Origin: Deinococcales bacterium
GTDB taxonomy: Bacteria; Deinococcota; Deinococci; Deinococcales; JAAFIG01
Length of the DNA stretch: 64,000 nt
Reading direction: 5' to 3'
NCBI GenBank assembly: GCA_043778225.1
Contig: JAYWGM010000080.1
Coordinates: 13,910-77,909, forward strand
The notes beneath the pieces are model-generated. The model was not told the origin of the DNA, searched no databases, and saw nothing but the letters and a program-made list of their open reading frames with translations. This document shows positions 1 through 64,000 of the stretch, one piece after another. The stretch's first letter is position 1. The number at the start of each line of letters is the position of its first letter. The translations under genes and the position numbers were made by a program.

Positions 1-203
1 ACCAATTGATTTTGCTGGGTGCGGGGCAGATGGTTTTCTATCGGCTCGAGAATTCGCACAAAATCCTGATGTTGTTGAAGATTACGGGCTAAACGCAGTA
101 CAGAAGGCAATGATTGTGCCAAGGCAAACCAGTTTTTTGTCTGAATCAATTTTTTGCATTGACTAAAATACTCATTCCATTGAAGACTGGTACTGATTCG
201 CAT
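1..203 (-). CDS. 5' part of a CDS running off the window, probably a helical/TPR-type transcriptional regulator (MRISTSLQWNEYFSQCKKLIQTKNWFALAQSLPSVLRLARN...)
   Basis: Open frame from the ATG at 203 to the window edge. Amphipathic helical N-terminus, 49 nt downstream of a small secreted-peptide gene. Function is inferred only. Confidence 0.55.
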   Translation of the reverse strand, partial: MRISTSLQWNEYFSQCKKLIQTKNWFALAQSLPSVLRLARNLQQHQDFVRILEPIENHLPRTQQNQL

Positions 204-212
204 GATTGGTAG

Positions 213-244
213 TGTAGCGCCAAAAGTAAGCTCTTGGCGCTACA
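213..244. terminator. 11-bp perfect inverted repeat between the peptide gene and the downstream CDS (terminator or mRNA-stabilising hairpin)
   Basis: TGTAGCGCCAA (213-223) / TTGGCGCTACA (234-244); no long U-tract. Confidence 0.55.
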
Positions 245-252
245 GTGTGGCA

Positions 253-387
253 TTAACCGCCAGAGCCACCACCAGGGTCATCCCCAGCCATCAACACAGG
301 GGTAGGGTTGGAGATGACTGTATTTGGAACTGCCACCACCGCTAAGAGGAACACCGCGACCAGAACTTGAACGACACGCTTGAACAT
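253..387 (-). CDS. Small secreted peptide precursor, 44 aa: MFKRVVQVLVAVFLLAVVAVPNTVISNPTPVLMAGDDPGGGSGG
   Basis: AAGGAG RBS 5-6 nt upstream of ATG; basic N-region plus hydrophobic core (signal peptide); below the ORF-track cutoff. Confidence 0.8.
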   Translation of the reverse strand: MFKRVVQVLVAVFLLAVVAVPNTVISNPTPVLMAGDDPGGGSGG

Positions 388-541
388 AAAAACTCCTTTC
401 GAGTGGCTGTAAAACCGCTCGAAGGTGAGTTTCGTTGGCTAGTGCGTCAAATCGTGACGTGGTAAAAATACCCCTTGGGATACTGGTCGTATCTGGGGCA
501 TTGAATTAACAACATCATTTGGTTAGCTTGGATTCAAGCCT

Positions 542-766
542 TTATTTCTTGACTTCTTCAAAGACTGGTACATCGCCTAGCAATGGCTCGAGTCCAGCGT
601 ATCGGCGTTGCCAATGCTCGAGTCGGGCGTGTTCGGATTGGCTGGGCATAACCGCAAGATTATCGGGGCTGTTATCGGTCTTATCCCCATTTTTGTGATG
701 CACCACTTCTCGAGGCTCGAGGTCACGCCCCGTTCTGGTTGCAATACTTTTGGCTCGAGCAAAGTG
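542..766 (-). pseudogene. 5'-truncated HNH endonuclease remnant
   Basis: The frame continuing after the cupin stop reads GRDLEPREVVHHKNGDKTDNSPDNLAVMPSQSEHARLEH, an HNH_3-type HH-x-N-x-D-N-NL-H motif. No start codon or RBS upstream of the motif. Confidence 0.75.
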
Positions 767-1204
767 CTACAAGAATTGCAGTCCGTAATGCTGCCCGAGG
801 GCTTGGATTTGCTGCGCCGAGGCTCGAGTTTCAAGAAGTTCTTGTAAGTCCAAAAAATACTGGGCTAAACCGCCAGGATTTAAGATAAGAATAGCTCGAG
901 CCTCTAAAGAATTGGTGTTGGAAAAACAATGCACAGCCTTAGGTTCGATGGTTACGGTCTGACCAGCCGTAGCGACAAGGGTTTGATTGTTGATTACAAA
1001 ATTTATTTCTCCGTGCAGTACCACAAAAGTTTCTCGTTCTCGAGTATGAAAATGCAAATCACTATTCGCGCCAGCCCCAAGGCTTATCTCAAGGATACTT
1101 AAATCATCAGTCAAGAGCTTAATCTCGAGTTGAATTGCGCCTAAGTTGATTTTTAGCCACTTTTGGTCATTTTTTGGTGCTGGAATCATACCTAAGCGTA
1201 GCAA
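767..1204 (-). CDS. Cupin domain protein
   Basis: HFHTRERETF...PKAVHCFSN cupin motifs; start uncertain (ATG at 1189 is likely). Confidence 0.85.
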   Translation of the reverse strand: MLRLGMIPAPKNDQKWLKINLGAIQLEIKLLTDDLSILEISLGAGANSDLHFHTRERETFVVLHGEINFVINNQTLVATAGQTVTIEPKAVHCFSNTNSLEARAILILNPGGLAQYFLDLQELLETRASAQQIQALGQHYGLQFL

Positions 1205-1250
1205 AAAACTATGGACTGATGCGTCGTGCTATCAGTGCAATCTCACCTCT

Positions 1251-1520
1251 GATGCCACTGGATTAACCACCGCCGCCATAACAGGCTTGAAACCAAAAAA
1301 CTGGTAAACGCACCCGACACCCAACAGACCGAAGGCAAATTATTCTCGAGCCACTGCCCGAAGCCAAAAAAAAGTAGCCGCCCTGTACGAACCGCTCAGA
1401 CAAGGTATGATGACCTTGACTAATTCGTACAGCGATGAGCAATTAGCCATCATTGCTGATTATCTCGAGCGAGCCACAACGGTGATTGTTGAAGCAACCG
1501 AGCAACTTAAAGAAATCTAA
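1251..1520 (+). pseudogene. MarR-family regulator remnant with several frameshifts
   Basis: Pieces in different frames: ATGLTTAAITG / LETKKLV / KRTRHPTDRRQIILEP / VAALYEPLRQGM...YSDEQLAIIADYLER. Breaks fall in A-runs and the N-terminus is missing. Confidence 0.75.
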
Positions 1521-1547
1521 AAACTCGAGCCTAGGATTAACTATTTT

Positions 1548-2264
1548 ATGCCTACCTTTGAACTGGACTACTTAAATCCCGATTCCGATTTTGTGGAAAG
1601 CATTTGGCGTTCAGAAAGCGAGGAGGCAGGGTCATTTACTTCAGTAGCAACTACGCGGTCTGAAATGGTTTTCACACGGCATCAGGGTGTGACTACCCTG
1701 CATTTGCGAGGACCAGAAACCAAAGCGACCTTAGCCGATGCTCCAGCCAATGCAGAATTCTTTGGAATTACTTTCAAACTTGGGGTGTTTATTCCAGATT
1801 TACCGCCAATTGCACTGGTAGACCAACATCCTAGGCTGACCCTAGCTACCAAGCAATCGTTTTGGCTTGGAGACCAGCAGGTTGCCTTACCGCAATTTAG
1901 CCAAGCCAATGATTTTATACAACACTTAGAACGCCAGAAATTGATTGGCTATGAACCACTGGTGGATATGATATTGCTTGGGCAACTCGAGAAAACAAGG
2001 ATCAATCCAAGAACTTTGCAACGTCGTTTTCAGTATGCCACGGGTTTATCACACCGTACTGTCAAACAAATCGAACGCGCTCGAATTGCTTTGGGTTTGC
2101 TCGAGTCTGGCGTACCGATTTTTGACGTGATTCACGAATTAGAATTTACTGACCAACCGCATCTAACCAAAACCTTAAAAGAACTGATTGGCTTAACCCC
2201 AGCCCGAATTGCCAGCATGGAATTGATTCATTCTCAACTCTCGAAACAAGAATTAAAGAGATGA
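1548..2264 (+). CDS. AraC-family HTH regulator (DUF6597-like N-domain)
   Basis: RTLQRRF...TGLS and FTDQPHLTKTLKELIGLTP AraC motifs. Confidence 0.9.
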   Translation: MPTFELDYLNPDSDFVESIWRSESEEAGSFTSVATTRSEMVFTRHQGVTTLHLRGPETKATLADAPANAEFFGITFKLGVFIPDLPPIALVDQHPRLTLATKQSFWLGDQQVALPQFSQANDFIQHLERQKLIGYEPLVDMILLGQLEKTRINPRTLQRRFQYATGLSHRTVKQIERARIALGLLESGVPIFDVIHELEFTDQPHLTKTLKELIGLTPARIASMELIHSQLSKQELKR

Positions 2265-2265
2265 A

Positions 2266-2285
2266 TGTCGTTTTGATACAAGACG
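2266..2285 (+). promoter_or_regulatory. Probable operator for the adjacent AraC regulator
   Basis: TGTCGTTTTGATACAAGAC sits immediately after the AraC stop and upstream of the next gene, resembling the GTC-N-TT-N-TACAA motif seen with this regulator type. Confidence 0.5.
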
Positions 2286-2349
2286 CAAAGCAACCACATC
2301 AATATACTTTTCCTTGAGGGTAAAACAACCTCAACCAAGGAGAACAATC

Positions 2350-2916
2350 ATGCGAACATTAAAACTGCAAGTACAAATCTCGGTGGATGGCTTTATCACT
2401 GGCTTAAATAACGAAATGGATTGGATGGAGTTCAATTGGGGCGATGACGCAAAAAAATATGTTGATGATTTAACAAAATCCGTGGATTGTATTGTTCTTG
2501 GGCGTAAACTTGCCCAAGGATTCATTCCGCACTGGGCAGCCGTGGCAGCTAATCCAGAGAACCCCGAAGTTTTGGCTGGACGCAAACTTACCGACACACC
2601 AAAAGTCGTGTTTTCTAAAACCCTAAAAGAATCAGTTTGGGAAAATACTGTGGTTGCCAATGGCGATTTACTCGAGGAAATTAGTCGCTTAAAGCAACTG
2701 AATGGTTCGGATATAATTGTCTATGGTGGTGCGACCTTTGTTTCAGCCTTAATTAAGGCTGGTCTGATTGACGAACTGCATTTGTTTGTTAATCCTGCGG
2801 CAATCGGACAGGGGAAACCTATTTTTGCCGAGTTGCAAGCCAAGCAAAATTTGAAATTACAAAAAGCCACTGCCTTTGATTGTGGGATTGTGGTTCTGCA
2901 TTACACCTTAAATTAG
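2350..2916 (+). CDS. Dihydrofolate reductase / RibD C-terminal family protein
   Basis: ISVDGFI, LGRK, YGGATFV, GLIDELHLFVNP motifs; AAGGAG RBS before ATG 2350. Confidence 0.9.
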   Translation: MRTLKLQVQISVDGFITGLNNEMDWMEFNWGDDAKKYVDDLTKSVDCIVLGRKLAQGFIPHWAAVAANPENPEVLAGRKLTDTPKVVFSKTLKESVWENTVVANGDLLEEISRLKQLNGSDIIVYGGATFVSALIKAGLIDELHLFVNPAAIGQGKPIFAELQAKQNLKLQKATAFDCGIVVLHYTLN

Positions 2917-2923
2917 TGGGTTT

Positions 2924-2968
2924 CGAGGAAAAACTTGTGTCACACGAAGATAGCACAGGTTTTTTCTC
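2924..2968. terminator. Hairpin terminator between convergent genes
   Basis: GAGGAAAAACTTGTG...CACAGGTTTTTTCTC. Confidence 0.55.
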
Positions 2969-3008
2969 GAGCCACCTTTCATACCGAATTAACATCATCG
3001 CTCATCAT

Positions 3009-3839
3009 TCAGTAGACCGCCGCACCAACCAAGCCAGCATCTGCCCCTAACTCGGCTTTAACGACCTCGAGTTTTGACCACGGCTGCCCAAAACGCAACA
3101 AATGGGCTTGAACCCGCTCGAGATACCCTGTTGCCAGCCCAAGCCCGCCGCCAATTGCCGCCCGTTCAATCCCCAGAATTGCCCGTAAATTTGCCAAAAG
3201 TCGCGCCACTCGTGCTGCACTATCCTCGAGATTTGTAAGGGCGATAACCTCTCCTCTATTGGCTCGAGTGACGAGTTCCTTTGTTCCATCCCAAGCGTGT
3301 TCTCGAGCAATTTTATCGAGTGCCGACCCACTTGCCAAATACTCGAGCGGTATGTTGGCATCGGTCAGGGTAAAGCCAAATTCGGCATGGAGTCCGTGTG
3401 GCGTTAAATGCAGGTTTGAATTGATGATTAAGCCACCGCCAATACCCGTCGAGACCGTCACAAAGGTAAAATCTCTTGTGCCACGCCCAGCCCCAAGCAC
3501 AAATTCGCCCCATGCCGCCGCATCGGCATCGTTGAGGACTTTGGTCTCGAGCGTGGTGCGCTGCTTGAGCCATGCCGCTACATTTACGCCATCGTGCCAA
3601 TTGTGCAGCGTTTGGTTATTGAGGGCAGTCACCACGCCATTGGCAACACTGCCACAAGCTGCAACGCGAATGGCTCGAGCCGAGGACAGCTTAGGGCGTA
3701 AAAGTTCAAGGCAAGCCGTTAAAAGACTTTCGGGTGTTCGGTCGGTTGGCGTTGGGGTTTCTGAACGCTCGAGCAGTTGTGTACCATCCCAGAGGGCAGC
3801 CGAGAGTTTTGTACCGCCAATATCAAGGGTGAGAATCAT
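3009..3839 (-). CDS. ROK-family sugar kinase (NanK/glucokinase-like)
   Basis: LDIGGTK, NDADAAAWGE, VSTGIGGG motifs. Confidence 0.9.
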   Translation of the reverse strand: MILTLDIGGTKLSAALWDGTQLLERSETPTPTDRTPESLLTACLELLRPKLSSARAIRVAACGSVANGVVTALNNQTLHNWHDGVNVAAWLKQRTTLETKVLNDADAAAWGEFVLGAGRGTRDFTFVTVSTGIGGGLIINSNLHLTPHGLHAEFGFTLTDANIPLEYLASGSALDKIAREHAWDGTKELVTRANRGEVIALTNLEDSAARVARLLANLRAILGIERAAIGGGLGLATGYLERVQAHLLRFGQPWSKLEVVKAELGADAGLVGAAVY

Positions 3840-4018
3840 AAATTTAGCTCAAATCCCGAATAATCTTTTTCGCAATAAGTTTCGTTGATTTCACGATGGC
3901 GTGGCACGGCTTGCAGAACACCCGTCCGCGGATTGACATACCAATCATGATTTCCACCATGTCGTAACAATCCACAACCCATAGACTCGAGCATACGAAT
4001 GAGGTCGCGTTGTTTCAC
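3836..4018 (-). CDS. hicA: HicA-family toxin with a +1 frameshift near the C-terminus
   Basis: MKQRDLIRMLE...RHGGNHDWY...VPRHREI; the canonical-looking tail LIAKKIIRDLS* is in another frame. Confidence 0.8.
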   Translation of the reverse strand: MKQRDLIRMLESMGCGLLRHGGNHDWYVNPRTGVLQAVPRHREINETYCEKDYSGFELNL

Positions 4019-4209
4019 GCCAAAACCAATTCTTCGACTTTGCGAACTCCTGGTAATTCTCCACTGGTCAAATCAAGATACAAGGAACGCAGCATTTCAC
4101 GTAATTCTTCAAGTGATTCACCTTGCGTCCAGTAATCTGGATAGCTTTCAAAATAACCAAGCCAGTGGGTTTTATCAAACCAATAGACAATTCGAGCAGA
4201 AGGTTGCAT
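4015..4209 (-). CDS. hicB: Short HicB-like antitoxin
   Basis: WLGYFESYPDYWTQGESLEELREML motif; its stop overlaps the hicA start codon. Confidence 0.8.
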   Translation of the reverse strand: MQPSARIVYWFDKTHWLGYFESYPDYWTQGESLEELREMLRSLYLDLTSGELPGVRKVEELVLA

Positions 4210-4351
4210 GACTCGAGTTTAGCAAAAAATTCGACCATTGAAGTTTGAGCCATTCTGATAAAACCATAATAGACCTTAGCTTGTATGCAGCGTGAGTTTT
4301 TACCCAAGATATTGTATGCTGCCAAGCGAGTACGACACTCTGGAATTTTAG

Positions 4352-6037
4352 ATGCAGACTTTTTCCCAGTACGCCGCAACCCGTTTGCTGCGCGAGCATC
4401 CGGCTCGAGCGCAAACCTTTGGTGGCATTGCGATTAAGACTGGCAGTATCCAAACCTATGCGGGCATAGACCTGATTACTGGAATGCCCGTTTTTATTTA
4501 CACCATGCCCGAAAAGCCCAATGCAATTCCAGAAGTCTACAGCGAGTTTATCCCGACGATTCTCGAGCTTGGTTTTGAACACGACCTCGGCTTTGTGGTC
4601 ACGGGCAGCGCTCCGGGCTACACCCCGATCAAACCAGTTTTGACCCAACAGCGCCTTGAGTGGTTGGTGCGCTCGAGCAGCCGTGCGATTGCCGATGCCC
4701 ACAGCGTTGGTTTAATACACGGCAACCTCGAACCAAGTCATTTTCTAGCCTGCGGCGACCATTTACTGCTCGAGGGCTGGGGCTTACCGTGGGGAACTGC
4801 CAGCCCAGATTATCAAGCCCCAGAAACCAATATCTCCTTAGCGACCGATGTTTTTGCGTGGGCAAGAAGCATCACGATGTTTGGCAAAGGCAAACCTCGA
4901 GTCATGCTCGATGGTGAATTTGGACGCTTGGTCGGGCATTGCCTTAACCCGCGCCCGTCGGAGCGCCCAACCGCCCAAGAATTGGTCTTGGCACTCGAGC
5001 AAGTCTTGCCACCACGCAATCCGACCATCCCAGACATTGCCGAAACCGCCCTCGAGTTATCTGCTACCGAATTTCTCGAGACCGATACCAACACCAGCAA
5101 CCCAATTAAACGCACCAAGCCGCTCGAGATTCCAATTAAAATCCAAACCAAATCCGAACCAAGCACACGCCACAACAAACCAGAATTGCCTGTTTTTGTT
5201 GTTCCGTTGCCTGTCGAAGAACCTATTCTAACAGCTGTTGAAGTTGCTCCAGTCTCAAGTGTTGAAGTTACTCCAGTCTCAAGTGTTGAAGTTACTCCAG
5301 TCTCGAGTGTTGAAGTTGCTTCACCAGAAGCCAAACTTGATGCGATTGAAGCCGAGTTGTCAATAAAAACAATTCCAGAAGCACCCGAACACCTCGAGCC
5401 TCTCCAACCACAAGCAGAACCAATTCTCGAGGTCTTACAGCTGCCAATCAGCCCCGAAATTCAGCCACAACCCGAGCCAGCCCAATTGAGCGAACCCGAA
5501 CACTTGGCAGCCGATGAACCCGATGTTCAATTGCCCAGCCGAGCCTCGAGCCGCATCACCGACGACAGCGATGCCGATGCACCACGCCCAGCCATCCGTA
5601 TTGGATTTGACGAAGAAGACCAATCTTGGCGCAGTGTCGTGACACCACAAAAAGCCCGTTCGCCGATTGGGCGTTGGATTATTATTGCCGTGCTGATTGG
5701 CTTGGTCATTGTTTTGGCTGGCATATTCTTGAGTCAACCCAAGCCAATCAGCGCCACCCCAAGACCAATCAATGTTCTAGGCGACCCCTCGAGTGGCAGT
5801 GTTGTGACTTTTAACTTGCGCGGCAGCGAGGGCATCAAAGGGCGTTTGATTATTGTTAGCGCCCCAAATAGCAGCAAATTAGCCGTTGGGGCATTGCTCG
5901 CCACTGTGCCAGGACCTGTGGCATTTCCAGTCAGTGGCGAGTACCGAGTCCGCATCGAAATACCCAACTACGACCCCAGTGAAATTACTGTTCGCGTGCC
6001 ACAAGAAACCCAAGTCAATCTCGAGTTGCCACGATGA
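4352..6037 (+). CDS. Membrane-anchored Ser/Thr kinase-like protein (probable pseudokinase) with Pro/Glu-rich linker, TM helix and C-terminal beta domain
   Basis: IHGNLEPSHF, EGWGL, YQAPE, DVFAW, CLNPRPSERPT are degenerate Hanks motifs; TM WIIIAVLIGLVIVLAGIFL. Confidence 0.75.
   Translation: MQTFSQYAATRLLREHPARAQTFGGIAIKTGSIQTYAGIDLITGMPVFIYTMPEKPNAIPEVYSEFIPTILELGFEHDLGFVVTGSAPGYTPIKPVLTQQRLEWLVRSSSRAIADAHSVGLIHGNLEPSHFLACGDHLLLEGWGLPWGTASPDYQAPETNISLATDVFAWARSITMFGKGKPRVMLDGEFGRLVGHCLNPRPSERPTAQELVLALEQVLPPRNPTIPDIAETALELSATEFLETDTNTSNPIKRTKPLEIPIKIQTKSEPSTRHNKPELPVFVVPLPVEEPILTAVEVAPVSSVEVTPVSSVEVTPVSSVEVASPEAKLDAIEAELSIKTIPEAPEHLEPLQPQAEPILEVLQLPISPEIQPQPEPAQLSEPEHLAADEPDVQLPSRASSRITDDSDADAPRPAIRIGFDEEDQSWRSVVTPQKARSPIGRWIIIAVLIGLVIVLAGIFLSQPKPISATPRPINVLGDPSSGSVVTFNLRGSEGIKGRLIIVSAPNSSKLAVGALLATVPGPVAFPVSGEYRVRIEIPNYDPSEITVRVPQETQVNLELPR
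5237..5320 (+). repeat. 24-bp in-frame tandem repeat, 3.5 copies (VEV[A/T]PVSS)
   Basis: GTTGAAGTTRCTCCAGTCTCRAGT x3 plus a partial copy. Confidence 0.95.
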
Positions 6038-6066
6038 AGCTCAATCTCGAGTTGCCACAATGAAAC
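6015..6066 (+). repeat. 26-bp tandem duplication spanning the kinase stop / NUDIX start junction
   Basis: TCAATCTCGAGTTGCCACGATGAAGC followed by TCAATCTCGAGTTGCCACAATGAAAC. Confidence 0.9.
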
Positions 6067-6560
6067 ACGACAAAGCCAGCCGAAAAACCATTTACCGTGG
6101 GAAAGTCTTAAATCTGCACCTCGATAACAATTATTGGGAAATTGCCGAACACAAACCCGCCGTGGCAATTTTGGCAATCCAAGACAACAAAATGCTGCTG
6201 GTGCGCCAATACCGAGCGCCACTTGAGGATTTTACGCTCGAGCTTCCGGCTGGTTTAATCGAGGCTGGCGAAGATGTACTGACGGCAGCGGCTCGAGAGT
6301 TTGCCGAAGAGTGCATGATGGGCGGCGATTTGAGTTTACTGAGTCGTTTCTATGTTTCACCCGGTTTTTGCGACGAACTGGTACATTTGGTACGCGCTGA
6401 AAATCTGCGCCCAGCTTACGGCATTCCCGACGACGACGAAGAGATTACCGTTGTGTTTTTAAGCCCCCAAGAACTCTTGGCTGGCGCTCGAGATGGCACT
6501 TTTAAGGTTTCCGCGCCAACCATTGCGGCAGCCTATTTGCTGCTTTCCGAAGGGCTGTGA
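6060..6560 (+). CDS. NUDIX hydrolase (ADP-ribose pyrophosphatase-like)
   Basis: LVRQYR, ELPAGLIEAGE...AAREFAEE Nudix box, SPGFCDE. Confidence 0.9.
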   Translation: MKHDKASRKTIYRGKVLNLHLDNNYWEIAEHKPAVAILAIQDNKMLLVRQYRAPLEDFTLELPAGLIEAGEDVLTAAAREFAEECMMGGDLSLLSRFYVSPGFCDELVHLVRAENLRPAYGIPDDDEEITVVFLSPQELLAGARDGTFKVSAPTIAAAYLLLSEGL

Positions 6561-6637
6561 TTAGAAATTATCGGTAGACCGAGCCTACACACTCGAGTTT
6601 CCTTAGCCGAGCCACCAGTCATGCTATAATTTTTAAC

Positions 6638-6883
6638 GTGAAAACAGCAATTTCAATTCCAAATCAAACATACCAAGATGCTGAACGAATTGCCGTAAAA
6701 TTGGGGTTAAGTCGCAGTGCTTTATACACCAAAGCAATTGAAGAATTTATTTCTCGCCAACGAATTCAAAGCATTACTGACCAACTCAATACAGTTTACA
6801 ATGAAACCGACTTGACCCTCGAAGAACAAAACTTTACTCGAGCCGCCGCTCAAGAGGGTCTAAAAAGCGTGTCATGGCAATAA
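6638..6883 (+). CDS. RHH antitoxin (ChpI/MazE-like), orphan
   Basis: MKTAISIP...LGLSRSALYTKAIEEF...ITDQLNTVY; TATAAT upstream of the GTG start. Confidence 0.75.
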   Translation: MKTAISIPNQTYQDAERIAVKLGLSRSALYTKAIEEFISRQRIQSITDQLNTVYNETDLTLEEQNFTRAAAQEGLKSVSWQ

Positions 6884-6893
6884 AATTTCATAC

Positions 6894-6927
6894 AAAAAAC
6901 GAGGCAAACATTGCGCTTGCCCCGTTG
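6894..6927 (-). terminator. Rho-independent terminator of ilvC
   Basis: Minus strand: AACGGGGCAAGCGCAATGTTTGCCTCGTTTTTT. Confidence 0.75.
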
Positions 6928-6940
6928 CTCGAGCTTCAAT

Positions 6941-7987
<1,047 letters not shown>

Positions 7988-8082
7988 TCAGGATTCCGAG
8001 ATTTGGTATACCTTTGAGCATAACAAGATTTGCGGCAAAATTCGAGGTTTTTGCCCCGTTTCTCGAGAATGAAAGGAAATTG

Positions 8083-8628
8083 ATGCCAGATAAAATCCGA
8101 CCCCAATACGAAAGCCTTGGTGTAGAAGGCTATTACCAAACCCACGGCGCAACTTATCGCAATCCACACGAGAAACAAATCCATGTGCTGCTCGAGGATT
8201 TTCGGACTGAACTTGACTTCACAAAAGTCTTGGATTTAGCCTGTGGCAGTGGCGAAGTCAGCCTTAAATTGCTCGAGTTTGGAGCGACTGTCAGTGGCAT
8301 AGACCCATTCACCGCCGAGGCATACCACAAACGTACTGGCTTGGTTGCCGAGCCAATAACCTTCGAGCAAATTAGCGACGGGATACTCGAGGAGCGGCAG
8401 TACAGTTTAATCGTTTGCAGTTTTGCCTTACACCTTGCGGCGCAATCAAAATTAGCCGTGCTGTGTTACCAGTTGGCGCGTATCAGCCCAAGTTTACTGA
8501 TTTTATCACCGCACAAACGCCCAATTCTAAAACCCGAGTGGGGTTGGGAACTGCATAGCCAAAAAAGTTTTGAACGGGTTAAAGGAAGGCTGTTTAGATC
8601 AGCATTTCTCGAGCCAGAGTCGGTTTGA
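8083..8628 (+). CDS. Class I SAM-dependent methyltransferase
   Basis: VLDLACGSGE motif; AAGGA RBS before ATG 8083. Confidence 0.85.
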   Translation: MPDKIRPQYESLGVEGYYQTHGATYRNPHEKQIHVLLEDFRTELDFTKVLDLACGSGEVSLKLLEFGATVSGIDPFTAEAYHKRTGLVAEPITFEQISDGILEERQYSLIVCSFALHLAAQSKLAVLCYQLARISPSLLILSPHKRPILKPEWGWELHSQKSFERVKGRLFRSAFLEPESV

Positions 8629-8664
8629 CCAAACATTTCATCTATTTTGTGGTCAAATAGAGCC

Positions 8665-9330
8665 ATGAAATTGCTTTTGGTGCTGACCTCGAGTTTGCTG
8701 GTCTTTCTTGGTTGGGTTTTGGCGCAACCGACAGGTGTCAATGGTGAATGGGTCGCCAAAGCCGTCAATCGAACCATCAGCTTAAAAATCGAAGAAGCGG
8801 CTGGGCTGGTGACTGGCACACTCGATGGCATGGGCGAAACTTTTCGACTGAGTGGGCGCTTAACTGGCTTCAAAGCCGAAGGCACGGCGACCAGCGCCAG
8901 TGGTGAAGCCTATTTTTCTTTTGAAGTCAAGCAGGATACGCTCAGTTTGACTTTGGCAAATTTTGACAGCCAAGGTAAGCCAGACTCGAGCAGTGGCGTG
9001 ACGGTGGTTCTCGAGCGCGATTTTGGACCCAAAGCCCAAGCCGGATTTAGCGTCCCCGGTTTTGCTCCACCGCCCGAAGACCCTTTAATTGCCACATGGC
9101 GCAATGCTAATATTATTTTAACCCTAAAAAGCAATGGCGCAAATAAATACACTGGCACAATCGAAATCTCAAAGCAAAAAGTTGCCATCACGGCTGCTGG
9201 CAATCATATGAACCTCAAAGGCAGCTTTAAGTTGGGCAAACAGAATAAGGCTTTTAGCGCCAAACTCGAGAGTGACCGCCTTAAATTTATTTTGGATGGT
9301 AAAACCCAGACGCTTGGGCGGGCGCGTTGA
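8665..9330 (+). CDS. Secreted hypothetical beta-rich protein
   Basis: Signal peptide MKLLLVLTSS...VLA; long ORF. Confidence 0.7.
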   Translation: MKLLLVLTSSLLVFLGWVLAQPTGVNGEWVAKAVNRTISLKIEEAAGLVTGTLDGMGETFRLSGRLTGFKAEGTATSASGEAYFSFEVKQDTLSLTLANFDSQGKPDSSSGVTVVLERDFGPKAQAGFSVPGFAPPPEDPLIATWRNANIILTLKSNGANKYTGTIEISKQKVAITAAGNHMNLKGSFKLGKQNKAFSAKLESDRLKFILDGKTQTLGRAR

Positions 9331-9387
9331 ATTCAGTAAACGGTTACGGTAGTATGCGTGCCGCCTAATGGCAATTTGGAGGAAATT

Positions 9388-10650
9388 ATGAACTTACGCA
9401 AAGCGTTTGGAGTATCGTTAGCGCTCGCAGCAGGAGTTGCGGGTTTAAGTGTTTCGCAAGTCGGCGCACAAGAAAAATTACAAATGGAATTTGTGACCAC
9501 CAGTTTACAACCATTTGCCGATTTCTTTAACCCATTGGTGACAAAATACAACGCCAACAACACAGGGCAGAACCTCAAATGGACCGACTTGCCACAAGCT
9601 GCAATTCAACAAAAAGTCTTATCTGGGGTAGCGGCAGGGAATCCACCCAACGCGGTACAAATGAACAGCACCCAAATTCTAGAGCTTGCCCAACAAGGCG
9701 CACTCGAGAACCTGAGTAGCTTATTAGACACAAAAACCCTTAATGTCTACCAAAAACAGGCTTTAGCCGCTTTTACTTTTGATGGCAAGGTCTATGGTCT
9801 ACCCGATTATGCCAGCCCACGGATTATTTTATTTAACCGCGACATCTTGAAAAAAGCAGGTTTGGATGGACAAGAACTGCCACGTACCCAAGGTGGTGTG
9901 ATTGCTTGGGCAAAAATTATTGCCGAAAAGGCTGGCGTATTTGGTTTCTCGCCACTGATTGCCAATGCCGATATTCTCAAAGTCTTCCAAGAAGAAGGCT
10001 TACCACTTTTTAGCAACGACCGCAAAAAAGCCGTCTTTAATAGCTCAGCCCATGTGGCACTGTTGCAAAAATACATGGACTTACGCAAGAGCAATGTCTT
10101 TAGCGAAGAAAGCATGAAAGGCATTGGCGCAAGTTATAACCTTTATACCGCCGGTAAGCTCGGAATGTGCATCGTTGGCATCACCTTTGTGCCGCGTTTA
10201 GCCACCGATTCCCCAGCGATTTTCAAAACCACCGCGATTGCCGCTAACCCGATTGCGGCTGGACAGATTACCCAAGCCAGCACCTTTGCATATGCTGTCC
10301 CAAGTGGTACAAAAAACCCCAAAGCCAGCGCCACCTTGGCTGCTTGGCTGACCAACGACGACAACCAATTGGCATTTGCCGTGCGCGTCAAAACCGTTTT
10401 CCCAACCACCGTCAAAGCGGCTCGAGACCCATTCTTTACCAGTGGTAAAAACAGCACCGATTTGGTCGAACAAGCCCGATTTGCAGGTTCGCAAACCATG
10501 AAAAGCGCCAAAGAATTAACCCCAGTTGTCCCCAACGCCAGCACACTCAATAAAGCTGTTAAGGACAACATCGAAGCTGCAATTTTTGGACAAAAAACCG
10601 CTAAACAAGCCCTTGATGCGGCGGTCGCCATCTGGAACGCCAACCTCTAA
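9388..10650 (+). CDS. Sugar ABC transporter substrate-binding protein
   Basis: Signal peptide; AAGNPPN, DGKVYGLP, FNRDILKKAG, KTAKQALDAA; GGAGG RBS. Confidence 0.9.
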   Translation: MNLRKAFGVSLALAAGVAGLSVSQVGAQEKLQMEFVTTSLQPFADFFNPLVTKYNANNTGQNLKWTDLPQAAIQQKVLSGVAAGNPPNAVQMNSTQILELAQQGALENLSSLLDTKTLNVYQKQALAAFTFDGKVYGLPDYASPRIILFNRDILKKAGLDGQELPRTQGGVIAWAKIIAEKAGVFGFSPLIANADILKVFQEEGLPLFSNDRKKAVFNSSAHVALLQKYMDLRKSNVFSEESMKGIGASYNLYTAGKLGMCIVGITFVPRLATDSPAIFKTTAIAANPIAAGQITQASTFAYAVPSGTKNPKASATLAAWLTNDDNQLAFAVRVKTVFPTTVKAARDPFFTSGKNSTDLVEQARFAGSQTMKSAKELTPVVPNASTLNKAVKDNIEAAIFGQKTAKQALDAAVAIWNANL

Positions 10651-10663
10651 ACCCTAGGCTCGA

Positions 10664-10691
10664 GAAAATCCCTGCACAAGCGGGGGTTTTT
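10664..10691. terminator. Terminator after the SBP gene
   Basis: GAAAATCCCTGCACAAGCGGGGGTTTTT. Confidence 0.55.
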
Positions 10692-11715
10692 ATATTTTGA
10701 TAACTTGCCCTTCGGCAGCCCGAAAGAGTCGGTCGTTCAAGGCTCTGCCCAAGCCGATATTCTCAAACTGATGCGCCAAAATATGGGTGCAACCCGCACG
10801 GTCAAGGCTTCGCATTCCAGCAAAGAGTTTAGCGGCAATGCTCGAGAAATTAGAACCCAAATCAAACTGTTTAGCCCGAATACTGGACAGCGACTCGAGG
10901 CTAGAACTGGGCAGCAACAAACCGAGTTTTTGGTGCTGGTACATTTTAGCAGTCTCGAGTAACCCAACCGAATGCTCGAGCAGCAGCAGCTTGGCTTTGG
11001 GGCTGTAATGCTTTAGGAGCATCCCGGGGGCTGGTTGCCGTGTACGCTCCTCGAGAACCGACTCAAAAGGCAGCAGCACCGTTCCAATCAGGGCTTCGAT
11101 GTCCTCGAGCGCCACACCACCCGGACGCAATAAGGTTGGCGCTCCAAGCAGACTCAGCACCGTGCTTTCTAAGCCAATTCGTGCTTCTCCACCATCCAGA
11201 ATGGCATCTATTCGCCCATCCAAATCCTCGAGTACCATGGCAGCATTGGTCGGTGAAGGACGTGAGAATAAATTGGCACTGGGCGCAGCAATCGGCACAC
11301 TTGCTGCCGTAAGCAAGGCTTGTGCCACCGCATGGGCTGGCACTCGAGCCGCAACGCTGTTGCCGCCAGCCGTGACCTCGAGCGGCACAATTTTTGTTTT
11401 TGGCAATACCAGTGTTAAAGCGCCCGGCATAAATTGTTGGGCAAGGCTCGAGACCAGGCTTTCTATCCCATCTAAGCAGGCAATGCTCGAGAATTGACTG
11501 GCATCCTCGAGGTGTAAAATTAATGGGTCTGAACTTGGGCGTTTTTTAGCAAAAAAGATTTTTTGTACGGCGCTCGAGTCTAAACCGTTTGCGCCTAAGC
11601 CGTAGACTGTTTCGGTTGGAAATGCCACCAAGCCACCCGATTGAATGATTTTAGCCGCCTCGAGTATGGCTGTGGCTTGGGGGTTTGTGGCACTGACGCT
11701 TAAAATTTGGGTCAT
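10690..11715 (-). CDS. tsaC: L-threonylcarbamoyladenylate synthase (Sua5-type)
   Basis: VAFPTETVYGLGAN, AAPSANLFSRPSPT, APGMLLKHYSP, C-terminal SUA5 domain. Confidence 0.95.
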   Translation of the reverse strand: MTQILSVSATNPQATAILEAAKIIQSGGLVAFPTETVYGLGANGLDSSAVQKIFFAKKRPSSDPLILHLEDASQFSSIACLDGIESLVSSLAQQFMPGALTLVLPKTKIVPLEVTAGGNSVAARVPAHAVAQALLTAASVPIAAPSANLFSRPSPTNAAMVLEDLDGRIDAILDGGEARIGLESTVLSLLGAPTLLRPGGVALEDIEALIGTVLLPFESVLEERTRQPAPGMLLKHYSPKAKLLLLEHSVGLLETAKMYQHQKLGLLLPSSSLESLSSIRAKQFDLGSNFSSIAAKLFAGMRSLDRAGCTHILAHQFENIGLGRALNDRLFRAAEGQVIKI

Positions 11716-11797
11716 ATCAACGCCAGATGCTCCTTGAGCAAAATGTCTAACTTGACCATCAGCGCTTTGGATTGCGCTGCAAATCAGCGACCATATG

Positions 11798-14700
11798 TTA
11801 TTTTAGCACAGCTTTTGTCGTGGGTTTACGCCCAGCCACCAATGTTTTGGTCAGTGCCGTAAAACCAATTTCATTGCCCGTCGCCAAAAGTTTTGCCTGT
11901 TCTGCCCATGTAGACTGGCTTGGCGCAAGTCGGATTTTAGCAGACTCGAGGGCGGCTTTTAAGGCTTGGGCATCGGTCGCCGCTAAACTCGAGAAGGTCG
12001 TGATGCCCGAGGCAACCAAGGCAGCCGCGATTTTTGGACCTATTCCTTCGATTCGGGCTAAATCGTCCACATCAGCTATTTTTGCTTTGGCTGATTTAGC
12101 AATACCCTTAGCTTTAGCAACAGTCGGTTTTGTGCTGACTTTGGTTTTTGTAGTAACCAGAACCGATTTTCTTGACTTTGAGGGCTGGGTTACGACCACT
12201 TTAGATTTCACTGTTTTGACTGGTTTTTCTATCTTTTCTTTGCTTGGCTTTGTTGTTTCAAAGTCAAGGCAATACCCGTTTTGAATCACCATTTTCTCGG
12301 TTTTCTCGAGTAATTTTACTTGGCTTGAGCCTCGGCTGGCGCTTTCTACAAAAGCAGCAAAGGCTTCGGCATGAACATAGCGTTTGTCCTCGAAGGTATT
12401 TAAGCCAATTGCCATAACCGCATTGACATCTGCCAGTAAAATTTTGAAAATTGCGGCACTGGTTTTAGCCGTCTCGAGGGCTTCGTGGGTGGTTACCAAA
12501 AGTAAGACTCGAGCCGCGCTCCGACCTGCGTTACCATTGCTGGTGTCACGAAAGGCTCGAGTCAGTTGACGCGCCAGCAGCCATTCATCGGCTATTTTTT
12601 GTGGCGTTTGCTCGGTCAGCATGGCTACCCGCCTGATGGTTATCAATGCCATCTGTTCAAGGGCTGCTTCAGAAGTGCTGCACACCAATTGCTCGAGGTC
12701 AGCCCGAAGCCCAACCGCAAACATTGCCCCCGCCAAATCCTTTTTGCTGTGGGCTTCAATGCCATCGGCTAAAGACTTGGCTTTGGCTTCAAGCTCGCCA
12801 TACAAAACTGCACTTGGCTCGAGCAGCGCCCGAGCGGTACTTGAATTGATCAAGTCATTCCACGGGGTCAGGATTTTCTCGAGGTAGAGTTCCTGAACGG
12901 CTGTTTTGATGTCTTCAACACCGCGCCCACCGAGCATTTGCTCGAGACGAGCATACCGCCCATCCGAATCGGTAATTTCGTACCAGCCAAGCAGCACCGC
13001 CCGACCATACGCCCCAAGTTGCACAGAAAAACCATCTTGATTGATTCTGGCACTATTTTTAATATACTCGAGACCCGAAACGTTATCGCGGTAAATTGCA
13101 AAGTGGTTACTTTGGCTCGAGAGTTGCAGCGCTTCGGCAATGCCCGATTGGCGTTCGCTGTACAAACACGAATTGATCGTGACATTAGCAAAATGAGTCG
13201 AGTTGTTGTAAAAGACCAATGCCCGTTCGCTACCAGCCCGATTTGAAAACGCAAAGACATGATCGTGGGTCACTTCAAACAGCGCAAAATGTTCGACTTC
13301 GGCAAATAAATAACGCTTTTTTAAGAGCGGGAAAATCTGAGTTTCATGGTGTGCCATAAAGCCCAAATCTGGTTTTTCGTCGTAGTACGCCCGTTGGTAC
13401 TCCATGCCGTATTTTTCGGTGTAGCCCTCGACTTGCCCATGCCCAAGCATTGGCAGCCCCGGTAAGGTGGCGCAAAGCGTCATGATGCCAAAATATTTAT
13501 CGGTTTTACCAAATTGCTCGACGGCAGTTTTTTCGTCGGGGTTACTTAAAAAATTAACATAGCGCTTCAAAATTTCTGGCTCAAACTCGAGTGTATTTTT
13601 AATCACCTCGCGGTACTCAGCATTGCGTTCATCGCGCAGCATGACCATAAACGCCGAATTATAGACACGGTGCATCCCCAAGGTGCGGACAAAATAGCCC
13701 TCCATCATCCAGAAGGCTTCTGCCAAAAGCAAGGTATCTGGCACTTCGGTAGCAGCACGGTCTACCACTTCACGCCAGAATTCGTTGGGCATGATGCGAT
13801 CAAATTCTTCTCGAGTCATGCCGTACTCGCTTCTCGAGGCGATGCCTTCGCCCGAACCCGGCTCTGGAAACCAAAGGCGTTTAATGTGGCGCTTGGCGAG
13901 GGTCATGGCAGCATCAAAGCGAATAATCGGGAATTGCCGCGCCACCCGAAAAATTGTTTGAATCACGGCTTCTCGAGCGGCTGGATTGATATAATCAAGT
14001 TGTGCTGTATCGTTCCAAGGCAGGCTCGTACCGTCGTTGCCGTGGTAAATAATTCGAGTCTCACCATTCTGACCAACGTACTTAAAGGTCACGGCAGCAT
14101 CGGATTTATCGTAATAATGATCCTCGAGAAAAACCTGCATTCGGCTATCGGCGCTTAAATTCTGCGAGGTGTAGCTATAACTCGGGTACGGCGAAGTTGG
14201 GCGCTGCAAAAACCAGTCAGGGTGTTCTGCCATCCATTTGCTGTCAATGCCGGTATGATTGGGAACCATATCCGAAGCCATGCGAATCCCAACCCGCCAA
14301 GCTCGAGTTTTCAGGTTCTCGAGGGCTGGCTCACCGCCAAGCGCGACCGCAATGCTGTAATCCCAAAGGCTATAGGCACTGGCAACCGCATCTGGGTTGC
14401 CCATGCGGTGTTTAATTTCTTTGCTGGCTTGGCTGCGTTCCCACAAACCAATCAGCCATAGCCCAGTAATCCCCCAACGCGCCATGTTCTCGAGTTCGGC
14501 ATCTGGGATTTGGTCTAACGTGCGAATTTGGCGGTTGTACTGCTTACTCAGTTGGTCAAGCCAGACAAAAGCATTTTTTGCGATTAAGACCACCCGAGGC
14601 ATCCAATTCTGGTCGAGCGTAAAGGCTTCGGGTTCGTCCTCGAGCATCTGGCGTGAAACTGTACGAATTTGCGCTTCGGCTTTGAATTCTGCACCACCAC

Positions 14701-15478
14701 CATCAAAGTCCCGCACATTCTGCGCCACAAAAAAACGGGCTTCTTCGGCAAATAAATCTAAGCCACCACGCAATTTAAGTTCTAAAGTCGCAAAACGCCC
14801 GGCTGTACCACGGCGCTCAAAGACCCCACCAAAACGCCCCATCAACGACCGCAATTGCGTCTCGAGTGAATCTGGGTGCTGCATCGCGGGCAAGCGCAAG
14901 GCTTTCCAAAGGCTTGTGCCACCAAAACTGGGTTGACCCTCCAAAAAAGACTCAAGGCTCGAGATAACACTGCGGTAAGCACTCGAAGAAGCAATCACTT
15001 CATCCTCGAACAAATCTTTATAGGGCATAAAAGCGGGGTTGTTGTTCTCGAGCCAGAGCAGCAGCATTTCCTCGAGCAGAATTTCTTTGTTGGCAGGCAA
15101 AGCCAAGTAATCCTCGAGTGTTTGCTTATTTTGGTAAACCGCCGTCGGTGGGAATTCTTGGGCGAAGCGCGTCAGCGTTGCATCCAAACGTTCGCCGTAC
15201 TGCGCTCCCAATGCCTCAAGCGCCTCTTGCCAAAGCCTTGGCGCATGGTTCTCGCGGTACTCGAGCAGCAGACCATGCAGCACCTCGTCTATCAAGCCCA
15301 TGGCGTTGATGTCGCCGGCTCTGGCATTGCGCCCCGGTGTGACCGCATTGAGGGCGGCAGCAAAACGCCGCGCCGCCGCGAAGTCGGCAAAAATCACCCG
15401 TCCAGAGGTGGTGAACAGCGCCGCATCAAAATTATGGCGGTCACGGACGGAGCGCAGGATATGTAGCTCGAGATTCAT
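11798..15478 (-). CDS. Large GH13 alpha-amylase family protein with Lys-rich linker and C-terminal HhH domain
   Basis: DMVPNH, IRFDAAM, LLAEAFW, NPDE catalytic motifs; DDLARIEGIGPKIA HhH. Confidence 0.85.
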   Translation of the reverse strand: MNLELHILRSVRDRHNFDAALFTTSGRVIFADFAAARRFAAALNAVTPGRNARAGDINAMGLIDEVLHGLLLEYRENHAPRLWQEALEALGAQYGERLDATLTRFAQEFPPTAVYQNKQTLEDYLALPANKEILLEEMLLLWLENNNPAFMPYKDLFEDEVIASSSAYRSVISSLESFLEGQPSFGGTSLWKALRLPAMQHPDSLETQLRSLMGRFGGVFERRGTAGRFATLELKLRGGLDLFAEEARFFVAQNVRDFDGGGAEFKAEAQIRTVSRQMLEDEPEAFTLDQNWMPRVVLIAKNAFVWLDQLSKQYNRQIRTLDQIPDAELENMARWGITGLWLIGLWERSQASKEIKHRMGNPDAVASAYSLWDYSIAVALGGEPALENLKTRAWRVGIRMASDMVPNHTGIDSKWMAEHPDWFLQRPTSPYPSYSYTSQNLSADSRMQVFLEDHYYDKSDAAVTFKYVGQNGETRIIYHGNDGTSLPWNDTAQLDYINPAAREAVIQTIFRVARQFPIIRFDAAMTLAKRHIKRLWFPEPGSGEGIASRSEYGMTREEFDRIMPNEFWREVVDRAATEVPDTLLLAEAFWMMEGYFVRTLGMHRVYNSAFMVMLRDERNAEYREVIKNTLEFEPEILKRYVNFLSNPDEKTAVEQFGKTDKYFGIMTLCATLPGLPMLGHGQVEGYTEKYGMEYQRAYYDEKPDLGFMAHHETQIFPLLKKRYLFAEVEHFALFEVTHDHVFAFSNRAGSERALVFYNNSTHFANVTINSCLYSERQSGIAEALQLSSQSNHFAIYRDNVSGLEYIKNSARINQDGFSVQLGAYGRAVLLGWYEITDSDGRYARLEQMLGGRGVEDIKTAVQELYLEKILTPWNDLINSSTARALLEPSAVLYGELEAKAKSLADGIEAHSKKDLAGAMFAVGLRADLEQLVCSTSEAALEQMALITIRRVAMLTEQTPQKIADEWLLARQLTRAFRDTSNGNAGRSAARVLLLVTTHEALETAKTSAAIFKILLADVNAVMAIGLNTFEDKRYVHAEAFAAFVESASRGSSQVKLLEKTEKMVIQNGYCLDFETTKPSKEKIEKPVKTVKSKVVVTQPSKSRKSVLVTTKTKVSTKPTVAKAKGIAKSAKAKIADVDDLARIEGIGPKIAAALVASGITTFSSLAATDAQALKAALESAKIRLAPSQSTWAEQAKLLATGNEIGFTALTKTLVAGRKPTTKAVLK

Positions 15479-15628
15479 GAGAGCAGGATACCACAGTGCT
15501 TAAACGCGTTTGAAACCGTTACGTTTTTGGCGTACAAAAGCCAAGTATCAAAAAAGTATAGCTTGGCACGCCACACCAAAGCTCATCACAAGCTCGAGTA
15601 TCGTATGCCAATATCATTTGAATAAATT

Positions 15629-15733
15629 TTACTTGCCACCAGCAACACTAGGAAGACCATTAGCCAGTGCAAATTGCGTGACAGCCATTGCCAAGACAAT
15701 CAAACGAAAACCAATTAAACGTACTTTTTTCAT
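15629..15733 (-). CDS. Small secreted peptide precursor, 34 aa: MKKVRLIGFRLIVLAMAVTQFALA-NGLPSVAGGK
   Basis: GGAGG RBS about 5 nt upstream of ATG 15733; MKK plus hydrophobic core plus A-x-A cleavage site; divergent from a TPR-BTAD regulator. Confidence 0.75.
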   Translation of the reverse strand: MKKVRLIGFRLIVLAMAVTQFALANGLPSVAGGK

Positions 15734-15823
15734 ACAAACCTCCAGAGTTTGTGAAGCTCCGTTAGTTTGTGCTAACCTCAGTGAGAAGCTGTCTGTCCAA
15801 ATCAACAAAAACGGTGAAAGACT

Positions 15824-17761
15824 GTGATTTACGAACCCAATCCGATCCTCGAGTGCTACCTCAGTGACCAATTTGACCTTGGCATCGAGACTTTTGATTT
15901 GCTCGAGACCGCAACACCGCTCGACTTACTTTGGGTTGGGCAGTGCCATTTTGGGCTTGACCACCATGTCGAAGCCCTCCATTATTTTTATCAAGCCAGC
16001 GCTCGAGGATATGTCGAGGGAACAATTTTTGCCTCAACTGTTTTGCGCTTTATTGGCAGCCACCAATTAGCCAATCAACTGCTGGCACAGGTCATGCACA
16101 AAGACCTTTCGGTATTTGGTCAGGCGGCTTGGTACAGAGAAAATGGTCTGCAATTGGTCGCAATGCGCCATTTTGCCTTGGCAATTCCAGAACTTGAACA
16201 GGCTTGGCGAATTGCCAGTGCCGACCCCATAGGGCAGCGTTTACTGGCTCGCTATTCGCAAAGTCTGGCTTTAGCACTGCTCGAGATTGGACGCGACCAA
16301 AACGCCTTGAAATACCTCAACTTGGCAATTAATCCAAAAAAACCGAATCCCGATTTACTTGTACTACGAAGTTCTGCTCTTGCTTACAGTGGTGAATTTA
16401 CCAAAGCCAAAGCAGACCTCGAGCAATTTCGTCAACTGGTTTCAGGTTCTCAGTCCACTTGGACTCATTTGGTTCATGGTTTTATCGCACGCTGTCAAGG
16501 TTTAATCGAACAAGCTACAACCATCTACCTTGAAACCGCCTCGAGTGCCAAAACCCTAGGCGAATGGGAAACCGAATTCTATGCCGAGGTCGCCTTGTGT
16601 GCCTTACTCACCGAACAAGGCAGTTACCACGTTGCCCAAGCACACCTGTCCAGAGCGCATGGGGTTATTCCTTTGCCGCGTGAAGATTTTGCGGTTCACG
16701 AAGCCATGATTGCCATGCGTCATGCTGCCCTACAAACATCCCAAGGCAATAAAGAGGCAATCAACACGCTCCAGCACGTCGCCCTCATCCTTGGACAGCG
16801 AAAACTCGAGCGCGAACTTGGCATTGCCGAACTGCACTTGTCCGAAGCCTATTTTTATAACAACCAGCAACAAGCAGGATTATCAGCTTTGGCTCGAGCC
16901 ATTCATTTGCGTCATGCGGTTGGCAGCCAAGCCTATTTTGCCCTTGAATTACGCGCCTTGCCTCATGTTTTCCAGACCGTTTGCGGCTTGAGAATTCGAG
17001 GCACAGATGTTTTCTACCAAGATTGGCAAACCCTAGAACGCCAAAGCCCACACGAAGTACAACTGACGACCCTAGGAGATTATTCGATTCGGCTCAATGG
17101 ACAAGTCGTTAAACTTGATTCTGGCACAGCCAAAGCAGTCGAATTTCTGGCGTACTTACTCGAGGCTGGCGAATCGCGTTTAGACCAGATGATTAGCGAA
17201 ATTTTTGATTCTGGCTCGCACAGCACCGCCCGTAATCGTATTCATAAGTTACGTGAATCAATCGCTCGGCAAATACCCGGCTTAATTGTTCCGCATAACA
17301 AAGAACGCAATACCTATCACCTCGAGCCAGTCGGTGTGCGTTTGCGCTGGGATGTGCGCGAACTCCGCAAAGCCCTCGAACAGGGTGGTGTGACTGGAAT
17401 GCAGCGCGTACTTTCGATGTACACAGGAGCATTCTTACCGCGCAGCGAAACCCAATGGGCAGAACAGACGCGCTTTGAACTTGAATTGAGCATTACCGAA
17501 GTTGGTCTTGAAACCCTCAACGAACTCTTTAAGCTCGAGCGCTTTGATGAGTGCTTACGATTAGCCGAACGACTGGCACAGATTGCCAACATGAGTCTTG
17601 GAATTCAACTGCTGCTCTTAAAAGCCACGATTCGGGTACACGGGGCAATTGCGGCTCGAGAACGACTCTTAAAAATAGACCCCATCATCCAAAACGATTT
17701 GCGAACCCTTCCAGAATTGCAATTTGAATTTCGCAACGCAGAGCGCGAATTTTTGAATTAA
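15824..17761 (+). CDS. Regulator with N-terminal TPR repeats and C-terminal wHTH/BTAD (SARP-like) region
   Basis: Helical repeats; LTTLG...LNGQ, KAVEFLAYLLE, WDVREL, YTGAFLPRSETQWAEQTR. Confidence 0.85.
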   Translation: MIYEPNPILECYLSDQFDLGIETFDLLETATPLDLLWVGQCHFGLDHHVEALHYFYQASARGYVEGTIFASTVLRFIGSHQLANQLLAQVMHKDLSVFGQAAWYRENGLQLVAMRHFALAIPELEQAWRIASADPIGQRLLARYSQSLALALLEIGRDQNALKYLNLAINPKKPNPDLLVLRSSALAYSGEFTKAKADLEQFRQLVSGSQSTWTHLVHGFIARCQGLIEQATTIYLETASSAKTLGEWETEFYAEVALCALLTEQGSYHVAQAHLSRAHGVIPLPREDFAVHEAMIAMRHAALQTSQGNKEAINTLQHVALILGQRKLERELGIAELHLSEAYFYNNQQQAGLSALARAIHLRHAVGSQAYFALELRALPHVFQTVCGLRIRGTDVFYQDWQTLERQSPHEVQLTTLGDYSIRLNGQVVKLDSGTAKAVEFLAYLLEAGESRLDQMISEIFDSGSHSTARNRIHKLRESIARQIPGLIVPHNKERNTYHLEPVGVRLRWDVRELRKALEQGGVTGMQRVLSMYTGAFLPRSETQWAEQTRFELELSITEVGLETLNELFKLERFDECLRLAERLAQIANMSLGIQLLLLKATIRVHGAIAARERLLKIDPIIQNDLRTLPELQFEFRNAEREFLN

Positions 17762-17784
17762 AAAAGGTTTGGTAGACTCGTGGA

Positions 17785-18387
17785 ATGAAAATAAAAAATA
17801 TCCTTGAGCATTGGGGCATCAGTGTTGAAGAACTCAGCACCGCCATTCTCGAGAACGGCAGCTTACGTGGCATGGTTTTTGGTTATGTTGCCGAAATCAA
17901 ATTGCGTCAATTACTCGAGCAAAACCCGTTGGTCAGTTTAATTGTCAAAGACAACGACCATGACCGTACTCGAAAAGCAGATTTACGAATTCGATACCGC
18001 GATGTTGAATTTCGGCTCGAGAGTAAATCGTTGCAAACCAATTCGATTAAAAAATTACCTGACGGCACTTTTACTGGCAAAACCCAAGTGGACGGCAGTG
18101 ACCGACGCTTGGTACGCTTTGCCGATGGCTCAAGTCTCGAGACAATCTTATTATTGCCAAATCAGTTTGACGTGCTGGCGGTCAATTGTTTTGCTTTCGA
18201 GGATACGTGGTACTGGTTATTCGCTCGTAATTCAGATTTACCACGCTCGAGTTTTAAGCGTTATACCCCCGAGCAGCAGCGAGGTTTACTGGCTTCGCTG
18301 GTAGAGGTGCATAAGCCAGCCCGAGGGGTTTTTAGTGATGATTTATTTGTCTTGCTCGACCAAATGATGGCTGACGGTCACGGTTGA
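17785..18387 (+). CDS. Putative type II restriction endonuclease (PD-(D/E)xK)
   Basis: GYVAE...KAD...LESKS motif; convergent with and overlapping an MTase gene. Confidence 0.7.
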
Positions 18388-19187
18388 AGATGAACAATAC
18401 TCGAGATTTTGGTTTTAACTTTCTGGAATACCAAAAAGTAAGAATGGTTTTTTCGGGCATGAACCTGAGTTTTCAAGCGGCTAATGCTTGGGCGGTTTGG
18501 GCGCACAAGCACAAACAAATCTTTACTGTACAAACCCATTGATTCATAAGCACTGATAATTTCGACATGGGTCAGGCGTTGTTTATTAGCACTGACTTCA
18601 TCTTGGCATTTAACAATCAGCATCCCACCCATTTTCAAGACACGGTTGGCTTCACGCCCAGCTTTGATGTACATATCTATCACGGCTTCGTGCCACTTTG
18701 GCTCGCCCTGAGTTTGGGCTTGTCCACTCGAGTAACTACGCCGAAAAGCAGCGTGGCTTCCGCCCCCTGCAAGCTGTTCGACATCACGACGGTACAGTCC
18801 TTCCATATAGGGTGGGTCAAGGATAATTGCATCGAGCGAACCTGTTTGGTACGGTAAATCACGACAATCTACGCCATTTTGAATTTCGATTTGATGAACC
18901 AAGTCTCGAGTATTTTTTGCTTCAATATCCGAGAAAAACAGTTGATATTTCTGAACTGGGATTCGTTGCCAAAAGACACCTTTCCCGTAGGTCACATCAG
19001 CAATTTTACTGCCACCGGGCAAGTGCAATTCGGCGATTTCGGCAAACATTTCGGCATTCCCTGTTGTGGCTGCTGATAAAATGAGATCGCTGCTGGACTT
19101 TCCACCTTGAATCCGTTTTGAGCCTGATTTTGGTATGGTAGTCGTTACAAGCTCAGTTTGACCAAAAAGTTCGGATTGCCGATTCAT
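18378..19187 (-). CDS. Amino (m4C/m6A) DNA methyltransferase
   Basis: DVTYGKG (motif I variant) precedes the DPPY catalytic motif; [15 protein letters not shown]. Confidence 0.85.
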
Positions 19188-19195
19188 ACCCTATA

Positions 19196-19212
19196 CTCTA
19201 CTTAAAGTAGAG
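19196..19212. promoter_or_regulatory. Palindromic operator between the divergent MTase and HTH genes
   Basis: CTCTACTT-A-AAGTAGAG, overlapping the TAGAGT -10-like box of the MTase. Confidence 0.65.
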
Positions 19213-19226
19213 CAATGTGTCAAGCC

Positions 19227-19475
19227 ATGAAACCAAAAACCCTAAGAATTCAAGTCACCCTACGCCAACACCTCGAGCAAATTGGGGTCAGTGCTTATAT
19301 GCTCGGAAAAATGACAAATCAAGTCAGCCCACAAACCATTTATGCGATTGCTAACGGTAGCCGAAAACCGAGTCTAGAAGCGCTAGAAGCCATATTGAAT
19401 GCTCTTCATCAACAGGGTTTTAGTACCACACTCGAAGATTTAATCTTTGTTGAATCTGAACCGTTTAATCCCTAA
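19227..19475 (+). CDS. XRE/Cro HTH regulator (possible R-M controller)
   Basis: VSAYMLGK...VSPQTIYAIANGSRKPSLEALEAIL. Confidence 0.85.
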   Translation: MKPKTLRIQVTLRQHLEQIGVSAYMLGKMTNQVSPQTIYAIANGSRKPSLEALEAILNALHQQGFSTTLEDLIFVESEPFNP

Positions 19476-19654
19476 ACTTTTGCAAGGCTTAAAATTTGTA
19501 ATTCGACTTGTTTGATTAACTCTGCCACGGCAATCTGCTCAACTTTCCAAGGCGCTTGAGTTTCTATACTGTGCCAAGACTCGAGTATAGATTCCCGTGT
19601 TTCGGCTGCCATACTTGGATGGCTCAAGATTTGCAAGACCAAACAAATTTTCAA
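19472..19654 (-). pseudogene. Small ORF resembling the C-terminal tail of an NB-ARC/TPR regulator
   Basis: LQILSHPSMAAETRE resembles LQTVFEHPNTSAETKQ at the end of the upstream protein. Confidence 0.4.
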
Positions 19655-19660
19655 GACGAT

Positions 19661-22498
19661 TTACAAAAAAGCACTTTGCCATTGCTCAAGCGGCAGTGAG
19701 TTATCCGAAATTTGCAGTTCACCCAATAAATTCTGAGTTTTTTGTTTGGTCTCTGCCGATGTATTCGGATGTTCAAAGACCGTTTGTAGAATTCGACTGG
19801 CTAAATTGGGATTGCGTTCGATATGCCATTCTCCTACAAGTTTGAACGCCTCTAAAGCTCGAGGAATAAAGTTGAGTTGCAAGGCTAAGGTCAGTGCAGC
19901 ACAAAGCGATTGCTTAACAAGATGAGCATTTGATATGGCGATGCCGAGTGCCGCCAGATTGGTCAGTACCGTAATTTCTCCTGCTTGGTCGCCTATCGTC
20001 TTACGAATCTCGAGACTGGTATTTAGGTGTTCTCGAGCAGTTTCAAACTGTTGTAGCTTTGTTGCTAAAACACCAAGATTTGAATGCAGCACAGCAATCG
20101 GACGTTGATGTCCGATTTTTTCAAAAATCTCGAGACACTGCTGGTAGGTTGTAAAAGCCGCCGAATCTTGGTTGAGGACTTCGTAAACATTGGCAATGTT
20201 ATTCAGTACCGTAGCTAGACCAGCCGTATTATTTAATCGCGTTTGAATATCCCGAGCCTGCGTGTAGTGGGCAAGGGCAACTTGGTAATTGAGTTGACGC
20301 TTGGCAACAGCCCCTAGCAGACTGGCACATTCGGCAAGATTGAGATCGAGTTCAAAGCAGTTTTGGGCTTTGGTCACCACATTTTGTGTTTCTAAATAGT
20401 CCGCTTGCTCAAAATAAATAAATCCCATCTGTAGCCACGCTCGACCCGCTTCTTCGGTTAAACCGACTTGCTCGAGTTGGTTTGCTGCCAATTCAAGATT
20501 GTTGAGGGCATTTGGATACTCGCTGACAATTCTTAAAAATAAACCACGCCAAAAATTTGTTCGCCCTTCAAGGCTCGAGCCAGACTGGGCGCTATAACGT
20601 GCCAAAGAATCGAGTGCCACAAACCCCAAGCCGCGCACGTCCCAATAATCAGCAATAAGCCTTAGGTGCTGCTCGAGAACATCGTGCTGCATTTTTGCCC
20701 AATATAAAAAGGCGACATCCAGATTGGAGCGTTCGGTGTCCATGGCTTGCAGTGTGGCTGGTTGACGAAAAGACTTTTGCCAGCCTTGACAGCGCTCCGA
20801 GAAATACGCGGCATGATACGCCTGCAAGTTTGCAAGTGTACTCGAGTGGAGCGCCGCAAATTCCCGAATCATTTCATGGCACAAAAACCGACCCTGTTCA
20901 TCCTTACGAATCAGACCTTTATTGATCAGCGCCAGTAGCGTCGGCAGTTGCGTCTGACCGACTGCCTGTAAGCCTTCAAGACTTGCGCCACCCCGAAAGA
21001 CCGACAGCGCCTCGAGTGTCTGTTTCTCGCGCAGCGTTAATTGCACCCAAGTGCTTTGCAAAACCGCTTCTAAACTCCGATGCCGCAAAGGAATATCCTG
21101 CACATCGGTCTCGAGCCAGAGTTGACTCTTTTCAAGTTCGGTAGCAATTTGTTCTAAACTTAAAACCCGTGTCCAACGGGCAGCCAATTCGATTGCCAGT
21201 GGTAAGCCCTCGAGTTTCTGGACAATCTGCGCCACCAGCCTTGGTTCTAGGTTTTGCTGGCTCAGACGCTGGGCAACTTGGACAAATAAACGCACCGCTT
21301 GGTTGGTTGGAATTTCGAGCGCACTTTTTGGGACAGGCAAACCCAGTAAATCCAGAATTGTTTCGTCGTTGACCAGAAGCCGAACTCGAGAGGTCAGCAA
21401 TACCCGTAGGTGCTGACACTCGGTCAGTAAACGCCCGAGAAAACCTCGAGCCTCGAGCAGATGTTCCATGTTGTCCAGTACAAGCAAAATGGATTTTTCT
21501 TTAGCAAAGTCAAAAACTGTTTGTTCTAAACTTTGCTGTTGCTTATTTTGCACCCCAAGGGCAGCGGCTAAGGCAGTCACGACCTGATTGGCTTGGGTCA
21601 ACGCTGTACCATCCATAAACACCGAGCCATGGACAAATTGGGGACGCAATAACCTTGCTGCCTCAAGCGCCAAGCGGGTTTTTCCACTGCCGCCAAGCCC
21701 AACAATACTGACCAAGCGATTTGCGCCCAGCAGCCAAGTTTGTAGCTGCTCGAGTTCGATTTCTCGTCCGATAATCGGTAAAAAACTTTTACTTGGCAGC
21801 ACAGGGCGACTGACAGCTTGGTCTTGTAACAAAGCAAGCGTACTCGAATCTGGTTGAATTCCCATTTCGGCTGCTAAAGCACTCGAGAATCGCCCATAAA
21901 TTTTCTCAGCTTGTCCACGTTCTTTCTGAGCCAAGTAGCAGCGCATCAGGGCTTGTACGGCTGGTTCGCACAAGGGTTCGGCAAACAGTAATTTATCGAG
22001 CCACGCAATTGCCACACCATATTCTCGAGTTGCCTCAAGTTGGCTGGTGCGTTGCAGAATCGCTTCACGCCACAAACCATGCAAATGTTCGCGTTCAAAA
22101 CCAAGCCACGCTTCGAGACCCGCCAAGGCTGGCGGCATAAAACCCTCGAGCAATGCGCCTTGATAGATTTCTAACGCCTCGAGCCACTGCTGGTTTTTGC
22201 ATAGCGTCACAAAATTTTCTACATCGGTGCTGATTAAAAAACGCGCCCGCTTGGCATCGGTCTCGAGTGCGGCTGCCCAAGGAAATTGTTTTGCCCGATG
22301 AAAAATTAAACGCAGGGCATTACGGGCTGTTTGGTCATCGTCTTCTGGGCGAAACAGACACGCCAATTCGTCTCGAGCCACCCAATCGCGGCGCAGTGCC
22401 AAGTACAACAGCAACCACGCTGGACGCGCCAATGGCAACGGCTCGAGCCGACCATGGCTAAAAACACTGGCAACGCCAAGTAGTTGCAGTTCCATCAA
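19661..22498 (-). CDS. AfsR/SARP-type BTAD-NB-ARC-TPR (STAND) transcriptional regulator
   Basis: LLLYLAL...YQGALLEG, GLGGSGKTRLA, LVLDNMEH, GLPLAIELAA, TPRs. Confidence 0.95.
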   Translation of the reverse strand: MMELQLLGVASVFSHGRLEPLPLARPAWLLLYLALRRDWVARDELACLFRPEDDDQTARNALRLIFHRAKQFPWAAALETDAKRARFLISTDVENFVTLCKNQQWLEALEIYQGALLEGFMPPALAGLEAWLGFEREHLHGLWREAILQRTSQLEATREYGVAIAWLDKLLFAEPLCEPAVQALMRCYLAQKERGQAEKIYGRFSSALAAEMGIQPDSSTLALLQDQAVSRPVLPSKSFLPIIGREIELEQLQTWLLGANRLVSIVGLGGSGKTRLALEAARLLRPQFVHGSVFMDGTALTQANQVVTALAAALGVQNKQQQSLEQTVFDFAKEKSILLVLDNMEHLLEARGFLGRLLTECQHLRVLLTSRVRLLVNDETILDLLGLPVPKSALEIPTNQAVRLFVQVAQRLSQQNLEPRLVAQIVQKLEGLPLAIELAARWTRVLSLEQIATELEKSQLWLETDVQDIPLRHRSLEAVLQSTWVQLTLREKQTLEALSVFRGGASLEGLQAVGQTQLPTLLALINKGLIRKDEQGRFLCHEMIREFAALHSSTLANLQAYHAAYFSERCQGWQKSFRQPATLQAMDTERSNLDVAFLYWAKMQHDVLEQHLRLIADYWDVRGLGFVALDSLARYSAQSGSSLEGRTNFWRGLFLRIVSEYPNALNNLELAANQLEQVGLTEEAGRAWLQMGFIYFEQADYLETQNVVTKAQNCFELDLNLAECASLLGAVAKRQLNYQVALAHYTQARDIQTRLNNTAGLATVLNNIANVYEVLNQDSAAFTTYQQCLEIFEKIGHQRPIAVLHSNLGVLATKLQQFETAREHLNTSLEIRKTIGDQAGEITVLTNLAALGIAISNAHLVKQSLCAALTLALQLNFIPRALEAFKLVGEWHIERNPNLASRILQTVFEHPNTSAETKQKTQNLLGELQISDNSLPLEQWQSAFL

Positions 22499-22524
22499 TC
22501 AATAATAGCGCATTTTACAAAAGT

Positions 22525-22546
22525 AATGAAACGCAAATGAAACGCA
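22525..22546. promoter_or_regulatory. 11-bp direct repeat, probable SARP/wHTH binding site
   Basis: AATGAAACGCA x2 in the divergent intergenic region. Confidence 0.65.
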
Positions 22547-22582
22547 ACTGGGGCAAACTACTTTTAGGAAAAGGAGAAAATC

Positions 22583-24304
22583 ATGAAAAGATATTGGTTG
22601 ATCGCCGTGTTGTTTGTGGCTATTCTGGCTGCCTGTAACACACCAACGCCGACTGTTATTCTGCCCGAGGATGACCCAAGCACCACCCAAATCATTGATG
22701 GAACAGCCGCCGATGTCACCAATTTAGACACCACCGCCGTCTCGAGTAAAGCTGTGGTGTTAGATGCAGCCCTGTTGGCAGCCATTGTCAAAATAGACCG
22801 CAGTTCGGGCGAAGTGATTTTTGATGAAGCCAAATTACCACTGGGTTTACTGGCAACTGGTGGCAAACTCGAGGTCGGTAATACGATTGTGGCTCGAGGT
22901 ACACCTAAGTTAAGGCGCGGTTTGTTAAGAAAGATTACCCAAGTGACAAGGGAGAATGGCTTTGTGCGGGTTAAGACCGTGCAAGGTAAACTCAACGAAG
23001 TCTTTACGGCTGGTGGCTTTCGGGTGCAGCGCAAAATGAAATTAGCCGATGCCAAGTACATTATTTTACCCAACGGTCGAAAACAGGCTTTACAGCAGCA
23101 AACTGGAGTACGACCACAAGCCCTTGGGTTTCCAGTTCAAATTAACTTTTGCCCCGTTAATATAGACGGCAACACCGCCACCAAGAACGACCAAGTTTGT
23201 GTGTCTGGCAGTGTAGACATCAGCCTCGAGTTTATGTTTGTGTTTAAGTGCGAAGGCTTTTTGTGTACCAATCCGTTTTTGGACACCAATGTCAAGGTCA
23301 TTCAAACCACCAACTTGACCGTGACTGGCGAGTTATCGCGCACCATAGATAAACGCATTCCGCTTGGCACTGTGCCGCTCCCAATTATTGTCATTCCAGT
23401 TGGTTTTGTACCGCTTACTTTTGTACCAGAAATTGACCTCGAGGCAAGTTTAACTGGGCAAGTCAGCGTGAATTTTAACTGGAGCGCCAATCAACGTATG
23501 GAATTCACGGCGGGCATGGCACTCGAAAACGGCGCGTTTAGAACCTATGACCGTTTTACCAACGACATTGATACTTCTGGGATTGATGTCAGCATTAACA
23601 TGAACGCCGAGGCTCGAGTCGAAGCCGAAGCCAGTATATTGGTTTTTGGAATTGGTGGTCCGACCGTCACGGCTGGCTTATTTGTGACCTTTGAAGCGGG
23701 GTTTCCACGCACCCCAACTTGGTCTTTGGATGCTGGTTTTGATGTCAGTATTGGCTTAGAAATTGATATGTTTGGACTGATTCAAGCCGATGTCAAAGAA
23801 GAAATTTTCGAGAAACGTTTCCAACTTGCCGAAGCCCCAAATATCAAACCAACCGTTATTATTCAGTCTCCGCTCGAGGGCGACGAAATCGAATTAGCCG
23901 TCAATACCGATGCAGTAGGTATTCCATCGGCGGGTATTCCAGCCGGCACAAAGTACATTAAGTTACCCAAAGCCGACATTAAAACTGATGATGCCGAAGA
24001 TGGCGAACGCTGCTGTACCGTTGTCTGGGAATTTGGCAACAATGGCAACGGTGCGACCACCAATCCAGGACCTCATATGCTCGAGGACAGAAGAATCAAT
24101 GGTGGGCTGAACGGTGTTGCCAAGCAGCAAACCATCACCGTTACTGCCACCGACTCGAGCGGCGGCAAAACCACCAAGACTTGGAACTACAAATACAAAG
24201 AATGCCAGAATTATGTGACCTTTGCCGCCACGGGTCTACGTTCTTGTGCCACCCCGATGGATCCCAAATCGTTTGAAGCCTTTGGTCCAAGAACCCTCCA
24301 ATAA
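22583..24304 (+). CDS. Large lipoprotein, hypothetical
   Basis: Lipobox LAAC; AAGGAG RBS; beta-rich body with an Ig-like C-terminus. Confidence 0.85.
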   Translation: MKRYWLIAVLFVAILAACNTPTPTVILPEDDPSTTQIIDGTAADVTNLDTTAVSSKAVVLDAALLAAIVKIDRSSGEVIFDEAKLPLGLLATGGKLEVGNTIVARGTPKLRRGLLRKITQVTRENGFVRVKTVQGKLNEVFTAGGFRVQRKMKLADAKYIILPNGRKQALQQQTGVRPQALGFPVQINFCPVNIDGNTATKNDQVCVSGSVDISLEFMFVFKCEGFLCTNPFLDTNVKVIQTTNLTVTGELSRTIDKRIPLGTVPLPIIVIPVGFVPLTFVPEIDLEASLTGQVSVNFNWSANQRMEFTAGMALENGAFRTYDRFTNDIDTSGIDVSINMNAEARVEAEASILVFGIGGPTVTAGLFVTFEAGFPRTPTWSLDAGFDVSIGLEIDMFGLIQADVKEEIFEKRFQLAEAPNIKPTVIIQSPLEGDEIELAVNTDAVGIPSAGIPAGTKYIKLPKADIKTDDAEDGERCCTVVWEFGNNGNGATTNPGPHMLEDRRINGGLNGVAKQQTITVTATDSSGGKTTKTWNYKYKECQNYVTFAATGLRSCATPMDPKSFEAFGPRTLQ

Positions 24305-24308
24305 ATCC

Positions 24309-24491
24309 ATGCCCGACCTCGAGTATCACTTAAAAATCATCCCAGCCAAAGCAGGGCAGCCTTGGAGCGCCCTGCTTGAAGGCAACGGAGTCGTTTTGCG
24401 TTTCTCGAGTCTGCTCGAGTTGGCACGCTACCTCGAGGTCGCGGTTGGAAAAGTCAGTCATTCGGTTTTAGAAAAGGAGTTAAAAGCATGA
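24309..24491 (+). CDS. Small hypothetical protein
   Basis: MPDLEYHLKI...WSALLE...FSSLLELARYLE; ATGA coupling to the next gene. Confidence 0.65.
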   Translation: MPDLEYHLKIIPAKAGQPWSALLEGNGVVLRFSSLLELARYLEVAVGKVSHSVLEKELKA

Positions 24492-25030
24492 AAAAGTATG
24501 GATTATTGTTGGCTTGTGTATTACCAATCGCTTTTGCCCAAACCAGTTACCCAAGCACGGTGACTCGTTTAATTCCAGTCGAACGCGGAAAAATTGTTTC
24601 AATCACCAGCACCCTCGAGTCTGGCGTGGCAATGCCAGATTTATCATGGGCTTGGCGTTCGGACATGGCGTGTTTTGTGCAGTTGCAGGCTTGGAAATTT
24701 GACAATAAACACAAAATGTTTGCGATTCCAACCAAGTTTTCGGGTATTGGCGAAATTACCGTGCGGGTTATTCCAACCGACCCGAACATCAACCTCAGTG
24801 TTTGGTATTACATGGCTGGGTCAACCGATTACCGTATACCGCCACAAGTCTCGAATATGCGGGCTTGCGAAGCCGATTTTAAGTGGGACAGACCCTTTAA
24901 GAACCAAACCCAAGACCATACACGCTGGGTCTCGAGTGGCGCAAAAGGCAACGAGAATGTGCTGATTGGCGTGAGTGCGCCTAAAGATGTGACAACGGCA
25001 GAATTCAAGCTCGAGGTCTCTGTCAAATGA
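24488..25030 (+). CDS. Secreted hypothetical protein
   Basis: Signal peptide (AFA); AAGGAG RBS. Confidence 0.8.
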   Translation: MKKYGLLLACVLPIAFAQTSYPSTVTRLIPVERGKIVSITSTLESGVAMPDLSWAWRSDMACFVQLQAWKFDNKHKMFAIPTKFSGIGEITVRVIPTDPNINLSVWYYMAGSTDYRIPPQVSNMRACEADFKWDRPFKNQTQDHTRWVSSGAKGNENVLIGVSAPKDVTTAEFKLEVSVK

Positions 25031-25602
25031 AATACGTTTTTGCGATTCTTCTGCTCTCGAGTCTGGTGCTTGCCGAAAAACTCTATGCCCGTTCTTTACG
25101 AACCGAATGGACAAAATCGGGCATGATAAGCGGCATGAGCAGCGCCCAAGCCATGAACATCAATGGCGCAAAAGCAGCCTATAAAAACAGCCTTGGATAC
25201 ATTGGCAATCAGAAAAATAGCCTACTCTTTGGGATTTCTTTTGTGGCTTTTAAGGATGCAGCCGTCACCAACAGCCTTGGGATTTCGTACAATGGGCAAC
25301 CAAAAAACTTAGCCGAATTTGCCAATGCTTCGGGCAGCATTATCGCCTATAAGTCAGCAGCTTGCCTTGGCATGAGCGAAAAAACGGTTCAAGCGATTGC
25401 CAAAGTATTTTTTGAGACCATCCAAGCCGCCCAAAAATCTGGGCAGCCCATCAAGACTGTCCAGCGACAATTTGGGGTTTTTAATCTGTACCTTGGCAAT
25501 ACCACCGTCAAAACCCCCAATATCTTATTCAGCATGGTCATCTCAAGCAATGGTGTATTGGGCAAATCTGGTTGGCTCGAGTATTGCAACCCAAAGCAAT
25601 AA
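25027..25602 (+). CDS. Secreted hypothetical protein
   Basis: Signal peptide; ATGA overlap with the previous gene. Confidence 0.75.
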   Translation: MKYVFAILLLSSLVLAEKLYARSLRTEWTKSGMISGMSSAQAMNINGAKAAYKNSLGYIGNQKNSLLFGISFVAFKDAAVTNSLGISYNGQPKNLAEFANASGSIIAYKSAACLGMSEKTVQAIAKVFFETIQAAQKSGQPIKTVQRQFGVFNLYLGNTTVKTPNILFSMVISSNGVLGKSGWLEYCNPKQ

Positions 25603-25656
25603 TTGGTACAGCCCCTAAACAGTAAGCCAGCCATTTATCGTAGTATGCAAGGCATC

Positions 25657-28044
25657 ATGGACTTTGAAAAACTCGGTGCGTTTTACCTCGGCAAAAACTT
25701 TGACTCGAGCAATGCAACACTCAGCGACCAATTTACGCTCTATGAATCTAAGCACCTGACCACCCATGCAGTGATTATCGGCATGACCGGTTCTGGCAAA
25801 ACTGGCTTAGGCATTGGTTTACTCGAGGAAGCCCTGATTGATAACATTCCAGTCATTGCGATTGACCCAAAAGGCGATTTAGCCAATTTGCTGCTGACTT
25901 TCCCCAACCTTGCTTCGACCGAATTTGAGCCATGGGTCAATACCGATGCGGCGGCTCAGGCGGGTAAGTCCACGGCAGATTTTGCGGCGCTGCAAGCTGG
26001 AACGTGGCAAAAAGGTTTGTCCGATTGGGGCATGGATGCGCCCAGAATCCAAAAAATGCGCTCGAGTATTGATTTTACGATTTATACGCCCGGTTCTAAC
26101 GCGGGTGTGCCTGTTTCGGTCTTAAAAAGTTTTGATGCGCCACCCGCATCGATTCTCGAGGATTCCGATGCGTTGCGAGAAAAAATTCAAAGCACCACCA
26201 CAGGCTTATTGGGTTTACTGGATATTGAAGCCGACCCAATTCGTTCTCGAGAACATATTTTTATTTCAAGTATTTTTAGTGCCGTCTGGCTTGAGGGCAA
26301 AAACCTCGATTTAGGTGGATTGATTGAAAGCATTCAAAATCCGCCTTTTGAAAAAGTTGGTGTGATGGGACTCGAGTCTTTTTATCCAGCCAAGGAACGC
26401 TTTGAACTTGCCATGAGCATCAATAATCTACTTGCCAGTCCGGGTTTTGCAGCGTGGATGGAAGGCGAACCGCTCGATGTCAAGAATTTTTTATGGACAA
26501 AAGAAGGTAAGCCGCGCTGTTCGGTGTTTAGTATCGCCCATTTGTCGGATGGCGAAAGAATGTTCTTTGTCTCGAGTTTACTGAACGCGCTTTTATCGTG
26601 GATGCGTCAACAAAGTGGCACACCCAGCTTACGGGCTATTTTTTATATGGATGAGATTTTTGGCTACTTTCCACCCAATGGTAATCCACCCAGTAAAACC
26701 CCAATGCTGACGCTCTTAAAACAAGCTCGAGCCTTTGGGCTAGGGATGGTACTCAGCACCCAAAACCCAGTGGATTTAGATTACAAAGGTTTAAGTAACA
26801 CTGGAACGTGGTTTATTGGCAGATTGCAAACCGAAAACGATAAAGCCAGAGTTCTCGAGGCATTAAGCAGTGCTGGAGGCTCGAGCAACACCGATTTAGA
26901 TAAGGTTTTATCTAGCCTTGGCAAGCGCGTTTTTTTAATGCACAACATCAATAACCCTAAGCCGATGACTTTCCAGACCCGTTGGACAATGAGCTACTTG
27001 GCGGGTCCAATCACTTTAGAACAAATTAAAATTTTAATGCGCGAAAAAAAGAACCAAAAAACCTCTGCTACGACCGACACACCAATGACGCTAAAATCCA
27101 CACCAGAAAATAACTCGAGCCGCCCAAGCCTTCCGCCCACCGTTAGGCAATTTTATCTCCCCTCGAGTAGCCAAGGCATTACCTATTACCCAATGCTTTG
27201 GGGCAGTGCCAATGTGCGTTATGCCAACAGCAAACAAAAACTGGATGTGATGCAAAATAAACGCTATTTGGTCTCAATCACCGATGCGCCTGTACCTGTG
27301 GTTTGGGATGAAGCCGAAAGTTTAGAGTTTGATGTCAATGCGCTTGAGGAAACTGGACTCGAGAATGCAGCCTACGCCGAACTTGCCAGTGCTGCCAGCA
27401 ACCCAAAAAATTACGACAAATGGCAAAAGGAATTTGCCAAATGGATAAGCTCGAGCCAAGTCCTAACACTTTTCTCGAGCGCCAAATTTAAGGCGATTTC
27501 AGAAATGGGCGAATCTGAAGGCGATTTTAGAACGCGCCTGACTCAAGTCGCAAGGGAGCAGCGCGATGCAGGTTCAGCCACGATACAAGCCAAATACGTG
27601 CCAAAACTGACTAAACTTGAAGTGCGTTTACAAACCGTTAAAGCAAAGCAAGCCGAACAAGCCGCTCAAGCAGGGCAAGCCCAATTGCAAGCTGCCTTAA
27701 ATGTTGGGGCTGGAATCCTAGGGGCTTTATTTGGTGGTGGACGAAAAACCAATGTGATTGCCAAAGTGGGTTCGGGGATGCGTGGCGCGAGTAAAGCCTT
27801 TAAGGAAGGGCAAGATGTAACAAGAGCAGCCGAAAGTGTTGAAGGTGTGCAAGCCGAACTACAAGAATTACAAGCTGAACTGGCTGCCGAACTCGAGGGG
27901 ATTAGCGCCGTAGACCCAAACGAACCGCTCGAGACGATTGAGATTAAAGCCAAAGCCAGCGATGTTGGTGTTGAACTGGTGGCATTGGTTTGGACTCCGT
28001 ACACAAGAGATGACAAAGGGCGTTTGACTCCAGCGTGGGCTTGA
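25657..28044 (+). CDS. HerA/DUF87-like P-loop ATPase with coiled-coil C-terminus
   Basis: GMTGSGKT, IDPKGD, YMDEIFG, QARAFGLG...TQNPVDLDYK. Confidence 0.85.
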   Translation: MDFEKLGAFYLGKNFDSSNATLSDQFTLYESKHLTTHAVIIGMTGSGKTGLGIGLLEEALIDNIPVIAIDPKGDLANLLLTFPNLASTEFEPWVNTDAAAQAGKSTADFAALQAGTWQKGLSDWGMDAPRIQKMRSSIDFTIYTPGSNAGVPVSVLKSFDAPPASILEDSDALREKIQSTTTGLLGLLDIEADPIRSREHIFISSIFSAVWLEGKNLDLGGLIESIQNPPFEKVGVMGLESFYPAKERFELAMSINNLLASPGFAAWMEGEPLDVKNFLWTKEGKPRCSVFSIAHLSDGERMFFVSSLLNALLSWMRQQSGTPSLRAIFYMDEIFGYFPPNGNPPSKTPMLTLLKQARAFGLGMVLSTQNPVDLDYKGLSNTGTWFIGRLQTENDKARVLEALSSAGGSSNTDLDKVLSSLGKRVFLMHNINNPKPMTFQTRWTMSYLAGPITLEQIKILMREKKNQKTSATTDTPMTLKSTPENNSSRPSLPPTVRQFYLPSSSQGITYYPMLWGSANVRYANSKQKLDVMQNKRYLVSITDAPVPVVWDEAESLEFDVNALEETGLENAAYAELASAASNPKNYDKWQKEFAKWISSSQVLTLFSSAKFKAISEMGESEGDFRTRLTQVAREQRDAGSATIQAKYVPKLTKLEVRLQTVKAKQAEQAAQAGQAQLQAALNVGAGILGALFGGGRKTNVIAKVGSGMRGASKAFKEGQDVTRAAESVEGVQAELQELQAELAAELEGISAVDPNEPLETIEIKAKASDVGVELVALVWTPYTRDDKGRLTPAWA

Positions 28045-28170
28045 ATTCTTCTGGCTCGAGCATCGGCAAGTACACCAAAACTAAAGCTGGATTCTTATAC
28101 AGACAGTTTGGTGTTTATCGAAGCTGCAAAATAGCTCAAGCCAAAAAAGTTTTGTGCTGCTCGAGTTGGT

Positions 28171-28416
28171 TTAGAATTTTTGGTCATCCGATTTATGACG
28201 CTGGACTTCTTTGGGACGCAACTTGCCAAGTTTGGTGATGCGTCCCTCGACCCGTTCACGCCAACGGATGTAGGTTTTTTTGCTCTGGACACGACGCATC
28301 AGGTTTTTGAGATCTTTTTCTTTTAAGCCAAATTGGGCTTCAATGGCTTCAAAAGGGGTGCGGTCTTCCCATGCCATCATGACAATTCTATCGGTATCTT
28401 CGGGCGAAAATTCCAT
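28171..28416 (-). CDS. TIGR03643 (DUF2805) family protein
   Basis: MAWEDRTPFEAIEAQFGL...WRERVEGR. Confidence 0.85.
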   Translation of the reverse strand: MEFSPEDTDRIVMMAWEDRTPFEAIEAQFGLKEKDLKNLMRRVQSKKTYIRWRERVEGRITKLGKLRPKEVQRHKSDDQKF

Positions 28417-28646
28417 GATAAACAGTACACAACTACAGCCTCACCGTTTCTTGTGGTTACCATACAATTGAAGTGAGTCACTCTTACGTCACACCAAAAA
28501 GCGAGATGAAATAGTTTTCTCGAGCATTTTCAAAACCGCTTTAGCCTTTGGCTCAAGCAACACGGGCAGGTCAGCCGCTCGAATCGCAGCCGTTAAAGCG
28601 CTACACCTCGAGATGGGCAAAAGAAGTTATAAGGTATCAAAACAGC

Positions 28647-28682
28647 AAAAAAGTACACGCACCTTTTAACAAATGCGTGTAT
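28647..28682 (-). terminator. Terminator after tRNA-Pro
   Basis: Minus strand: ATACACGCA...TGCGTGTAC TTTTTT. Confidence 0.75.
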
Positions 28683-28686
28683 AGCG

Positions 28687-28763
28687 TGGTCGGGGTGGCG
28701 AGATTTGAACTCACGACCACTTGACCCCCAGTCAAGTGCGCTACCAGGCTGCGCTACACCCCG
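28687..28763 (-). tRNA. tRNA-Pro(GGG)
   Basis: CGGGGTGTAGCGCAGCCTGGTAGCGCACTTGACTGGGGGTCAAG...GTTCAAATC...CCCCGACCA; 77 nt with encoded CCA. Confidence 0.97.
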
Positions 28764-28824
28764 CCCTTCTGGCTCAAGAAGGCTATCAGACGAATGCGGC
28801 GCGGTCAAGTGGTAGAGTAAATTC

Positions 28825-29325
28825 GTGCGTTCTTTTGTGGCTTCTTGGTTGATGGGTTTACTTTTGTTGGGCGTGGGTTGCGCTGCAATTTTTGCTTTCC
28901 CAGCCTTTCCTATACGTCTAGCAGTGGCGTGCCTGATGGTTTTTTTGGTGGATGCCTTTGGCGGACGCTGGTTTGGCTATACGGCTATCCCGTTTATTGC
29001 TGTGGGTTTACTAAACGATACAGCAGGGAATTGGATTTTGGTTTTGCCACTTTTACTAGGTGCATTTTGGGCAGCCTTGTTTTTGCGCCATGTTGAACCC
29101 GGTTGGTTTGGCGTACCACTCGGGATGATTGGTTTTGTTGTGCCTTTGTTTGGTTTGTTGTTTTTACAACAGCGAATAGACCCGAATATCCAATTGCCGC
29201 TTAAAGGTCAATTCACCATGTATTATGTTGCATCTGGTACGGTTGCTATTTTAGTTTCCAGTGTAGTTTTACAGCTTTTACGGCGGTCTCGAGTCAAACC
29301 AGTTCGGCGGATTGCGGTGCGTTAG
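28825..29325 (+). CDS. Hypothetical integral membrane protein
   Basis: Several hydrophobic segments; TAGAGT 6 nt upstream of the GTG start. Confidence 0.75.
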   Translation: MRSFVASWLMGLLLLGVGCAAIFAFPAFPIRLAVACLMVFLVDAFGGRWFGYTAIPFIAVGLLNDTAGNWILVLPLLLGAFWAALFLRHVEPGWFGVPLGMIGFVVPLFGLLFLQQRIDPNIQLPLKGQFTMYYVASGTVAILVSSVVLQLLRRSRVKPVRRIAVR

Positions 29326-29328
29326 CCG

Positions 29329-30198
29329 ATGTCTATGGTCTGGTGGAGATTATTGCGCCAGTTTTTGGATTTATTTGTGGCGCGTTGGAACACAGCACAA
29401 GTACCAATTTTAGCCGCCAGTCTGGCGTATTATGCCACTTTTAGCTTATTTCCGTTGTTGTTGTTGGCAGTGGCTGGTTTTGGGTTTGCTTTGGCGCAGT
29501 ATCCAAGTTTACGCAATGAAGTTCTATTTTTTTTACAAACCACCATCCAGCAGGTTTTTCCGAGTGCGGCGGATTTACTTAACCAGAATCTCGAGAGCCT
29601 AAAACTTGGTGTTCTTGAAAAGTTTGCTGCCAATGCTGGGGTCAGCAGCCTCATTGCTTTAGCGGGTCTGATTTGGTCTGCCAGTGGCTTTTTTACAGTG
29701 CTTCAAACAGCTTTAACCCTAGCCATTCCGGGAAGGCGCAACCGCACGGTCGTGATGCAACGCGTTTTGGCATTTGTCACGGTTTTTACACTTGCGCCTT
29801 TGATGCTTTTTTTGATGATTTTGGGTTCGGTTCTCTCGAGCTTATCAAGTGTACCACTTCTCGCCCCAATTCAAGCCTACTCGAGTGGTGTCTTAGCGCT
29901 GCTTGGCGCATATGTTTTGTTTAGTTTGTCGTACCGCTATTTGCCCGCCCATAACCCCGGTTGGCGAGCCAGTCTGCTTGGGGCATTGCCAACCGCTTTA
30001 ATCTGGCAAGCCGCTCGGCTGAGTTTGGGTTTACTGACCCCAATCTCGAGTTTCCAAGCAACTTACGGCATTTTGGCTGGGTTTTTGCTGTTGCTGGCGT
30101 GGTTGTATTTAACTTTGCAGATTTTTTTAGCGGGTGGGGTGTTGGTTGGTTTGATTGAGCAAGCTGCCTTGCCCACGAGCAATCTCGAGCAAGGCTGA
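29329..30198 (+). CDS. YihY/virulence factor BrkB family membrane protein
   Basis: AASLAYYATFSLFPLLL, YRYLP, YGILAG...LAWLY. Confidence 0.92.
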   Translation: MSMVWWRLLRQFLDLFVARWNTAQVPILAASLAYYATFSLFPLLLLAVAGFGFALAQYPSLRNEVLFFLQTTIQQVFPSAADLLNQNLESLKLGVLEKFAANAGVSSLIALAGLIWSASGFFTVLQTALTLAIPGRRNRTVVMQRVLAFVTVFTLAPLMLFLMILGSVLSSLSSVPLLAPIQAYSSGVLALLGAYVLFSLSYRYLPAHNPGWRASLLGALPTALIWQAARLSLGLLTPISSFQATYGILAGFLLLLAWLYLTLQIFLAGGVLVGLIEQAALPTSNLEQG

Positions 30199-30329
30199 AA
30201 AGGCGCAAAGGTGCATTACCCCCTTGCATTCTTTGGTTTGTTTGCTATACTCCTTGGGCTGCCGCGAGGCACAAAAACATAAGGCTGGCTGGGCTATTTA
30301 CCCGGTAACACGCCCGGAGGAAAATAAAA

Positions 30330-30521
30330 ATGGCAAAGCATCCAGTTCCAAAAAAGAAAACCAGTAAATCCAAGCGCGATATGCGTCGTTCGCACCATGC
30401 CTTGGTTGCCCCTAACCTGACCACTTGCAAGAATTGTGGTTCTAAAAAGCCGCAACATATTGTTTGTGCCGAATGCGGTTTCTACGATGGTCGTCAAGTC
30501 TTGGCTGTTGCCCAAGCCTAA
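30330..30521 (+). CDS. rpmF: 50S ribosomal protein L32 (zinc-ribbon form)
   Basis: [22 protein letters not shown], CxxC...CxxC. Confidence 0.97.
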
Positions 30522-30532
30522 TTTAGCTCAAG

Positions 30533-30566
30533 AATGCCGAAGGGTTGCGCCCTTCGGCATTTTTTA
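30533..30566 (+). terminator. Rho-independent terminator after rpmF
   Basis: AATGCCGAAGGG-TTGCG-CCCTTCGGCATTTTTT. Confidence 0.9.
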
Positions 30567-30629
30567 TGGCTGGAAATTACGTTAAAAACCGAATAGAATA
30601 ACGATAATGTTATTCTTTAGGACATACCC

Positions 30630-31607
30630 ATGACTCAACCTGCTGGCGCAAATCGCCCCAAACGTCTTGCCGATTATGTCGGTCAGGATAAACTTAAACG
30701 CAAACTCGAGGTTTATATCCAAGCTGCCAAAGGTCGTGGTCAGGCGCTCGATCATGTTTTGGTTTTTGGTCCTCCGGGCTTGGGTAAGACCACCTTGGCA
30801 CACATTATTGCTTACGAAATGGGTGTTGGAATCCGTCCAACCTCGGGTCCAGCAATCGAAAAACCGGGCGACTTGGCAGCCATTTTAACCAACTCACTCG
30901 AGGAAGGTGATGTTTTGTTTATCGATGAAATTCACCGTTTGGGTCGGGTAGCCGAGGAACATTTGTATCCAGCCATGGAAGATTTTCGGCTCGATATTGT
31001 GATTGGGCAAGGACCTGCTGCCCGCAGTATCCAATTGCCGATTCCACGTTTTACCTTGATTGGTGCAACCACCCGTCCGGGCTTAATCACCCAGCCAATG
31101 CGGTCTCGTTTTGGAATCATTGAACACCTCGAGTATTACACCCCCGAAGAATTGGCGCAGAACCTCGAGAAAGAAGCGGTTTTGCAGGGACTCGAGATTA
31201 CCCCCGAAGCAGCGCTCGAAATCGGAGCGCGGTCTCGAGGCACAATGCGAATTGCCAAGAATTTACTGAATCGTATCCGAGATTATGCCCAAGTGGCTGG
31301 CGAGTACCGCATTGATGCGATGCGAACCCAAGCCGCGCTTGACCAACTTGGCTTAGACACAGTAGGTTTAACCGACCGCGATAAAAAACTGCTCGAGACG
31401 ATGATTATGAAATTCGCGGGTGGACCAGTCGGTTTGGACACGCTGGCAACCGCGATTTCTGAGGATGCGCTAACCATCGAAGACTTATACGAGCCATATT
31501 TGATTCAACTTGGTTTTATGAAACGCACTTCACGGGGGCGAATGCTGACTCCACTGGCATACGACCACATGGGTTATGCGATTCCACAAGAGATGCTGCT
31601 CGAGTGA
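30630..31607 (+). CDS. ruvB: Holliday junction branch-migration helicase
   Basis: [31 protein letters not shown]. Confidence 0.98.
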
Positions 31608-31815
31608 TTTATCTTTCTTACCTATCCTTTAGTAAGTCATCGTAGCCTAGCCCTTAGTTTTAATTGTATGCTAACCATATGACGATTTCGGTTTCGGGTT
31701 TTGGCTTGTATTCTGTTGTTACGGTTGTGAATAACAACCGACGGGAGTGGCAGGTTCATCGCTGTGTGTGGGAGACACGGGAGGCAGCGATGAACCTCCT
31801 ATTATTGGAGGCGCT

Positions 31816-32457
31816 ATGACTTTGCCGATTCGGGTTTTGGTGGTGGATGACCACCCAATGGTTCGAGCGGGTTTGACCACAATGCTCAAAGCCTCCTCGG
31901 GTATCGAATGCGTTGGCGAGGCAACCAGTGGTCAACACGCGATCGAGCAGACCGCCGCCTTAAAACCACAGGTTATCCTGATGGACTTAAAAATGCCTGG
32001 TATGGATGGCGCAACGGCGGCTGCCGCGATTCGCAGCGCCAACCGTGAAGTGCAAATTATCATGCTGACCGCATTCTACGACCCCGACTTGGTACAAAAT
32101 GCAATGCAGGCTGGTGCAATTGGTTATTTACTGAAAACCTCGGGGGCAAGCGAAATTCTCGAGGCAATTCGCAACGCCATGCAGCGCCGCCGCACCCTTG
32201 CGCCTGAAGCCACCGAAGCCCTGATTCAAGCCGTACAAAACGACGGCATTGGCGAGGACTTAACCACAAGGGAACGCGAAGTTTTAGAACTGATGGCACT
32301 GGGTAAAAGCAACCAAGACATTGCCAATGAAATTAAAGTTGCGCTGCCGACCGTCAAATTCCATGCCAATAATATCTTCTCTAAATTGGGTGCAAAAAGT
32401 CGCGCTGAAGCGATTCACTTAGCCTATAAATTTAGGCTGCTCGAGAAGTTGTCGTAG
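31816..32457 (+). CDS. NarL/LuxR-family response regulator (orphan)
   Basis: VDDHPMVR, MDLKMPGMDG, LTTREREVL; GGAGG RBS. Confidence 0.93.
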   Translation: MTLPIRVLVVDDHPMVRAGLTTMLKASSGIECVGEATSGQHAIEQTAALKPQVILMDLKMPGMDGATAAAAIRSANREVQIIMLTAFYDPDLVQNAMQAGAIGYLLKTSGASEILEAIRNAMQRRRTLAPEATEALIQAVQNDGIGEDLTTREREVLELMALGKSNQDIANEIKVALPTVKFHANNIFSKLGAKSRAEAIHLAYKFRLLEKLS

Positions 32458-32556
32458 CCCTTTGACTTAGTTGGTCTAGGCTTTTTAACCGAAGCGTAGA
32501 CTATTTTTTTGCTTCATAATGAGTCTATACTCGGGGATACCTCGAGCGAGGCTTTT

Positions 32557-35343
32557 ATGACTCCCGCTAAAGAAATTTATAATCAAATCCGCCATGACCC
32601 ACGTTTTGAGCCAAGCGATTTTTTTGTTGGTTACGACTCGAGGTTTGATGGTCTGCGGGAAAGTACACTCGAGGGTTTTGGGCAATCTGAAATTCCTTGG
32701 CATCGGGTGCAGTACATCCGTGACTCGAGTGGAATACGCTGGGACAGACGCACCAAGCTGGACTCGATTAACCATTCTGGCGAACCCAATGCTATTCAAG
32801 GCATACAAGCTGTTGCAGCGCGTACAATCAAGAAGGAAAAAACCATGAAACCAAAAGAATTGTTAGCCCTCGGCATTCCACAAAGCGCTTTGGCTTTGAC
32901 CGCTCAACTTCTCAAAACCCATCCAGAAAAGCAAACCATGCTGACTGAATTGCGGGCTTTGGTGGCAAACCCCGAAGCCTACACTGGGCATTTTTTACCG
33001 TTGGTGGCAGAACTTTCTAAGCCAGTTGGTTTGCTGGCTCGAGACCAACCAGTACCCTACAAAATCTGGGGAACGGGCTTAGATGCTGGCTCACTCGAGC
33101 AAATGAAAAACGCTGCGCGGCTGCCGATTGCGGTGCGTGGGGCTTTAATGCCCGATGCTCACCAAGGCTACGGGCTGCCCATCGGTGGGGTGCTGGCAAC
33201 CTCTGGCGCGATTATTCCATATGCTGTTGGGGTGGATATTGCCTGCCGCATGAAATTGTCTATTTTGGATATTCCAGTTTCCAAAGCGTTTTCGCGCCAT
33301 TTTGAGGCGTTAAAACAAGCCCTTGAATCAGAAACCCGTTTTGGCATGGGGGCAGCTTTTCAGCGTCCACTCGAGCATGAAGTATTGGATGCCGACTGGG
33401 GCACCACTCGAGTCACCAAAGATGTTTTTGCCAAAGCCCGCAACCAACTCGGAACTTCGGGCAGTGGCAACCACTTTGTCGAATTTGGCGTGGTGACGCT
33501 CGCCAAGCCAGACCTTGGACTTGAGGCACAAGAATACCTCGCGCTGTTGTCGCACAGTGGTTCTCGTGGGGCTGGGGCGGCTGTGGCGAATCATTACTCC
33601 AACCTTGCTATGAAATTGCGCCCAGAATTACCAAAAGAACTCAAGCACCTTGCGTGGCTCGAGATGGAGTCTGAGGCTGGCTTAGAATACTGGGCAGCCA
33701 TGAACCTGATGGGCGAATATGCCAGTGCCAACCACGCCATGATTCACAAAAAAATCATCAAAGCCATCGGTGCAAGTGTGCTGTTTAGTCTCGAGAACCA
33801 TCATAATTTTTGTTTGCCAGGAAATTCTGTTATTCCAACGCCCTGTGGTCCAAAGCTCATGGCACAAATCAACATTGGAGATATCGTCTACACACTTTCG
33901 GAAACTGAAGGTCTAATTACAACTCGTGTCACAAATCATTGGCAATCTGGCTCAAAGCCAATTTGTACTATTCGTACCTCTAGCCGACAGCTTAAAGCAT
34001 CACCAGACCATCCAGTTTTAATAGTAATGATTCATGACGAAGTTCATCCAACTCGTTCTTGGAATAAAAAGCATCGGGGCGAACTTGTATGGAAAATGGC
34101 TGGTGAGCTTCAAGTAGGTGATGTTATTGTCTGCGCTGAACATTATTATGCAAACAATAAGTCTATAGGACTAGGACGCGCTCGTGTGATTGGAGCAATG
34201 CTTGGGGATGGCTGGGTAAGACATGAACCTACTTTACAAGGGTACACCGTTGGGTTAGCTATTGGTGATAAAAGCCACCAACATACTCACCGATATAAAC
34301 AATTACTCGAGTCAGAGTTACCATGGGCAAATTGGAGAATAAGCTCTAAAGGTGCTTTTGGTTTAACGTGTTCGTCAGTAAAAGTTTGGGGTACTCTGAA
34401 AGAATGGGGATTGCATGACTATAGCCTTAAAAAACGAATTCCGAAATATGTGTTTTCATTGCCTATTGTGGAGAAATTAGAAGTGTTGGCTGGCTATGTC
34501 GATAGTGACGGGAGTATTTCCAAAAATCCTAAAAGTCATGGGCGTATTACGTTGGCTACAACAAATCTTGACCTTCTTATAGATATGCGAGAATTAGCTA
34601 TTGGGTGCGGTTTCCAGATTACACCAATTATTTCGAGTCATATACGGAGCAATTTTGGGAATACTACTGTACATCGTTGTCGGATTGCCGCAGACAGTGC
34701 GGCACTACTTGACATATGGCACGATGAAAAGTCCAAAAACCAATATAAAAGCCAACGGCAACGTTCAAAAGGCTTACAGCCCAGCAAAATAGGGTATTTA
34801 CCTCTGCCCTCCAATTTCTTTGCCCAGCGGATTCTTAAAGTTTCTACAAGTATCCTAGAAGAGCCAGTCTATGACCTTACTGTTGAACACAATAGTCATA
34901 GTTTCATATCCGACGGTATTGTAGTTCATAATTGCTGGCTCGAGACACACACCATAGATGGCAGCCCTCGAGAAGTCTATGTTCATCGAAAAGGCGCAAC
35001 GCCTGCCGGGGCGGGTGTCCTTGGCATGATTCCCGGCAGCATGGCAACCCCTGGTTTTGTGGTGCGCGGACTTGGCAACCCCGATAGCCTGCACAGCGCC
35101 AGTCATGGGGCTGGTCGAGCCATGAGCCGCACCAAAGCCAAAGAGCAATTTAATTGGAAGATGATTCGCCCACAACTCGAGGCGGCTGGCGTAACGGTGC
35201 TGAGTGCTGGCATAGATGAGAATCCATTGGCGTATAAAAACATCGAAAGCGTGATGAGCGCCCAAACCGATTTGGTCAAAGTGATTGCCCGATTTGACCC
35301 GCGCATTGTCAAAATGGCAGACGACGGCACAAGCGAAGATTAG
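32557..35343 (+). CDS. rtcB: RNA ligase RtcB with an N-terminal MJ1316 (DUF504)-like domain and an intein
   Basis: MPDAHQGYGLPIG, VGVDIAC, GSGNHFVE, HSGSRG, HRKGAT, SHGAGR; N-terminal IRHDPRF...VGY...IPWHRV...WDR. Confidence 0.92.
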   Translation: MTPAKEIYNQIRHDPRFEPSDFFVGYDSRFDGLRESTLEGFGQSEIPWHRVQYIRDSSGIRWDRRTKLDSINHSGEPNAIQGIQAVAARTIKKEKTMKPKELLALGIPQSALALTAQLLKTHPEKQTMLTELRALVANPEAYTGHFLPLVAELSKPVGLLARDQPVPYKIWGTGLDAGSLEQMKNAARLPIAVRGALMPDAHQGYGLPIGGVLATSGAIIPYAVGVDIACRMKLSILDIPVSKAFSRHFEALKQALESETRFGMGAAFQRPLEHEVLDADWGTTRVTKDVFAKARNQLGTSGSGNHFVEFGVVTLAKPDLGLEAQEYLALLSHSGSRGAGAAVANHYSNLAMKLRPELPKELKHLAWLEMESEAGLEYWAAMNLMGEYASANHAMIHKKIIKAIGASVLFSLENHHNFCLPGNSVIPTPCGPKLMAQINIGDIVYTLSETEGLITTRVTNHWQSGSKPICTIRTSSRQLKASPDHPVLIVMIHDEVHPTRSWNKKHRGELVWKMAGELQVGDVIVCAEHYYANNKSIGLGRARVIGAMLGDGWVRHEPTLQGYTVGLAIGDKSHQHTHRYKQLLESELPWANWRISSKGAFGLTCSSVKVWGTLKEWGLHDYSLKKRIPKYVFSLPIVEKLEVLAGYVDSDGSISKNPKSHGRITLATTNLDLLIDMRELAIGCGFQITPIISSHIRSNFGNTTVHRCRIAADSAALLDIWHDEKSKNQYKSQRQRSKGLQPSKIGYLPLPSNFFAQRILKVSTSILEEPVYDLTVEHNSHSFISDGIVVHNCWLETHTIDGSPREVYVHRKGATPAGAGVLGMIPGSMATPGFVVRGLGNPDSLHSASHGAGRAMSRTKAKEQFNWKMIRPQLEAAGVTVLSAGIDENPLAYKNIESVMSAQTDLVKVIARFDPRIVKMADDGTSED
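33811..34932 (+). mobile_element. 374-aa intein with LAGLIDADG homing endonuclease
   Basis: Starts CLPGNS, contains ASPDHP, GAMLGDG and LAGYVDSDG, ends VYDLTV...VVHN with +1 Cys; AT-richer than the exteins. Confidence 0.95.
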
Positions 35344-35385
35344 CGGGTCATCCTTTTGTCACTTTTTTGCTTTAGGTTGTGACCA

Positions 35386-36861
35386 ATGAGACTTTTGCTT
35401 GCCATTCTTTTTTGTTGTACCAGTGCTTTGGCAGAATCTTCAATCGCCTACAAAGCCCAGCACGGTTGGGGCTTGCCGCGTCAACTTGCTACGCCAAGCA
35501 TCACCCAAGGCGTGGTGATTGACTCGAGTACCGTGATTATTGCCGAAATGGCTGGACTCGAGACCCGAGATTTGAATGGGCAAAACCCAAAATTATTGCT
35601 CGAGCAATCTGGAATTCGTGGTTTAGTTGGCGTAGGAACTGGTAAAAATCTGGCGCTGGCGTGGTATCGGCGCGATGTGACCAACCCTAATGGTGTCTGG
35701 TGGTGGCATAAAGGCAAAGCCCAACTGGCATTTGAAACGCCATACACCGATTTTGCCTTGCTCGAGTACCAAAACCAACCAATGCTGGTGGCGGTGCAGC
35801 AACAAGGTGCAAGTACCGTCGTGGTGGTGCAGCGCTGGGGCAGTACGCCAAAAACCATTTTTCAGACCAACTTAAATATCGGTGCATTGGCAGCCAATGC
35901 GGTCGGCAACCAGTTGGGGATTGTCTTTGCCGAAGGCTACCGCAATCCGCAAGACGAAAAATACGATTTGCGTTTTTTGCAACTTTTTAATCTCGAGCTA
36001 AAGCAATCCGAGCTTCTTGCGCCAGCCGTTTATCTCGGGCGAGACCAACGTTTTGGGGTGGCAATCAAAGCCGATTCGCTTGTGCCAATTTGGTGGTACG
36101 AAACCAAAAAAGAACAGAGCCTTGCGGCTTTTACCAAACAACACAATCCACGGCTGGCGCTTTATGACCAAGGTCAAATCATCGAATTTGCTGTACCAGC
36201 ACCCTACCTTGGACAGATTGGCAATGCGTTGTATTACCACTTCAAAAACCAGATTCTAAGTTACAACCTCGAGTCCAAAATCACCCAAGTCGAAATCACC
36301 ACACCAGAAAGTTTGGCTTTTGCCAGCCTCTCGAGTCAGCGCCTTGTGGCGTGGCAAAGTTTAGGAAGCGATGGTTTTAGCAGCCAACTCTGGCTGGCAG
36401 ACTCGAGTCTGCCGTTTGTTCCGACGCTAATTGACCAAGTCTCGAGAACCTTGGGTTGGAATCCGTGGTTTCCAGTCCAGAATTTTTTTGGTCAGACAGC
36501 GCTGTCCTTAATGCTGGCAGCCTTGGCAGTGATTATTGTTGCCCCAGTTGTTTGGTTGTTGCGTGGGCGCTTTGAATTTGGACAAGGTATTTGGTTTGGT
36601 ATTGGTTTTGCTTGGATTGTGCTGTTGCTTTTACGCATTTTTGGTGGTTCGGTGGTTGCCCCCGATTGGATTTTTACACCGCTTTTAACCGCGCCGTGGT
36701 TGGTGGTTTTTGGCGGTTTGATTCTTGGTAGCCTGCTTGTATTTTTGCAACGCCAACGGCTCAATGGTATTGAACTGGGCGCAACCATTGCCGCCAGTTT
36801 GGTGGTTTTGGTCAGTACCTTTGTTACGGTTTTCTCGAGGGTCGGATTTTTACAATTTTAA
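35386..36861 (+). CDS. Hypothetical membrane protein (extracytoplasmic domain plus C-terminal TMs)
   Basis: Signal peptide ALA; about four C-terminal hydrophobic helices. Confidence 0.8.
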   Translation: MRLLLAILFCCTSALAESSIAYKAQHGWGLPRQLATPSITQGVVIDSSTVIIAEMAGLETRDLNGQNPKLLLEQSGIRGLVGVGTGKNLALAWYRRDVTNPNGVWWWHKGKAQLAFETPYTDFALLEYQNQPMLVAVQQQGASTVVVVQRWGSTPKTIFQTNLNIGALAANAVGNQLGIVFAEGYRNPQDEKYDLRFLQLFNLELKQSELLAPAVYLGRDQRFGVAIKADSLVPIWWYETKKEQSLAAFTKQHNPRLALYDQGQIIEFAVPAPYLGQIGNALYYHFKNQILSYNLESKITQVEITTPESLAFASLSSQRLVAWQSLGSDGFSSQLWLADSSLPFVPTLIDQVSRTLGWNPWFPVQNFFGQTALSLMLAALAVIIVAPVVWLLRGRFEFGQGIWFGIGFAWIVLLLLRIFGGSVVAPDWIFTPLLTAPWLVVFGGLILGSLLVFLQRQRLNGIELGATIAASLVVLVSTFVTVFSRVGFLQF

Positions 36862-36895
36862 GATAGAATGTAGCTGAACACATCTCGGAGGTCGA

Positions 36896-37879
36896 ATGCT
36901 TTTATTTATTGCTAAGCGCTTACTGAACATTCCAATTATGTTTGTGCTGTCTACTTTATTGGCTTTTATGATTATCCAAGCTGGACCGGGCAACCCTGCC
37001 GAATTACAGGCGTTTGGCAATGACCGTTATGGGCAGCGCGAAGTGCAACGTTTTATTGCCGAATTTGGCTTGGATAAACCTGTACCAGTCCAATACTTCG
37101 AGTGGCTGGGTCGGGCAGCCACAGGCAACCTTGGGCGCAGCCTCGAGACAAAACGTGAAGTCCGAGAGACCATGAGCCAGCCCGTGCTAAATTCAGTCAT
37201 TCTGGCGACCTCGAGTTTACTGTTGGTCTTTTTAATTGCTACCTTTGTTGGGGTCTACAGTGCAGTTTTTGAAAATAGCTTATTTGACCGAATTATCAGC
37301 ATCGCTTCGTATATTTTTTTAGGCTTACCAAGTTTTTTTCTGGCAATTTTGTTTGTGCTAACAATCCTCGAGCTAGGCTGGCGCGGTTTTAGGATTTTAC
37401 CGATAGGTGGGATGACTTCAGATAATTTTGATAGCCTTACACCTGTCGCCCAATTTTTTGATATTGCATGGCACATGATTGCGCCAATGCTTTGCATTGC
37501 GCTATCGCAAGTGGCACTCTACGCGAGGTTGCTGCGTTCGCAGATGATTGAATTTCTTGCCGATGATTTTGTCCGCACCGCTAAAGCCAAAGGTTTATCT
37601 TCTCGAGCCGTCTATTTTAAGCACGCTTTACGCAATGCACTGATTCCGTTTGTGGCTGGTATTGGTGGTTTACTTCCTGCTTTGATTGGCGGGGCGGGGC
37701 TGGTCGAAGTGGTTTTTAATTACCCCGGTATCACCAATGTGATGCTGAGTGCGCTACAAGTCAAGGATTTTTTCTTATTTACAGGGTTGGTCAGCGTCAG
37801 CATTCTGATTTTAATTGTTGGCAATGTGATTGCCGATGTGCTGCTGGCAACCGTAGACCCGCGAATTCGCTATCAATAA
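36896..37879 (+). CDS. Peptide ABC transporter permease (OppB/DppB-like)
   Basis: GLDKP, DFVRTAKAKGL...HALRNAL, DPRIR. Confidence 0.93.
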   Translation: MLLFIAKRLLNIPIMFVLSTLLAFMIIQAGPGNPAELQAFGNDRYGQREVQRFIAEFGLDKPVPVQYFEWLGRAATGNLGRSLETKREVRETMSQPVLNSVILATSSLLLVFLIATFVGVYSAVFENSLFDRIISIASYIFLGLPSFFLAILFVLTILELGWRGFRILPIGGMTSDNFDSLTPVAQFFDIAWHMIAPMLCIALSQVALYARLLRSQMIEFLADDFVRTAKAKGLSSRAVYFKHALRNALIPFVAGIGGLLPALIGGAGLVEVVFNYPGITNVMLSALQVKDFFLFTGLVSVSILILIVGNVIADVLLATVDPRIRYQ

Positions 37880-37891
37880 AGGAGATGTCCG

Positions 37892-39013
37892 ATGACAGGA
37901 GTCTTGGTTCTTACGCCTAAAACCCAATCAAAAAGTCAATGGCGGGTTATTTGGGAACAATTCAAGAAACAACCACAAGCCATTTTTGCGCTGTATATCC
38001 TGCTGGCGATGTATCTTGCTGCAATCTTTGCACCGATGCTGACTCCCTATGACCGCCAAGAAGCCTTTGTTCTTGAAGGTGTCCGTTACCAACCACCAAC
38101 CAAGGTGCAAATTTGGGAAAATGGCAGTTTACAAACTCCTTTTGTCTATGCAACCATCCGTAAAGTCAATCTAGAAACTTTTGAGACACAATTTCTCGAG
38201 GACACCACCCAGAAGTATCCGATTCAATTTTTTGCCCAGCGCGGCGAGCCTTACCGACTTTTTTGGTTGCTCGAGACTCGCCTGCGATTGGTCAGTGTAG
38301 AAGCGCCTGCACGGCTTTTTTTGATGGGTTCAGATGGCTCTGGGCGCGATATTTTCTCGAGAATCGTGCTGGGCGCACAAATCAGTTTGGTTATAGGGTT
38401 TATCGCGGTTGGCATCAGTTTTTTAATTGGTGCGGTACTTGGTGGTTTGGCTGGGTATTATGGTGGAATTCTGGATGCGCTGCTGATGCGTTTTGCCGAG
38501 GTGATTCAAGCCATTCCACCGTTTTTTCTGCTGATTGCGCTGTCGGCTCTAATCCCGTCTTTATTGCCACCAGAGCAGTATTTTTTTGGTGTCATTGTCA
38601 TGCTCGGTTTGACCAGTTGGATGGATTTAGCCAAAGCCATTCGTGGGCAAGTGCTTTCCATCCGAGAACAAGAATTTATCATGTCCGCCAAGGCGCTTGG
38701 CATTCCCGAAGGTCGAATTATTCTGCGTCATATTTTGCCCAATACTGCCAGTTATCTTGTGGTGCTGGGTTCTATCACCATTCCGGGGGCAATTCTTGCC
38801 GAGAGTGGTTTATCTTTTATTGGGCGTGGAGTACGCGAACCCGCCGTTTCGTGGGGTTTAATGCTGGCAGATATTACCCAAAATGGTGTCTCGGGGCTGA
38901 ATTTGCATCCGTGGGCATTAGCCCCCGGTTGGTACATATTGGTCACTATTGTGGCTTGGAATGTGCTGGGAGACGGCTTACGGGCTGCGTTTGATCCAAA
39001 GAAACGACGCTGA
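37892..39013 (+). CDS. Peptide ABC transporter permease (OppC/DppC-like)
   Basis: GSDGSGRDIFSRI, EFIMSAKALG...RHILPN, GDGLRAAFDP. Confidence 0.93.
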   Translation: MTGVLVLTPKTQSKSQWRVIWEQFKKQPQAIFALYILLAMYLAAIFAPMLTPYDRQEAFVLEGVRYQPPTKVQIWENGSLQTPFVYATIRKVNLETFETQFLEDTTQKYPIQFFAQRGEPYRLFWLLETRLRLVSVEAPARLFLMGSDGSGRDIFSRIVLGAQISLVIGFIAVGISFLIGAVLGGLAGYYGGILDALLMRFAEVIQAIPPFFLLIALSALIPSLLPPEQYFFGVIVMLGLTSWMDLAKAIRGQVLSIREQEFIMSAKALGIPEGRIILRHILPNTASYLVVLGSITIPGAILAESGLSFIGRGVREPAVSWGLMLADITQNGVSGLNLHPWALAPGWYILVTIVAWNVLGDGLRAAFDPKKRR

Positions 39014-39039
39014 CAGAATTCTCGAGCTTGGAGGTTGGT

Positions 39040-39573
39040 ATGAAAAAATGGTTCTTGGTATTGGGTGCGGGTCTGATGGTTTCGGTGGCATTGGCAAGTG
39101 AGGTTACTTTTATGTTTAAGAGTAATAAGCGCGTTGTAGATTCAATCACAAAAAACAATAAAGTGCTGGTTGAGGTTGGGGAATTATCTTTTGCCCTAGG
39201 TGTTCAGCACAATACCAGTGGTGATAACACCACTTTTTATCTTGGACGCAAAGCCAAAACCACTGTGCCAAGTGTCCAAAGTGGCGAGCGTAATTGGGAA
39301 TATGTTGACCCATATATGGTGGCAAAAAATCTTAATTACAGTATCAAGCTCGAGAAAATTACCGATGCAAAGACCAAAGTTCAATCCGAAGTTTTGGTTG
39401 TGAATTACACCCAAAAAATCACGTGTGATGATTTTATTTTTTGGCAAGATGCACAGAAATTTTTTAACGCCAGCAGCAACTTAATTGCTACCGATTTTGA
39501 ACAGCGCGACCCGTATAACATTGATAAAAGCAAAGATGGTTTGGCTTGTGAATTTTTGCCACGTGCGAAGTAG
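39040..39573 (+). CDS. Secreted protein with C-terminal Excalibur-like Ca-binding motif
   Basis: Signal peptide; CDDF..QDAQKFF...[15 protein letters not shown]. Confidence 0.7.
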
Positions 39574-39599
39574 TTAGATTTGACGGTAAACTACCTGCC

Positions 39600-40742
39600 A
39601 TGTCTCTTCCTCGTGGCTTTCGGGCTGGTGCAACCAAAGCTGGTATCAAACCCTCCGGCAAAACCGATTTGGCACTATTGGTCAGCGCTGCCCCATGTAC
39701 TTGGGCATATGCTGGCACAACCAACCGTGCGGCTGCGCCGTGTGTGACTCGCAACCGTGCTTTGCTCGAGTCGGCAGCCCCAGTTCAAGCGATTGTGGTC
39801 AATGCAGGCAACGCCAACTGTGCCACTGGTCTTGTGGGTCTCGAGACCAATATCCGCATGGCAGAAATTACCGCCCAGTTGCTCGAGTTGCCAAGCTCGA
39901 GTGTGATTACTGCCAGTACCGGTGTGATTGGTGTACCGCTGCCAGTCGAAAAAATTGAACTGGGCTTACCTAAAATTACTTTAGCCACAGACCTCGAGCC
40001 GTTTGCAGTTGGCATCATGACCACCGACCTTGTGTCAAAAACCGCGACGGTTAAACTCTCGAGTGGCGCAATCATCACGGGGGTCTGCAAAGGCAGCGGC
40101 ATGATTGCCCCCAATATGGCAACCATGCTGGCGTATATCATCACCGATGCCGAGGTCGCCCAAACCGAACTGCGAACCCATTTTCAGGCAATTGTCGAAC
40201 GCAGCTTTAACCAAGTGACCGTAGACACCGATACCAGCACCAACGACATGGCAGTTTTACTCTGCAACGGCATGGCTGGCAGTGTAGACCAAACCGAATT
40301 TTGGCAGGGTGTCGAAACCGTGGCGGTCTCTTTGGCTAAGCAATTGGCAAAAGATGGTGAAGGCGCAACCAAACTCTTGACCGTAGAGGTACGTGGCGCT
40401 CGTTCTGACCTCGAAGCTCGAGAAGCTGCCCTGAGTGTGGCTGCCAGTCCACTCTGGAAAAGTGCGGTCTATGGTAACGATCCAAATTGGGGTCGCATCA
40501 TGATGGCGATTGGCAAGTCCAAGGCTTTTTTTGTGACCCAAACTGTGCAGATTATGCTCCAAGGTACGATCTTGTTTGATGGTGCAGTTCTCGAGTTTGA
40601 CCGTTCGCTGGTCAGCCAAGCGATGAAAGCCCAAGAAGTCCAAGTCCAGATTGATTTGCGCCAAGCGGATGGTCGTGGTTTAGCATGGGGCTGTGACTTG
40701 ACCGAAGAGTACGTCAAAATCAATGCTGAGTACACCACCTAA
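39600..40742 (+). CDS. argJ: Bifunctional ornithine acetyltransferase / N-acetylglutamate synthase
   Basis: [40 protein letters not shown]. Confidence 0.97.
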
Positions 40743-40836
40743 ACTCCTCTAGGGTAAGACATAAAGACTAAACCAAAACTTGTTTTGCCCATTTGACACA
40801 GCATTTTTATGTTTTCTCGAGTAACATAAAAAGCGT

Positions 40837-42783
40837 ATGACCCATTCTGCCTCCCCGAGTGCTGCCGCGATTTTCGAGCAACAATTGCTTGAGGCTCGGA
40901 TTTTACGGCGCGTCAATGCGGCAGCAGCAAAACTCGAGCCACTTCATGTTTTGAATGTTTTGTGTGCCGAAGTGGCTAAAGCCCTTCATGCAGACTCAGC
41001 AGCTTTTGGGCAGTTAAATCTGGCTCGAGATGCGATTGAAATTATTGCTGAATATCGAACCAGTGGCATCAGTGCCATTGGCGTGATTTTGCCTTTGGCG
41101 GGCAACGACATCACACCTCAGGTTCTCGAGCAGCGCCGCCCAGTCGTGATTGACGATGCTCAGCACAATTTACAGTTTGGTTCAAATCGCCAAGCTGCAA
41201 TTCGCTTTGGTATTTGTAGCATGATGATTGTTCCAGTTTTGGCTGGTAAAGCAGTCATTGGCACATTGGGGGTGGATTCCTTAACGCCTCGAGTTTTTAG
41301 TCCAGCCGACCAAAACCTTGCCATGAGCGTGGTTCAAGCCGCGATTCCAGCCTTAAAACAAACCCATATGATTGAGGCATTGCGGAGCGAATTAGTCGAA
41401 CGCCATTCGATTGAACAGGCGCTTCGCAGCAGTCAAAATCGGTTTATTGAATTGGTCAATAACCTTGAAGGCATGGTTTTTGAAGGTGAGATGCAAGGCG
41501 GCATCAGTCGGCTGACTTTTGTTTCGCAACGCGCTGAACAGATTTTAGGTTATCCGCTTGAATGGTGGTTTTCCGAGCCAAATTGGCAAACAAAACCAGT
41601 CCATCCAGACGACCAAGCCTTGGTTCTCGAGAAGATGAGCCTGAGCGCTCAAGAAGGCAAAGCCGTAGACATCGAATACCGCATGATTCGGGCTGACCAG
41701 CGTATTATCTGGGTGCGAACCCTTGCCAAAGTTGAACACGAAGACAAAAATCTGCATTGGCGTGGTTTAACCACCGACATCACGCCCTTAAAACAGCAGC
41801 AATTGCTCGAGCAAGACCGTAATTTGGCGCTTGAACTGATGTCGCGTGGGGCAGATTTACCAAAAATCCTCAGTACCATTGCCCAACTGCTCCATCGTCA
41901 GTTTCACTTGCCCTGTGCGATTACGGCATATCAAAATGCCGAAACACAACTTTTAGCACATTTGGCTGTCCCCGAAAAAGCCGTGCCAATGTTACAACGC
42001 ATTCGTTTTGGCGACGATGCCCTCGAGATGCGCCAAGTGTTGCGTCAAGGGCAACCTTATGCCTTTGAAATAGCCAGTGGATTTTTGTTTGAGCCTGAAT
42101 TGTGCGATGTCTTGATAAAAGCGGGTTTACACCATGCGGTGCTGATGCCAATGCGACTAGCAACTGGCGAAGTGCGCGGTGGGATGGTCTTTTTTTCTGC
42201 CAACGCCTTTGAATTTGCTTTAGACCCACGCATCACCTCGAGTTGCGATTTGGCAGCCATTGCGATCGAGCGCCACCGATTGTTGGCATCACTCGAGCAT
42301 CAGGCATTGCACGATATTTTGACTGGCTTACCCAATCGCTCTTTGTACAATGCCCATTTAGCCCAGATTATTTCCCAGTCGACGCGCAATGCAAGCCGTT
42401 TTGCGCTGTTGCAAATAGACCTCAATCGCTTTAAGCAAATCAACGATACCCACGGTCATGCGGCTGGCGATGCAGTTTTGGTTGCCGTGGCTCGAGCTAT
42501 GCAAAAGTGCCTCAGGGCTTCTGATATGGCGGTTCGCTTGGGCGGCGACGAATTCTGCATTATTGCCCCAGAAGTCAGCAGCCGCACTGATGCCCGAGTG
42601 CTACTCGAAAAAATCAGCATCGCCATTGAAGCCATTTGGCTCGAGCCAAATATCCAAATCTCGGCGGCGATTGGCTATGCGATTTTTCCAGACGATGCCA
42701 GCAGTGCCGATGCGCTCTACACTGCGGCAGACCATGCGATGTACCGACAAAAAAATTATGCAGGTAACTCGGCTCGAGGGTAA
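40837..42783 (+). CDS. GAF-PAS-(GAF)-GGDEF diguanylate cyclase
   Basis: [35 protein letters not shown]. Confidence 0.93.
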
Positions 42784-43574
42784 GACCCGATCACTTTCAT
42801 AAAACTGGCTTTTTGGAGCATCCCTAAAAGCGCACTCGAGACCGCCAATTCGTGCATTCCACCTTCGATGTCCACATAAATCAGGTACGAAAAAGCGCGG
42901 TCACGGCGCGGACGCGATTCGATTCGGGTTAAATTTAAGCCTTTAAGTTGATTGAGCATCTCGAGTAAAAAGCCCGGAGTGTGGCGCACTGCAAAAACCA
43001 AACTGGTTTTGTAAGGCACAGCCTGAATCGCGGTTTCGCTCCGAGACAAGACCAAAAAACGGGTGTAGTTAAAAGCCTCATCCTCGATATTGGCAGCAAT
43101 CACCTCGAGTCCGTACAAAGTCCCAGCCCGTGCCGAGGCAATCACGGCTTCGTCGGTCGCGCCTCGAGCCAAGAGTTCTTGGGCTGCGCCAGCCGTGTCA
43201 AAAGCACTGACGGGCATTAAATTATGTGTTGCCAAAAAACCATCGCATTGGGCTAAAGCCTGTGGATGCGAATGCACCCGTTTGACCTCGCTAAGTTGCA
43301 CCCCCGGCAGTGCCAATAACTGATGCTTGACCCGCACAATCACTTCGCCAATGATGTGTAAATCGGTCTCAGGTAATAAATCCATGGCTTGCTGAACTGT
43401 ACCAGCCAAACTGTTCTCGACCGGCACAACTCCTAGGTCGGCTGCTCCACTCGAGACCGCTAAAAAAACCCGATGGAAACTTGGATACCCAACTGGCTCT
43501 GCCTCTACACTTGCTTCTAAAGCCGCAATCTCGCCATATGCCCCAGCCACACCTTGAAAAGCCACATTGACCAT
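42756..43574 (-). CDS. pheA: Prephenate dehydratase
   Basis: [31 protein letters not shown]. Confidence 0.96.
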
Positions 43575-43613
43575 GAATTAAGATAACCTACTATGGCAAA
43601 AATCAGCAAACGC

Positions 43614-43698
43614 TGCTATACTTTTCTTATGACCTTTTAAGGGTTACTCGATTTGACATCACCCCTTGGTGCTTATTTTTAAGCGCAAGGGGTTTTTT
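43614..43698 (+). promoter_or_regulatory. Extended -10 promoter, micro-ORF and terminator hairpin (possible attenuator leader)
   Basis: TGCTATACT, then ATG ACC TTT TAA at 43629, then ACCCCTTGGTGCTTA...TAAGCGCAAGGGGTTTTTT. Confidence 0.55.
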
Positions 43699-43742
43699 CC
43701 TAAAAAATAGTAGGAAAAGTGCAAATCGTAGGAGGAATAACC

Positions 43743-44150
43743 ATGAGACGCGATAGCCTCATAGACCTTCAAGAACTCGTCTGGCACGGACGCTATGCCG
43801 TCAAGTCACACGCCACGCGCCACGCTCGAGCCGAAGGGTTTACCGAAGCCGATATGGTTCATGTCCTCGAGAATGGACGCGAACTGGCGGTCTACCCCGA
43901 AGACAAGCGAATGCTGGTGCTGGGCTATGTTTCCTTTGGTCCGCAACTGCACATTCCAATGCACGTTGTGGTGGACTACTCGGGGTATCGGTGGCTGGAC
44001 ATTGTGACTGCTTATATTCCAGACCAACCTTACCGTGTGGTCTCAAGGGAGCGGGTCGCCATTCTGGTTTCGGAAAACCGCGAGCGCACCATTCGCCCAA
44101 GGGAGCAACGCACACGGACTCGAGGCTGGGGTGGTTTTGCAATGCGTTAA
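43743..44150 (+). CDS. DUF4258 domain protein
   Basis: HATRHARAEG...YPEDKRMLVLG...PMHVVVD...IVTAYIP; AGGAGG RBS. Confidence 0.75.
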   Translation: MRRDSLIDLQELVWHGRYAVKSHATRHARAEGFTEADMVHVLENGRELAVYPEDKRMLVLGYVSFGPQLHIPMHVVVDYSGYRWLDIVTAYIPDQPYRVVSRERVAILVSENRERTIRPREQRTRTRGWGGFAMR

Positions 44151-44929
44151 TTTTGCCTTAACATCACGGCGGGCAATAAATGGGTTTGAACTTGGTGCAA
44201 AAAATCCGACAAGCCACAGTCTTTGCCGTTTTGATGCAGCGTCTCGAGGCTCGGGGCAGACCAACAAGCCATTTCTCGAGCCTCGCTAGAATCTGATAAG
44301 CGCCCCCAAATATCTTTAGCACAACGCGGATTATTTGGGGCATCGCGTAAGCGGTGTGGTTCTTGGATTGGGTGTATGCCAGCTAAGGTTTTGAGTTCGG
44401 TATCCACTCGAGTTTGTTCGGTTTTATTTTGTGGGATAAAGCCAGCCAACAACCATGCTTCACGGTAACGGTCTGGTGTACCGATTACCACTCCCACAGC
44501 TTTTCGAGCTTTGCTGATGCGCGTTCTGAGGTATTCGTCTTTGCCATGCTCGAGACCCGTTTGTAAATCCGACTGTGAGTGTGCATCAACATCGCGCATC
44601 AGCACCACAGCAAAAGCCGAACTTAACTCGGCAAGGCGCAAGACCTTTAGGGCATTGACTGCCTCGAGTTTTGGCGGAATGCCATCTCGAAAACGCCCAA
44701 GTACGGCTGGGACTCGAGTAGGTTTTTCGTCTTCGACAGCTTTATAGATTTTCTTGATACTTGCCCAACGCAGAAAATCCGTACCCTGTAAGAAACCACC
44801 CCAGACTGGACGGGCTTCGATGGCTAAATCTTCAAACCAAGCAATTTTTGTATGCAGCACACGTTCTGCTAAACCTTTGGCGACTCGAGCATCGCCACTT
44901 GCTTCGCAAGCAATTAAAATATCAGGCAC
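44147..44929 (-). CDS. Hypothetical partner of the AAA_21 ATPase (TOPRIM/RloB-like)
   Basis: ILIACEASGD, MRDVD, REAWLLAG; GTG start overlaps the ATPase stop. Confidence 0.65.
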   Translation of the reverse strand: MPDILIACEASGDARVAKGLAERVLHTKIAWFEDLAIEARPVWGGFLQGTDFLRWASIKKIYKAVEDEKPTRVPAVLGRFRDGIPPKLEAVNALKVLRLAELSSAFAVVLMRDVDAHSQSDLQTGLEHGKDEYLRTRISKARKAVGVVIGTPDRYREAWLLAGFIPQNKTEQTRVDTELKTLAGIHPIQEPHRLRDAPNNPRCAKDIWGRLSDSSEAREMACWSAPSLETLHQNGKDCGLSDFLHQVQTHLLPAVMLRQN

Positions 44930-46052
44930 GTGCTTTCTCCAAAAATAGTTCTTTAACCCAATCTTCGCCCACAAAACTCCAGAATTCGCCGGGGGTCATG
45001 GATTCACGCCACTGCTCAAAGTTTGGATACGCCTCGAGCGGTGCAACCAATGTGCCAAGCTCAGGGTCAAAGGTTGTGACCCGAACTTCTTTTGGCTCGA
45101 GTTCGTGCAGTACATAAGGCGAGTGACTGGTGGCAATGATTTGTAATCCCGATGTGATGGCTTGGATTTCGCGCAGCACACGAATCAGGTCTTTAACCGC
45201 TTTAGGATGTAAACCACGCTCAATATCATCAATCAGAATAACGGTATCGTTTTGGCTAATGGCAACAGTCACCAAAACAGTGAGTGCAAATAGTGTTCCT
45301 TCACTAACGAATTTTACAGCGACATTTGATGATTTTTCAAAATCAAACAACAATTGCTGACCAGTTCCAAACCGCCGAGCCAGAATATCCTCGAGAAGTT
45401 GTTCAGGGTCAGTCACGTTGAACCAGTCTTTTGCAGCGACTCGGGCAGGTTCAATTCTAAATTTTTGAAAATTAGGAATAATCTCTCTCATTTTAGCTTG
45501 AATCCAAGCAAACTTTTCAGGCTGTAAAGATTGTGTATAAGAGCAAATCGTTGCAAGTCCTAAACCTGTTGGTTCAAGTACAGGACTGAGATTTTCGCTG
45601 TACGATGCTCGAGCCGCATCGTTTCTCGAGAAAGTTATTATTTTTGAAGTCATTTTAGATATGACTGGAAAATTGTGTGCATCTCTTACTTCAAGTTCTC
45701 TACGGACTGATAGACCATTTATTTTAAGCGAATAGTTGTGACTAACCTGACTAAAATCAATTTGAAAGTCATCTGAATTCTCGAATTTATAAGAAAAAGA
45801 AATGGGTAATGGTTGTAAATTTTTTGATTCTAATGATTGCATTTCTTGAATAATCAGATTTTGTGCTTGAGGTCTGAATTCAACTCCCAAAAAATCAACA
45901 GGTACTCCTCTTAGTCCAACTATTCTTCTTATTCCCTCGAGAATGCTGCTTTTACCACTGGCGTTTGGTCCAACAATGACCGTAAACGGCTCGAGGGTCA
46001 GTTCGACATCGCGCAGGGCTAAAAAATTCTTAAAACCAACTTTCTCGAGCAT
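44922..46052 (-). CDS. AAA_21-type ABC ATPase
   Basis: GPNASGKS, VSEGT, IDDIERGLHP, TSHSP. Confidence 0.9.
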   Translation of the reverse strand: MLEKVGFKNFLALRDVELTLEPFTVIVGPNASGKSSILEGIRRIVGLRGVPVDFLGVEFRPQAQNLIIQEMQSLESKNLQPLPISFSYKFENSDDFQIDFSQVSHNYSLKINGLSVRRELEVRDAHNFPVISKMTSKIITFSRNDAARASYSENLSPVLEPTGLGLATICSYTQSLQPEKFAWIQAKMREIIPNFQKFRIEPARVAAKDWFNVTDPEQLLEDILARRFGTGQQLLFDFEKSSNVAVKFVSEGTLFALTVLVTVAISQNDTVILIDDIERGLHPKAVKDLIRVLREIQAITSGLQIIATSHSPYVLHELEPKEVRVTTFDPELGTLVAPLEAYPNFEQWRESMTPGEFWSFVGEDWVKELFLEKARA

Positions 46053-46064
46053 ACAGGCAGTCTA

Positions 46065-46919
46065 TCAGACATCCCAGTAAGTCAGTGGTGCGCCGTTCGG
46101 ATGCACCAGCCCAGAAAATTTTGCCAAGCCAGCTTTGTCGGGCATCTCGAGGTGATACCTAAAATTCCACAAGTAATGCTGCACAATCCGTTCGGGTAAA
46201 CCAAGGCGCTTGGCTTCGAGCGTGGCGATTTCTGCCAGATGCCCAATGCCAGTCCGTCGGGCGCGGCGCATGGCTAAGACCAACTCGAGCGGCGGCGGGT
46301 TGTCTATCCGCGTTGCCCAGACCGCAAACACAAAGGGCATTCCGGTGTGTTCGTACCAACTTGTCGAAAGGTCGGTGACTTGCACCGCTTGACCGCTCGA
46401 GAGCCGCCCAGTGTTGGGTAATCGAAACATTTGGGTGGTTTCGGAAATCGGTCCACACAACCTGTACCACTCCGACAATGCCCCGTCGCCAATCAGCAGC
46501 GCGGCTGGGTAATGCTCGAGTAAATGCTCTAAGTTGGGTTCGGCTGGCTCGAGCTTGGCATTGATTCCATCGAGCTTTAGAAGCGTCTCGAGCAATTTGA
46601 CGCTGGTGGCAGAGTGGGTCGTGACCGCAATGGTTTTGCCATTCAAATCTGCCCATGGCACAGTATGAAATAAACTAACGCTGTAGACCGCCCCGAGAAC
46701 CGAAATAGAAAAATCGGGCAAAGCCCGCAATTTGTCGGCGTTTTCGATCAGTTCAAATGCCGAAATGTTGGCAAGGTCTACCCGTCCCTCGAGCAGTGCA
46801 GTGTTGATTTGGGTCGGTACACCGCGTATCCATTGGGTGGCTTGTCCGCTCAGTTCTGACTCGAGGCTGTGCAAAAGCGGAGCGACGTTGGTGTATCCAA
46901 TTATCCCGAGGCGGGTCAT
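46065..46919 (-). CDS. mqnA: Chorismate dehydratase (futalosine menaquinone pathway)
   Basis: GYTNVAPL, GAVYSV, SATSVKL, LLIGDGAL, PFVFAVW. Confidence 0.92.
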   Translation of the reverse strand: MTRLGIIGYTNVAPLLHSLESELSGQATQWIRGVPTQINTALLEGRVDLANISAFELIENADKLRALPDFSISVLGAVYSVSLFHTVPWADLNGKTIAVTTHSATSVKLLETLLKLDGINAKLEPAEPNLEHLLEHYPAALLIGDGALSEWYRLCGPISETTQMFRLPNTGRLSSGQAVQVTDLSTSWYEHTGMPFVFAVWATRIDNPPPLELVLAMRRARRTGIGHLAEIATLEAKRLGLPERIVQHYLWNFRYHLEMPDKAGLAKFSGLVHPNGAPLTYWDV

Positions 46920-47135
46920 AAGAGTAGTTTAACTCTTTTGTAGCCTCTGCTTGACTTCAATCTGGCTTTATGGGTTTTAATACGTGATTGAAGGTTGTTC
47001 AGTGCGTATTCAGTGTTTGTTCAGCACTCGAGTTTTATGGTGATATGGTGGGAGATAATAGGTCTAAAAAGGGAGAAGAATGAAACAGCACAGCACAGCA
47101 CTAGCTCGAGACAGACTTCACAACGGGAGAAAACC

Positions 47136-47680
47136 ATGCTGCCAGCAGTTCGACTGATTTGTAAATCGGCACATTTTGCTTCATATGTTCACCAAGAAAT
47201 AGCGTCCTATGGTTTGACCATAAACCCGAATGCCGAATACACCATTTTATTTTGGTCGAAGCCCTGTACGGCACAGCCGTAACTGAACTCGAGAACTCCG
47301 AGATTGACCCAACAAAAACCCTTGTGTTTACCACCAATCCATGCCCCGAATACTGGCAAGATGTGCTTGATTTACCGGTGCAAGGTTTGGTGGTGAATTC
47401 GCTCGACCAAAGCACCTGTATCACCGCCTTAAAAGCCATCTCGAGTGGCGAACTTTTTAAGCGATTGCCACCAGCAAAAGACCTTCATTTGAACCAGAGT
47501 GAACGCGAGGTTCTGAGGCTTGTGGCACGGAGTTTTAGCAATAAGGAAATTCAGGGCATCACTGGACTTGCCGATAAATACGTGCAGAACAACGTCGCCA
47601 GCCCACTCAGAAAATTACCAGAGGCGTACCCAGAATTGCGTTTCTCGAATCGTGGTTGTCTCATGCACTATTATCGTGTT
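47136..47680 (+). pseudogene. Frameshifted LuxR-C-terminal regulator (NPCPEYW type), 3' end fused to foreign DNA
   Basis: ATG 47136 with GGAGA RBS; a 5-bp duplication ATTTT-ATTTT (47244-47253) shifts the frame; HTH LNQSEREVLRLVARSFSNKEI. Confidence 0.75.
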
Positions 47681-47912
47681 TTTCTTTATGAGGTTTGCAT
47701 TCTTGAAATTTCCAATGAAGAAATTTCAGGCTGCTATACCTATGCTTTTATTTAACTTTATTCCAATATCAGGTGATATAACCGGACCTTCAAATCTAAC
47801 GATTATCTCACCAACTGGGATTGTCCTATTTGATTTCTACTTTTTGTTTCTACTCAATCTTTTTGCGATCATTCTCGCCTTTTTTCTTTCATCACAAAAG
47901 CAAAAATCTTAA
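47670..47912 (+). pseudogene. 5'-truncated small membrane protein, paralog of 48481-48762
   Basis: FMRFAFLKFP...LLNLFAIILAFFLSSQK versus CLRFVFAKKP...LLSLVAIILAYSLTSHK; AT-rich. Confidence 0.55.
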
Positions 47913-47943
47913 TCGCCTGATTTTAACCAAGGAAGTGTTAGTC

Positions 47944-47969
47944 TAAGCTCATGAAAATCCATCTAATTG
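47944..47969 (+). repeat. Degenerate copy 1 of the deoB -10/start region
   Basis: TAAGCTC-ATGAAAATCCATCTAATTG. Confidence 0.75.
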
Positions 47970-48044
47970 ACCTAAAAAGTAAGCTAGGGAGAGTTCAGAA
48001 ATATATTTCTGAATTCTCATTTTTGACCAGTTAAGGAAAAAGTT

Positions 48045-48401
48045 ATGCTTGAGATACTTCTTGTAGGTTGGTTCGGCATACCTAACATTCTGTTGGGTAT
48101 ACTATATGGGGTGGGGATTGGCTTAATCGTTAGTCGTGTAAAAAAATCTACAATTACAAATACTTTCTTTGCATTCTTGGTGTTCAGTGTAGCTACCTTT
48201 GTACTGACTAATTCTTATCTGAATGCGGCACAATTGTCTTTCTGGGAAGCATTCAATCAAATCACCAAATCTCAATTTGCACGAGATGCAGTCGCTAGTT
48301 TTATGCTTGGACTGGGTACAATCATTGGGTTTTCAGCTTTTATAGGCTATTGGCAAATAAGCCACAAAATTCAACCACAGGACTCGAGCGCAATTTCTTA
48401 G
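48045..48401 (+). CDS. Small AT-rich multi-TM membrane protein
   Basis: AAGGA RBS; three hydrophobic segments. Confidence 0.75.
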   Translation: MLEILLVGWFGIPNILLGILYGVGIGLIVSRVKKSTITNTFFAFLVFSVATFVLTNSYLNAAQLSFWEAFNQITKSQFARDAVASFMLGLGTIIGFSAFIGYWQISHKIQPQDSSAIS

Positions 48402-48417
48402 AGAAGAGCTTCGCATC

Positions 48418-48447
48418 TAGACTCTTTCATTCAAGTCCATCTGATTG
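48418..48447 (+). repeat. Degenerate copy 2 of the deoB -10/start region
   Basis: TAGACTCTTTC-ATTCAAGTCCATCTGATTG. Confidence 0.65.
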
Positions 48448-48480
48448 CAGATTTTGTGTGGCTTTAACCGAGGTCTCGAG

Positions 48481-48762
48481 ATGATAAATTTTATAATTTT
48501 TGGTTTTCCAATACTTTTGTTCATTTGCTTGCGGTTTGTGTTTGCTAAGAAGCCAGAAACCAGAAAAGTCTTCTATCTTTTTTGTATGCTTCTGCCAGTT
48601 TTATCGTTACTTCCGAGTATAGTTATGAAACCTCAAGTCTTACGACCATTGGTATTGCCAGACGGCGAGGTGTTGGTTTCGCCATCCATTATGGGCTTAT
48701 TAAGTCTTGTTGCTATTATCCTCGCCTATTCACTGACCTCACATAAAGTAAAGCAGTCTTAG
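48481..48762 (+). CDS. Small AT-rich multi-TM membrane protein
   Basis: GAGG RBS; hydrophobic segments. Confidence 0.75.
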   Translation: MINFIIFGFPILLFICLRFVFAKKPETRKVFYLFCMLLPVLSLLPSIVMKPQVLRPLVLPDGEVLVSPSIMGLLSLVAIILAYSLTSHKVKQS

Positions 48763-48772
48763 TTCAAGAAAT

Positions 48773-48867
48773 CATGGAAAGAGTTTAGATGTTAAGCTCT
48801 TTCCATGAAAATCCATGTGATTGTGCTTGATAGCGTTGGCGTTGGCGCACTGCCTGATGCTTCGGAA
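48773..48867 (+). repeat. Copy 3 of the deoB 5' end (hairpin, -10 box and first ~21 codons)
   Basis: Encodes [19 protein letters not shown], identical to DeoB; 6 nt differences, all synonymous. Confidence 0.95.
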
Positions 48868-49032
48868 ATTGTGCTAATGGCTCGAGCCGCAATGATAGGT
48901 TTTAATGATGGGATGCGTTAGAACCTTGGGGCTGTCGCTACTGCCAATCGGCAACCACAAAAACCAAAAAAGATGAGAATATAAACACGATTTATACTTG
49001 ACAGTTACACCAAAGCAGACTACCCTCGAGTC

Positions 49033-49281
49033 ATGACTTTAGAACTCCCCCAGCACCTCGAAGAGTGGATACAAGCCCAAGTACAATCTGGTAAGTACGC
49101 CAACCCTGTCGAAGTGATTCAAAATACCCTCGAGACTGCTTTGCGACAAGCCCAAGCCCAAGCTGCTCTCGAGACAATGCTAGACCGTGGTTTTGCAGAT
49201 GTTGGAAGTGGTAAAACACATCGGTTTGAAACACTTGAAGACTTCCGAGCCGCTGTGCAAGCGCGAGTTCAAACAGCATGA
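49033..49281 (+). CDS. ParD-like (CC2985-type RHH) antitoxin
   Basis: LEEWIQAQVQSGKYANPVEVI; TTGACA-17-TACCCT promoter upstream. Confidence 0.85.
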   Translation: MTLELPQHLEEWIQAQVQSGKYANPVEVIQNTLETALRQAQAQAALETMLDRGFADVGSGKTHRFETLEDFRAAVQARVQTA

Positions 49282-49574
49282 GTCTTGGCTACGAATTCTC
49301 GAGTGTTGCGCTTGAAGATATTGCCGAGATATTTGTGTATTACACCCGAATTTTGAACGCAGAAATTGCTCAAGCTCGAGTGGATGAAATTTTTTATCGA
49401 GTCAAAGAAATTTGCGATTTTCCGGATTCAGGGCAACTTGTACCTTCGCGGCGCAAGGGTGTAAGGCGAATTATGCAACGCGACTACCTGATTTTTTATG
49501 TTTTGCGTGAAGCAACCATTTTTGTTTTACGGGTACAGCATGGGCGGCGTGACCTGACGGATTTGGTGTTGTAA
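49278..49574 (+). CDS. RelE/ParE-family toxin
   Basis: ALEDIAEIFVY...FPDSG...YLIFY...VLRVQHGRRD; ATGA coupling. Confidence 0.9.
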   Translation: MSLGYEFSSVALEDIAEIFVYYTRILNAEIAQARVDEIFYRVKEICDFPDSGQLVPSRRKGVRRIMQRDYLIFYVLREATIFVLRVQHGRRDLTDLVL

Positions 49575-49620
49575 AAAATTGAAGTTTCAAGATGTGATTG
49601 GAGAGTGTTAAACTCATTCC

Positions 49621-50784
49621 ATGAAAATCCATGTGATTGTGCTTGATAGTGTTGGGGTTGGTGCGTTACCTGATGCTCATGAATTCTCAAGCAGTTCCAG
49701 CCATCCGCGTGGCGATGAGGGTTCGCATACGATTAACCATATTTTGGAACAAACGGGTATTAAATTACCGAATCTCGAGGCGCTGGGCTTAGGCTGGATT
49801 CCAACGGTGCAGGCAACCAAAGTACCAAAGCCAACAGGCAGCTATGGGCGGATGCTCGAGGTCAGTAAGGGCAAAGACACCAGCACAGGGCATTGGGAAT
49901 TTATGGGGATACAACTCGAGCATCCTTTTCAGGTTTTCCCGCAGGGCTTTCCAAAGCCAGTTATGGATATGTTCAGTGCTGCCATCGGGCGTGGCTGGCT
50001 GTGCAATAAGCCTTACAGTGGCACGGATGTCATCCGCGATTATGGGGCGCAACACCTCGAGACTGGCTTCCCGATTTGCTACACCAGTGCTGATTCTGTT
50101 TTTCAGATTGCCGCCCACGAAGACCGTGTACCACTCGAGACCCTATACCGTTGGTGCAAAGCGGCACGCGGTATTTTGCAGGGCGAATTTGCCGTGGCTC
50201 GAGTTATTGCCCGTCCGTTTAAGGGCATTCATCCGTTTGAACGCGCCAACGAAGACCGCAAAGATTTTTCGCTCGAGCCACCGCCAAATGTGCTGGATGC
50301 TTTATTAGCAGCAAAGCTAGATGTGATTGGGCTGGGTAAAATTCCAGATATTTATGCCGAGCGCGGTTTTACCAAAAAAATTCATACCGACAATAACGAT
50401 GATGGAGTGCAGAAGATGCTCAAAGTCATGCGCTCGGACTTTAACGGCTTGGCATTTCTAAACTTGGTGGATTTTGACGCTAAATTTGGTCATCGGCGTG
50501 ATGTGCTTGGCTATGCCCAAGCGCTTCAAACCTTCGACGCGCAACTGCCCGAAATTTTGCAAGCCGTCTCGAGCGGCGATGCCCTCTATTTGATTTCTGA
50601 CCACGGCAACGACCCCACTTGGTTTGGTACAGACCACACCCGCGAACACGCGCTGCTGCTCGAGTACCGCCCGAATGTGGCATCTCGAGACTTGGGTGAA
50701 CGCCGCACTTTTGCCGATGTGGGCGCAACCGTCTGTGCTGCCCTTGGTGTGCCGTGGGCTGGGCATGGCACGAGTTTTTTTTAG
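49621..50784 (+). CDS. deoB: Phosphopentomutase
   Basis: [44 protein letters not shown]. Confidence 0.97.
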
Positions 50785-50786
50785 GC

Positions 50787-51554
50787 TCACATCACGGTTG
50801 CATTGCTGGCGTTCAACATCGTATCGCGCTCCCAAATCAGGTCGCGCAGTAACCAACCCGAGCCGTTAATCTCGATTTCGCCAGTCCGCACGGCTTCGAT
50901 TAAATAAGCCCGAATCGTCTCGAGCCGAAAGCCAAGCTCGAGTAAATCCACCAAGCGGCGTTTGCCATCGAGGTAACTCGAGACGCTTTGGGCGGTCAAG
51001 CCTTCGCCCGTGCCTTTGCGGGCGGCTGGGTGCTGAACTTTCATGCCCATCCAAGTAAATTTCTCGAGCAGGAGCAGCACTTTACCTGAAATGAGTGGCA
51101 TCACTCGGGTTGCCACATCAAAGGCGTTGGCTTCAAGGTTGCGTGCCACCGAGCGAATGCTTTTGCCGCCCTGAAACGGGTGTGGCGTATCTTGGACTGT
51201 GCCGTTGTACTCAAGCATTCGACTTGGGCTGCCCAATATCGGTAGCATTCGCGCCCACTCGTCGTTGACCCTTGCCCAGTCGGTCATCAGTGCCGAAAAA
51301 GCGATCGTAAACTGGGGAGGTACAGCTTGGCTCGAGGGGGTAAAGCGAAAATTACCTTGGCTGGCATGGAGGGTAAAGCTCTGAACGGCTTCGATGCCGC
51401 TCCAATCAAGGATATTCCCAGCCACGACTTCACCTTGGGCGATGCTGAGCGCCAATGGCAATTCGGCAGCCACTTGTAAACGCCCAGACTGCTTAGTCAA
51501 GTTAATCAATTCTAAAACACTCGAGAGTGGTGTGTCACGCAAATTGCCTTCCAT
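50787..51554 (-). CDS. DUF4388 domain protein
   Basis: MEGNLRDTPLSSVLELINLTKQSGRL...GNFRF. Confidence 0.8.
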   Translation of the reverse strand: MEGNLRDTPLSSVLELINLTKQSGRLQVAAELPLALSIAQGEVVAGNILDWSGIEAVQSFTLHASQGNFRFTPSSQAVPPQFTIAFSALMTDWARVNDEWARMLPILGSPSRMLEYNGTVQDTPHPFQGGKSIRSVARNLEANAFDVATRVMPLISGKVLLLLEKFTWMGMKVQHPAARKGTGEGLTAQSVSSYLDGKRRLVDLLELGFRLETIRAYLIEAVRTGEIEINGSGWLLRDLIWERDTMLNASNATVM

Positions 51555-52437
51555 CGCCCACCCCTTCTATGACATAGCCTGTGGCTATGGGTAAAACCAG
51601 TATACGGGAAGCAAAATTTTGCAATGGGACTTTAATTTTTTCGGCATCTGCCATTTCGCACAATGCCGCTAAACTTGGACCCGCCCCAGACAAAAAAGCC
51701 GCCAGTGCGCCAGCCTCAAGGGCAGCCTCGATTGTCTCGAGTAAATGCGGCACAAACTGAGCGCGGTAGGGTTGGTGGATTCGGTCTTGACAGGCTTGGC
51801 GCAATAAATCAAAGCGCCCAGTGCTGAGCGCAGCCACCCAAAGAGCGGTTCTCGAGGCATTAAAAATGGCATCGGCTTTGGAGTAATGGCTTGGCAGGGC
51901 AGCCCGAGCTTGGGTGGTTTTGAGTTCAAAATCGGGAATTGCAAAAATTGCACGCCATGTTTGCGGCACAGCCAAAGCAACCGAAAGCGGAATGGAATCC
52001 TGCATCGCGCTGGCGGTAAAACCACCCAAGACGGCTGGGGCAACATTGTCGGGGTGTCCCTCGAGTGCCGCACAAACTTTTAAGACCCCTTCGCGCCCAA
52101 GTTTCCCGCCAAGAACCGCATCAGCAAGGGCTGCCCCACCGACCAAAGCCGCGCTCGAGCTTCCCATGCCTCGAGCCAGTGGAATTGGGTTCTGGCAGGT
52201 GATTTTAGCAGGCGGTGGCTCGAGACCGAGCGCCAAAAAAGCCGCATCCCAACCTGCGTGCATTAAGTTATTGTGGCTTGGCACAAAGCCATCGCCGCTA
52301 TACATAAATTCTGGGGATTGGCTGGGTTCGGCACTGGCGGTCAGCCACAACCCGACAGCTAACCCAAGGCAATCAAATCCAGGTCCAAGATTGGCAATCG
52401 TGGCTGGAACACGAACAGTAACGGGCGCAAAAAACAT
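51535..52437 (-). CDS. thrB: Homoserine kinase
   Basis: VPATIANLGPGFD, PLARGMGSS, EGHPDN, LSGAGP. Confidence 0.97.
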   Translation of the reverse strand: MFFAPVTVRVPATIANLGPGFDCLGLAVGLWLTASAEPSQSPEFMYSGDGFVPSHNNLMHAGWDAAFLALGLEPPPAKITCQNPIPLARGMGSSSAALVGGAALADAVLGGKLGREGVLKVCAALEGHPDNVAPAVLGGFTASAMQDSIPLSVALAVPQTWRAIFAIPDFELKTTQARAALPSHYSKADAIFNASRTALWVAALSTGRFDLLRQACQDRIHQPYRAQFVPHLLETIEAALEAGALAAFLSGAGPSLAALCEMADAEKIKVPLQNFASRILVLPIATGYVIEGVGDGRQFA

Positions 52438-52637
52438 ATCAGCAGTAGTTGTACCATTCTTGGCGCTCAGAGTACATCTTTTTTTATAGTGCTGGTTGGA
52501 TTTTTTGAACTGTTTTATACGTTACAGTTAAATTCAAACTTTAAGCTAGGCTGTGAAAGGTTTGATTGGCTACTGAGCTTTTTGATATAGGGAAACTAAA
52601 GTCTTTGCGGGAGGACTTACCTAAAAGGGGTTCTACC

Positions 52638-54515
52638 GTGAATCAAATTATTCGCCCAAACCAAAGTGTTGTACCGACCCAAAGTGCTGTTAGGCGCTAT
52701 GCGCCAGTGCTGAACAACATCGTTCCCCATGCCGAAAACACCGCCCATTTGGCGGCTTTAGCAACACGCTTTGAAGCCAGTTTTGTTTCGCTGGTCGGAC
52801 AGACTGGGGTACAATTGGTGGGTTCGCATGGCTTGGGCTTGCAGCGCTTTCCGATGCCCATTGCCCAAATTCCAGCTTGGTTATTGCCAGCCCAAGCACG
52901 GATGTTGCGCGAAACACCAGAACTCGAGGCAATTGCAAATTATCTTGGACAGTTTGATGTTCACAATGCACTTGGCGTTTCGGTTATTACGGTTCATGGT
53001 GTGATTGGCGCAATTTGGCTGCTCAATTCGCTCGAGACTGTCCAGAGTAGTAGCTTAGAATTACTCAACACTTTTGCTGCCCAAATTGCCTTTGGACTCG
53101 AGCAAGAAGTCGAGCGTTTAGAGTACGAAAAACCCCATAAAATTGCTCGAGAACGCGATTTTGCTCTTTCTGTGGCGCAATTTTTACCAATTGGCACGAT
53201 CGTCGCAGATTTGGCGGGCAATATCCAATTTATGAACCGCGCTTTTACCAAGCAATTTGGCTATCAACTCGAGGATACCAAAAATCGGCGCTTTCATGAA
53301 TTTGTTGTGCCAGAATTCCAAGCCGAACTGGTGGCTGCCCTGACCAACCGCGCCGAGGGTGAATCGAGCATGGCACGCTATCAGGTCTACCGCAAAGACA
53401 AGAGTGTGGCAGATGTTGAAATTATGGGGCATCCACGTTTTGATTCACTCGGGCGCGTGATAGGCACAGTGGCAACCATCCGCGATATTGGCGAAGAACT
53501 GGCACTCGAGCGAGCCACCCTCGAAGCTCGGCGTGCCATCAATAAAAAAATGACCGAGACTTTGGTCGAAACCAAGCGTTCTTTGGAGCGCGAACAGGTT
53601 TTTGCCTTAGAAATCATGGAATCTTTGCAAGATGGTTTTGCACTGCTCAATACAGAAGGGCTTTTTGAATATGTCAATCCAGCTTTTGCCCAAATTTGTG
53701 GATTTTCACCAATTGCCTTGGTCGGCTTTGATGCCCGAGTTTTTGTTCACCCCGAGGACATGAAATCGGTACTAGAAAACTTAGCGCAGATTAAGCCAAA
53801 TCAGGTCTTGTCGTTTGGGCATCGAATTATCCGACCAGACCAAACCATTGTTCATGTCAAAGCCCATTGCAGTCTGCGGCTTGATGCCCAAGGCGAGATT
53901 CTTGGGGCGCTGTTGTGTTCTCGAGACATCACCCAAAAACTTGCCGACGAAACACGGATGTTGCACCTCGAGAGCGAACTGAGTCAGATAGAAGAAAAAC
54001 TCCAAGCCAATGCTGGCTTTTCGGGGCGGCTCGAGACAATTGGTGGCGCAGTTGGCTTAATGCAGATGTTGGCTGTTAGTCCAGTCAGTGGCGCGGTTCA
54101 ACTCGATGATTCAATTTTGTTCCTCGAGCATGGGCGAATTGTGGCGGTGGTGCATCCTAAACTGACTGGGCGAGAAGCGGCAGAAGCAGTTGTCCAGCGC
54201 CAAATCGGGCAATTTCAGTTTATCCCTCATGTTCGCCCCGCCAATATGGTCTTAAACCTCGACCCAACGCAACTGGCACTGGCGTATTTAGCCAAGCAAG
54301 ACGAAGCTGGTGCGCCCCAAAAAATAAGCAGTGAACACCAAATTTCTTTACCCAACAGCAAAGCCGCCAACGCTTTTATGCAGGGCGTTGGCGGACAAGA
54401 ACATTTTCGGGTTTCTTTAGAACAAAATCGGGTTATTTTGCGTGGGCGCAATCTTAAAATTGTGGTTTTAGAAGCCAACCTTGCCGACTTTTCAGAGCAT
54501 CCCAGCCCGTTGTAA
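52638..54515 (+). CDS. GAF-PAS-PAS sensor with C-terminal DUF4388-like domain
   Basis: Two PAS repeats (NRAF, NPAF, VHPED, RDI); FSGRLETIGG...LMQML...GRIV...GQFQF; start uncertain (52566 or 52638). Confidence 0.8.
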   Translation: MNQIIRPNQSVVPTQSAVRRYAPVLNNIVPHAENTAHLAALATRFEASFVSLVGQTGVQLVGSHGLGLQRFPMPIAQIPAWLLPAQARMLRETPELEAIANYLGQFDVHNALGVSVITVHGVIGAIWLLNSLETVQSSSLELLNTFAAQIAFGLEQEVERLEYEKPHKIARERDFALSVAQFLPIGTIVADLAGNIQFMNRAFTKQFGYQLEDTKNRRFHEFVVPEFQAELVAALTNRAEGESSMARYQVYRKDKSVADVEIMGHPRFDSLGRVIGTVATIRDIGEELALERATLEARRAINKKMTETLVETKRSLEREQVFALEIMESLQDGFALLNTEGLFEYVNPAFAQICGFSPIALVGFDARVFVHPEDMKSVLENLAQIKPNQVLSFGHRIIRPDQTIVHVKAHCSLRLDAQGEILGALLCSRDITQKLADETRMLHLESELSQIEEKLQANAGFSGRLETIGGAVGLMQMLAVSPVSGAVQLDDSILFLEHGRIVAVVHPKLTGREAAEAVVQRQIGQFQFIPHVRPANMVLNLDPTQLALAYLAKQDEAGAPQKISSEHQISLPNSKAANAFMQGVGGQEHFRVSLEQNRVILRGRNLKIVVLEANLADFSEHPSPL

Positions 54516-55484
54516 CTCGAGTTCGGCAACTTCTAGCACCTTGGCATAGGCTTGGGCAAACGGTAATAAAAGTGTTGCGCCGGCGGCTGGCACATGACCG
54601 CCACCGCCACACGCCAAAGCGATGTTCTGAGCGCTAACTCCGCTTTTAGAGCGCAGGCTAATTTTTACTGAGTCGCCGTAATCTTTGAGTAAGCACGCCA
54701 AAACTGTTCCTTCGGCATTGCGAATATAATTGACTAAACTTTCGACATCTTCCCAACTTGCCCCAAGTCGCTCGAGCATTTGGGCATTGACATACGCCGT
54801 GACCATTTTGCCCGAAAGCGGATACTCGATGGTAGCGTAGACCTCGGCTTGTAGCCCATAAAACGAACGCGGTTGTGAAGCCAGCGCCTCGTTGATTTTG
54901 ACCATGCTGACCCCAGAACTCAGTAAGTCGGCAGCGGCATTGAGTACCGAAGTATCGGTGTTGCTGTTTCTAAAAAAACCAGTATCGGTCAGGATTCCAG
55001 TCAGAATCGGTTCGCTAATGGCGGCGGTTAAATTCACCCCTAAAGCTGTTACCAAGTCTTTAACAATCAAAGCGCAAGCAGCTTTATCTGGGCTGACCAA
55101 AGACAATTCACCAAAACGCGGATTTGAGCCATGGTGGTCAATGTTGATAATCGGAATACCGACTTGGTTCATTGGCACACCATCCACCCTCGAGACTTCG
55201 GCACTGTCTAAGACCAAAAGCAGGGCATCGGTCGGTAATTGCTCGAGTCTAGGGGTCAGTTCGCCTTGGGTCGGCATCCATTCTAAATAGCGTGGCGGCA
55301 CACCGACAGGTTGCACCGTTTTACCTAAGGCGGCTAAGGCTCGAGAAGCCCCAAGCACACTGCCAATCGCATCGCCATCGGGGTCGACGTGGGCGGCTAA
55401 AACAATCGTGCCAGTGTGGTTTTTAAGCCGCTCGGCAATTGTTTTTAATTTTTCTAAGTATTGGGGGTCGCCCGAGTTATTCAT
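54492..55484 (-). CDS. nrnA: DHH/DHHA1 phosphoesterase (NrnA-like)
   Basis: HVDPDGDAIGS, IDHH, TDTG, SLRS, GGGHVPAAG. Confidence 0.9.
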   Translation of the reverse strand: MNNSGDPQYLEKLKTIAERLKNHTGTIVLAAHVDPDGDAIGSVLGASRALAALGKTVQPVGVPPRYLEWMPTQGELTPRLEQLPTDALLLVLDSAEVSRVDGVPMNQVGIPIINIDHHGSNPRFGELSLVSPDKAACALIVKDLVTALGVNLTAAISEPILTGILTDTGFFRNSNTDTSVLNAAADLLSSGVSMVKINEALASQPRSFYGLQAEVYATIEYPLSGKMVTAYVNAQMLERLGASWEDVESLVNYIRNAEGTVLACLLKDYGDSVKISLRSKSGVSAQNIALACGGGGHVPAAGATLLLPFAQAYAKVLEVAELELQRAGML

Positions 55485-55585
55485 GAAATCCTTTCGTGCG
55501 GGTTTCATTGCCCACAACCCTACAAGTCTAACCCACGAGCATGAAAGTACAAAATATCATCAAAAAACCTGATAAACTTTATGGC

Positions 55586-57010
55586 ATGAAAAAAGCATTT
55601 TTGACTGGTTTGGCAACCCTTAGCTTGGCTGGGCTAAGTCTTGCCAGTCCAGCTGTTGAACTGTTTAACCAAGCTGCACGATTTATCGAGACCCAGTATT
55701 TTGGACCTAGCACCGTCGCCATTCCAAGCCTGCTCGAGAAATACCGTGTCGAGGTGGCACTGCTGTGCTTGCGCCAAGCCCAACCCGAGGAGTGCAGCTT
55801 TGAGGTGGTCGAGCCACTGATTGCCAAAATGCTGACCGACCTCCAAGATGGTCATGCCTATTATTTAAGCGCCGAAGCAGTGCGCCAAGAAAATGCCAAC
55901 CGCCAAGGGCAAGCCATTACACCACGCCCCGCTTTAGGACTGCGTTTCTCGAGTTTTTGCGACACCCCCAATGGCGCGTGCCAATACGAAGAAGGCAACC
56001 TCAAAAGCACCGTTTTGCGCGATCAACTCGTGACTCGAGTGACGATTGGCAGCCCTGCTGAGTCAGCCGGGGTGCGCTATGGCGACCGCTTGATTGGCTA
56101 TAACGATGTTCTGTTCTCGAGCTTTGCAACTTTTGGCGAGTACCAAAAATTTCGTGCCGACCTGACCCCAAAAGTCCAAGCCGGTGAAAGCATCACCCTC
56201 AATTTGTTGCGTGGTACAAGCCGTGAGGCGGTCAATCTGACTTTTTCGGGGGCAATTTTTAATGCCAGTCAGCAACCAAAACTCGAGTTGCGCCCAGATG
56301 GAATTGCGGTGCTAACAGTGCGCGATTATTTGATTGCTGGAGTTGGGCAAAAAATTCACGATTTGCTGCGCCAAGCCGAGGCTCGAGGTGCAAAAGCGAT
56401 TATTTTTGAACAGCGCCAAAATGGTGGCGGTAGTGTCTATGAAATGATGCTGGCGGTTGGGGCATTTATTCGCAATCCAGACCCATTTCGTTTTGTACCG
56501 CGCTATGAGGCTGGGCGTAACACGCTCGAGTTTGGCTACAACGATGGCATGGCAACCATCCGCTACAGTGGTGGAATTGTCCAAGTTGGCTCGAGTGTCC
56601 GTGATGCTGTGACCACCCGTTTACCCTTGGCGGTTTTGGTGGATGCCAATTGTGCTTCGGGCTGTGAATACTTTGCCAATTATGTGCAGCGCCATAAGCG
56701 TGGCACGGTGATTGGGGCAAAAACTGCCGGGGTTGGCAACAGCAACACCGCCCGTTTTGGGCTTGCCAATGGTGGGGCAGCCGGCATACCGACTTTACGA
56801 GCTTTTTGGCTTGATGGTACTGGCTTACCCGCTTTTGTCGAAGCCGACTTAAAAACCCCAGACCTCGAGTGGAATTTATTTGAAACTGGGCGTGACCAAG
56901 CCATGAATCTAGCCTTGAATGCCTTAAAAGAGTTGCCTGTGTCAGTTCAGCCAATACCGACTATTTTGCAGCCTTGGCAACAGCACTACCTCGAGCCAAT
57001 AAACCAGTAG
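55586..57010 (+). CDS. S41 family (C-terminal processing) peptidase with PDZ domain
   Basis: Signal peptide; GSPAESAGV, RQNGGG, CASGCE, VIGAKTAG. Confidence 0.88.
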   Translation: MKKAFLTGLATLSLAGLSLASPAVELFNQAARFIETQYFGPSTVAIPSLLEKYRVEVALLCLRQAQPEECSFEVVEPLIAKMLTDLQDGHAYYLSAEAVRQENANRQGQAITPRPALGLRFSSFCDTPNGACQYEEGNLKSTVLRDQLVTRVTIGSPAESAGVRYGDRLIGYNDVLFSSFATFGEYQKFRADLTPKVQAGESITLNLLRGTSREAVNLTFSGAIFNASQQPKLELRPDGIAVLTVRDYLIAGVGQKIHDLLRQAEARGAKAIIFEQRQNGGGSVYEMMLAVGAFIRNPDPFRFVPRYEAGRNTLEFGYNDGMATIRYSGGIVQVGSSVRDAVTTRLPLAVLVDANCASGCEYFANYVQRHKRGTVIGAKTAGVGNSNTARFGLANGGAAGIPTLRAFWLDGTGLPAFVEADLKTPDLEWNLFETGRDQAMNLALNALKELPVSVQPIPTILQPWQQHYLEPINQ

Positions 57011-57398
57011 CCAAATACAACACAAATCCAAACGGTCCAAACATCAATACCGTCAGCAGCACCATACCCATCAGCAAGGGATGTCGCCGCCGTTCGAGGT
57101 TATCCAAATACATCCAGCGCCCGACAAATAAATCAAATGCCAAAAAATGAACCCAAGCAATGGTTGTGCCTTGTGGTGTGGCAAGCAGTACACCTAACTT
57201 TTGTATGTCTGGGTTGGACAGCACCGGCAGTAACTCGAGCAATGATGGAATCACCAAAACCATATACAACAGCGCGGGGGCTAAAATAACCAAAGGCGAA
57301 GCCAGTAAACGTTGTGTCGTCTGCCAGCCTGGCGCAAAAATCATCAATAACCAAAATGGCAGCACCAGTAAACTCGAGAGACTAAAAATAGTCTCCAT
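56961..57398 (-). CDS. DUF4281 (ABA4-like) membrane protein
   Basis: PFWLLMIFAPGW, AWVHFLAFDLFVGRW, MFGPFG. Confidence 0.88.
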   Translation of the reverse strand: METIFSLSSLLVLPFWLLMIFAPGWQTTQRLLASPLVILAPALLYMVLVIPSLLELLPVLSNPDIQKLGVLLATPQGTTIAWVHFLAFDLFVGRWMYLDNLERRRHPLLMGMVLLTVLMFGPFGFVLYLATGLLARGSAVAKAAK

Positions 57399-57399
57399 C

Positions 57400-58365
57400 C
57401 TAAACCTTACCTTTGGCTTGCCATAAAACCCCAAGGCTCGAGACGAGGGCAGTTGCCAGCACCAACCCAAGCACCAACAGCGTTTGGCTGTCGGGGCGCA
57501 GCAAAGGTTGTCCGCGCAAGGCTTGCCAAGTGACTAAGAGCATCAAACCCAAATAGCCAAGTGCGCCAATCCAGAGCAGCCCAAGTTTTTTGGCTTGCTC
57601 GAGTCCGCGCCGTCGGGCTAACCACAGCCCAAAAAGTGGAATCAGTTGTAGGGCGTGAATCCCAACAAAATGTCCAATGCGTAAATCACCATGGGTTGTA
57701 CTCCAGCCCAAAAGTGGCAATCCAGCCCCGTTATCTGGGGTTTGGCTATTGCTGCCAACCGTATGCGCTCCAAGCATGGCGAGGGTTTGACCGGCTGTGA
57801 TTGCCTCGAGTTGGGCTTGGGTTGGGGCAGGCATTAAGTTACCTTGGGCAAGACCGATGGCAGTCACCAATAAACCAAGGCGAATGGCGGTAGCCACGAC
57901 TGGCTCGGTGCGAATTGTACGCCAGACCTGAACCACCAGCACCAAAAAACCAACCATCATGACACCAATACCAACCGTCATGATTGCCCACAGAGCGGTA
58001 TTGAATGGACTGGTGTAGTTAAAGTGCATGGGGGTGGCTCGAGTTGCCTGAATCACAATCAGCCCCAATTCAAAACTCAGCACCCAACCAATCAAACCGC
58101 CCATTCTGGTGGCAGTACGGTTTTGTGCCAGTCCTAAAATCCAAAGTAAGCCAAGCCCATAGAGCAGTGTCGAAACCGAAAACTTAAAGGATTTTGCCCA
58201 AGCTGGTGTGCCAAGCAATTCGGTGCTGCGTGGGTCGAGCAGTAAGCCAAGGCTCGAGCCAACAATCAGCACCAAGCTAACAACAACCAAAACAGTCAAA
58301 CCTTGATTGCTGCGCCAAGCCTTATGCAGTTGGCTCGAGGGGTGGGTGGATTGAATCGCAATCAT
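57400..58365 (-). CDS. Conserved membrane protein
   Basis: WAKSFKF, MHFN, GDLRIGHFVGIHALQ, WQALRGQP; GGAGG RBS. Confidence 0.85.
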   Translation of the reverse strand: MIAIQSTHPSSQLHKAWRSNQGLTVLVVVSLVLIVGSSLGLLLDPRSTELLGTPAWAKSFKFSVSTLLYGLGLLWILGLAQNRTATRMGGLIGWVLSFELGLIVIQATRATPMHFNYTSPFNTALWAIMTVGIGVMMVGFLVLVVQVWRTIRTEPVVATAIRLGLLVTAIGLAQGNLMPAPTQAQLEAITAGQTLAMLGAHTVGSNSQTPDNGAGLPLLGWSTTHGDLRIGHFVGIHALQLIPLFGLWLARRRGLEQAKKLGLLWIGALGYLGLMLLVTWQALRGQPLLRPDSQTLLVLGLVLATALVSSLGVLWQAKGKV

Positions 58366-58398
58366 AAAAACCTCCAATTAAATACAAAACTAAGTTGA

Positions 58399-58411
58399 TT
58401 AACGCTGTTAA
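58399..58411. promoter_or_regulatory. Putative TetR operator (target operon)
   Basis: TTAACGCTGTTAA palindrome; 18/19 match to 59121-59139 on the opposite strand. Confidence 0.75.
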
Positions 58412-58470
58412 GTAAAAGATAAAAAAATCCAAGTATCCTCCAAATTATACCGAATTACCTTAATTTGGTA

Positions 58471-59112
58471 TTAGTCAATCGCGTATTCACGCTCGAGAAT
58501 GTTCATGTGCCAACGAAATAAGTTCTCTGCTTGTGCTGCTGGAAAGTGTTCGGTCGAAAGGGCTAAGGAAACCACGCCATGCACCGCAGACCACAGCAGG
58601 GCTGCCAAGGCTCGAGGCTCGAGCGGACGTAGCTTGCCGCTTTTGATACCATCTTCGATGGCTCTAACAATCACCCCAAAGGAATCTTGAAAACTGACAT
58701 AGCCCTCGAGTGGTTCGACCAAAAACTCAGAGCGCTGCATAAACATCAGGCGGTACTGCAAGGGGTGGCTCAGTCCAAAATGCAAATAGGCTAAACCGAT
58801 GGCTTTGATTCGCTCGACTGCCGAATTTGGCTCGAGATAAGCGGCTTGTAAAGCTGCCCCAAATTCTTTGAATCCCTCGAGTGCGACCGTTAAAAGCAAT
58901 TCGTCTTTATCCTTAAAATACAAATAAATTGTGGTCGGCGAATAGCCAATCGCTTCGGCAACCTGACGCAAAGAAAAACCTTCATAGCCATGGGTTTGGA
59001 ATAAGACCAGCGCCGCCTCGAGAATCTGGCGTTTCAGTTCAGTCTTACCGCTTTCACGCCGCGAAAGGCTGCCCGATTTGAGGCGTTGAACTCGAGTGTT
59101 GGTAGGATTCAC
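58471..59112 (-). CDS. TetR-family regulator (WHG type)
   Basis: SLRQVAEAIGYSPTTIYLYFKDK, YRLMF, WSAVHG. Confidence 0.94.
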   Translation of the reverse strand: MNPTNTRVQRLKSGSLSRRESGKTELKRQILEAALVLFQTHGYEGFSLRQVAEAIGYSPTTIYLYFKDKDELLLTVALEGFKEFGAALQAAYLEPNSAVERIKAIGLAYLHFGLSHPLQYRLMFMQRSEFLVEPLEGYVSFQDSFGVIVRAIEDGIKSGKLRPLEPRALAALLWSAVHGVVSLALSTEHFPAAQAENLFRWHMNILEREYAID

Positions 59113-59125
59113 GCCATAACTTTAC

Positions 59126-59138
59126 TTAACAGTGTTAA
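59126..59138. promoter_or_regulatory. Putative TetR autoregulatory operator
   Basis: TTAACAGTGTTAA lies between minus-strand TTGACA (59147-59142) and TAAAGT. Confidence 0.75.
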
Positions 59139-59182
59139 TTTTGTCAAGCGCTGTGGTCACTCGAGACGCGCCAGCCCATGCT

Positions 59183-59410
59183 TTACGCAGAAGTAGAAAG
59201 ACTAAATTGATTTTCTTGACTACGCCATTCTCGAGGAACTTGCGCTACCATGCCAGCCAGCACTTCGGGCATCACACGATTGGCTATCATGATATTCAAA
59301 ATTTCTTCGTACTTTGATTGGGTTAGTTTCTTAGCAAAAAGCAAATCGTAAAACTCATCACCAAGTTCTGATAACTGTTGTTGACTGTACTTTTCAGGTA
59401 TTAAAATCAT
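59183..59410 (-). CDS. Small hypothetical protein
   Basis: Overlaps the end of the upstream HExxH gene; GAGGTG RBS. Confidence 0.6.
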   Translation of the reverse strand: MILIPEKYSQQQLSELGDEFYDLLFAKKLTQSKYEEILNIMIANRVMPEVLAGMVAQVPREWRSQENQFSLSTSA

Positions 59411-59996
59411 ACGCTATCACCTCAATGCCAAGTGCATTTAACGCTCTGAGCATCATACCATACCCAAGAAAATCGTTCACAAACAATTCAGTTCGGTACA
59501 ATACCCAAGCCACAAAAGTTTCAGCAAAGTATTCGGTATACACGGATTTTGCATAGTTTGACACAGCATTTGTCCGAGGCAACTTTTGTGTCGAACCAAA
59601 TTCTACACCATTAGAATCACGCAAAATCGCATGAATACGATGCCCAAGTTCATGCAAAGCCGTAAACTGAATAGCTTCTAAAGATGTTCTGCCCGTATGA
59701 CTCAATTTATCGGTTCTACCCCAAATCAAAGCCTGTGCGTAATCGGCAGAATCTCGAGTCGTGGCAATACTTGCTTCGTTGGTTTGATAGTCATACACGC
59801 CATACACCTCGATGCGTTTTTGACCAAGCCACAAAAAAACTCGAGGCGCAATTTCAAGTTTTTGAAACGGATTATTCTGCAACCAATCACGCATCCCAAC
59901 ACGATTAAAAATCTCGAGTATTGCATTAACTTCGCCATCCCCAAGCCCAGATTCGATTTGATTCGCAAAAGGTGAATTCACACTGCGAATCACCAT
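59394..59996 (-). CDS. Zincin-like metallopeptidase domain protein
   Basis: HELGHRIH...VSNYA...EYFAETF. Confidence 0.7.
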   Translation of the reverse strand: MVIRSVNSPFANQIESGLGDGEVNAILEIFNRVGMRDWLQNNPFQKLEIAPRVFLWLGQKRIEVYGVYDYQTNEASIATTRDSADYAQALIWGRTDKLSHTGRTSLEAIQFTALHELGHRIHAILRDSNGVEFGSTQKLPRTNAVSNYAKSVYTEYFAETFVAWVLYRTELFVNDFLGYGMMLRALNALGIEVIAYDFNT

Positions 59997-60008
59997 AACA
60001 CAGCAAAT

Positions 60009-60638
60009 TCACTCAAGACTCGCTAGTCCGTGCTTTAAGGCAAACAGCGCCGCTTGGGTTCTCGAGGATAAGCCCAGTTTAGACAGCAGCCTCGAGACAT
60101 GAGTTTTGACCGTGCTTTCATTGACCCCAAGTTCGGTTGCCATATCTGCATTGCTCTGTCCTCGAGCCAAGAGTTGCAGCGTTAGCACTTCCCGAGCGGT
60201 TAAATGTTCGCGCATTTCTGGCGCTCGGTAATCGCGCAGCAATTTTTGCCGTGCCGCAGGAGAAAGCCTCACTTCGCCTCGAGCCGCTGCATGAATCGCC
60301 TCACGGATGTCGGCAGCTTTGGCATCCTTGATGAGGTAGCCAATTGCCCCAGCCTGAATTGCGCCATTGACCTTGTGTTCCTCGAGTGAACTGGTGAGCG
60401 CCAGCACTTCGGTGTTTGGGAATTTAGCACGAATTTCTCGAGTCGCGCTAATGCCATCCAGCACAGGCATGAGTAAATCCATGACGACCACATCAGGCGA
60501 AAGGCGTGCGACTTGCTCGAGGGCTTCGAGACCGTTTTCGGCTTCTCCAACAATGGTGATGTTCGGGTCAGCAGATAGGTAAAGCTGCAAGCCTTGGCGG
60601 ACAACCGCGTGGTCATCTACAAGCAGAACTCGAGTCAT
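60009..60638 (-). CDS. NarL/LiaR-type response regulator
   Basis: VDDHAVVRQG, MDLLMP, LTAREV...TVKTHV. Confidence 0.95.
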   Translation of the reverse strand: MTRVLLVDDHAVVRQGLQLYLSADPNITIVGEAENGLEALEQVARLSPDVVVMDLLMPVLDGISATREIRAKFPNTEVLALTSSLEEHKVNGAIQAGAIGYLIKDAKAADIREAIHAAARGEVRLSPAARQKLLRDYRAPEMREHLTAREVLTLQLLARGQSNADMATELGVNESTVKTHVSRLLSKLGLSSRTQAALFALKHGLASLE

Positions 60639-61549
60639 TTTTGCAATACCCAATTTGAAAGTCCAAAAATCGATTGTTCACCAAGTTGAATTTCAACTTT
60701 GAAAGGATTTTTTGAATTTGATTTGGTTTTCATCACAATGACCCATTCGTTTTTTCCCTCCATAGTACGCTGCACAAAACGAGGTTCTTGAATTTCCAGT
60801 TCTTCACCAAAACTATGGCTAACACGTTTTTTTAGTCCATCACCAGATTTATCATACCCAGTCACAATAATCTCGAGAGCTTTTTGTGGGTCTGTACCAA
60901 TACTGATGATACCTGCTTTTAGATACGCTGGAATCCACAAATAACCTTGCGTATTCTTGTCAATTTCAACTTGAATTGTATCCCGTCCCATAGCAAGAAA
61001 AAATTCCGTATCTGGCTCACTATTTGGTAAGCGAAGTCGTATTTGCCGTGGACTGTCACTGAAACTATGAACAAGGTCAAATCGCTTTATGTTTAAATTA
61101 CGCAAATCAATCTGACTATTGTGTGTTCCAAAATTATTTTCTACCGAAACCTCGAGCAGCAAAGGAATACCAAGTGGCAACCGTACTTCAGCATCTTTAC
61201 GAAGCCTAGGTCTTGACCATAAGAAATTTTGATAGGTTCTCTTACCAATGTTGTATGTATATTCTACTGAACCCTTATCCGCGTATTGATTGAGGTAAAG
61301 TTGATCATCTGCCGCACCCTGCACTGACCCTGCAATTCGACCTGCCTGACCTGCTTGTATGATAAATCCATTCACATCTCCAGCTTCGATATGAAGTTTA
61401 ATCTCTTTAGCTTTTTGAATAGCAAGCCTAGCATTATGAAGTTGTCGCTTACTTGCTGGAACATCTACTGTAGCCATCGTAAACCGCATTGCCACGGCAC
61501 ACGCTCCTAGCAAAAACAGACTGATTAAAACTCGAGTAATCCCATTCAT
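60635..61549 (-). CDS. Membrane-anchored hypothetical protein (toast-rack/LiaG-like beta domain possible)
   Basis: N-terminal TM; PLGIPLLLEV...IDLRNLNI; AT-rich; ATGA-coupled on both sides. Confidence 0.65.
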   Translation of the reverse strand: MNGITRVLISLFLLGACAVAMRFTMATVDVPASKRQLHNARLAIQKAKEIKLHIEAGDVNGFIIQAGQAGRIAGSVQGAADDQLYLNQYADKGSVEYTYNIGKRTYQNFLWSRPRLRKDAEVRLPLGIPLLLEVSVENNFGTHNSQIDLRNLNIKRFDLVHSFSDSPRQIRLRLPNSEPDTEFFLAMGRDTIQVEIDKNTQGYLWIPAYLKAGIISIGTDPQKALEIIVTGYDKSGDGLKKRVSHSFGEELEIQEPRFVQRTMEGKNEWVIVMKTKSNSKNPFKVEIQLGEQSIFGLSNWVLQK

Positions 61550-63204
61550 TTTGCACCTCCAAAATTGACTGTAATTCGTGTCCCAGCACTGCCCGATACA
61601 ATCTCGAGAACCGCACCTATTCCCTCGGCACGTTCGCGCATACTTTTAATGCCTAGCGCTCCTGCTCGAGCCTCTGCCATATCAAAACCCTTTCCGTTAT
61701 CGGTTATCTCGAGAGTACCAGCCTCGAGGCGAATTTGTACTTCTTTGGCTTTGGCGTGCTTGACTGTGTTATGCACGGCTTCTTGGGCAATTCTATAAAG
61801 TGTGCCTTTGACCTCGAGACTGATTTCTGGCTCGAGTGGTGCGGTCACAATTGCCGTTAGTTTGTATCGTGCCAATAGCATTTCCCCTAGTTTTTGCAGT
61901 GCTGCCGCCAATCCGCCTTCCTCGAGTGCATCTGGGCGAAGCGCAAACAACAAAGTTTTCATTTCGCTTGTACCACCATCGGCTAAGTCAATTGCATACT
62001 CGAGGGATTTCCTAGCATTTTCTGGGTTGGTCTCGAGTTGCTCTAAGGCGCTGCGTGTGCCGAGGGCAATGCCGTACAGGGCTTGCGCCACACTGTCGTG
62101 CAGTTCTCGAGCGATTCGGGCGCGTTCTTGTTCACTGGCATTGGCGCGTTCTCGAGTCAGCAGATTTTGTAGTCGTAACGCGGTGCTGGCGTGTATCCCA
62201 AGGGCATTCCAAAGGCTTGTATCTCGAGTATTCGGCGGGGCATTTTTGTAAAGTGCTAATAATTCTGTGTTTTGCTCGAGTGGGACCCGTAACAGATGAT
62301 TCTTGGGATTCTCAAGGTCAGTGTTTCCTAAGTTGATTCGAGTCTCGAGAATTCCTGCTCCTGTGGCACTGGAAGCGCTCAGACCCTGCTCGAGAATCGT
62401 TTGAATGGCATTTTGGGTGCTTTGCTCGAGAACACTTTTACTGGCGGTTTCTAAGGCTTGTACAATCCGTTGCGAACCTGTGTCGCTCGAGAGTGCATTT
62501 TCAGCACCAATTCGCCAGACTCGAGCCAAGAAATTACTGAACTGCAAAGTTAGGTTCAGCATTGGAATACCCGCCAAGAATGCGACAACACTGCTGAACG
62601 CCGAAAATTTTAAGCCTTCCGAGCCAGTCCAAAGCACACTATCGCGCCAGTACGAAAAGGCATTTGCTGCGGGTTGCCACGTGGCAATAATCGGCGCAGC
62701 AAGCAGTAGCCCAGTCAGGTAAAGCATTGCGCCCAGTAGAATCAGTGTGCCGACTGCAAAAATAGACTGTAAAAATAAGTAGGTAAAACCCTGAAAAGTT
62801 CTTAGGTTCAGCACTTCTTGAGTCCACCATGATACAAACTTGGTATGCCGAACTCGGGTAGGGGCTTGTATGCTTGCTTCGAGCAGTAAAGTCACTCGCC
62901 AGCGTTCTAAATCCAATAAGCGCAATCCGAGCCACACATAGAGTGGAATAGCCATAAAAAACCCAATAATCCCCAGAAAACTCAGCCAGAACGCCTCTCG
63001 AGCCGAAGATTTGAGAATGTTTTGAACCCACGTAAATACACCAATGGCAGAACTACTTTGTCCGCCAACAAAATTTTCGGGAAATGGAGACAAGCCAAAA
63101 ATGCCAAACCAAATAATTGCCAAGACCAACCAACTCGAGACAAAATACAACAAGTGCTTGTAACTCGAGAGGCTAAGGATTGGTGCGAAGTAACCTCGAT
63201 TCAT
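61546..63204 (-). CDS. HisKA_3 sensor histidine kinase (LiaS/NarX-like)
   Basis: ERARIARELHDSVAQ, QEAVHNTVKHA, DNGKGF, GIKSMRERA; several TMs. Confidence 0.94.
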   Translation of the reverse strand: MNRGYFAPILSLSSYKHLLYFVSSWLVLAIIWFGIFGLSPFPENFVGGQSSSAIGVFTWVQNILKSSAREAFWLSFLGIIGFFMAIPLYVWLGLRLLDLERWRVTLLLEASIQAPTRVRHTKFVSWWTQEVLNLRTFQGFTYLFLQSIFAVGTLILLGAMLYLTGLLLAAPIIATWQPAANAFSYWRDSVLWTGSEGLKFSAFSSVVAFLAGIPMLNLTLQFSNFLARVWRIGAENALSSDTGSQRIVQALETASKSVLEQSTQNAIQTILEQGLSASSATGAGILETRINLGNTDLENPKNHLLRVPLEQNTELLALYKNAPPNTRDTSLWNALGIHASTALRLQNLLTRERANASEQERARIARELHDSVAQALYGIALGTRSALEQLETNPENARKSLEYAIDLADGGTSEMKTLLFALRPDALEEGGLAAALQKLGEMLLARYKLTAIVTAPLEPEISLEVKGTLYRIAQEAVHNTVKHAKAKEVQIRLEAGTLEITDNGKGFDMAEARAGALGIKSMRERAEGIGAVLEIVSGSAGTRITVNFGGAK

Positions 63205-63278
63205 GGTCTTTATCATGCCGTATATTCAAGCAGTTTGCTGATTGTGGCGCATCCATCAAAAGTGACATAGACTTGGCT

Positions 63279-63452
63279 ATGCAGTCCGATTTTCTCAAAA
63301 AACGCAACGCGCTCTGGGCTGCCCTGCGCTTGCTCGAGCCATCCGACCCCCAAGCTGAGGTTCTAATCCAAGAACTGATGACCCTGATTGGCTGGTCTCG
63401 AGAAAAAGTTCTGGCGGGCTTGGGTTGGTTCTCGAGCCATGATACCTTGTGA
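63279..63452 (+). CDS. Small hypothetical protein
   Basis: TAGACT 5 nt before ATG; helical 57-aa ORF. Confidence 0.6.
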   Translation: MQSDFLKKRNALWAALRLLEPSDPQAEVLIQELMTLIGWSREKVLAGLGWFSSHDTL

Positions 63453-63458
63453 GCATGG

Positions 63459-63914
63459 ATGTTTATGCGGAATCAGAAGCCTACTTTCAAAGATAACCAC
63501 ACTTGGAAAATTGCCTATTGCGAACGTGGCTTGGAACAAGAATTGCTTTTTGAATCTGAATCCGAATCGGCTGCTTGCGAGTTCTACTTGCAATTTATCT
63601 CGAGTAAAATTCGTCATGACCATCTGGTTACTCAGTTCAGAGAAGAACGCAAAGCCATCATTCTCAAGAATTGGCTGACAGCTCTGGGCTTAAAAAATTA
63701 CATCAGCACCGAAAACTTTGCGGCTGCCCCACTGTATAAAGTCTGGGTCTATGACCACAACATCTTTATTGTGCGCCATTACTTCTCAGTTGTGCCACTC
63801 GAGCAATTGCCAGAAACCATTGATTTGCTGCGTTTAGCACTGGCTCGAGCCCAAGATTTTGATTGCACTGCCTTTGGGCTGCGTTCACCAGTCAGCGATA
63901 TTATACCGAATTAA
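63459..63914 (+). CDS. Hypothetical protein
   Basis: 151-aa ORF; start uncertain. Confidence 0.55.
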   Translation: MFMRNQKPTFKDNHTWKIAYCERGLEQELLFESESESAACEFYLQFISSKIRHDHLVTQFREERKAIILKNWLTALGLKNYISTENFAAAPLYKVWVYDHNIFIVRHYFSVVPLEQLPETIDLLRLALARAQDFDCTAFGLRSPVSDIIPN

Positions 63915-64000
63915 CTTAATCACTCTCGTTTGCCTGAAGAACGGCAAACTGTCGTTCTCGCGTTAAATTCGGTATCGTTAATACTCCCGTTGGTCGGGTA

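Follow-up and report, generated by a model that had tools for sequence, protein, structure and literature searches.

The DNA analysed here (the window, 64,000 nt) covers positions 13910-77909 of the Deinococcales contig JAYWGM010000080.1 (C80 below), so that contig numbering equals window position plus 13909. At its very start, on the minus strand, the window holds a peptide gene and the 5' end of a receptor gene. The peptide gene consists of an AAGGAG ribosome-binding site (393-398), whose GGAG is kept in same-genus copies, and an ORF encoding a 44-aa propeptide (P0002, 253-387); 57 nt 5' of its ATG lies an inverted repeat, CG[AT]CA-N5-TG[AT]CG (445-459), a predicted operator for a WYL regulator. 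The last 10 codons past a conserved alanine (256-285) would encode the mature peptide, as judged from the tail consensus of the family. A 14-bp hairpin (213-244) follows 3' of the stop codon, and a TACACT -10 box (211-216), placed 7 nt 5' of the next ATG and predicted to form a leaderless promoter, precedes the receptor gene (P0001, 1-203; the whole gene runs from C80 14112 to 12454). The receptor is a 552-aa protein with tetratricopeptide repeats (TPRs) and a SARP-type winged helix, and the gap between the two genes is 49 nt at this locus.

Just outside the window lie a gene for a WYL protein, a predicted sensor of DNA damage, and a cas operon; neither they nor the operators predicted to link them to the peptide-receptor pair were in view of the first-pass annotation. 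A direct repeat (C80 12404-12388) and the -10 box of its promoter (C80 12378-12373) come after the receptor gene, followed by a gene for an HTH-WYL-WCX protein (C80 12344 to 11352). Cas3, cas8e, cse2, cas7, cas5, cas6e, cas1 and cas2 (C80 11352 to 2749) stand 3' of the WYL gene in type I-E order, and a CRISPR array of 29 copies of a 29-bp repeat (C80 900-2750) lies beyond. These eight genes were named from their translations and order and from known family features; homologues of cas8e match Pfam CRISPR_Cse1. On the other side, 5' of the peptide gene, we noted a short ORF that looks HNH-like by eye (542-706, minus strand), then a cupin gene (767-1204, minus strand) and an AraC-type regulator gene (1548-2264, plus strand), none of which showed any sign of belonging to the cassette.

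The first-pass annotation had singled out the 44-aa ORF for its AAGGAG site, hydrophobic N-terminus and polar tail, and comparison of three same-genus copies bears it out. Each pair of copies differs by 18 synonymous versus 10-12 non-synonymous codon changes, and third positions hold 24-26 of the 36-39 base differences per pair. This excess of synonymous, mostly third-position changes shows selection on the codons and makes the ORF very likely a real gene. Of the 25 homologous loci for which upstream DNA exists, ours among them, 18 passed a fixed ORF filter, against a background of 3 in 999 long reading frames in the genome, two of which belong to this family. Six of the seven loci missed by the filter have a clear peptide by inspection and the seventh, L017, a degenerate one. 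At L017 the receptor gene lies directly 5' of cas6, and only a remnant of the peptide tail is found, beside a tRNA-like sequence; the receptor there is possibly a signal-blind or eavesdropping copy. The propeptide has no match in Pfam.

The hairpin had been described as 11 bp long; it has 11 perfect base pairs, which extend to 14 with one G-U pair, a 4-nt loop and no U-tract. It is more stable than its shuffled versions (z = -4.9; 0 of 200 shuffles fold as well). As it occurs once in the genome, we rejected the idea that it is a dispersed repeat. A strong hairpin (z < -2) is present 3' of only 55 of 112 peptides of the family, in unrelated sequences, and the element probably either marks where the peptide transcript ends or stabilises it. 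One could also read the small ORF as a cis-acting leader or ribosome-arrest peptide of the SecM/MifM kind that controls receptor translation via the hairpin, for it has a signal-like N-terminus, a conserved C-terminal motif and a hairpin just 5' of the next start. This reading is scarcely credible, since the hairpin is so inconstant, since a chain of 44 aa is so short that its signal would still be inside the ribosome tunnel when the tail is decoded, and since the receptor gene has its own -10 box and no ribosome-binding site to hide. In 92 of 137 loci, versus 3 of 137 controls, a TAnnnT motif precedes an in-frame receptor start by 5-8 nt. Two studies, in their accessible parts, describe leaderless promoters as frequent in the phylum (PMC12340547, PMC4007540). 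Neither the obligate cis upstream position nor the RBS-hiding hairpin of SecM and MifM was found. In three loci (L079, L086 and L090), the peptide gene has in fact moved away from the front of the receptor gene and lies downstream of it, just before the WYL gene. The elements there track the genes: the inverted repeat goes with the peptide gene, a period-11 CGAC/TGAC repeat (imperfect in L086) with the WYL gene, and the -10 box with the receptor gene.

Upstream of the receptor gene, a peptide model reached 10 bits or more in 112 of 137 loci, compared with 0 of 137 controls on the opposite strand; because 95 peptides had seeded the model, the first of these figures is partly circular, but 18 of the 42 non-seed loci scored as well. 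The three loci with a relocated peptide gene come on top of the 112. The conservation of such ORFs beside TPR genes in Deinococcota, which had been put forward as a check on the first claims, is thereby upheld. Propeptides of the family are mostly 34-76 aa long. The one in the window starts with MFKR as its basic n-region, continues with a hydrophobic stretch (residues 5-20, about 375-328) and a Pro/Thr linker, and ends in the tail AGDDPGGGSGG. It is this tail, not the signal part, that is the conserved portion of the propeptide, with the consensus A-G-D-x-P-K-x-G-T-G-G (52 selected rows); variants carry CC or CxxC. In six loci of a distant Deinococcus clade the peptide is shorter, with a weak hydrophobic part and the acidic tail retained. 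All three receptor paralogues in our genome have an upstream peptide. Two of them, C27 12639-11095 (minus strand) and C56 28289-29929 (plus strand), follow peptides that end in CxxxxC or CxxC and have no adjacent WYL or cas gene, and the C56 paralogue is followed by large lipoprotein-like genes. The CxxC-tailed copies examined in the family have no adjacent WYL gene either, and one precedes a gene for an Ig-like domain protein.

Processing of the propeptide can be predicted from the same alignment. Of 112 peptides, 73 have an alanine right in front of the acidic part, and only 18 a canonical small-x-Ala site. In our own copy the -3 residue is leucine and the candidate site lies about 14 residues beyond the hydrophobic stretch, so that the predicted cleavage would be atypical for signal peptidase I. 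If the tail is the ligand of the neighbouring receptor, it could act without leaving its producer: the peptide would stay in the periplasm or membrane and serve as an export-reimport timer or as a sensor of envelope or secretion state. Deinococcota have an outer membrane, which a peptide must cross for action between cells, and this diderm envelope, the long linker, the weak signal-peptidase motif in many copies and the identity of some tails across genomes (one last-10-mer is common to 5 loci) would all agree with such a cell-autonomous role. A released signal, however, would fit the diversity of the tails (96 distinct last-10-mers among 111 peptides), the two peptide genes in tandem at L061, and the clear AxA sites directly before the tail in L096, L097, L099, L107, L079, L086 and L090. 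We regard confinement of the peptide to its producer as rather unlikely.

The co-oriented helical protein that ran off the window had been taken for a probable TPR regulator, and extension along the contig substantiated this. The complete 552-aa sequence matches Pfam TPR_12/TPR_1 above cut-off; across the alignment the family spans 518-572 aa, and TPR_1 was found in 34 of 34 members (E <= 0.05), BTAD in 1 of 34. The model (pLDDT 93) consists of helical repeats at residues 5-398, an OmpR-type winged helix at 414-513 and a short stub after it, the protein ending about 40 residues past the wing in what appears to be a truncated BTA domain of about 35 residues. Structural matches of the TPR part include RapI (Z 23.2, rmsd 4.7, 315 residues aligned), a phage Rap (20.8), NprR (20.7) and AimR (19.1), but OGT and LGN tie with RapI (Z 22.5-22.6) and a Foldseek search with the receptor returned generic TPR proteins only, so that the fold is no proof of peptide binding. 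Four arginines, Arg252, Arg259, Arg289 and Arg360, each recur in 80% or more of 136 receptors and would suit an acidic ligand. A co-fold of the receptor with the last 30 propeptide residues scored 0.02 against a mark of 0.32 and, taken without controls, speaks neither for nor against binding.

A DNA-binding domain, also expected of this neighbour, is present as the C-terminal winged helix of the model. Modelled alone, this domain best matches AfsR (Z 12.6, rmsd 2.9, 134 residues aligned) and EmbR (12.5), with OmpR-type domains at Z 9.4 or less; the Foldseek E-value is 1.9e-5, and the sequence-profile match to EmbR is weak (E 0.008).

Of 41 relatives, 25 have the receptor, as do 108 of 301 genomes of the phylum in a survey that scored four candidates per genome. 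By family, it occurs in 8 of 9, 65 of 112 and 34 of 62 genomes in three families, and in 0 of 14 and 0 of 103 in two others. The family analysis rests on 139 distinct full-length loci after nine partial matches and duplicates were dropped, and covers part of the matches in the 108 genomes. A representative library gave 211 receptor-like proteins at E <= 1e-30, and the two nearest Atlas clusters are mostly from Deinococcota. Among named plasmids, matches were obtained in Deinococcus (8), Thermus (3, partial) and Allomeiothermus (1). No match was found with the receptor among 50,697 phage records, nor in a scan of named genomes with a single receptor protein as query. Cultured hosts of the receptor gene include Allomeiothermus silvanus DSM 9946, Deinococcus gobiensis, D. 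grandis and D. proteolyticus, and the A. silvanus locus contains an unannotated peptide gene, the receptor gene, a WYL-Cas3 fusion and I-C/III-B genes. A shorter, distant TPR relative (L034 11536-12792) is encoded on small, integrase-bearing plasmids of Thermus (pL4C and two more).

Further pairs of small ORFs and large regulators were noticed in the same genome. In the window itself there is a second module of a different kind, in which a 34-aa signal-peptide-like ORF with a ribosome-binding site (15733-15629, minus strand) is divergent from the gene of a 645-aa regulator (15824-17761, plus strand) with TPRs, a winged helix and a BTAD-like part. With domains assigned by eye, a small ORF with a Gly-rich tail at C72 22456 (minus strand) is divergent from a gene for a 650-aa TPR/BTAD-like regulator (22563-24515, plus strand), and another at C21 8082 (minus strand) is convergent with a gene for a 944-aa BTAD/P-loop/TPR-like regulator (5143-7977, plus strand). 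Peptide-regulator pairs may thus form a wider class in this lineage.

The WYL gene adjoins the receptor gene in 111 of 136 loci, being co-oriented in 100, fused to cas3 in 5 (strict test) and convergent in 6. Its product in our genome has HTH-WYL-WCX architecture, with Pfam WCX above cut-off and WYL and HTH_11 below, and its only PDB sequence matches are five WYL/DeoR-type chains (E 2e-4 to 8e-4), which we take to be the DriD entries. Cas genes lie within 4.6 kb in 52 of the 62 high-scoring loci with a co-oriented or fused WYL gene. Counted by WYL class over the 93 loci that extend 3.5 kb or more past the receptor, cas genes are present in 47 of 57 high-scoring loci with co-oriented WYL, 5 of 5 with fused, 0 of 6 with convergent and 2 of 14 without WYL, and in 1 of 11 distant loci; among shorter loci they are present in 25 of 40. 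All these counts are lower bounds because of the limited set of cas seeds. CRISPR types I-E, I-C and III-B are all represented at receptor loci. We also noted that WYL is fused to the Cas3 N-terminus in type I-C loci (L033 10397-13651; L062-L070, L078 and L127), with the direct repeat still 5' of the fusion, and that in a distant Deinococcus clade (L024, L146-L156) the receptor, WYL and a direct repeat of the GGAC form occur together among conserved neighbouring genes, none of them a cas gene.

An alternative is that the small protein is a co-regulated defence effector, such as a membrane toxin, a decoy or the precursor of a modified peptide, and that the TPR protein senses something else, for example a phage protein. 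Hydrophobic small proteins do occur in defence loci, some tails carry CxxC or CC, and the peptide gene stands under a WYL-type box. However, the peptide is kept with the receptor where WYL and cas genes are absent (L014, L016, L061, L091, L092, L094 and L096), no modifying enzyme family was found among the 94 next genes scanned, and other TPR/BTAD regulators of the genome have similar peptides in divergent or convergent orientation. An effector role is distinctly unlikely in our view, and an RRNPP-like peptide-receptor cassette, as the first-pass annotation had proposed by analogy, is the best reading of the pair.

Two operators appear to tie this cassette to the WYL and cas genes. The inverted repeat 5' of the peptide gene (1 mismatch allowed) occurs in 57 of 97 loci with co-oriented WYL, 1 of 5 with fused and 2 of 6 with convergent; the figures are 5 of 22 for loci that lack WYL and 2 of 100 for control stretches. 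It fits the DriD box, given as CGXC-N7-GXCG in the accessible text of PMC10853764. Three exact copies exist elsewhere in the genome, two of them at the starts of other HTH-WYL genes (C55 and C61). The element before the WYL gene, by contrast, is a direct repeat; a palindrome was considered there and rejected (3 of 100). Under a strict definition, a period-11 direct repeat past the receptor stop was detected in 55 of 88 high-scoring loci with co-oriented WYL, versus 8 of 88 and 2 of 88 in controls. It was also seen in 10 of 12 distant loci and 4 of 5 with a fusion, and in 4 of 26 that lack WYL. The period is 11 in 59 of 93, and the distance from repeat to -10 box is 10 nt in 46 of 55 loci. AfsR binds the afs box, two 11-bp direct repeats over the -35 region, according to the accessible part of PMC10936776, and the direct repeat found here has the same position.

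Both operators share the half-site CGAC, so that WYL could read both. In that wiring WYL would regulate itself and the TPR protein would act via another site or via protein contacts, and the distribution of the strict direct repeat (69 of 105 loci with WYL, the WYL-less figure being that given above) agrees with it. Against it stand the inverted form of the element at the other WYL genes of the genome (C55, C61), the head-to-tail, period-11 arrangement over -35, which is a SARP signature, and the presence of period-11 repeats 5' of non-WYL targets in L014, L031, L087 and L091. We consider such a wiring very unlikely and retain the TPR receptor as the predicted reader of the direct repeat, which is conserved at the place expected for a SARP operator; other SARP/BTAD proteins of the genome are also potential readers. 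At genome scale GCGAC-N6-GCGAC is not enriched (10 copies versus 2-15 for other spacings). In the 89 of 136 loci with clean repeats, Trp/Tyr at position 480 of the recognition helix accompanies a repeat whose first base is T (26 of 32 loci), and Ser one whose first base is not T (52 of 57). This was the best of 552 columns, but with so tiny a margin in mutual information (0.41 versus 0.40) and about five changes on the tree the link between residue 480 and the first base of the repeat is weak. More GCGAC period-11 repeats were seen at C28 59659, C32 96738, C35 3127, C75 40936 and 44145, and C98 37181; several face genes for secreted proteins and one lies beside a BTAD regulator gene, and they could mark SARP-type regulons.

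Collectively, the data establish that three genes are present and linked across Deinococcota, which folds the models adopt, and that three cis-elements are conserved. From these we propose, with a probability of roughly 60%, that the propeptide, the TPR-SARP regulator and the DriD-like WYL protein form a peptide-signalling feedback loop that sets cas expression, in which three transcription units are joined. The receptor would be made from its own leaderless promoter, and the propeptide would be exported by Sec and cut after the conserved alanine. The acidic tail of about 10 aa could then return via an oligopeptide ABC importer (the genome has 14 family-5 solute-binding proteins), bind in the TPR groove and switch the winged helix. 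By analogy with AfsR at the afs box, the receptor is predicted to bind the 11-bp direct repeat (about -38 to -23) and to act there as an activator of the WYL-cas promoter. The WYL protein, if activated by single-stranded DNA like DriD, would bind the inverted repeat and control the peptide promoter. We somewhat favour a positive sign for the loop, with the peptide as activator, in which case the peptide would be a density or danger amplifier for CRISPR.

A more specific version of the loop, which we hold only tentatively, is that the peptide is a phage-alarm pheromone. Single-stranded DNA in an infected or Cas3-active cell would switch on WYL and, through it, the peptide gene; the released 10-mer would then activate the receptor in neighbouring kin, and these would raise cas expression ahead of their own infection. 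If this is true, it would amount to a dedicated, locus-encoded priming of CRISPR at population level, with many peptide dialects across the phylum. The proposed loop as a whole is testable, since its candidate ligand, its two regulators and its two operators have been specified and the receptor gene occurs in cultured hosts.

The nearest parallel is the RRNPP/RRNPPA quorum-sensing group of Bacillota and their phages (Rap-Phr, NprR-NprX, PlcR-PapR, Rgg-SHP, PrgX and AimR-AimP), which the cassette resembles in its adjacent small propeptide with a hydrophobic, export-like N-terminus and a candidate signal at the C-terminus, in the cytoplasmic TPR superhelix, whose model matches RapI, phage Rap, NprR and AimR, and in its diverse peptide codes. 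Published criteria for the group are a propeptide of 10-100 aa, Sec export, a receptor of 250-500 aa, TPRs, and direct neighbourhood of the genes (PMC10075063). Three of these five, propeptide length, TPRs and neighbouring genes, are found here, and a receptor of about 530-570 aa falls outside the length range; as to export, a basic n-region and a hydrophobic stretch are seen, with small-x-Ala in only 18 of 112 peptides. The effector domain of RRNPP receptors is an N-terminal HTH or 3-helix bundle in the accessible part of PMC9765709, whereas the receptor described here has a C-terminal SARP/OmpR-type DNA-binding domain, comes from Deinococcota and is tied to WYL and cas genes. The pair would work in an RRNPP-like manner, but given that C-terminal domain and a length above 500 aa it is not an RRNPP member; the earlier interpretation is thus supported in part. 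The word "Deinococcus" is absent from the main texts of PMC10075063 and PMC9765709, and "CRISPR" from that of PMC10075063. As intracellular peptide-receptor signalling has been characterised in Bacillota and their mobile elements, the present system would extend it to Deinococcota and to another receptor architecture.

The SARP regulators AfsR and EmbR are the closest likeness for the C-terminal domain, and their 11-bp direct repeats over -35 recur here. AfsR keeps its SARP domain inhibited by means of its NOD and TPR domains (PMC10936776, accessible part). In the present receptor, by contrast, the TPRs come first, the BTA part is cut down to about 35 residues and a nucleotide-binding domain is lacking, and a peptide gene dedicated to the receptor lies next to its own; the protein has the OmpR-type winged helix of a SARP, and lacks the complete BTA domain after an N-terminal winged helix. 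To DriD, the likeness lies in the HTH-WYL-WCX architecture of the neighbouring protein and in the CGXC-N7-GXCG box nearby; the difference is that the box stands at the peptide promoter, not at the WYL gene's own, and that WYL is apparently under the TPR regulator.

Parts of the locus have appeared before in surveys. For Thermus, WYL genes next to cas3 have been catalogued previously (PMC5529391, accessible part), and the HB8 cas cluster is mentioned only in passing in what is accessible of PMC1274311. Shah et al. (2018, PMC6546367) describe, in the accessible text, a CRISPR accessory family, C3a198, a 3-member TPR family of 532 aa beside type III-B cas genes that includes Mrub_1490 of Meiothermus ruber. 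Its size and host, compared by description only, match our receptor family, and the two may be the same; the word "peptide" is absent from that main text, and no mechanism was found in its accessible part. A literature search, with most subscription papers outside its reach, returned no publication on this peptide-receptor pair.

Taken together, the proposed loop offers a concrete route for group-level tuning of CRISPR-Cas. In this it would resemble the quorum-sensing control of CRISPR-Cas, where a cell-to-cell signal sets cas expression. The AHL systems of Serratia and Pseudomonas control CRISPR-Cas in this way. The agr system of S. aureus does so as well, according to the accessible part of a preprint (10.1101/2023.01.17.524377). 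The agr and AHL circuits, however, are global systems of their hosts, whereas the signal and receptor proposed here would be a dedicated pair inside the cas locus.

Follow-up and report, generated by a model that had tools for sequence, protein, structure and literature searches.

A gene of 34 codons with the outline of a secreted peptide and a gene for a 645-residue regulator lie divergently in the genome of an uncultured bacterium of the Deinococcales. The question raised by this locus is whether the peptide serves as a signal that the regulator receives. The window, meaning the whole stretch of 64,000 nucleotides that was analyzed, holds this pair and, near its start, a second arrangement of a similar kind. 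The results presented here suggest that the pair is probably a quorum-sensing-type loop that works like the RRNPP systems, with a new receptor layout, in the diderm Deinococcota.

The propeptide gene

The peptide gene lies on the minus strand, with these elements.

15733..15629, minus strand: propeptide gene, 34 aa, from the ORF translation and two orthologs of the same length
15733-15662, minus strand: predicted Sec signal peptide, residues 1-24, from charge, hydrophobicity, the A-x-A rule and the family consensus
15661-15632, minus strand: predicted mature 10-mer NGLPSVAGGK, from the ORF and the family cleavage consensus
15743-15739, minus strand: ribosome-binding site GGAGG, 5 nt ahead of the ATG and kept in two orthologs
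15555..15577, minus strand: terminator-like hairpin 3' of the peptide gene, not above chance (1 found against a shuffled mean of 0.7)

The translation reads MKKVRLIGFRLIVLAMAVTQFALA up to the predicted cleavage point and NGLPSVAGGK beyond it, and the 34 aa of the propeptide fall inside the RRNPP range of 10-100 aa. Signal peptides were called by a heuristic devised for this analysis (basic start and charge, hydrophobic core, A-x-A), and by that rule the three features are conserved family-wide. The family cleavage consensus is A-x-A, then D/N-P and a Gly-rich tail. The ORF picked out in the earlier note, with its GGAGG, its signal-peptide shape and its tail, is borne out by orthologous ORFs of exactly 34 codons each in two relatives, whose tails read NGLPSTLGGK and IGMPSTLGGK. 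Compared with these orthologs, pS (0.58-0.65) exceeds pN (0.18-0.28). Across the family, conservation of mature positions +1 to +8 exceeds that of the hydrophobic region whichever receptor-identity bin is taken, with values of 0.73 and 0.44, respectively, in the 55-70% bin, and selection on the mature tail is evident at the level of sequence comparison. The tail motif is duplicated internally in 14 of 89 propeptides.

The regulator

The regulator is encoded on the plus strand, its GTG start 90 nt from the ATG of the peptide gene.

15824..17761, plus strand: 645-aa cytoplasmic regulator, GTG start, no signal or membrane segment
15842..17041, plus strand: helical-repeat (TPR-like) sensor domain, residues ~7-406, from AlphaFold and structural matches
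17054..17749, plus strand: C-terminal SARP domain, an OmpR-type winged helix (~411-509) and BTAD (~510-642), from AlphaFold, Foldseek and HMM

The highest 19-residue hydropathy of the protein is 1.34, and no membrane segment was seen. Homologs are ~530-660 aa long. The AlphaFold model has a mean pLDDT of 89.7. Pfam gave a weak TPR_MalT match alone (E 1.2e-4) and no BTAD match on the window regulator; on 28 aligned homologs it found TPR_2 in 18 and BTAD in 12. When the C-terminal 240 residues were folded alone, the top six Foldseek matches were AfsR and EmbR (TMq 0.64-0.67, E 7.6e-7 to 3.5e-5), so a full SARP domain is placed last in the protein; the HMM match of this region to AfsR has an E of 0.0034. 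Foldseek with the full-length model returned generic TPR scaffolds only, among the matches listed. The layout described earlier, N-terminal TPRs and a C-terminal BTAD in the reverse of the AfsR order 90 nt from the peptide gene, holds at the level of fold.

A structural search against 48,161 chains gave best matches that all lay over the repeat domain. MalT domain III, which is a sugar sensor, came top (Z 28.3, rmsd 5.0, 346 residues). A phage Rap-peptide complex (8rte; Z 25.1, rmsd 3.9, 319 residues) and NprR-NprX (4gpk; Z 24.7, rmsd 3.8, 322 residues) also matched, and AimR came next at Z 20.5, among generic TPR proteins. TPR folds match broadly in such a search, and the shared sensor fold does not by itself establish a ligand. 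Residues 7-406 are all-helical in the model and Pfam found no AAA or NB-ARC match in the regulator, which places it among proteins without a STAND ATPase. The ligand pockets of RRNPP receptors carry conserved Asn residues; a comparison of homologs found no conserved Asn in the repeat region past residue 6. A complex prediction for the repeat domain (residues 1-408) with the full 34-aa precursor gave a score of 0.02, which counts neither for nor against binding.

Peptide-regulator pairing across the family

Loci for the pairing survey were taken from match lists before their upstream regions were inspected, which gave 123 distinct homologs, each with at least 300 bp of upstream sequence. A fixed rule finds a divergent, ATG-started signal-peptide ORF no more than 400 bp away in 89 of the 123. 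Homologs generally lacking such a neighbor would have refuted the proposal of the earlier note; the opposite was found. Among the first 82 homologs, a divergent ATG-started, signal-peptide-like ORF is present in 68 and is also led by a ribosome-binding site in 59; a second, more distant batch has 21 in 41. Three of the 89 ORFs look spurious by eye, and a wider search by eye, which took in longer, more distant and downstream ORFs, adds 17, for ~103 of 123 homologs, leaving ~20 with no visible peptide. As a control, the same rule passes 36 of the 959 genes of at least 400 aa in this genome, and 4 when a ribosome-binding site is required, of which 3 are the family's own members. Control genes from outside the family number 956, of which 33 pass. 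The contention that the pattern argues against chance gains from the comparison of 68/82 homologs with 36/959 large genes. The homolog loci are related by descent and not independent. Pairing of peptide and regulator is a trait of the family.

The ORF filter is the analysts' own heuristic, and it could be argued that the small ORFs are non-functional or untranslated and that the filter itself produced the pairing. This is highly improbable: with the ribosome-binding site included, the filter lets through 59 of 82 homologs but a single one of 956 control genes, the length of the ORF is conserved with pN well below pS, and the cleavage-site consensus is shared.

This genome has two further full-length paralogs, three in all, and the signal-peptide ORF opposite each of them has a tail of its own, in line with the paralogous family of different peptide specificities proposed earlier. 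With four candidates scored per genome, 123 of the 251 Deinococcota genomes sampled gave a match to the family, spread over four of five families of the phylum, and some relatives have up to about a dozen family matches per genome. A further search returned 484 representatives at E up to 1e-30, listed without taxonomy. The peptide-receptor pair is carried on plasmids by D. gobiensis at DGO_RS18440, by D. taeanensis at LAJ19_RS14990 and by Deinococcus sp. KNUC1210 and QL22; in these four plasmid records the peptide gene is present but missing from the listed annotation. No adjacent peptide was seen at the D. ficus homolog, where a small annotated gene that adjoins it was rejected as the peptide because it does not encode a signal peptide. 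A tblastn search of 50,697 phage records gave no match, and a search of genome contigs for related loci with one Deinococcus protein returned 1 locus only.

Several subtypes of the cassette can be distinguished. One has peptide genes led by a ribosome-binding site and D/N-P-x-x-G-rich tails. Another has leaderless peptides 30-36 nt from the start of the regulator, many of them with doubled motifs such as GANDYGVL; in the Deinococcus subfamily L107-L121 the distance is 30-34 nt and the doubled motifs include GANDYGVL and GGAKDFGQ. Among the matches listed, the NDYG and DFGQ motifs found no family peptide in the small-protein data of D. deserti (three of four supplement files, one of them in part; PMC4007540) or D. 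radiodurans (six files; PMC9650054). In a third group (L021, L024 and L127-L137, family f2), the receptor is ~545 aa with a shortened BTAD, and the peptide of 33 aa ends in a G...R 7-mer and lies 340-580 nt from the receptor. At L010, L032 and L046, one receptor is accompanied by a tandem pair of peptide genes whose tails differ slightly. At L031, L035, L052, L054-L056 and C15:78203 the tail ends in C-x-x-C, which suggests a disulfide or a metal site.

The first peptide of the window belongs to a related cassette.

387..253, minus strand: module 1 peptide, in tandem, 49 bp upstream of the gene for a 552-aa protein

In module 1 (L001 558-8113) the minus strand carries, in order, the peptide, the 552-aa TPR-winged-helix regulator, WYL, Cas3, Cse1 and Cse2, the last four called from ORFs read by eye. 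The 552-aa regulator is a distant relative of the 645-aa regulator (hhalign probability 93%, 19% identity) in which most of the BTAD is missing. An upstream peptide is present in 22 of 23 loci of this family with at least 300 bp upstream, 3 of 26 loci having been dropped for short flanks, and the peptides end in DDPxxGxGGG or in a Cys-containing tail. A second family member is located on C27 of this genome. The claim that the same pattern occurs twice in the window is therefore right in kind, as a peptide with a related regulator, but not in layout, since module 1 is tandem and its distant, 552-aa regulator lacks most of the BTAD.

Covariation of peptide tails and receptors

For 54 full-length pairs, the first 10 residues of the mature peptide were scored for similarity, which was compared with the similarity of receptor segments. 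The rank correlation was 0.50 for receptor residues 70-140, 0.45 for residues 1-70, 0.44 for residues 210-280 and 0.11 for the BTAD. The partial correlation of tail and TPR given SARP was 0.41-0.52 at four dereplication levels, reached by none of 500 permutations, and that of tail and SARP given TPR was negative. A check for covariation had been proposed in the earlier note, and its outcome is that tail similarity follows the TPR region with the SARP region controlled for. The signal-peptide part gave -0.01 to 0.07 although it is nearer the receptor gene, which indicates that linkage alone is not the explanation. Within the largest clade, once the nine-member outgroup clade is left out, the pattern persists, with a partial correlation of 0.28-0.34. 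Mature tails track the first 280 residues of the receptor and not its DNA-binding half. The richness of the tails in Gly raises similarity values, the permutation tests leave shared ancestry in, and the peptides sort with receptor clades on the tree, so the covariation is support, not proof, that the tail is the ligand.

All of the coupling and covariation evidence would also fit a receptor that senses its own peptide as a report on export, periplasmic proteolysis or diffusion, and not on other cells. Deinococcota are diderm, with an S-layer in the envelope, so the peptide must cross or stay within the periplasm. A Sec-exported peptide would land there, and importers could recapture it. Self-signaling of this kind is nevertheless judged unlikely, because several paralogs with different tails per genome (three here and up to about a dozen elsewhere) and the occurrence on plasmids of named Deinococcus species favor kin-specific communication.

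Promoter geometry and candidate targets

The region between the two genes contains a candidate promoter and operator.

15764..15769, minus strand: candidate -10 box of the peptide promoter, CAAACT, whose first base departs from the canonical one; its distance of 30 nt to the ATG is that of most family members
15779..15817, plus strand: candidate SARP-type operator, consisting of CAGTGA, 9 nt past the -10 box, and a CGGTGA copy 33 bp farther on

The orthologs have CAGACT and GATAGT at the -10 position, which matches the position of the TAnnnT boxes of other members. The window locus itself has only a degenerate pair of repeats 33 bp apart, and CGGTGA overlaps the likely Shine-Dalgarno sequence of the regulator, so that its conservation may reflect that alone. 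At the family level, the autocorrelation of pooled intergenic sequences peaks at lags of 11-12, 21-23 and 32-33. A test anchored on the TAnnnT box upstream of the peptide ATG was made with 36 of 63 promoters kept after dereplication, 34 of which have the box. In 15 of these 34, the hexamer that lies 9 nt past the -10 box is repeated at multiples of 11 bp; shuffled sequences give a mean of 1.9 and at most 5, and offsets of 0-4 give 1-3. Without the anchor, the repeat test was positive for 19 of 27 family promoters and for 58 of 98 control divergent promoters, which is no clear separation; at out-of-phase lags the figures were 8 of 27 and 47 of 98.

AfsR is described as binding direct repeats that lie eight nt upstream from the -10 box (PMC11301090), and the direct repeats of SARP regulators as overlapping the -35 region at 11-bp spacing (PMC10972967). 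The repeat geometry of the family is that of SARP activators, which suggests that the receptors probably activate their own peptide genes in positive feedback. For the same reason, activation of the receptor by the peptide seems more likely than inhibition.

Promoter geometry of this kind gives control of the peptide by the regulator, not the reverse, and would also suit a peptide that is output only. A MalT-like sensor of a small molecule would then switch on a secreted peptide with an antimicrobial, envelope or metal-binding role. In favor of this, the sensor has its strongest structural match in MalT domain III, and at this locus the peptide gene is followed, on its own strand, by a gene with an alpha-amylase domain; a maltodextrin could be what is sensed, with the gene for this 1226-aa amylase-like protein a target. 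It is the sensor domain, however, with which the tails covary, rather than the DNA-binding domain, and the 7-10 mostly uncharged residues of the tails, with internal duplications, resemble pheromones. Moreover, neighboring genes vary widely over 59 loci, which leaves the amylase unsupported as a target kept across the family; in the closest ortholog its place is taken by a short-chain dehydrogenase. A purely secreted output is thus an improbable account of the cassette, and a peptide read by the regulator is the preferred one.

Scans of the genome with the operator of this paralog gave 2 and 3 matches against 3.0 and 2.0 expected from shuffles, and looser operator patterns gave no useful target for this paralog. 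The C72 paralog has three YDCTGA repeats at 11-bp spacing, and across the genome such triples occur at two sites only, with 0.0 expected. One is the peptide promoter of C72 itself; the other, at positions 46995-47026 of the window, precedes a LuxR-like gene and is followed 9 nt downstream by a TATGGT box.

47138-47755: LuxR-like gene, apparently frameshifted near 47250, with the repeats and the TATGGT box ahead of it at 46995-47041

The arrangement is kept in one of three close orthologs of the LuxR-like gene (L175). The LuxR-like gene at 47.1-47.8 kb is a candidate target of the C72 receptor on the basis of these sites.

Comparison with known systems

In the RRNPP systems of Bacillota (Rap-Phr, NprR-NprX, PlcR-PapR and AimR-AimP), as in this cassette with its predicted Sec signal peptide, a small Sec-type propeptide gene stands beside that of a cytoplasmic TPR receptor. 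The cassette resembles them in a sensor fold near those of Rap and NprR, in several paralogs with different peptides, in receptor and propeptide genes that are direct neighbors (90 nt apart here, and adjacent in 89 of 123 homologs) and in the duplication of the pheromone motif within the propeptide; Phr propeptides are described as repeating their motif internally (PMC11343458). The differences lie in the receptor and in the gene arrangement. RRNPP receptors are described with an N-terminal effector, an HTH or 3-helix bundle, and a C-terminal TPR (PMC9765709, PMC10075063), whereas the effector here is a C-terminal SARP domain. A five-point RRNPP signature includes a propeptide of 10-100 aa and a receptor of ~250-500 aa (PMC10075063), in contrast to 645 aa here. 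Here the two genes diverge, conservation in the peptide lies at the beginning of its mature tail, and the host is a member of the Deinococcota. The cassette works like RRNPP but fails two of its defining features, receptor size and domain order. According to its description, RRNPP_detector discards layouts with N-terminal TPRs (PMC10075063).

With the SARP activators AfsR, EmbR, DnrI and ActII-ORF4, the regulator shares the OmpR-type winged helix and BTAD fold (TMq ~0.65) and, at the family level, direct repeats at 11-bp spacing just upstream of the -10 box. Their SARP domain is N-terminal, whereas here it is C-terminal (~411-642 of 645), behind the repeats, and comes without an NB-ARC/ATPase or FHA domain and with a secreted peptide gene as partner. 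NosP, which is described as responding to ligands derived from precursor peptides, is the nearest precedent for a SARP ligand (PMC10972967). The repeat domain has MalT as its top match, together with a sensor-before-DNA-binding order and the weak TPR_MalT match. Unlike MalT, the regulator has no STAND ATPase, has SARP in place of the LuxR-type domain and has an obligate-looking peptide partner.

Peptide signaling through cytoplasmic receptors is described as a trait of Bacillota (PMC10075063, PMC9765709), and the quorum-sensing section of a Deinococcus review covers AHL and AI-2 systems only (PMC6300522). The literature searched gave no published description of the cassette or of deinococcal peptide signaling; subscription papers, bioRxiv supplements and one supplement of PMC4007540 could mention it. 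A term search of PMC7425212 found nothing.

Proposed mechanism and significance

Starting from the observed anatomy, coupling, folds, tail selection and promoter geometry, each biochemical step of the loop is proposed as follows. The propeptide would be exported by Sec and cut at A-x-A, as the sequence and family consensus suggest, freeing NGLPSVAGGK or a trimmed form. The peptide would build up outside the cytoplasm and be re-imported by one of many oligopeptide ABC systems of this genome. Within the cell it would bind the N-terminal helical-repeat domain, mainly at residues ~1-280, as fold and covariation suggest. Binding would switch the C-terminal SARP domain, which would bind direct repeats of 11-bp spacing just upstream of -10 boxes and there recruit RNA polymerase as AfsR does. 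One target would be the peptide gene itself, in positive feedback, with others elsewhere, and paralogs with different tails would form separate channels.

A broader reading is that Deinococcota own a multi-channel peptide language independent of Bacillota, built on a Rap/NprR-like sensor fused to a SARP activator, in which receptors boost their own peptides and drive downstream regulators. It would comprise at least four cassette types, namely divergent with a ribosome-binding site, divergent and leaderless with a doubled tail, distant with a 7-mer, and tandem with DDPxxGxGGG; the C72 paralog would probably activate the LuxR-like gene, and the tandem type precedes a CRISPR-Cas operon. Taken as a whole, this reading is possible, although it falls a little short of being probable. 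If true, it would mean that peptide quorum sensing by intracellular receptors operates in a diderm phylum.

Matched in 123 of 251 sampled genomes, the family would extend cytoplasmic-receptor peptide signaling to that phylum, and SARP activators would gain a defined peptide input. The loop is directly testable in the cultured species that carry the pair on plasmids. Sets of peptide, receptor and operator could also serve as orthogonal inducible switches.

Neighboring genes

The earlier note linked the peptides, as a speculation, to the Opp-type permeases at 36.9-39.0 kb. This link is unsupported: the genome holds 14 SBP_bac_5 peptide/nickel-binding proteins, and none of 59 neighbor genes beyond the peptide genes matches an Opp family. 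The permeases are generic, and in view of these two results they were rejected as a dedicated importer.

No single gene is conserved beyond the peptide genes in the 59 loci. Those found beyond the peptide at L094, L101, L013, L034 and L076-L081 include a DncV-like nucleotidyltransferase, Hen1 RNA repair, haem peroxidases, subtilases and PAS/GGDEF proteins. Within the window, the alpha-amylase-domain protein (11798-15478, 1226 aa) has a Lys-rich linker and a C-terminal DUF4332/HhH domain. On the other side of the cassette, positions 17785-19187 hold a convergent pair, a 200-aa protein and an N4/N6 DNA methylase, that is possibly a restriction-modification pair. A conventional AfsR-like regulator of BTAD-NB-ARC-TPR order is encoded at 19661-22498, 2 kb from the cassette. 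Further along, positions 32509-35343 encode an RtcB with an N-terminal MJ1316 domain and an intein that bears a LAGLIDADG endonuclease.

Follow-up and report, generated by a model that had tools for sequence, protein, structure and literature searches.

The array of small genes in front of deoB is read here, with a probability of roughly 70%, as the scar of two or three successive insertions of related bacteria's DNA into deoB by general recombination. The window (the whole stretch of Deinococcales DNA analysed, 64,000 nucleotides long) contains four copies of the deoB promoter and start, the last of which is deoB itself, and these repeats are real. The original prediction had proposed that foreign DNA was captured repeatedly at this site and that a leftover start remained from every event, and our analysis supports this. 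Similar scars occur at several other genes of the same genome, and they therefore represent a known mode of insertion instead of a new integron-like device.

Repeated deoB starts and their cargo

The features of the region are as follows.

46065..46919, minus strand: mqnA-family gene, the left core flank (PF02621, E 3.5e-55; tblastn of relatives)
47136..47755, plus strand: LuxR-type regulator split over two frames (47136-47282 and 47252-47755; GerE below the cut-off)
47680..47912 (left end approximate), plus strand: m1, 5'-truncated membrane gene (hydrophobic ORF, GC 0.32)
47934..48019, plus strand: copy 1, decayed deoB promoter (TAGTCT, 47939-47944), ATG at 47951 and about 69 nt of coding start, with a 27-codon ORF
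47989..48018, plus strand: terminator-like 13-bp hairpin and T-run inside copy 1 (-16.5 kcal/mol, z -3.6)
48045..48401, plus strand: m2, 118-aa orphan membrane protein (three hydrophobic stretches, purine-rich leader)
48404..48447, plus strand: probable copy 2, weakly evidenced and the most decayed (TAGACT, 48418-48423; ATG changed to ATT)
48481..48762, plus strand: m3, 93-aa membrane protein with 59-60% identical homologues in genomes G001 and G003
48772..48808, no strand: 16-bp inverted repeat, the copy 3 promoter and start with its mirror image (-22.2 kcal/mol, z -7.1)
48781..48861, plus strand: copy 3, promoter (TAAGCT, 48793-48798), ATG at 48805 and 57 nt of the deoB coding start
48928..48987, plus strand: 3' end (remnant) of a tfoX-type gene, 75% identical to a TfoX_N gene on contig C31
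48998..49026, plus strand: predicted own promoter of parD (TTGACA-17 nt-TACCCT, 6 nt before the ATG)
49033..49574, plus strand: ParD antitoxin (49033-49281) and ParE toxin (49278-49574), with PF03693 and PF05016 above the cut-off
49606..50784, plus strand: copy 4, working promoter (TAAACT, 49609-49614) and deoB, phosphopentomutase (49621-50784)

All four starts lie where they had been predicted, at 47951, 48429, 48805 and 49621, and each has a TAnnCT hexamer 5-6 nt upstream of the start position. The repeat spans the start of deoB, which is intact in copy 4 as a full 387-aa ORF above the equivalog cut-off (TIGR01696 and NF003766). Copies 3 and 4 (48790-48861 and 49606-49677) form a direct repeat of more than 30 bp with 89% identity over 72 nt (blastn E 2e-19) and no further strong match anywhere in the genome; 5 of their 19 codons differ, all silently. 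On a profile of the deoB starts of the genus, copy 1 ranks third among 8.05 million genome positions, with only copies 3 and 4 above it (0.001 expected per 2.7 kb). An additional 10-nt in-register match at deoB nt 60-69, a match that 22 of 300,000 random windows reach, indicates that copy 1 probably spanned at least 69 nt, compared to 57 for copy 3, which contradicts the claim that the distal copies are shorter. They were also said to be more degenerate: copies 1 and 2 are indeed decayed, copy 2 more so than copy 1.

In a genome-wide scan, copy 2 is weak on a 7-codon profile, on which 94 genome positions equal its score (0.03 expected per 2.7 kb), and five further ungapped profiles gave it no significant score. 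In gapped shuffles, a check proposed for the degenerate copies from the outset, its score was reached by 5 of 1000 against copy 4 and by 1 of 1000 against copy 3. Its palindrome matches that of copy 3 in inverted orientation at a score reached by 0 of 1000 shuffles, and copy 2 is a probable deoB-start relic. Copies 1 and 2 have in common a G-to-C change that is absent from the functional deoB starts of all seven congeners, so that one may be a duplicate of the other. The upstream part of copy 3 matches three genomes (G001, G003 and G005) out to about -24 (84-85% over 82 nt), copy 4 matches them only from about -2, and over the 57 nt of deoB copy 3 is nearer to five of the seven congeners, by only 2-4 mismatches. 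Judged by these differences, the copies look like alleles of different lineages.

The units between the starts (478, 376 and 816 bp, each insert below 20 kb) agree with the earlier description of a truncated m1, membrane genes m2 and m3, and ParDE, to which the tfoX-type 3' end is added as the first part of the unit downstream of copy 3. The proteins m1 and m3 are homologous (score 84, 0 of 5000 shuffles), with 32% identity between them compared to 59% between m3 and the genes of other species. The G001 and G003 homologues of m3 stand at a different locus, behind the gene of a secreted-type protein or its remnant, and this context weakly suggests that m1 and m3 are possibly orphan immunity-type genes. 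A search for homologues of m3 in the contig data matched only m3, and an alignment search for further family members across 19 genomes found none. A metagenome scan gave five loci at 55-69% identity, too distant to use. All atlas hits scored under 0.9 and are no more than leads, for m3 to DUF5966. The homologue search with m2 returned m2 alone, none of 18 relatives carries one, and m2 was rejected as a paralogue of m1 or m3 (1176 and 2468 of 5000 shuffles); neither m2 nor ParDE is related to m1 or m3. The 3' part of the LuxR-type regulator overlaps m1, and its paralogue on contig C66 sits in one frame. Among the ORFs scanned in the region there is no recombinase or transposase.

The idea that a leftover start serves as promoter for the next cassette probably fails for two of the three copies, because the terminator-like hairpin stands between the copy 1 promoter and m2, and because parD has its own predicted promoter (read from sequence, and missed by a stricter promoter scan), which would make copy 3 unneeded. 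Copy 2 may still act in this way for m3.

The deoB site in relatives and similar scars elsewhere

The mqnA-family gene is the divergent neighbour of deoB in three relatives, with a gap of 60 (G007), 153 (G006) or 576 bp (G002) versus 2.7 kb here, and in G001, G003 and G005 a molybdopterin oxidoreductase gene ends 18 nt before deoB. Variable content of this interval had been anticipated together with recurring repeats; the length does vary, but none of 18 family genomes has a second deoB start nearby, nor has any of the seven congeners by DNA comparison. These empty-site genomes are other species, not strains of the same species. No same-species strain with an empty or differently filled deoB site was found, and for this reason we infer the order and number of events.

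The same anatomy, a truncated gene end followed by low-GC cargo and the intact gene, occurs at eight strong loci with unrelated sequences, namely at sufD, deoB, pgm, an aldehyde dehydrogenase gene, valS, an S9 peptidase gene, a YegS-type kinase gene and an AlbA/RecG-type gene. The cargo consists of TA modules, a methylase (at the locus on contig C92), BrxC/D-type ATPases with a helicase, and a Schlafen protein. With about 2,950 genes in each class, 16 non-paralogous copies of gene ends were counted outward and 5 inward at distances of 150 bp or more, or 8 versus 1 at a score of at least 25, compared to only 4 versus 1 in 0.92 Mb around the TA genes of four congener genomes. The 11 loci that were counted have 42 silent and 26 non-silent codon differences in total; the sufD copy, whose start is not duplicated in any of the seven congeners, has 2 silent versus 6 non-silent differences, and the valS copy 18 silent versus 4 amino-acid-changing codons.

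The allele test is clear at valS only. There, the displaced end clusters with the G003 working end (97/95 support), to which it is 89% identical, versus 81% to its own gene. Over the first 1750 nt, too, G003 is the sister (87/99), while the working valS is just 48-64% like the congeners in nt 1750-2500. The stranded end thus appears native and the working end foreign, a pattern that points to ordinary recombination with relatives' DNA. The left joint of the valS cassette is identical in three species.

The hexamer CTCGAG lies within 5 nt of the inner joint in 4 of the 8 strong and 6 of all 16 cases (null 0.117), with a post hoc p of about 0.01 after five distance thresholds had been tried. It occurs family-wide once per 162 bp, and 0 of 4 joints in congeners have it within 12 nt. 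In the congeners deoB nt 66-71 read CTCGAG, here they read CTCAAG, and the copy 1 match ends within that hexamer. We regard CTCGAG at inner joints as a hint only. A literature search for CTCGAG as a highly iterated palindrome gave no match, and one for deoB as an insertion site returned nothing that looked related.

Proposed origin and alternative explanations

The incoming fragment would have carried the donor's upstream gene or genes together with the donor's deoB promoter and start, and the host's general recombination machinery would have recombined it into deoB, stranding the previous start upstream. One joint would be homologous and lie within deoB, the other presumably about 57-69 nt into the resident gene. 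As the incoming piece supplies a new promoter and start, deoB stays intact. Were the second joint to lie further upstream, the older cargo would be exchanged and no repeat would remain. ParDE with the broken tfoX end, as the newest cargo, is predicted to adjoin deoB, the dead starts would decay afterwards (copy 1 now contains the terminator-like hairpin), and some of the stack may already have been assembled when it arrived. Downstream of copy 3 the cargo begins inside the tfoX-type gene, which fits a random fragment, and the uptake genes ComEC and DprA are present in the genome. The second joint could be illegitimate, by homology-facilitated illegitimate recombination, which pairs a RecA-dependent anchor with 3-10 bp of microhomology at the other joint, or result from a single crossover of a trimmed and recircularised fragment, and we have no preference between the two. 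In the relevant part of one E. coli study, linear DNA was trimmed, recircularised and integrated with partial duplications of 109-950 bp, while classical homology-facilitated illegitimate recombination is described there as usually deleting, not duplicating, resident DNA, which counts against it (Amarir-Bouhram et al., 2011, PMC3240628).

Local tandem duplication of a block consisting of a membrane gene and the deoB start, with later decay and replacement of genes but no foreign deoB alleles, would explain why m1 with copy 1 aligns continuously with m3 and copy 3 (score 73, 0 of 1000 shuffles) and why copies 1 and 2 have one derived base in common. The genome also has 17 short tandem duplications at gene ends, and at sufD a whole block of TA and lipoprotein genes is repeated. 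We consider this origin unlikely: m3 is much nearer to the G001 and G003 genes than to m1, m2 and ParDE fall outside the m1/m3 family, and a dead duplicate should gain amino-acid-changing differences, of which copy 3 has none in 19 codons. At valS, moreover, the two ends in one genome are not each other's closest relatives. The silent-only differences of copy 3 and the valS allele pattern favour host recombination with relatives' DNA. An extension of that recombination, in which recombinase-free cassettes prime their own spread, the stranded gene end serving as a portable second homology arm so that cargo enters the empty sites of other species and stacks by order of arrival at core genes, is rather unlikely. 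The valS cassette, with its joint shared by three species, would illustrate this, and CTCGAG might supply the first illegitimate joints. For the cyanobacterial HIP1 a comparable role has been proposed.

A site-specific recombinase acting in trans, with the deoB promoter/start and palindrome as attachment site and stacking as in integrons or dif modules, appears quite improbable. The stacking is polar, copy 3 has its 16-bp inverted repeat and copy 2 a related inverted palindrome, and the shared valS joint could be taken as its product; however, a single event spread by homologous recombination also gives such a joint. The palindrome is missing on folding of copies 1 and 4, and the eight loci have unrelated target genes. 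The genome-wide search recommended for recombinases did find three tyrosine recombinases, one of which adjoins tRNA-Arg, but nothing of the resolvase type and no integron integrase IntI (best 39.5 bits versus a cut-off of 265, in a genome assembly 89% complete). An exact-pattern search for attC (RYYYAAC ... GTTRRRY pairs) found none on either strand of 47600-49700, and with strong folding at copy 3 only, an attC- or dif-like reading of the palindromes was rejected. An assembly artefact, in which the repeat led to the joining of strain variants or of a small ParDE circle, is very improbable. Short-word contigs do break at the exact repeat that copies 3 and 4 have in common, and both joints there are left unbridged, but this repeat is just about 33 nt long and a single contig contains copies 1 and 2. 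The contigs of two runs (possible source data) tile the region without differences and at even depth over the three pieces (26.6/27/29.7 and 13.8/12.7/12.5), m2 and m3 are present on four contigs of up to 122 kb, and the tfoX remnant and parD recur at 0-1 differences in one run of a second study. Among the contigs, no joint that skips a cassette or lies between copies is listed.

Comparison with known systems

Integrons combine IntI, attI, attC and a promoter Pc with a polar array of small genes that include TA pairs. The deoB array is likewise a polar array of small genes with a TA pair, the newest predicted at one end, but its spacers derive from the start of a host gene and broken gene ends are found among its cargo. 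With no IntI, no attC and like scars at unrelated genes, an integron-like device peculiar to deoB is not upheld. The orphan immunity arrays of the Vibrio cholerae T6SS, as far as that part of the source describes them, are similarly integrase-free and grow by successive insertions at a conserved neighbour with displacement of older genes, and their likeness to integrons is remarked there too (Kirchberger et al., 2017, PMC5361080). Those arrays are anchored on effector-cluster DNA that lies upstream, and they lose the old effector (PMC5361080, same part), whereas the anchor at deoB is a housekeeping gene on the downstream side, with duplication of its start. The combination of a homologous with a non-homologous joint is found in homology-facilitated illegitimate recombination or single-crossover insertion-duplication, where, in the section concerned, 56 of 60 clones had part of the homologous locus duplicated (Amarir-Bouhram et al., 2011, PMC3240628). 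Those duplications arose in laboratory conjugation of E. coli and are longer than the 57-69 bp at deoB.

The deoB array shares its mode with insertion with long target duplication, and not with the restriction-modification subset of that mode. Such insertions were reportedly recognised by Nobusato et al. in 2000. In the sections of the survey by Furuta, Abe and Kobayashi (2010, PMC2853133) that bear on it, accessory genes likewise stand between direct repeats of more than 30 bp without a mobility gene, and the repeat covers a translation start or stop while the target gene remains intact. A one-copy empty site in relatives is a further likeness, as each of the 18 family genomes has a single deoB start. 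The cases in those sections come mostly from naturally competent species, and restriction-enzyme breaks are suggested as a contributor (PMC2853133). The differences are that restriction-modification genes were the search criterion there, while the cargo at deoB is ParDE and membrane genes, and that the described events are single, with near-identical repeats in the Table 2 cases, while those at deoB are stacked with allele-like repeats (PMC2853133, same sections). This genome shows the mode at about eight loci with mostly non-restriction cargo, which together with the valS pattern points to ordinary recombination with relatives' DNA as its mechanism. The deoB stack is a tidy example of this mode and not a new system.

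Stacked copies of the deoB start

The deoB array is a real, stacked case of a known mode of insertion. Re-checking the sequence bore out the four predicted copies of the deoB promoter and start, at 47951, 48429, 48805 and 49621 (copies 1 to 4, copy 4 being the working deoB), each with a TAnnCT hexamer immediately 5' of the start, a leaderless promoter pattern described for Deinococcus-Thermus (PMC12340547). Over 72 nt, copy 3 shares 89% identity with the promoter and start of deoB. When 8.05 million positions were scored against a profile of deoB starts in the genus, copies 4, 3 and 1, in that order, took the top three places. The case for copy 2 is weak: 0.03 equal matches are expected per 2.7 kb (best of six profiles), and gapped shuffles reached its score in 5 of 1000 trials against copy 4 and 1 of 1000 against copy 3; the score of its inverted palindrome was reached in none of 1000. 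Since the match of copy 1 persists in register at deoB nt 60-69 (22 of 300,000 random windows), copy 1 was probably longer than copy 3 originally. Related palindromes with inverted centers lie at 48404-48428 (copy 2) and 48772-48808 (copy 3), the left arm of the latter mirroring the promoter and start; they possibly reflect hairpin-driven template switching.

Contigs from two possible source runs span 44000-48830, 48804-49646 and 49620 onward with zero differences and even depth; because they break at a short exact repeat, the joints of copies 3 and 4 are unbridged. A run from a second study carries 48871-49021 with one difference and 49033-49183 with none.

From mqnA, the order is a frameshifted LuxR-type gene, m1 (a membrane gene truncated at its 5' end), copy 1, the membrane gene m2, copy 2, the membrane gene m3, copy 3, the 3' end of a tfoX-type gene, ParDE and the working deoB start. 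The GC content is 0.32-0.39 across m1 to m3 and 0.52-0.55 in the flanks. Genes m1 and m3 are homologous (score reached in 0 of 5000 shuffles), m2 was related to neither in the same comparison, and searches for m2 homologues, relatives included, detected none. Homologues of m3 with 59-60% identity occur in 2 of 18 relatives, at a different locus:

L071:44-1779 (congener G003, contig C115), 374-aa secreted-type protein with a hydrophobic tail, and m3-family gene
L072:131-1068 (congener G001, contig C399), m3-family locus with a tail different from that in G003 and two family members

The 374-aa protein, which has a signal-type start, precedes the m3 homologue in G003, as does a similar tail remnant in G001. 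A Pfam search found no family for the proteins of these loci, the 374-aa protein included. This genomic context suggests that the m3-type membrane genes may be immunity-type genes and makes the locus a candidate toxin-immunity locus. On the far side of mqnA (43719-46052), a lower-GC AAA_21-type ATPase gene, a 275-aa partner of unknown function and a DUF4258 gene form a possible defense or toxin-antitoxin (TA) module.

deoB was found in all 40 relatives searched, and no second start lies near it in 18 family genomes (upstream DNA is short for three). The mqnA-deoB gap measures 60 bp in G007, 153 bp in G006 and 576 bp in G002, and in G001, G003 and G005 a molybdopterin oxidoreductase gene takes its place; the site is therefore variable within the genus. 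The array is so far known from this genome alone.

Displaced ends at other genes

We searched each gene end against the flanking 7 kb in both directions (our own gene calls, roughly 2,950 genes per class), excluding contig-end self-hits, full paralogues and 17 tandem repeats shorter than 150 bp. The remaining end copies lay outward in 16 cases and inward in 5 (8 and 1 at a score of at least 25); a blastn screen gave 11 and 3. The eight strong targets are sufD, deoB, pgm, valS and genes for an aldehyde dehydrogenase, an S9 peptidase, a YegS-type kinase and an AlbA/RecG-type protein, with PIN, ParE and other TA modules, a methylase, BrxC/D-type ATPases with a helicase, XisH/I and a Schlafen protein as cargo. 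The surroundings of TA genes in four congeners (60 loci, 0.92 Mb) yielded four outward copies, rpoC and nuoG among them, and one inward.

L051:1536-7120 (this genome, C81), sufD upstream block: antitoxin, PIN, antitoxin, RelE/ParE-type and lipoprotein genes, twice, diverged
L056:4327-9350 (this genome, C65), L063 and L064, valS locus
L117:1720-6309 (G006, C12), displaced rpoC 3' end, 150 nt, 976 bp downstream
L091:13041-15407 (G003, C98), displaced nuoG 3' end, 42 nt, 714 bp downstream

At sufD, a 99-nt copy of the start separates the two diverged blocks, and further PIN pairs lie farther out. Contigs C86, C101, C56, C72, C91, C51, C57 and C94 of this genome carry 17 short tandem duplications (about 46-120 bp) that overlap the 3' ends of genes; three begin at CTCGAG.

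This hexamer looks like a highly iterated palindrome, occurring 24,877 times in the genome (one per 162 bp) and every 111-245 bp across loci of genome family f1; its excess is common to all of f1 and missing in family f3, and TTCGAA, GTCGAC and CTGCAG are nearly absent from this genome. Of the 8 strong cases, 4 have it no more than 5 nt from the inner joint (p ~0.01, after the fact), as do 0 of 4 congener cases, an unconfirmed hint of a link.

Origin of the copies

Judged by sequence, the gene-end copies resemble alleles of distinct origin. Between copy 3 and deoB, 5 of 19 codons differ, always silently; a dead duplicate would be expected to accumulate amino-acid changes. Upstream, copy 3 stays similar to G001, G003 and G005 as far as about -24, farther than the working promoter does; the allele signal of its 57 coding bases alone is small. 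At valS, the displaced 160 nt cluster with the working end of G003 (support 97/95), which is also the sister over the first 1750 nt (87/99). Within the working gene, nt 1750-2500 (~750 nt) are only 48-64% similar to congeners, which share 79-89% with each other. At this locus the stranded end thus seems to be the native one and the working end to be foreign. The valS copy and its SMEK, HTH and PIN cassette recur at valS in G003 and G001; G002, G006 and G007 carry other neighbors. Counting against the allele reading, 26 of 68 codon differences over 11 loci, and 6 of 8 at sufD, change the amino acid.

The array had been predicted to be integron-like, which did not hold: none of the three tyrosine recombinases in the genome (89% complete) is IntI, and no attC pattern occurs within the array. 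A search of the same genome found no resolvase-type enzyme, and a single attachment site is hard to reconcile with eight unrelated targets. The array acts like a polar cassette array, yet it is no integron. The proposal that leftover starts serve as promoters remains plausible for one copy: a 13-bp hairpin and T-run lie within copy 1, 5' of m2, parD has its own predicted promoter (TTGACA-17-TACCCT), and the -10 box of copy 3 forms one arm of a 16-bp inverted repeat. Copy 2, which lies 52 nt 5' of m3, is the only one that could drive its neighbor.

Comparison with known insertion modes

A fragment of a relative's DNA probably paired via deoB and joined with its other end about 57-69 nt inside the resident deoB, so that resident cargo and start remained upstream. 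ComEC and DprA are encoded in the genome. Two routes fit: homology-facilitated illegitimate recombination, in which resident DNA is usually deleted, or a single crossover with a fragment that had been trimmed and recircularised. In E. coli, the second route left partial duplications in 56 of 60 clones (PMC3240628). One derived base is common to copies 1 and 2, so the stack may record two events at deoB plus a third at a copy that was dead by then, or it may have arrived partly ready-made.

We found no published account of stacked gene-start copies in the literature outside subscription journals, and the word 'tandem' is absent from the main text of Furuta et al. (2010), who described insertion with long target duplication, its repeats often spanning a start or stop without disrupting the gene; most cases come from competent species, and no mechanism had been settled (PMC2853133). 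The deoB locus has the structure of such insertions but lacks restriction-modification cargo. Gene-turnover hotspots are the subject of PMC5635113, and sequential, integrase-free displacement has been proposed for Vibrio immunity arrays (Kirchberger et al., 2017; PMC5361080).
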